A stretch of 227 bases of DNA from Escherichia coli (GTDB lineage: Bacteria; Pseudomonadota; Gammaproteobacteria; Enterobacterales; Enterobacteriaceae). The stretch lies in the NCBI RefSeq assembly GCF_003334335.1, contig NZ_QOWQ01000234.1; one strand, written 5' to 3'. Positions 1 through 227 of this stretch are shown here, piece after piece (positions within the stretch are counted from its first letter, which is position 1; every line of letters begins with the position of its first letter). The notes beneath the pieces were generated by a model. It worked only from the letters and a program-made list of their open reading frames with translations, was not told the origin of the DNA and did no database searches. The translations under genes and the position numbers were made by a program.

Positions 1-5
1 CAAAT

Positions 6-34
6 GCCTGATGCGCTACGCTTATCAGGCCTAC
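6..34 (+). repeat. REP / palindromic unit, Z2-like, copy 1
   Basis: gcctgatgcgctacgcttatcaggcctac. Imperfect palindrome with arms 6-16 and 20-30 (9 Watson-Crick pairs, one G-T, one mismatch) and a 3' CTAC tetranucleotide, matching the REP consensus pattern GCC(G/T)GATGCG...CTTATC(C/A)GGCCTAC. Confidence 0.85.
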
Positions 35-51
35 AGATTCTTGCGCCATTC

Positions 52-85
52 GTAGGCCGGATAAGGCGTTCACGCCGCATCCGGC
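52..85 (-). repeat. REP / palindromic unit, Y-like, copy 1, inverted relative to the Z2-like unit
   Basis: Reverse complement of 52-85 is gccggatgcggcgtgaacgccttatccggcctac, which matches the classic E. coli REP consensus as I recall it. Arms gccggatgcggcg and cgccttatccggc flank a tgaa loop; GTAG lies at 52-55 on the + strand. Confidence 0.88.
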
Positions 86-98
86 AATGGTGACAAAT

Positions 99-127
99 GC
101 CTGATGCGCTACGCTTATCAGGCCTAC
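99..127 (+). repeat. REP / palindromic unit, Z2-like, copy 2
   Basis: Identical to 6-34, offset by 93 bp. Confidence 0.85.
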
Positions 128-144
128 AGATTCTTGCGCCATTC

Positions 145-178
145 GTAGGCCGGATAAGGCGTTCACGCCGCATCCGGC
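145..178 (-). repeat. REP / palindromic unit, Y-like, copy 2
   Basis: Identical to 52-85, offset by 93 bp. Confidence 0.88.
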
Positions 179-191
179 AATGGTGACAAAT

Positions 192-220
192 GCCTGATGC
201 GCTACGCTTATCAGGCCTAC
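192..220 (+). repeat. REP / palindromic unit, Z2-like, copy 3 (unit truncated by the window end after 227)
   Basis: Identical to 6-34, offset by 186 bp; followed by the first 7 nt of the 17-bp linker. Confidence 0.85.
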
Positions 221-227
221 AGATTCT

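Follow-up and report, generated by a model that had tools for sequence, protein, structure and literature searches.

The window analyzed here, a 227-nt stretch of Escherichia coli DNA, was identical at 227/227 positions to a region of E. coli N921 located between yahG and yahI, with these genes on the minus strand of the window. The array in N921 comprises five units, of which the window is a fragment covering 2.44, and the three identical units of the window were found there. The same array is present in K-12 with four units, under b0322 (yahH), and has been named REP23 in the literature (PMC11551758, PMC4765031). The K-12 array shares its locus, unit types, linkers and orientation with the window, differing only by copy number and a few linker and loop substitutions. 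Judged by its sequence, the window is the interior of the REP23 array of E. coli K-12. The array lies inside the co-directional yahDEFG(H)IJ cluster, and the mRNA of the cluster corresponds to the minus strand of the window. The first-pass annotation of this DNA had noted that BIME-2 elements sit in intergenic regions, often at the 3´ ends of transcription units, and had called for the flanks to be mapped. The position between yahG and yahI agrees with an intergenic placement, but the array is not at the 3´ end of a transcription unit; its flanks are co-directional genes within the yah cluster.

A 93-bp tandem repeat fills positions 1-227 in 2.44 identical copies (TRF: 2.4 copies, 100% matches, score 454), and a repeat search likewise gave copies at 1-93 and 94-186 with 100% identity and a partial third copy at 187-227. 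With the limits of the palindromic units set at GCC...CTAC, each 93-bp unit contains one Y and one Z-type unit, alternating in opposite orientation, and the lengths of the segments add up to the period (34+17+29+13 = 93; Table 1). Both Y units read GCCGGATGCGGCGTGAACGCCTTATCCGGCCTAC (34 nt, minus strand), an exact fit to the Y consensus, which is printed in identical form in PMC12306157, while the Z-type units all read GCCTGATGCGCTACGCTTATCAGGCCTAC (29 nt, plus strand), an exact fit to the short-Z consensus. The 17-nt linker, AGATTCTTGCGCCATTC, runs from CTAC to GTAG, and the 13-nt linker is AATGGTGACAAAT. The unit limits and TRF thus reproduced the alternating Y/Z architecture, the 17- and 13-bp linkers and the 93-bp period that had been described before. 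The statement that the linkers carry no good match to the IHF site also held: no match to WATCAANNNNTTR with fewer than two mismatches was found in the window, and the three matches with two mismatches were at chance level (37 of 200 shuffles equalled them).

Table 1. Positions of palindromic units, linkers and overlapping annotations in the 227-nt window
Feature	Positions	Strand	Basis
13-nt head-to-head linker, 3´ part; window starts inside	1-5		periodicity with 86-98
Z1 unit no. 1, 29 nt, GCC...CTAC	6-34	+	short-Z consensus; z1 length in PMC8266576
17-nt tail-to-tail linker AGATTCTTGCGCCATTC	35-51		CTAC/GTAG limits
Y unit no. 1, 34 nt, GCCGGATGCGGCGTGAACGCCTTATCCGGCCTAC	52-85	-	Y consensus
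13-nt head-to-head linker AATGGTGACAAAT	86-98		unit limits
Z1 unit no. 2	99-127	+	unit limits
17-nt tail-to-tail linker, copy 2	128-144		unit limits
Y unit no. 2	145-178	-	unit limits
13-nt head-to-head linker, copy 2	179-191		unit limits
Z1 unit no. 3	192-220	+	unit limits
Next 17-nt linker, initial 7 nt; window stops inside	221-227		periodicity
Y-linker-Z dimers above the Rfam naRNA4 (RF02564) threshold	55-124, 148-217	+	78 bits vs gathering score 59.5
Part of ORF annotated yahH / hypothetical protein, repeat MAQESVGLISVAHQAFVTIAGCGVNALSGLR	1-227	-	RefSeq annotation

REP elements, or PUs, are defined by a GTAG tetranucleotide adjoining the foot of an imperfect palindrome of 30-40 nt (PMC3333891). 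For all five palindromic units, we detected GTAG/CTAC at the foot, and the AA/GC stem mismatch of REP elements was also present, with Y folding with a 2x2 internal loop and Z1 with an AA bulge. Folded as single units, the hairpins ranged from -11.5 to -21.3 kcal/mol (z -2.9 to -4.9), with the Y hairpin at -21.3 kcal/mol (z -4.9) on the mRNA-sense strand and the Z1 hairpin (copy at 99-127) at -13.2 kcal/mol on the plus strand and -11.5 kcal/mol on the minus strand. The minimum free energy of the entire window was -104.1 kcal/mol (z -5.9) for the mRNA-sense strand and -102.4 kcal/mol (z -6.2) for the other strand, and strong hairpin-forming potential is therefore shown on both strands. The whole-window RNA fold paired Y with a distant Z1 and contained no local hairpins; we took this pairing to be artefactual, arising when a repeated sequence is folded at equilibrium, and based the hairpin energies on single-unit folds instead. 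Matches were found in all of the complete E. coli genomes (5426/5426), at a median of at least 27 places per genome, as for a high-copy, dispersed element. These matches bear out the earlier assignment to the enterobacterial REP/BIME arrays, and the further remark that this is a known class of element was justified, the array being already known as REP23. Binding of DNA gyrase, binding of Pol I and stabilization of mRNA are properties described for REP/BIME elements generally.

The type of the Z unit determines how the array is to be classed. Published unit lengths are 35 nt for y, 29 nt for z1 and 37 nt for z2 (Corneloup 2021, PMC8266576). By its length, the 29-nt Z-type unit of the window is Z1, not Z2, and the earlier label "Z2-like" has to be given up; consistent with this, the Z hairpin of the window is 7 nt shorter at its tip than the Z2 hairpin of naRNA4 in the Rfam alignment. 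In addition, it is the short Z that accompanies the IHF linker in BIME-1 pairs genome-wide. We also considered the opposite assignment, with the short Z as Z2, and rejected it given these published lengths and the 36-37-nt Z units carried by REP325 and by the sequences flanking rayT, both of which are called Y+Z2, or BIME-2, in the literature. The labels Z1 and Z2 are absent from the text of Tobes & Pareja 2006.

BIME-2 elements are defined by the combination of Y and Z2, while elements that combine Y, Z1, Z2 and linkers in any other way, mostly as several copies, are referred to as atypical BIMEs (PMC3333891, PMC1187871). The window shares with BIME-2, as used by Bachellier and Gilson, the multiple tandem copies (2.44 units in the window, five in N921), the alternating orientation, the short linkers, judged on length, and the lack of an IHF site, but it is composed of Y and Z1 rather than Y and Z2. 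Its unit types are those of BIME-1 (also RIP or RIB); BIME-1, however, consists of a single Y-Z1 pair with a long (~33 nt) IHF-bearing L linker, whereas the copies here are in tandem with a 17-nt linker at the corresponding position and no IHF site. The L-type (IHF-linker) arrangement is present elsewhere in every genome. BIME-2 requires Y+Z2, and the Z unit here is Z1; with its tandem copies of Y+Z1 joined by short linkers, the array is therefore, on sequence grounds, an atypical BIME in the nomenclature of Bachellier, combining BIME-1 composition with a BIME-2-like tandem short-linker architecture; membership in this class is by exclusion. The first-pass annotation, which had called the array BIME-2-type, was right about the architecture but not about the class. 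To some extent the label depends on naming habits, because "BIME-2" is used loosely by some authors.

If the array were instead a canonical BIME-2 (Y and Z2 with S and s/l/r linkers), it would be expected to act as a strong, transcription-independent DNA gyrase site. Such a site would fit the tandem alternating units, the short linkers without an IHF site and the exact agreement of the Y units with the consensus, given that gyrase cuts mainly the Y unit (PMC6379681). The linkers also have the 17- and 13-nt lengths seen in REP325 and are ~65-69% identical to them by eye (11/17 positions for the 17-nt linker and 9/13 for the 13-nt "l" linker). We nonetheless regard this explanation as unlikely, since the definition demands Y+Z2 (PMC3333891, PMC1187871) and the Z unit here is a 29-nt Z1 rather than a 36-37-nt Z2; preferential cleavage by gyrase has been documented for Y+Z2 arrays. 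The portion of the Sutormin 2019 gyrase supplements that was covered makes no mention of yahG, yahH or yahI.

The units of the atypical BIME also resemble the REPtron substrates of the RayT transposase (TnpA-REP, yafM), each having GTAG beside the base of an imperfect hairpin whose stem carries the AA/GC mismatch. RayT requires GTAG together with the stem mismatch (PMC3333891), and the window units contain the cleavage motifs TGCC|TGAT and GGCC|TAC of RayT substrates (PMC3333891). With the GTAG-plus-bulged-hairpin signal on each unit, the array fits a predicted RayT substrate. In contrast to the Y+Z1 array of the window, rayT itself, at a different locus (247.6 kb in K-12), has Y+Z2 units on its flanks.

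We compared the locus among strains using a spread sample of 60 entries. The array varied from zero to five units, with sequence-confirmed spans of 433, 481/491, 585, 668, 760 and 853 bp, and by our count zero or one unit was present in 29 of the 57 entries spanning the array, or roughly half. Natural alleles within this range (zero, one, three and five units) are carried by 23CRST032, EM06-18-14, Nissle 1917 and O157:H7/N921. Changes in unit number, in 93-bp steps, might arise by slippage, unequal recombination or the action of RayT. Substitutions were unevenly distributed, with 8 of 63 columns variable in the palindromic units compared to 12 of 30 in the linkers (Fisher p = 0.006) and with the 17-nt tail-to-tail linker as the most variable segment. 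Among the eight variable palindrome columns, four form two compensatory pairs and two are in loops. Linker variants of 16 and 17 nt, which differ by 1-nt indels, shift the reading frame at different units. The constraint on the array is structural rather than coding.

This variation bears on yahH, for which a CDS ("protein YahH", b0322 in K-12) is annotated by RefSeq/PGAP across the array. Two of the three minus-strand frames are stop-free within the 93-nt unit, and because 93 nt equals 31 x 3 nt, the ORF stays open through the entire array on the transcribed strand. If yahH were a real gene, a protein with a 31-residue repeat would be translated within the yah operon, and the locus would be a DNA, RNA and protein element at once. 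Ribosome footprints have been reported for the ORF (X002/yahH) in EHEC (RPKM 56, coverage 0.61; Neuhaus 2016, PMC4765031), though no mass-spectrometry peptide was found for X002 (PMC4765031). Reads in that study were aligned at the default settings of Bowtie, which allowed multi-mapping (PMC4765031), so that reads from any of the many other identical Y or Z1 copies in the genome could, we infer, land on yahH. Of the substitutions in yahH, 5 were synonymous and 15 non-synonymous, which does not differ significantly from the synonymous share of 26.5% predicted for neutral change (p = 0.64), and by codon position the changes were distributed 6/8/6. There is thus no sign of purifying selection and no protein-level constraint on the ORF, with variation tracking the anatomy of the hairpins rather than the codons and 1-nt linker indels breaking the frame at different units.

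Neither the presence nor the length of yahH is conserved, as the ORF is missing or very short in strains with zero or one unit, and entries with zero or one unit in the spread sample had no yahH CDS, with the exception of H50. The annotated starts fall in a hairpin loop (in K-12, a GTG in the Y loop) or in a linker. YahH had no match above the cut-off in NCBIfam, where the score for SidA (34.8, cut-off 35) was driven by the repeat and limited to 13-residue stretches, and no significant match in Pfam. Given these observations, a translated yahH gene is very improbable, and we judge the ORF to be a by-product of a stop-free repeat with a period that is a multiple of 3 rather than a constrained gene. 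The earlier statement that the array is "not a gene" agrees with the lack of coding constraint, but has to be set against the annotated RefSeq CDS and the claimed footprints (PMC4765031). Translation of the yahH ORF would suppress Rho-dependent attenuation (Espeli 2001, as cited in PMC4765031). It is conceivable, if quite doubtful, that copy number (0-5) serves as a strain-variable dial of the yahDEFG:yahIJ ratio with the array translated into a YahH repeat protein of varying length; were this so, a protein would have been born from a REP array, its translation in turn suppressing Rho-dependent attenuation.

A small-RNA function is suggested by Rfam, in which two dimers of the window matched naRNA4 (RF02564) on the plus strand at 78 bits, above the gathering threshold of 59.5. 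The array would then encode several small RNAs of the naRNA4 type, which would bind HU and aid nucleoid condensation, in line with the report that naRNA4 binds HU and condenses DNA (PMC4550694). The strand that passes the threshold, however, is antisense to the yah genes, and the transcribed strand scored 53.9, below threshold. The plus strand passes only because the model describes a Y-linker-Z2 dimer, so that any such dimer scores; for comparison, the REP325 copies scored 95-111. With the flanking genes on the minus strand and no promoter-like site found on the plus strand in or beside the array, RNA from the matching strand is not expected. When the locus was scanned for promoters and terminators, neither a promoter nor an intrinsic terminator was found within the array; the sole promoter-like match fell in yahI and was no more than shuffles give. 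REP325 and the naRNAs were also reported to be without effect on nucleoid volume or REP-REP contacts (bioRxiv 10.64898/2026.03.23.713779). We therefore consider naRNA4-type genes at this locus to be exceedingly improbable.

S. Adhya is an author of both this 2026 preprint and the original naRNA4 paper. Further Rfam matches, to mir-456, mir-2007 and mir-962, had E-values of 0.17-7.5, far below thresholds, and were rejected as chance.

Overall, the window is very likely the interior of REP23, a Y+Z1 atypical BIME, which would act by a mechanism at the RNA and DNA level that we propose by analogy. The best experimental model for the function of the yahG-yahI array is REP325 (yjdM-yjdN; the source of naRNA1-6, RF02564), which likewise has tandem Y and inverted Z units with 13- and 17-nt linkers between co-directional genes. 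REP325 was shown by experiment to be an mRNA stabilizer and a partly Rho-dependent terminator (bioRxiv 10.64898/2026.03.23.713779). The same study reported upstream-biased expression for tandem gene pairs containing REP elements, with effects that depended on context and no general effect on half-life (bioRxiv 10.64898/2026.03.23.713779). REP325 differs from the window in its 36-nt Z2 and period of 100, compared to the 29-nt Z1 and period of 93 here, and its polarity relative to transcription is opposite. With the array inverted and Z1 in place of Z2, it is uncertain how far the REP325 results carry over quantitatively.

By this analogy, the most likely function of the array would be protection of the upstream mRNA from decay together with partial termination of transcription. 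In the yah transcript, the Y (-21 kcal/mol) and Z1 (-11.5 kcal/mol) hairpins would block 3´-to-5´ exonucleases, and the yahDEFG part of the message upstream would be stabilized as a result. The array may also cause partial, largely Rho-dependent termination, leading to lower expression of yahI-yahJ. In most of the strains examined, the first hairpin begins 13 nt past the yahG stop codon, although this distance is 23 nt in OV24 and MS1170. Stalling of terminating ribosomes by this hairpin is possible because the 13-nt distance is within the limit of 15 nt or less reported between stop codon and REP (Liang 2015, as cited in PMC12306157).

The literature already covers this element and its locus (REP23/yahH), as well as the polymorphism and the probable roles of the array, and the analysis carries little weight as a discovery; its practical value is in annotation. 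The labels Z1 and Z2 are easily swapped, and with a 29-nt unit that is Z1 by length, the array is best described as atypical. RefSeq keeps a variable-length yahH CDS over a repeat without coding constraint, and a match to the Rfam model of naRNA4 marks no more than a generic Y-Z dimer, in this case on the strand opposite to that of the flanking genes. For the biology of E. coli, the natural series of zero to five units at a single site within an operon constitutes an allelic series for the effects of REP dosage on termination and mRNA decay.

TRF resolved the window into a single array (1-227, period 93, 2.4 copies, 100% matches, 0 indels), and the repeats are listed in the table. Together with mapping of the palindromic units (PUs), for which boundaries of GCC...CTAC were used, this showed units of opposite orientation alternating across linkers of 17 and 13 nt with a 93-bp period, exactly the anatomy that the first-pass annotation had described. 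The Y consensus is also printed in PMC12306157. The claim that no good IHF match is present held as well: nothing in the window came below two mismatches to WATCAANNNNTTR, and the three matches with two mismatches are at chance level (equalled in 37/200 shuffles). Two identical ATG ORFs antisense to the yah genes were also seen and are almost certainly spurious products of the repeat.

Repeat units, linkers and other features mapped in the window
Feature	Sequence	Window positions	Strand	Basis
93-nt copies, identical		1-93, 94-186		repeat search
Partial third copy		187-227		repeat search
29-nt Z-type unit	GCCTGATGCGCTACGCTTATCAGGCCTAC	6-34, 99-127, 192-220	+	PU mapping
34-nt Y unit	GCCGGATGCGGCGTGAACGCCTTATCCGGCCTAC	52-85, 145-178	-	PU mapping
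17-nt linker, between CTAC and GTAG	AGATTCTTGCGCCATTC			PU mapping
13-nt linker, the other linker of the 93-nt unit	AATGGTGACAAAT			PU mapping
29-aa ATG ORFs	MPDALRLSGLQILAPFVGRIRRSRRIRQW	4-93, 97-186	+	
IS621 target	ATCAGGCCTAC	24-34, 117-127, 210-220	+	
naRNA4 (RF02564) matches		55-124, 148-217	+	Rfam

By megablast, all 5426 complete E. coli genomes matched the window (5426/5426; median of at least 27 places per genome), which confirms its membership of the REP/BIME elements. The only 227/227 match was in strain N921 (NZ_CP176484.1, 3665951-3666177), where the window sits between yahG and yahI and makes up the yahG-proximal 2.44 units, reached first by transcription, of an array with five Y-Z units in full. 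The neighbours fdrA/yahF, yahG, yahI, yahJ and yahK are all on the window's - strand. The array thus lies between co-directional genes of a putative operon, an intra-operon position that the first-pass interpretation had not included; its neighbours are not convergent and it does not close a transcription unit. In K-12 MG1655 this array consists of four units, overlapped by CDS b0322 (yahH). The element has been named REP23, with yahH 'filled with REP23 sites' (PMC11551758), and yahH has been described as a BIME (PMC4765031); it is already known as REP23/yahH, and the first-pass judgement of a known class of low novelty stands.

The subtype required revision. The Z unit, previously called Z2-like, is Z1: it is 29 nt long, vs 37 nt for z2 in MG1655, for which lengths of 'y (35nts), z1 (29nts) and z2 (37nts)' are reported (Corneloup et al. 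2021, PMC8266576), and in the Rfam alignment to the naRNA4 model, which represents a Y-linker-Z2 dimer of the yjdM-yjdN array REP325, the second hairpin of the window is 7 nt short at its tip. A long Z, GCCTGATGCGACGCTGGCGCGTCTTATCA[G/T]GCCTAC, was found at the rayT/yafM flanks and in REP325, loci designated Y+Z2 in the literature ('Y and Z2 ... BIME-2 on both sides', PMC2817692; 'y REP and z2 iREP', PMC3333891; REP325 explicitly, PMC4550694). The label of Z2 for the short Z was dropped on account of these lengths and of the long Z at both loci. A BIME-1-type query (Y, 33-nt linker and short Z, with an IHF site), approximating the RIP/BIME-1 consensus, found places at ≥80% length coverage in 5426/5426 genomes, the best match having 99% identity across the full 98 nt, which identifies the short Z as the unit that accompanies Y in BIME-1-type pairs. 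BIME-1 is defined as a single Y+Z1 pair with a long L linker bearing an IHF site, BIME-2 as Y+Z2 in tandem copies with short linkers, and atypical BIMEs as the remaining combinations in multiple copies (PMC3333891, PMC1187871). By these definitions, which come from secondary sources, the present array, with Y+Z1 in tandem and short linkers, is an atypical BIME of BIME-2-like architecture; the earlier BIME-2 label was right as to the element class but not as to the subtype. The linkers of REP325 are equal in length to those of the window array and ~65-69% identical in sequence by eye, and the array looks like a BIME-2 scaffold with a short-tipped Z hairpin. Each Z1 unit carries, without mismatch, the 11-nt sequence that the IS621 bridge-RNA recombinase naturally targets, found at 74.5% of insertion sites (PMC11208160), so that the array offers three tandem IS621 landing sites (five in N921).

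The naRNA4 family (Rfam RF02564) scored 78 bits on the + strand, vs a threshold of 59.5, and 53.9 on the transcribed - strand, under the threshold; REP325 copies score 95-111. A small-RNA gene reading of this match was rejected, as shared Y-linker-Z anatomy explains it. The nucleoid-condensing role of naRNA4 is disputed (10.64898/2026.03.23.713779). Outside REP325 (L005, the REP325 region, 2806-3382), the model passes its gathering score at K-12 REP23 (L004, the K-12 yah region, 5812-6067) and at a further Y-Z dimer adjoining phnD (L005 250-330). Automatic 'naRNA4' labels will therefore mark generic BIME dimers, falling on whichever strand of the dimer scores higher.

The first-pass statement that the window is not a gene had overlooked the annotated yahH. 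RefSeq carries a - strand CDS over the array (390 nt in N921, 321 nt in K-12, 297 nt in many other strains), with the product given as 'protein YahH' or 'hypothetical protein' and starting at a GTG in the Y loop in K-12 and elsewhere at an ATG in a linker. The unit length is a multiple of three (93 = 31 x 3 nt), and stop codons are absent from two of the three - frames; a frame therefore stays open at any unit number, and the annotation of a CDS follows mechanically. Ribosome footprints (RPKM 56, coverage 0.61) were reported for the EHEC ORF X002, which is the yahH ORF, without a mass-spectrometry peptide, and a 'triple function' was proposed (Neuhaus et al. 2016, PMC4765031). Since those reads were mapped by Bowtie defaults (PMC4765031), we infer that footprints from the many other identical genomic Y or Z1 copies could be placed at yahH. 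In a comparison of 29 units taken from nine strains, linkers had a higher share of variable columns (12/30) than PUs (8/63; Fisher p = 0.006). Two of the eight PU columns are in loops, and four belong to the first Y of Nissle 1917 (L012), where two compensatory changes from G-C to A-T (upper stem GACA...TGTC vs the usual GGCG...CGCC) preserve the hairpin. The two Z1 units beside this Y have an A-to-T change in the lower stem that is not compensated. The 20 variable columns, read in the YahH frame, are spread 6/8/6 over codon positions 1/2/3, and 15 non-synonymous and 5 synonymous changes fit the neutral expectation (26.5% synonymous, p = 0.64). In the last unit of K-12 and N921, and in the fourth of five in O157:H7, the 17-nt linker is replaced by a 16-nt variant, which shifts the frame. 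YahH gave no NCBIfam model above cut-off and no Pfam family. The yahH ORF is most plausibly a by-product of the repeat; its non-coding nature is supported on evolutionary grounds, and occasional translation is possible. Read by eye, the yahG frame past its TGA stop passes into the second of the array's stop-free - frames (...HHCRMRRERLIRPTNGARICRPDKRSASGIC...; L004 5741-5760), the annotated YahH frame being offset by +1, so stop-codon readthrough would extend YahG through the whole array.

Using a flank-only query (200 nt from the yahI side and 200 nt from the yahG side), the locus was detected in 5049 genomes, and 60 rows spread over the ranking gave a ladder of spans of 853, 760, 668, 585, 481/491 and 433 bp. 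By sequence, there are five units in O157:H7 1130 and N921, four in K-12, EC-107 and 2013C-4991, three in Nissle 1917, two in MS1170, one in EM06-18-14 and OV24, and none in 23CRST032. The 'empty' allele of 23CRST032 (L010), a 94-nt yahG-yahI spacer without Y or Z1 and with an unrelated small palindrome, CCCTTCTCCCTTCTGGGGAGAGGGG, at the site, is either the ancestral state or a replacement. Length polymorphism is known for tandem BIMEs (PMC1187871; PMC3333891), and the ladder is a case of it. Each unit has GTAG plus the mismatched-stem signal, which the RayT transposase requires, and C|T cleavage motifs (PMC3333891). The unit number may plausibly change by slippage, by unequal recombination or through RayT. 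The documented preference of gyrase is for Y+Z2 arrays, chiefly the Y unit (PMC6379681). The first 150 nt of the flank query, the 5´ part of yahI, also matched large E. coli plasmids at 97-98% identity (NZ_CP098193.1, NZ_CP095821.1; H89-H90 of the flank search; 120 plasmid places in all; annotated 'carbamate kinase family protein'), with no match to the yahG side on those plasmids.

Y-Z1 units are present at the orthologous locus in E. albertii, E. whittamii and Escherichia sp. E1V33, and the short-linker Z1-Y junction in Escherichia, Citrobacter, Pseudocitrobacter and Kosakonia genomes. In E. albertii NBRC 107761 (L014 3885-4126), two Z1-Y units have between them a 52-nt copy of the yahG-side flank (3982-4033, 92% identity), which suggests that the duplication took in unique flanking DNA. 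The yahG and yahI flanks of L019, a MAG contig labelled 'uncultured Pseudocitrobacter sp.', are 96.5-97% identical to E. coli, closer than those of E. albertii, and the contig may thus be mis-binned Escherichia DNA.

The window is predicted to be strongly structured relative to shuffled controls on both the mRNA-sense - strand (MFE -104.1 kcal/mol, z -5.9) and the + strand (-102.4 kcal/mol, z -6.2), with single-unit hairpins of -21.3 (Y) and -11.5 (Z1) kcal/mol on the mRNA-sense strand. A promoter/terminator scan of the array found no promoter and, with no T run, no intrinsic terminator. The closest experimental model is REP325, likewise an array of tandem Y-Z units flanked by co-directional genes, which stabilises the upstream yjdM mRNA and causes partial, partly Rho-dependent termination before yjdN; tandem gene pairs with a REP show a genome-wide bias to upstream expression (preprint 10.64898/2026.03.23.713779). 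The first Y begins 13 nt past the yahG stop in K-12, N921, O157:H7, Nissle and EM06-18-14, and 23 nt past it in OV24 and MS1170; as REPs no more than 15 nt from a stop reportedly stall ribosomes (Liang 2015, as cited in PMC12306157), such stalling at the end of yahG may add to a REP325-like effect. REP325 differs, however, in its reversed polarity with respect to transcription and in having Z2 rather than Z1, and REP effects are context-dependent (10.64898/2026.03.23.713779). By analogy with REP325, the most likely function is a dual one, in which the array would protect the yahDEFG portion of the mRNA and attenuate yahIJ, with a strength that may scale with unit number.

Follow-up and report, generated by a model that had tools for sequence, protein, structure and literature searches.

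Anatomy and genomic setting of the array

The 227-nt window, by which we mean the whole stretch of E. coli DNA analysed here, had an exact match in one of 5,426 complete E. coli genomes, that of strain N921 (NZ_CP176484.1 3665951-3666177, corresponding to L001 4001-4227 in our locus coordinates). Related REP sequences were present in all 5,426. The N921 match lay in the interval between yahG and yahI, within the cluster yahD-E-fdrA(yahF)-G-I-J, whose genes run on the window's minus strand. Tandem Repeats Finder reported positions 1-227 as one array with a period of 93, 2.4 copies (2.44), 100% matches and 0% indels. An ungapped repeat finder gave 1-93 as identical to 94-186, and 1-41 as identical to 94-134 and 187-227, all at 100%. 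The claim that the 2.4 copies contain neither substitutions nor indels was borne out by both searches, and a 134-nt perfect self-match at an offset of 93 far exceeds chance. Within each 93-nt unit, a Z2 palindromic unit is separated from an inverted Y unit by 17 nt of spacer, and an 11-nt linker completes the repeat. The window is laid out as follows.

1-4, + strand: end of the S linker (CAAA, the last 4 nt of the 11-nt head-to-head linker of the preceding unit); the perfect periodicity of N921 begins here
5-34, + strand: Z2 palindromic unit, copy 1, 30 nt, TGCCTGATGCGCTACGCTTATCAGGCCTAC; predicted hairpin of -13.2 kcal/mol
35-51, + strand: tail-to-tail spacer, 'C' variant, 17 nt, AGATTCTTGCGCCATTC; the most variable segment among units and strains
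52-86, + strand: Y palindromic unit, copy 1, inverted, 35 nt, GTAGGCCGGATAAGGCGTTCACGCCGCATCCGGCA; predicted hairpin of -20.9 kcal/mol
87-97, + strand: head-to-head 'S' linker, 11 nt, ATGGTGACAAA
98-127, + strand: Z2 palindromic unit, copy 2 (repeat finders)
128-144, + strand: tail-to-tail spacer, copy 2, 17 nt (repeat finders)
145-179, + strand: inverted Y palindromic unit, copy 2 (repeat finders)
180-190, + strand: S linker, copy 2 (repeat finders)
191-220, + strand: Z2 palindromic unit, copy 3 (repeat finders)
221-227, + strand: tail-to-tail spacer, copy 3, first 7 nt; in N921 the array runs on for 45 nt, through its last Y unit, and stops
55-124 and, identical to it, 148-217, + strand: match to Rfam naRNA4 (RF02564), 78 bits against a gathering score of 59.5
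1-227, - strand: covered by the annotated ORF yahH/hypothetical protein (N921 L001 3846-4235; 129 aa, all of it repeat units)

In N921 the array occupies L001 3820-4272 (453 bp) and comprises 10 palindromic units (4.9 repeat units, arranged A-B-C-C-C'), which supplies the copy number that the original prediction had left open. Unit A is 92 nt long and C' is truncated after its Y unit. The start of the window coincides with the start of perfect periodicity in this strain: the base immediately to the left breaks the period (G, not A), and beyond it lie the diverged units B, which differs from unit C by 5 substitutions, and A, which differs by 2 substitutions and a 1-nt deletion. On the right, perfect periodicity runs on for 45 nt, to L001 4272, and then gives way to unique sequence, the array ending 12 nt from the yahG stop codon. 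The expectation that the array extends past both window edges was therefore true on each side in N921, but the copies on the left are diverged and those on the right remain perfect for 45 nt only.

Two strong hairpins per unit were predicted on either strand. In whole-window RNA folds of either strand (z about -6 for each), Y and Z2 units paired over long distances; this pairing arises because the palindromes are inverted, and it informs on neither strand nor function. In a single-unit fold, window positions 41-50 paired with 86-96 (unit positions 37-46 with 82-92), so that pairing between the spacer and the S linker lengthened the Y hairpin. The paired positions 45 and 83 co-change in unit B of K-12 and N921 (T to C and A to G, respectively), but support for this pairing was mixed, since units with C45 and A83 also occur. 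A CRISPR-like or other spaced-repeat reading was rejected, since the 'spacers' do not differ from one another and the repeats correspond to the Y and Z2 palindromes already described.

Element class and copy number among genomes

BIME-2 elements consist of y and z2 units of alternating orientation, joined head to head by a short S linker and tail to tail by a spacer of the s, l or r type, and repeated in tandem, with a copy number that depends on the strain at a given locus (PMC3333891). They range from 2 to 12 palindromic units and showed PCR length polymorphism across 51 isolates (PMC1187871). Compared with the consensus of the Rfam naRNA4 model, the 35-nt unit of the yah array departed from the Y-type hairpin at a single position. 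The Z1-type hairpin, as it occurs in that model and in REP325, is 7 nt longer than the 30-nt unit, which was therefore assigned to Z2. The naming of both units also leans on the consensus sequences of Bachellier et al. 1994. Orientation alternates in the BIME-2 layout, with Z2 (+) at 5-34, 17 nt of spacer, the inverted Y at 52-86 and 11 nt of linker. The array is multi-copy, with 10 palindromic units in N921 and 2, 6, 8 or 10 elsewhere, and it is extragenic, beginning beyond the stop codon of yahG and ending ahead of the start of yahI; the one ORF that overlaps it, the doubtful yahH, is itself made of the repeat. Its copy number varies between strains, as seen in 57 sampled genomes and verified by sequence at 13 loci.

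Judged by its sequence, the yahG-yahI array is a BIME-2, each defining feature that could be examined having been found. The BIME-2 call of the original prediction was right, the repeat being a Z2 unit, spacer, inverted Y unit and short linker, in tandem and outside genes. Set against BIME-2 in the Gilson/Bachellier/Hofnung classification, with REP23 at yahG-yahI, the array differs in nothing of kind. It occupies the same locus as the five repeat blocks described in EHEC, where the element was called REP23/yahH (PMC4765031).

The match to naRNA4 deserves separate comment. On the minus (operon-sense) strand the score fell to 53.9, under the gathering score of 59.5, so that the matching strand is the one antisense to yahG and yahI. 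On this strand no promoter-like site was found in or beside the array, and one weak site lay inside yahI (L001 3704-3731). The hairpin pair of naRNA4 and REP325 is Y plus Z1, and the second hairpin at yah is a Z2, shorter by 7 nt. REP325 (yjdM-yjdN, K-12) shares with the yah array a structure of several REP units, an S-type linker and a position between two tandem genes in an operon. However, the period of REP325 is 100 nt, owing to the longer Z1-type unit, against 93 nt at yah, and its naRNA4 orientation is operon-sense (L014 3806-4382, minus strand), whereas that at yah is antisense. The yah array resembles naRNA4 because each is a REP pair, and it should not be filed as a naRNA4 gene. naRNA4 has been claimed to bind HU and to condense the nucleoid (PMC4550694), but the nucleoid role was not reproduced in a later study (bioRxiv 10.64898/2026.03.23.713779). 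Automatic annotation would call naRNA4 genes at yah on a strand that may carry no transcript.

Array lengths across E. coli were obtained by querying with the unique flanks only, array length being the span minus 600. An evenly spaced sample of 60 records contained 57 with a complete locus, which fell into the following classes.

No BIME, about 34 bp: 7 of 57 genomes
0.9 units (one Z2 and one Y), 81-92 bp: 24 of 57 genomes
2.9 units, 268 bp: 2 of 57 genomes
3.9 units, 360-371 bp: 21 of 57 genomes
4.9 units, 453 bp: 3 of 57 genomes

The length classes were borne out by the sequences of 13 loci. The ladder of 93-bp steps that had been predicted was thus seen directly in complete genomes (0, 0.9, 2.9, 3.9 and 4.9 units, or about 0, 82, 268, 360 and 453 bp), and the 57-genome sample confirmed that BIME-2 copy number varies between strains at this locus. 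Among the best 60 listed genomes with flanks 100% identical to those of N921, a set that includes many laboratory-evolved K-12 derivatives, the array was 360 bp and 3.9 units long in 60 of 60. This constancy alongside identical flanks indicates that the locus is not hypermutable and is stable within a lineage. As far as these assemblies tell, the locus is polymorphic between lineages and stable within them. Strain-dependent tandem copy number is also a property of simple-sequence contingency loci and phase-variable tandem repeats, but the yah array differs from these in its 93-nt unit with internal palindromes and in its constant number among the best 60 listed genomes. The variability among close relatives that marks contingency repeats was not seen here, N921 being the single exception found.

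Several alleles at or near the locus had features of their own. In the BIME-free allele of EC488 (NZ_CP109874.1, L010 352-446) the array is replaced by a different segment of about 55 nt with a 10-bp hairpin (CCTTCTCCCC/GGGGAGAAGG), and this allele does not resemble a simple empty site. The EC488-type segment was single-copy, confined to this locus and present in 163 of 5,426 genomes. In TB06052 (NZ_CM129848.1), the region downstream of yahJ (L004 1-1128) is unlike that of K-12, with genes for an ASCH-domain protein and for an autoinducer-2 ABC transporter binding protein in place of yahK; the five-unit array of this strain lies in a haplotype other than that of N921. About 120 plasmid places (e.g. 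NZ_CP173542.1 49193-49443) matched the flank probe in its yahI portion only, with ~96% identity, suggesting that plasmids carry a carbamate-kinase-like paralogue.

Origin of the identical copies

The array of K-12 MG1655 is A-B-C-C', and its unit B carries the same private substitutions as that of N921. When one C unit was removed from the N921 sequence, ungapped comparison with K-12 gave 3 mismatches in 7,200 nt, none of them in the array, indicating that N921 has the K-12-type allele plus exactly one C unit. The N921 allele, with five units of which three are identical C units, was unseen in the other 5,425 complete genomes. On these comparisons the perfect 2.9-unit tract arose when the 93-bp unit C was duplicated once, recently and in this lineage only. 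The copies are thus identical because a single unit was privately duplicated, not because the whole array was homogenised.

In the parent allele, C and C' already formed a 175-nt perfect direct repeat, and unit C would have been duplicated by replication slippage or unequal sister-strand exchange between these adjacent copies. A 41-nt probe for the C-type spacer was found in 1,775 genomes, at a median of 2 places per genome, and among the places listed all were at yahH. This confinement points to growth by local duplication, and import of a unit from another BIME locus was rejected on the same ground. The probe also matched 14 plasmid places, and at least one genome had 6 places. We consider it probable that the parts of the preferred reading hold jointly: the window is the identical core of the REP23 array, which underwent one recent duplication of unit C by slippage or unequal exchange and would act as an intercistronic REP element.

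A perfect direct repeat of 175 nt should be enough for RecA-independent slippage or unequal exchange, and on general grounds the C-C' repeat would account for the gain without the REP-associated Y1 transposase (TnpA-REP/RAYT), an enzyme that cuts and religates BIME DNA in single-stranded form. That the transposase, instead of slippage or unequal homologous exchange, made a real unit gain is a proposal we regard as unlikely. In its favour, the duplicated segment is exactly one REP/iREP pair, and TnpA-REP cleaves BIMEs in vitro, promotes their recombination and has been proposed as the source of copy-number and linker variation in BIME-2 (PMC3333891). On the other hand, plasmid-borne REP arrays were stable in the REP325 study. 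Because the copies are identical, the junction bears no signature of the mechanism, and slippage, unequal recombination and transposase-mediated amplification are indistinguishable from sequence.

The duplication would be illusory if the N921 assembly over-counted by one unit and the true allele were the common K-12-type one of 3.9 units, a prospect to which we give little credence. N921 stands alone among 5,426 genomes, and its extra unit rests on a single assembly. The 3.9-unit state of the best 60 of 60 listed genomes with identical flanks shows that such events are rare, so that a one-off error is not negligible, and an identical C/C' tract is a classic spot for miscounted copies. However, the N921 record is a closed complete chromosome, and an array of just 453 bp is easily spanned by any long read. 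Moreover, repeat mis-assembly usually loses copies instead of gaining them, and natural five-unit arrays exist at this locus in O157:H7 and TB06052.

A different account would attribute the identity of the copies to selection on a protein. The annotated ORF, labelled 'hypothetical protein' or 'protein YahH' by PGAP, lies on the same strand as the operon-sense transcript that runs from yahG to yahI. Since 93 nt equals 31 codons and the minus strand of the unit can be read without a stop in two of its three frames, the annotated ORF lengthens with the array: N921 has 129 aa, K-12 (as annotated) 106 aa, and EC-107 and 2013C-4991 have 98 aa each. In EHEC, ribosome footprints over the yahH ORF have been reported (PMC4765031). 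These frames and footprints favour a real repeat protein whose 31-residue repeat is kept identical by selection, but several observations make this very improbable. Of the 57 sampled genomes, 31 have 0.9 units or no BIME, and yahH was unannotated in all four inspected loci of these two kinds. Units of 92 nt shift the frame inside arrays, and the 100-nt period of REP325 is no multiple of 3. A search of NCBIfam gave no credible YahH family; its sub-threshold, zero-stretch hits (SidA at 34.8 against a cutoff of 35, MamS and selenoprotein B) were read as noise. A functional YahH protein is unlikely.

The distribution of differences between units also argues against coding, since variation tracks hairpin anatomy and not codon position. 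Only 0.4% of cells in Z2 and 1.0% in Y differed from unit C, but the figure rose to 9.8% for the 17-nt spacer and to 3.5% for the S linker; the palindromic units thus vary at 0.4-1% of cells and the spacers at 3.5-10%. In the third unit of M16807 (L008), two G-C pairs of the inner Y stem (alignment columns 62/71 and 64/69) have become A-T by compensatory change, converting GGCG...CGCC to GACA...TGTC, so that the hairpin is kept. The concentration of differences in the spacers, together with these compensatory changes, suggests that what is conserved is the hairpins.

Arrays in other strains had histories of their own. Units 2 and 3 of M16807 have five derived variants in common, indicating an independent unit duplication there, and TB06052 has three C-like units in a row that differ by a 1-nt deletion. 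Unit 2 of EC-107 lacks three changes found in K-12 unit B, two of which occur in the distant M16807. Such mosaicism of units between strains is what might be cited for array-wide homogenisation by gene conversion at unchanged copy number, a reading that we dismiss as scarcely credible because N921 exceeds its near-identical relatives by 93 bp, units A and B have kept their K-12 sequence and diverged units lie directly to the left of the window. The original prediction had offered amplification or homogenisation as the cause of the perfect identity. Amplification stood, as a K-12 allele plus one C unit in 1 of 5,426 genomes, and homogenisation of the whole array did not. Diverged flanking copies, which it had named as evidence against recent homogenisation, were present on the left; they exclude the array-wide process but not a recent duplication of a single unit.

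Proposed role in the yah operon

By analogy with characterised REP elements, the array itself would be an intercistronic REP element in the operon mRNA. Its stable Y and Z2 hairpins would shield the upstream yahG segment from 3'-exonucleolytic decay and would attenuate read-through into yahI/yahJ. At REP325, the upstream yjdM mRNA is stabilised and yjdN is attenuated about 8-fold, partly via Rho, and a ladder of hairpin-terminated transcripts is produced (bioRxiv 10.64898/2026.03.23.713779). Against the analogy, the yah array faces the other way from REP325 with respect to transcription. No intrinsic-terminator-like site was found in the yah array region, which rejects an intrinsic terminator in the array and fits decay blocking and factor-dependent attenuation.

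The first hairpin may be placed to dampen translation of yahG. The yahG stop codon is at L001 4285-4287, and 13 nt separate it from the first Y hairpin stem (L001 4271-4287). As summarised in PMC12306157 from Liang 2015, terminating ribosomes stall at REPs that lie <16 nt from a stop codon, and the upstream gene is translated less. At the DNA level the array would be a gyrase target, BIME-2 elements in general being described as bound and cleaved by DNA gyrase in the accounts of Espeli and Boccard 1997 given by PMC3333891 and PMC12306157. One extra unit would at most tune such effects.

A stronger proposal holds that the unit number is a heritable dial of the ratio of yahG to yahI/yahJ expression, that YahH is really translated and gains 31 residues per unit, and that the gain in N921 is functional and not neutral. 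If so, each 93-bp unit would add hairpins for decay protection and attenuation. We think this improbable.

Polymorphism in the length of BIME-2 elements has been on record since the 1990s, and the yah array is an ordinary case of it at a previously described locus, of little importance beyond housekeeping. The repeat gives rise to yahH, an ORF that is doubtful or spurious and is annotated at a length that follows the copy number. The N921 allele nevertheless offers a clean, sequence-resolved case of BIME-2 growth, in which one Z2+Y unit was apparently duplicated beside an already identical neighbour. The natural series of 0, 1, 3, 4 and 5 units is material with which a tuning of neighbouring genes by REP arrays, as lately proposed, could be tested.

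Follow-up and report, generated by a model that had tools for sequence, protein, structure and literature searches.

A BIME-2 array in the yahG-yahI spacer of Escherichia coli and the pairing between its neighbouring REPs

The array, its parts and its annotation

The window analysed here, the whole stretch of 227 nt, matches the yahG-yahI spacer of E. coli N921 at 100%, where the array to which it belongs comprises 4.9 units; in the same spacer of K-12 the array has 3.9 units. The array sits inside the E. coli gene row yahDEFG-yahIJ, and the genes that flank it in K-12 all point the same way, along the minus strand of the window, so that a read-through transcript corresponds to the reverse complement of the window. 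A repeat search finds in the window a 93-bp unit repeated exactly, head to tail, 2.4 times; within it the order of parts is a Z2 REP, an S linker, an inverted Y REP and an l linker. REP orientation alternates, with CTAC at 31-34 and GTAG at 52-55, and the tail-to-tail linkers of 17 nt and head-to-head linkers of 12 nt are homologous to those of REP325. The REP at 6-34 we take to be of the Z2 rather than the Z1 type, after the Bachellier/Gilson consensus, and the linkers presumably merit the labels S and l, which come from secondary sources.

6-34, plus strand: Z2-type REP, copy 1 (palindrome 6-30, CTAC tail 31-34)
35-51: S linker, copy 1, the tail-to-tail spacer of 17 nt, in which 44-50 pairs with 86-92
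52-86, plus strand: Y-type REP, copy 1, in 'REP' orientation (5' GTAG 52-55, palindrome 56-85)
87-98: l-type linker, the head-to-head spacer of 12 nt (other copies 1-5 and 180-191), whose partner in the minimum free energy (MFE) structure is the S linker
99-127, plus strand: Z2-type REP, copy 2, exact repeat of 6-34
128-144: S linker, copy 2, exact repeat
145-179, plus strand: Y-type REP, copy 2, exact repeat
192-220, plus strand: Z2-type REP, copy 3, exact repeat of 6-34

Both REP types form a local hairpin that is present in the MFE structure. That of the Z2 REP consists of 6-13/23-30 plus 15-16/20-21, and that of the Y REP of 56-62/79-85 plus 65-68/73-76, with a bulge of A63,A64/G77,C78. 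The Z REP is the shorter of the two and carries T-A rather than G-C at stem position 4. Within the Y REP, 52-83 agrees at 30 of 32 positions with GTAGGACGGATAAGGCGTTTACGCCGCATCCG, the y REP oligonucleotide of the crystal structure with the E. coli REP transposase.

The window is part of a BIME-2 array, an element that is already known and whose textbook anatomy it displays. BIME-2 elements (bacterial interspersed mosaic elements of type 2), known from Gilson, Bachellier and Hofnung, consist of z2 and y REPs joined by a short S linker, in tandem copies whose number varies between strains (Ton-Hoang et al. 2012, PMC3333891, where the S linker of BIME-2 is also defined). The yahG-yahI array shares with them the alternating orientation of Y and Z2, the presence of a tail and a head linker, the near-identical tandem units, the extragenic location and the variable unit number (4.9 in N921, 3.9 in K-12, 2.4 in the window); it differs in nothing essential, although complementarity between its S and l linkers is unusually strong. 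Related REP sequence is present in 8-46 copies per genome in all 5426 genomes searched.

A coding sequence is annotated over the array in both K-12 and N921 (YahH or 'hypothetical protein'), and two minus-strand frames are open across the whole window. The location is nonetheless extragenic, between yahG and yahI, and the overlapping yahH coding sequence is a translated repeat: its product repeats every 31 residues as a translation of the REP units, in a frame that stays open only because the period of 93 equals 31 codons. The correct annotation is a BIME-2 or REPIN cluster, not a yahH gene.

The Rfam naRNA4 family (RF02564), whose model was built on the REP325 array and whose consensus is two local hairpins, matches the plus strand at 55-124 and 148-217 with 78 bits, against a gathering threshold of 59.5. 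The Y REP at 52-86 supplies the first hairpin of the match, and the Z2 REP at 6-34 aligns to the second. REP325 is itself a tandem array of Y and Z REPs, homologous to that of yahG-yahI and with S and l linkers akin to those described here, for which Qian et al. 2015 (PMC4550694) use the label l; it differs in locus, lying between yjdM and yjdN rather than between yahG and yahI. In K-12 and N921 the matches that exceed the threshold fall on the strand antisense to the flanking operon; the sense strand scores 53.9, below 59.5. Given the different locus and the antisense strand, the match was rejected as a small-RNA gene and ascribed to REP homology.

Inter-REP complementarity and predicted folding

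Two neighbouring REPs of the array can pair with each other as well as with themselves. The sequence-only reading held that 21-34 is complementary to 52-65 save for one A27/G59 mismatch, that the 17-nt linker forms the loop, and that the same pairing holds in 99-178. All of this is borne out: base by base there are 13 Watson-Crick pairs, from C21-G65 to C34-G52, besides the A27/G59 mismatch (13/14, above chance in shuffles), and the arms recur at 114-127/145-158 in an exact repeat. Its description of the Z2-like and Y-like units as inverted relatives likewise agrees with the repeats and with the base-by-base pairing. The inverted repeats are the following.

21-65: inverted repeat between two REPs, tail to tail; its arms are 21-34 and 52-65 (complementary at 13 of 14 positions), its spacer 35-51
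114-158: second copy of the tail-to-tail inverted repeat, arms 114-127 and 145-158
76-108: head-to-head inverted repeat across the l linker, arms 76-91/93-108, outer arms 52-65/114-127; second copy at 169-201

Outside the arms of the tail-to-tail repeat, 5-15 can pair with 76-86 at 10 of 11 positions, T9/C82 being mismatched, and the full long hairpin alternative spans 5-86. The reverse complement of 21-34, with at most one mismatch, occurs five times, versus none in 200 dinucleotide shuffles; an arm of at least 14 nt with at most one mismatch and a loop of 3-30 nt arises in 2 of 1000 shuffles of one unit. The second copy at 114-127/145-158 is trivial, because the window consists of exact 93-bp repeats, and the complementarity itself exists because neighbouring REPs are inverted copies of one sequence family of ~35 nt. 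Since any sequence pairs perfectly with its own inverted copy, an inter-REP helix has as many mismatches as its two REPs have differences. Selection seems not to act on the inter-REP complementarity as such.

Two further pairings, on which the sequence-only reading was silent, can be noted. The arms have a second pairing register, formed over the short linker (76-91/93-108 together with 52-65/114-127), and the linkers that flank the Y REP pair mutually (44-50 with 86-92).

For one unit with its linkers, two local hairpins constitute the predicted MFE structure on both strands and for RNA and DNA alike, with the Y hairpin lengthened by linker pairing (44-50/86-92 and, beyond it, 41-43/94-96). 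The corresponding energies are these.

RNA, plus strand, unit 1-93 or 1-98: local hairpins (MFE) -40.8 to -42.6 kcal/mol; forced inter-REP long hairpin -37.8 kcal/mol
RNA, mRNA sense, one unit: local -39.8 kcal/mol; inter-REP -38.4 kcal/mol
DNA parameters, one unit: local -22.9 to -25.1 kcal/mol; inter-REP -22.1 to -22.5 kcal/mol

The inter-REP fold of one unit thus lies +1 to +4 kcal/mol above the local fold, and its pair probability is 0.2-15% with RNA and 3-36% with DNA parameters. When the fragment 6-85 exactly is folded, the inter-REP structure becomes the RNA MFE (-35.4 kcal/mol). The long helix of the Z2/Y doublet contains two mismatches and a 5x10 internal loop. In this comparison, which the sequence-only reading had itself proposed as a check on the inter-REP stem, local folds alone are not strongly favoured, and equilibrium folding as modelled does not clearly favour local hairpins. 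The suggestion that inter-REP pairing competes with the local stem-loops holds in part: it is predicted to compete within one unit, at the cost of +1 to +4 kcal/mol, and to be the weakest pairing scheme once the unit is set in its array.

The local preference of the yahG-yahI unit depends on its S/l linker pairing, which is strong, with 10 pairs. Among 87 other natural Z-S-Y units, all from metagenomes, the inter-REP core is predicted to dominate in 76-84%, at a median probability of 0.95-0.99, and the yahG-yahI unit falls with REP325-like families in the low tail of inter-REP probability. One unit of the N921 array has C-G at 49/87, a compensated change; a C/A in another unit is uncompensated. 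As a general feature of BIME-2 that would impose local folding, S/l pairing was tried and rejected: the energy of the S/l duplex is -4.38 versus -4.23 kcal/mol for permuted partners (p = 0.13), and the S-l pairs that enclose Y in arrays number 4.23 versus 4.37 (p = 0.69).

In the array, folding resolves into three mutually exclusive schemes, of which the local scheme ranks first, head-to-head Y-l-Z2 pairing second and tail-to-tail pairing last. These schemes are nearly isoenergetic in the model, with tail-to-tail pairing the weakest: its occupancy in contexts of 134 nt and 227 nt is 1e-5 to 1e-2 of the ensemble, and that of head-to-head pairing in the 227-nt window is 1.5-28%. The MFE structure of the whole window includes distant REP-REP pairs, and the MFE of the growing K-12 transcript flips every few nucleotides among local, adjacent and distant REP-REP pairing. 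With the landscape so degenerate, kinetics must decide the outcome. The direct refolding barrier out of the local fold, computed with findpath, is 15-22 kcal/mol, and in the mRNA orientation the extended l'-Y-S' hairpin is complete before its partner REP has been transcribed.

Variation in natural REP pairs

A scan of the genome collection with the pattern GGCCTAC N{10,25} GTAGGCC was unspecific, mostly unrelated genomes being among the matches listed, yet Citrobacter werkmanii accounted for at least 46 loci among them and so offered an unbiased sample of tail-to-tail pairs. From these, 28 independent C. werkmanii tail-to-tail pairs with recognisable local stems were taken, together with the five units of L001, and at each stem position four bases were compared, those of the 5' and 3' halves of both REPs.

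Stem position 4 occurs in three alleles among the matches listed, G-C (Y), T-A (Z) and C-G (a third type). At this position, for the 28 pairs among the matches listed plus L001, local pairing is Watson-Crick in 62 of 66 cells, versus 17 of 66 for inter-REP pairing. Twenty quartets in the 28 Citrobacter pairs among the matches listed keep both local pairs and lose Watson-Crick pairing at both inter-REP pairs; 17 of them are at position 4 and three at position 6, where one inter-REP pair becomes a G-T wobble. The reverse pattern, with inter-REP pairing kept and local pairing broken, was found nowhere at stem positions 1-7 of the 28 Citrobacter pairs among the matches listed, and compensatory upkeep of the long hairpin was not seen in this enterobacterial sample of 28 pairs. 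Variation thus preserves local pairs and not inter-REP pairs, a result that speaks for conservation of the master copy rather than for selection in situ, as it comes from a sister species in which REPs have spread by copying.

The two mismatches of the yahG-yahI long helix, A27/G59 and T9/C82, are the locally compensated difference between Y and Z, and since this difference is compensated inside each REP, it brings mismatches into any Y-Z helix. Bases that differ between REP types and yet keep complementarity were depicted earlier (PMC3333891, Fig. 1). Positions 8-10, the conserved REP bulge, behave otherwise, being mismatched locally and Watson-Crick between REPs; the match between REPs is trivial, because they are inverted copies. 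Covariation at positions 9-10 was considered as structural evidence and set aside, for it tracks species-specific REP families (GATGCG vs GATGGC), whose arms co-vary by descent because they are homologous copies.

Transposase, transcript and supercoiling

REP sequences are substrates of a REP transposase, TnpA-REP, documented for E. coli MG1655 (PMC3333891; PMC3479197). The enzyme binds the local y hairpin, whose single-stranded 5' GTAG lies splayed over the protein surface, and its contact with the mismatched bulge is critical (PMC3479197); binding or cleavage is lost with a corrected bulge or an altered GTAG (PMC3479197; PMC3333891). In the inter-REP helix of the yahG-yahI unit, GTAG at 52-55 is paired with CTAC at 31-34, and A63/A64 with T23/T22. 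With GTAG and the bulge both paired, the inter-REP fold would mask both determinants.

The idea of a hairpin between two inverted REPs is already published as the REPIN, an inverted REP doublet with a spacer that is predicted to form a hairpin in single-stranded DNA or mRNA, reported for E. coli K-12 and described in tandem clusters (Bertels and Rainey 2011, PMC3116915). The Z2-S-Y doublet has that arrangement of two inverted REPs with a short spacer, and it might be argued that the long hairpin is the functional structure, copied by a RAYT transposase from single-stranded DNA at the replication fork or from an excised intermediate, with the array a REPIN cluster. Such an argument can draw on the long hairpin predicted at equilibrium for most natural Z-S-Y units, on its share of 3-36% for one unit with DNA parameters, and on the action of TnpA-REP on BIMEs rather than single REPs (PMC3333891). 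It sits poorly, however, with an enzyme that requires a free GTAG and an unpaired bulge (PMC3479197), both paired in the long hairpin. The doublets are moreover mostly heterotypic, as at yahG-yahI where Z2 faces Y, which places two mismatches in the long helix, and the variable positions are compensated locally. In Pseudomonas REPINs the long hairpin carries compensatory changes (PMC3116915), whereas the enterobacterial pairs examined do not show them. For the yahG-yahI unit, whose long hairpin is predicted to be sub-optimal and whose inter-REP probability lies in the low tail, a functional long hairpin is unlikely.

Three other interpretations fare less well still. The degeneracy of folding might itself be functional, with many near-equal local, adjacent and distant folds tuning Rho access or exonuclease action stepwise; the switching MFE of the K-12 transcript and the distant pairs in the whole-window MFE are in keeping with this, as are the reproducible ladder of REP325 transcripts and the lack of full-length array RNA as a major product (bioRxiv 10.64898/2026.03.23.713779). 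These are equilibrium predictions only where folding is concerned, however; co-transcriptional folding should trap local hairpins behind the barrier of 15-22 kcal/mol, and local hairpins acting singly explain the ladder equally well, which makes functional degeneracy a rather improbable account. Another proposal starts from the linkers: their complementarity (41-50 with 86-96), acquired in arrays like those of yahG-yahI and REP325, might lock Y into the extended local hairpin and suppress the REPIN-type long hairpin, rendering such arrays structurally 'disarmed', domesticated by the host and biased to the form of an exonuclease barrier or attenuator. This is speculative and decidedly improbable. 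That the region codes for protein, finally, with the repeats as coding repeats, has next to nothing to recommend it: the annotated coding sequences and the two open minus-strand frames speak in its favour, but the frame is kept open only by the 31-codon period, the product is periodic, unit number varies between strains, and the DNA is canonical REP sequence found in every one of the 5426 genomes.

The reading preferred here, to which a probability of roughly 0.7 may be assigned, is that of a BIME-2 array in the yahG-yahI spacer in which inter-REP pairing is an automatic by-product and the local REP hairpins are the units that matter. REP325 offers the closest guide: it stabilises upstream mRNA (Harris et al. 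2026, bioRxiv 10.64898/2026.03.23.713779) and attenuates the downstream gene ~8-10-fold, partly via Rho, and its transcripts end after ~2, 3 or 4 hairpins, that is, in steps of one hairpin (same source). REPs as mRNA stabilisers and BIMEs as attenuators are described by Newbury 1987, Khemici and Carpousis 2004 and Espeli 2001, as cited in PMC6061677. The yahG-yahI array resembles these elements in that its intercistronic spacer holds stem-loops that are stable, rich in GC and not followed by a U tract, and no intrinsic terminator (a GC-rich stem-loop plus U tract) was found in L242 6600-7300. By analogy, the array most plausibly acts like REP325 within its gene row. In the transcript, which is the window's minus strand, each local hairpin would form upon synthesis, and the hairpins jointly would hinder 3' exonucleases and, assisted by Rho, partly attenuate transcription from the upstream into the downstream genes. 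When the DNA is single-stranded, the REP transposase would act on the local Y hairpin, whose 5' GTAG is free and whose bulge is unpaired. As an alternative conformer of nearly equal energy, the inter-REP helix would be far rarer in the array and kinetically disfavoured. The analysis shows the anatomy, the locus, the energies and the pattern of variation; the fold in vivo we infer, and the functions are carried over from REP325, malE-malF and similar elements. The local REP hairpins are most likely the relevant units, and inter-REP pairing is probably not the fold that matters at yahG-yahI.

The significance of the locus beyond its correct annotation is slight, and the inter-REP idea repeats the REPIN concept. 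What the present analysis adds is the existence of three exclusive, near-isoenergetic pairing schemes in the model, the local compensation of the Y/Z difference, and the expectation that an inter-REP fold would hide the determinants of the transposase. Were such a fold to occur in vivo, there would be consequences for the mobilisation of REPINs and for the attenuation of transcription by REP arrays. The sequence-only reading had further supposed that the inter-REP stem might block 3'-5' exonucleases, pause ribosomes or polymerase, or be relevant to gyrase binding; the documented functions of this kind (exonuclease block, attenuation, gyrase) are ascribed to local hairpins or to duplex sequence, and the suggestion finds no footing there.

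It had also supposed that the inter-REP repeat could extrude as a cruciform under negative supercoiling. The cost of extrusion was estimated from nearest-neighbour hairpin energies of both strands, less the duplex energy and with the relief of superhelical stress added, a rough calculation that omits a junction term.

Local Z2 cruciform: cost 20.3 kcal/mol, net +1.9 at sigma -0.06
Local Y cruciform: cost 25.3 kcal/mol, net +3.2 at sigma -0.06
Head-to-head repeat cruciform: cost 27.9 kcal/mol, net +3.6 at sigma -0.06
Inter-REP cruciform, inner arms: cost 40.2 kcal/mol, net +7.0 at sigma -0.06
Inter-REP cruciform, full repeat: cost 80.0 kcal/mol, net +19.5 at sigma -0.06

At sigma -0.03 all five are far more unfavourable. 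For the tail-to-tail repeat with its 17-bp spacer, extrusion at 40-80 kcal/mol is unaffordable at physiological supercoiling in this rough model, compared with 20-25 kcal/mol for the local cruciforms, and the supposition of an inter-REP cruciform is not supported; the model makes such a structure implausible. In a fuller version of the proposal, extrusion of the Z2-S-Y inverted repeat would yield a large cruciform to which gyrase or HU is drawn. This version could appeal to BIME-2 elements as strong, transcription-independent gyrase sites (PMC6379681) and to cruciforms of the REP325 palindromes, for which bridging by HU and naRNA4 was proposed (PMC4550694). It is very hard to sustain nevertheless, being net unfavourable even at sigma -0.06, at 40.2-80.0 kcal/mol against 20.3 (Z2) and 25.3 (Y). 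The published cruciform models concern local palindromes (PMC4550694), and a re-examination in 2026 found no stable ternary complex of HU, cruciform DNA and naRNA4, no effect of REP325 on the nucleoid and no REP-REP contacts (bioRxiv 10.64898/2026.03.23.713779).

Relevance to gyrase is documented for REP and BIME elements and ascribed to local hairpins or duplex sequence rather than to an inter-REP stem. Gyrase cleaves chiefly y REPs, at the loops and non-complementary regions of their stems, that is, at local loops and bulges, and binding with cleavage is reported for a subset of BIME-2 elements, the yahG-yahI locus not being among those named (PMC6379681). BIME-2 elements also match the duplex gyrase motif with high scores (PMC6379681), which may account for preferential binding without extrusion.

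Head-to-head pairing and the Y hairpin

The sequence-only reading had proposed that the Z2 and Y REPs can pair tail to tail across the S linker, with window positions 21-34 complementary to 52-65 apart from one mismatch. Secondary-structure prediction indicates that head-to-head pairing of Y and Z2 across the l linker (Y-l-Z2, window 76-108 and 52-127) competes better than this arrangement, and the minimum free energy structure of fragment 52-127 is the head-to-head inter-REP fold on both strands. Head-to-head Y-l-Z2 pairing is also the phase of naRNA4. As a cruciform, the head-to-head repeat is estimated to cost about as much as the local palindromes.

The S and l linkers that flank the Y REP are themselves mutually complementary, in both copies:

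Window 41-50 with 86-96: C44-G92, G45-T91, C46-G90, C47-G89, A48-T88, T49-A87 and T50-A86, plus 41-43/94-96
Window 134-143 with 179-189: equivalent complementarity in the second copy

With this pairing the Y hairpin continues past a bulge of 5 nt (CGTAG), and in the folding models the added stem shifts the balance of the unit in favour of local folding. The N921 array carries a compensated C-G at 49/87 in one unit and an uncompensated C/A in another. In a sample of 31 units from arrays and 73 single ones, S/l-type pairing is not commoner than with permuted linkers.

The yahG-yahI array

The array consists of 4.9 units in N921 (L001, 2320-2772) versus 3.9 in K-12 (L242, 6757-7116), and the units of one array are distinguished by a small number of changes in the linkers and a single one in the Y loop. 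These differences in copy number and sequence fit the gain and loss of whole units that has been described for BIMEs. The annotations and model matches over the array are as follows:

L242 6812-7067, minus strand: naRNA4 matches above threshold, antisense to the operon
L001 2369-2717, plus strand: naRNA4 matches above threshold, antisense to the operon
L242 6770-7090: annotated yahH CDS
L001 2346-2735: annotated 'hypothetical protein' CDS
Frames 1 and 2 of the window's minus strand: open throughout

Each unit of this unrelated array reaches a score above the gathering threshold of the Rfam naRNA4 model (RF02564), and does so antisense to the operon; thus the model in effect detects Y-linker-Z REP doublets generally. 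The yahH or 'hypothetical protein' product is a periodic translation of the REP array with a 31-residue period, its frame being open only because the repeat period of 93 equals 31 codons, and the annotated gene is almost certainly spurious.

Between the yahG stop codon and the base of the first REP stem downstream of it there are 13 nt (L242 6742-6758; L001 2771-2787). For REPs at most 15 nt from a stop codon, stalling of ribosomes at termination and reduced expression of the gene upstream have been reported (Liang, Rudd and Deutscher 2015, as cited in PMC12306157), and the yahG spacing falls within this range.

REP-like elements in other genomes

Among the matches listed are several non-enterobacterial MAGs in which near-identical inverted-repeat elements are dispersed:

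L016-L027: Kiritimatiellae MAG SLGY01
L009-L012: Verrucomicrobiales MAG JAQGOU01
L065-L066 and L036-L037: further MAG elements

These elements have GGCCTAC-spacer-GTAGGCC at their centre and additional complementary sequence on either side. From their sequences they look like REPIN-type families that have the GTAG/CTAC tail in common with enterobacterial REPs.

The Citrobacter werkmanii loci among the matches listed (L076-L121) include a third REP type beyond Y and Z:

GCCCGAT...ATCGGGC: C-G at stem position 4

Tail-to-tail pairs at these loci are both heterotypic and homotypic (Y-Y), and their spacers are highly variable, at 10-22 nt.

Follow-up and report, generated by a model that had tools for sequence, protein, structure and literature searches.

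The question raised by this locus is whether the convergent CTAC and GTAG tetranucleotides of the window (the whole stretch of 227 nt that was analysed) are the REP motif recognised by REP-associated tyrosine transposases (RAYT, TnpA-REP), as had been claimed in the original prediction. By direct reading, CTAC was located at 31-34, 124-127 and 217-220. GTAG stands at 52-55 and 145-148, and a linker of 17 nt lies within each pair. The accompanying statement that the tetranucleotides flank each linker held for the 17-nt linkers and failed for the 13-nt linkers (86-98 and 179-191), which join the opposite ends of the hairpins. The window is made up of 2.44 exact copies of a 93-bp unit, and in each unit a z1 REP and a y REP are placed in opposite orientations, GTAG-end to GTAG-end across the 17-nt linker. 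The features, in window positions, are as follows.

1-5, no strand: 3' end of the 13-nt linker AATGGTGACAAAT, joining the non-GTAG ends of y and z1; register taken from the N921 array (L001 4001-4227)
6-34, minus strand: z1 REP, 29 nt, with the REP sequence GTAGGCCTGATAAGCGTAGCGCATCAGGC on the minus strand; the inverted REP (iREP) ends in CTAC (31-34) on the plus strand
35-51, no strand: 17-nt linker AGATTCTTGCGCCATTC between two GTAG ends, by direct reading
52-85, plus strand: y REP GTAGGCCGGATAAGGCGTTCACGCCGCATCCGGC with 5' GTAG at 52-55, assigned from its fold, contacted bases and REPIN seed
86-98, no strand: 13-nt linker AATGGTGACAAAT between non-GTAG ends, without flanking GTAG or CTAC
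99-127, minus strand: second copy of the z1 REP, CTAC at 124-127, exact repeat of 6-34
128-144, no strand: second copy of the 17-nt linker, exact repeat
145-178, plus strand: second copy of the y REP, GTAG at 145-148, exact repeat of 52-85; REPIN seed at 154-174 on the minus strand
179-191, no strand: second copy of the 13-nt linker, exact repeat
192-220, minus strand: third copy of the z1 REP, CTAC at 217-220, exact repeat
221-227, no strand: first 7 nt of the next 17-nt linker, by direct reading

In megablast searches of 5,426 complete E. coli genomes, a 100% full-length match to the window was found only in E. coli N921, where it lies in the intergenic gap between yahG and yahI and belongs to an array of 4.9 units. 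The sense of the yahG-yahI operon corresponds to the minus strand of the window. Repeats of the window type were matched in all genomes searched (5,426/5,426), at a median of at least 27 places per genome, and the sequence is therefore a dispersed repeat. High copy number, dispersal and an extragenic position, here between yahG and yahI, are the properties of REPs in general. Based on these results and those given below, it is very probable that the window comes from the yahG-yahI gap of E. coli, where it forms part of a REP/BIME tandem array, and that its GTAG heads are the RayT recognition element.

Published REP lengths are 35 nt for y, 29 nt for z1 and 37 nt for z2, each type having GTAG in front and an AA-GC mismatch within (PMC8266576), and the cleavage motif TGCC↓TGAT (the arrow marks the cut) is found in z iREPs and not in y iREPs (PMC3333891). 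Because of these lengths and the distribution of TGCC↓TGAT, 6-34 was assigned to z1 and 52-85 to y, and the "Y/Z2" labels given earlier to the units have to be corrected. The y REP at 52-85 is an imperfect palindrome of about 35 nt with the A12A13/G26C27 mismatch, and GTAG stands directly 5' of the stem foot at both 52-55 and 145-148. Its fold as single-stranded DNA had an energy of -12.2 kcal/mol (z -4.4); the stem contained an AA/GC internal loop, and GTAG stayed outside the pairing at the 5' foot. The z1 REP at 6-34 has 29 nt, GCCTGAT...ATCAGGC arms and a short apical stem; its single-stranded fold reached -8.6 kcal/mol (z -3.9), again with GTAG unpaired and with an AA bulge. When it was aligned with the units flanking rayT (two copA-ybaQ unit sequences were left out of this alignment), the 7 apical nt of z2 were missing from it. 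The naming of the long z REPs beside rayT differs between publications; they are called z1 in the legend of Figure 1 of PMC3479197 and z2 by Ton-Hoang et al. (PMC3333891), and by their length (36-37 nt) they are z2.

As to the class of BIME, the window has one trait of BIME-2, i.e., tandem copies with short linkers whose number varies by strain (2.44 in the window, 4.9 in N921). It does not have the y plus z2 composition of that class, the z partner being 29 nt instead of 36-37 nt and the period 93 nt instead of 101 nt. A BIME-1, which is a single y-L-z1 element with a long linker and an IHF site, was also considered. This reading was rejected since the linker is 17 nt, the array is tandem and multicopy, and no match to the IHF consensus WATCAANNNNTTR was found in the window even with 1 mismatch. 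The combination of z1, short linkers and multiple copies is that of the "atypical BIME" or y-z1 mosaic (class per PMC3333891, PMC8266576).

The simplest alternative would be that GTAG and CTAC are chance 4-mers. On both strands of the window 8 GTAG sites were observed, against 1.08 ± 0.87 expected, and none of 200 shuffles reached 8; these 8 sites are not independent, since they lie in identical copies and amount to three sites per unit. That gives the chance reading some room, with only three independent sites per 93-bp unit against about 0.7 expected on both strands. Its probability is nevertheless negligible, because the shuffled sequences never reached the observed number and because GTAG is fixed at the stem foot in 26/29 independent REPs. 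The latter were obtained from 220 kb of unlinked K-12 DNA, in which REP stems were located by the core GCC[GT]GATAAG ... ATC[CA]GGC without using GTAG. This search returned 33 anchor hits, about 29 of them recognisable REPs, and GTAG exactly precedes 26 of the approximately 29 (18/21 once the yahG-yahI, or yahH, locus is excluded), GTAT preceding 2. The 4 nt past the other stem foot are variable among the same K-12 REPs. A third CTAC per unit (16-19, 109-112 and 202-205), which had not been listed earlier, lies inside the z1 loop. It was considered as part of the motif and rejected; the loops of z1 at other K-12 loci read GAA or GCA, and this CTAC is therefore incidental.

Conservation at the yahG-yahI locus was compared over 27 units from 8 strains. 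GTAG was invariant in all 54 REPs. The z1 REP had no variable column (0/29, with 27/27 copies invariant) and the y REP had 3/34, none of them within GTAG, while the two linkers together had 10/30 (7/17 in the 17-nt linker and 3/13 in the 13-nt linker). The difference between REP bodies and linkers (3/63 vs 10/30 variable columns) was significant (Fisher p=5e-4), and the 17-nt linker, with 9 variants, was the most variable segment of the unit among strains. GTAG is described as a conserved feature of REPs generally (PMC3333891).

A RAYT gene could not be seen in the window itself and had to be looked for in the source genome. N921, which carries the 100% match, also has rayT, intact and at a distance of 75 kb from the array:

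L006 5969-6466, minus strand: rayT of N921, intact gene

The K-12 gene is annotated as b0228. The N921 RayT protein is identical at 165/165 positions to the crystallised TnpA-REP (PDB 4ER8) and scored 179 bits against the NCBIfam model REP_Tyr_transpos NF047646 (cut-off 80). Pfam was uninformative as an identifier, the match to Y1_Tnp being marginal (E=0.08), and the identity was settled by PDB and NCBIfam. In K-12 rayT is flanked by y-z2 upstream and by z2-17nt-y-14nt-z2-17nt-y downstream, and the flanks in N921 are the same. A RAYT in the same genome, itself flanked by REPs of the same family, is what a RAYT-associated REP of a group 2 REPtron system would have. The flanking y REPs show 1-2 mismatches to the y REP of the window and the CTAC-17nt-GTAG layout is shared; the z partner is z2 there and z1 here, and the flanking linkers, also of 17 nt, differ in sequence from that of the window. 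The gene in N921, its flanking REPs and the published assays thus support the central claim that CTAC/GTAG is the REP motif recognised by RAYT/TnpA-REP.

Binding by TnpA-REP is restricted to single-stranded DNA of the REP strand, which has the 5' GTAG and the bulged stem; the bulge is required, and with any mutation of GTAG the E. coli enzyme neither binds nor cleaves (PMC3333891, PMC8266576, PMC3479197). TnpA-REP is a monomer that is auto-inhibited and depends on Mn (PMC3479197). The DNA in the co-crystal is the y REP upstream of rayT, as oligo GTAGGACGGATAAGGCGTTTACGCCGCATCCG (PMC3479197), and the y REP of the window differs from this oligo only at positions 6 and 20, both of which are uncontacted (PMC3479197). 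All bases contacted by TnpA-REP are kept, i.e., G1 T2 A3 G4, T11, the A12A13/G26C27 mismatch and G32 (PMC3479197; PMC8266576). Cleavage takes place at C↓T sites, with the iREP consensus motifs TGCC↓TGAT and GGCC↓TAC(A/C/G), the latter within CTAC, and y, z1 and z2 iREPs were all cleaved in vitro (PMC3333891). Strand transfer by TnpA-REP can also assemble tandem BIMEs in vitro (PMC3333891, PMC8266576, PMC3479197). Three predicted cleavage motifs, all exact matches to the consensus, were identified in the window:

5-12, plus strand, cut between 8 and 9: TGCC↓TGAT of the z1 iREP
28-35, plus strand, cut between 31 and 32: GGCC↓TACA of the z1 iREP, inside CTAC
complement of 51-58, minus strand, cut between 55 and 54: GGCC↓TACG of the y iREP

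Moreover, the 17-nt linker has a C↓T dinucleotide between 40 and 41 on the plus strand, and on the minus strand ...ATC↓T lies directly 5' of the z1 GTAG. On sequence grounds, the array is predicted to be a RayT binding and cleavage substrate; it fits the published rules exactly, and equivalent substrates have been assayed. In such a process, RayT would bind the folded single-stranded REP via GTAG and the mismatched lower stem and would then cut nearby C↓T sites, among them the CC↓TAC in the CTAC that belongs to the adjacent inverted REP, some 20 nt upstream. On the plus strand the y REP (52-85) would serve as the binding hairpin and the z1 iREP as the cleavable one; on the minus strand the z1 REP would be bound and the y iREP cut. 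The convergent CTAC/GTAG pair could thus represent a cleavage site facing a recognition site on each strand. From the oriC and ter positions of K-12, we take the lagging-strand template at yahG-yahI to be the minus strand of the window. The non-template strand of yahG-yahI is also the minus strand, from which we infer that z1 would be the more often exposed binding hairpin.

Another possibility is that the tetranucleotides are no protein motif and that GTAG and CTAC pair with each other, extending the hairpin of a REP doublet into a REPIN- or naRNA4-like cruciform or RNA. Indeed, in the fold of 52-127, a single long hairpin, GTAG 52-55 is paired with CTAC 124-127 (-22.4 kcal/mol, z -5.3), and the Rfam model of naRNA4 (RF02564) matched 55-124 and 148-217 on the plus strand with 78 bits (gathering score 59.5). 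However, a structural pair should tolerate compensatory changes, and the sequence is fixed as GTAG; the motif is described as a general REP feature, and 84 of the 584 REPs of K-12 stand alone (PMC3333891); and the naRNA4 match begins only after GTAG, at position 55. The minus strand, which is the transcribed one in yahG-yahI, scored 53.9 bits and remained under the naRNA4 threshold of 59.5, and the role of naRNA4 in chromosome compaction is disputed. We therefore regard mutual pairing as a very unlikely explanation of the tetranucleotides. The match was also rejected as evidence of an sRNA gene, being antisense to the operon; the naRNA4 model amounts to a y-z REP doublet, and any such BIME would match it.

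The same long fold, together with an exact copy of the 21-nt E. coli REPIN seed GATGCGGCGTGAACGCCTTAT at 61-81 and 154-174 on the minus strand (PMC8049555), gives the window the properties of a REPIN, i.e., inverted REPs forming one long hairpin and belonging to the dominant REP population. This seed defines the RAYT-associated REPIN population of E. coli (PMC8049555).

It could also be argued that YahH is a real protein encoded by the repeat and that the tetranucleotides are merely codons. Annotations do place an ORF across the array (as yahH or as a hypothetical protein; L001 3846-4235 and L004 5770-6090), and frame 1 of the minus strand is open across the whole window (1-227). However, the 93-nt period equals 31 codons, so that a stop-free frame stays open over all units and yields the 31-aa repeat RICRPDKRSASGICHHCRMRRERLIRPTNGA. 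The length of the ORF tracks the number of units, 1-unit and REP-free alleles lack the ORF, and the sequence spanned by yahH is a dispersed REP found at tens of places per genome. A coding origin of the tetranucleotides is thus hardly credible, and the yahH ORF is almost certainly an annotation artefact, a by-product of the 31-codon repeat period.

A more serious alternative is that GTAG/CTAC is kept for host functions of REPs, such as gyrase binding, attenuation and mRNA stabilisation, and that RayT is irrelevant at this locus. The gene was detectable in 3,575/5,426 complete genomes, which leaves 34% without it, and genomes without a rayT match still have intact arrays of 1 or 3 units in which GTAG/CTAC is perfect. 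The array also lies between tandem genes, like REP325, a partly Rho-dependent attenuator that stabilises the upstream mRNA, and gyrase preferentially cleaves y REPs (PMC6379681). On the other hand, gyrase cuts at loops and non-complementary stem regions and not at GTAG (PMC6379681), and a hairpin acting as RNA would have no need of an unpaired 4-mer of fixed sequence beyond its stem, although no other feature is as invariant as GTAG. TnpA-REP, in contrast, contacts GTAG base-specifically, and any mutation in it kills the activity (PMC8266576, PMC3479197). Moreover, the absences of rayT within E. coli are secondary losses (PMC3333891), and the persistence of the arrays may reflect too little time for decay. 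Maintenance for host functions with RayT playing no part is accordingly unlikely, and recognition by RayT is preferred as the reading of the motif. By analogy with REP325, the hairpins would most probably have a further, local role in the yahG-yahI transcript, independent of RayT, as attenuator and mRNA stabiliser.

The number of units between yahG and yahI varies among strains, and the following alleles were found:

REP-free, gap of 95 nt: FDAARGOS_1285
1 unit, gap of 142 or 152 nt: STEC17-190, S21EC
3 units, gap of 329 nt: O145:H28 RM13516
4 units, gap of 421 nt: K-12, 2013C-4991, EC-107
5 units, gap of 514 nt: N921, TB06052, O157:H7

The N921 array corresponds to the K-12 allele plus one exact extra copy of the last unit. 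In the REP-free allele of FDAARGOS_1285 (L013 401-495) the BIME and its immediate flanks are replaced by a different, single-copy segment of 58 nt, which contains a 10-bp hairpin (CCTTCTCCCC/GGGGAGAAGG) and is present at full length in 651/5,426 genomes. With this segment occupying the position, the allele was rejected as a clean empty site or target sequence. The 1-unit allele of S21EC (L015 401-552) has agagacaacgcgtactttgcagg instead of atgaacatgtagg in the 23 nt between the y REP and the yahG stop, which indicates that the yahG-side junction of the array varies as well. The 3-unit array of O145:H28 (L011) resembles, by its linker variants, units 1, 4 and 5 of the 5-unit array of O157:H7 (L014). 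This pattern implies an internal gain or loss of two units between related lineages, of which one carries rayT and the other lacks it.

The relation of rayT to array length was studied in a systematic sample of 54 chromosomes, using a repeat-free composite query of the yahG end, the yahI start and rayT. The numbers of chromosomes were:

5 units: 4 with rayT, 0 without a rayT match
4 units: 15 with rayT, 0 without a rayT match
3 units: 0 with rayT, 3 without a rayT match
1 unit: 13 with rayT, 11 without a rayT match
REP-free: 4 with rayT, 4 without a rayT match

All arrays of at least 4 units (19/19) were in chromosomes with rayT, and no more than 3 units were found in any of the 18 genomes lacking a rayT match (Fisher p=5e-5). 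However, the long arrays were confined to a few clones (K-12-like and O157), and within one flank-identity class an identical 1-unit allele was found in strains with and without rayT; ancestry therefore confounds the association, which is only suggestive. That tandem amplification at yahG-yahI depends on RayT in nature is a tentative idea which we consider improbable at present. If it held after phylogenetic correction, it would provide population-level evidence for BIME amplification in vivo, which so far has been modelled from in vitro data.

The locus thus touches the long-standing question of whether RayT moves or amplifies REPs in living cells. Such action was not demonstrated in PMC3333891 or in bioRxiv 10.64898/2026.03.23.713779. 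A mobilome study saw no circular intermediates (bioRxiv 10.1101/2024.07.17.603846), and REP325 was stable on plasmids (bioRxiv 10.64898/2026.03.23.713779). Genomes containing a RAYT are reported to hold more REPINs, and a K-12 mutation-accumulation line lost 5/6 tandem REPINs at another locus (PMC8049555). RayT may act on the yahG-yahI array in cells and contribute to the gain and loss of whole 93-bp units between strains; such changes would arise just as readily by replication slippage, or by unequal recombination between the 93-bp direct repeats. With alleles of 0, 1, 3, 4 and 5 units in strains with and without rayT, yahG-yahI is a convenient natural test site. The present result matters mainly for annotation, in that the tetranucleotides are REP heads, the labels are corrected to z1 and y, and yahH is a by-product.

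Compared with known systems, REPs resemble the IS200/IS605 elements (IS608, ISDra2) in having an imperfect hairpin of single-stranded DNA, a 4-nt element 5' of its foot, a Y1 HUH enzyme and cleavage nearby. In REPs, however, GTAG is gripped base-specifically by the protein and is not free to pair with the cleavage site, TnpA-REP is a monomer, and the REP lacks a transposase and is no autonomous IS. An IS200/IS605 element would have a Y1 gene between subterminal hairpins, whereas the N921 array consists of REPs and linkers only. With naRNA4/REP325 (RF02564) the window shares a y-z REP doublet between tandem genes and a plus strand above the gathering threshold; it differs in its locus and in the operon-sense strand being below the threshold, and the match here is one of REP homology. 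The REPIN-RAYT systems (Bertels and Rainey; RAREFAN) are alike in their inverted doublets that form a long hairpin, the exact seed and a single-copy, vertically inherited RAYT. The enterobacterial doublets are asymmetric (y vs z), and here there is local tandem amplification instead of dispersal as single elements.

The E. coli REPtron (rayT/yafM/TnpA-REP, PDB 4ER8, with its flanking BIMEs) has the y REP, the CTAC-17nt-GTAG layout, the contacted bases and the CC↓TAC sites in common with the window, but no transposase gene lies in or beside the window array, z1 takes the place of z2, and the linkers differ. With the REPs and BIMEs of E. coli as such, in the Bachellier/Gilson classification of y, z1 and z2 palindromic units followed by PMC3333891, the window shares the hairpin sequences, with their 5' GTAG and AA/GC bulge, the alternating orientation, the tandem arrangement, the extragenic position and the strain-variable number of units. 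In contrast to the canonical BIME-1 (y-L-z1, single, IHF site) and BIME-2 (y/z2, 101 nt), it combines y and z1 with short linkers in a 93-nt period. The tetranucleotides are textbook REP "heads", and everything seen in the window belongs to the well-described and already known REP/BIME and RayT system of E. coli.
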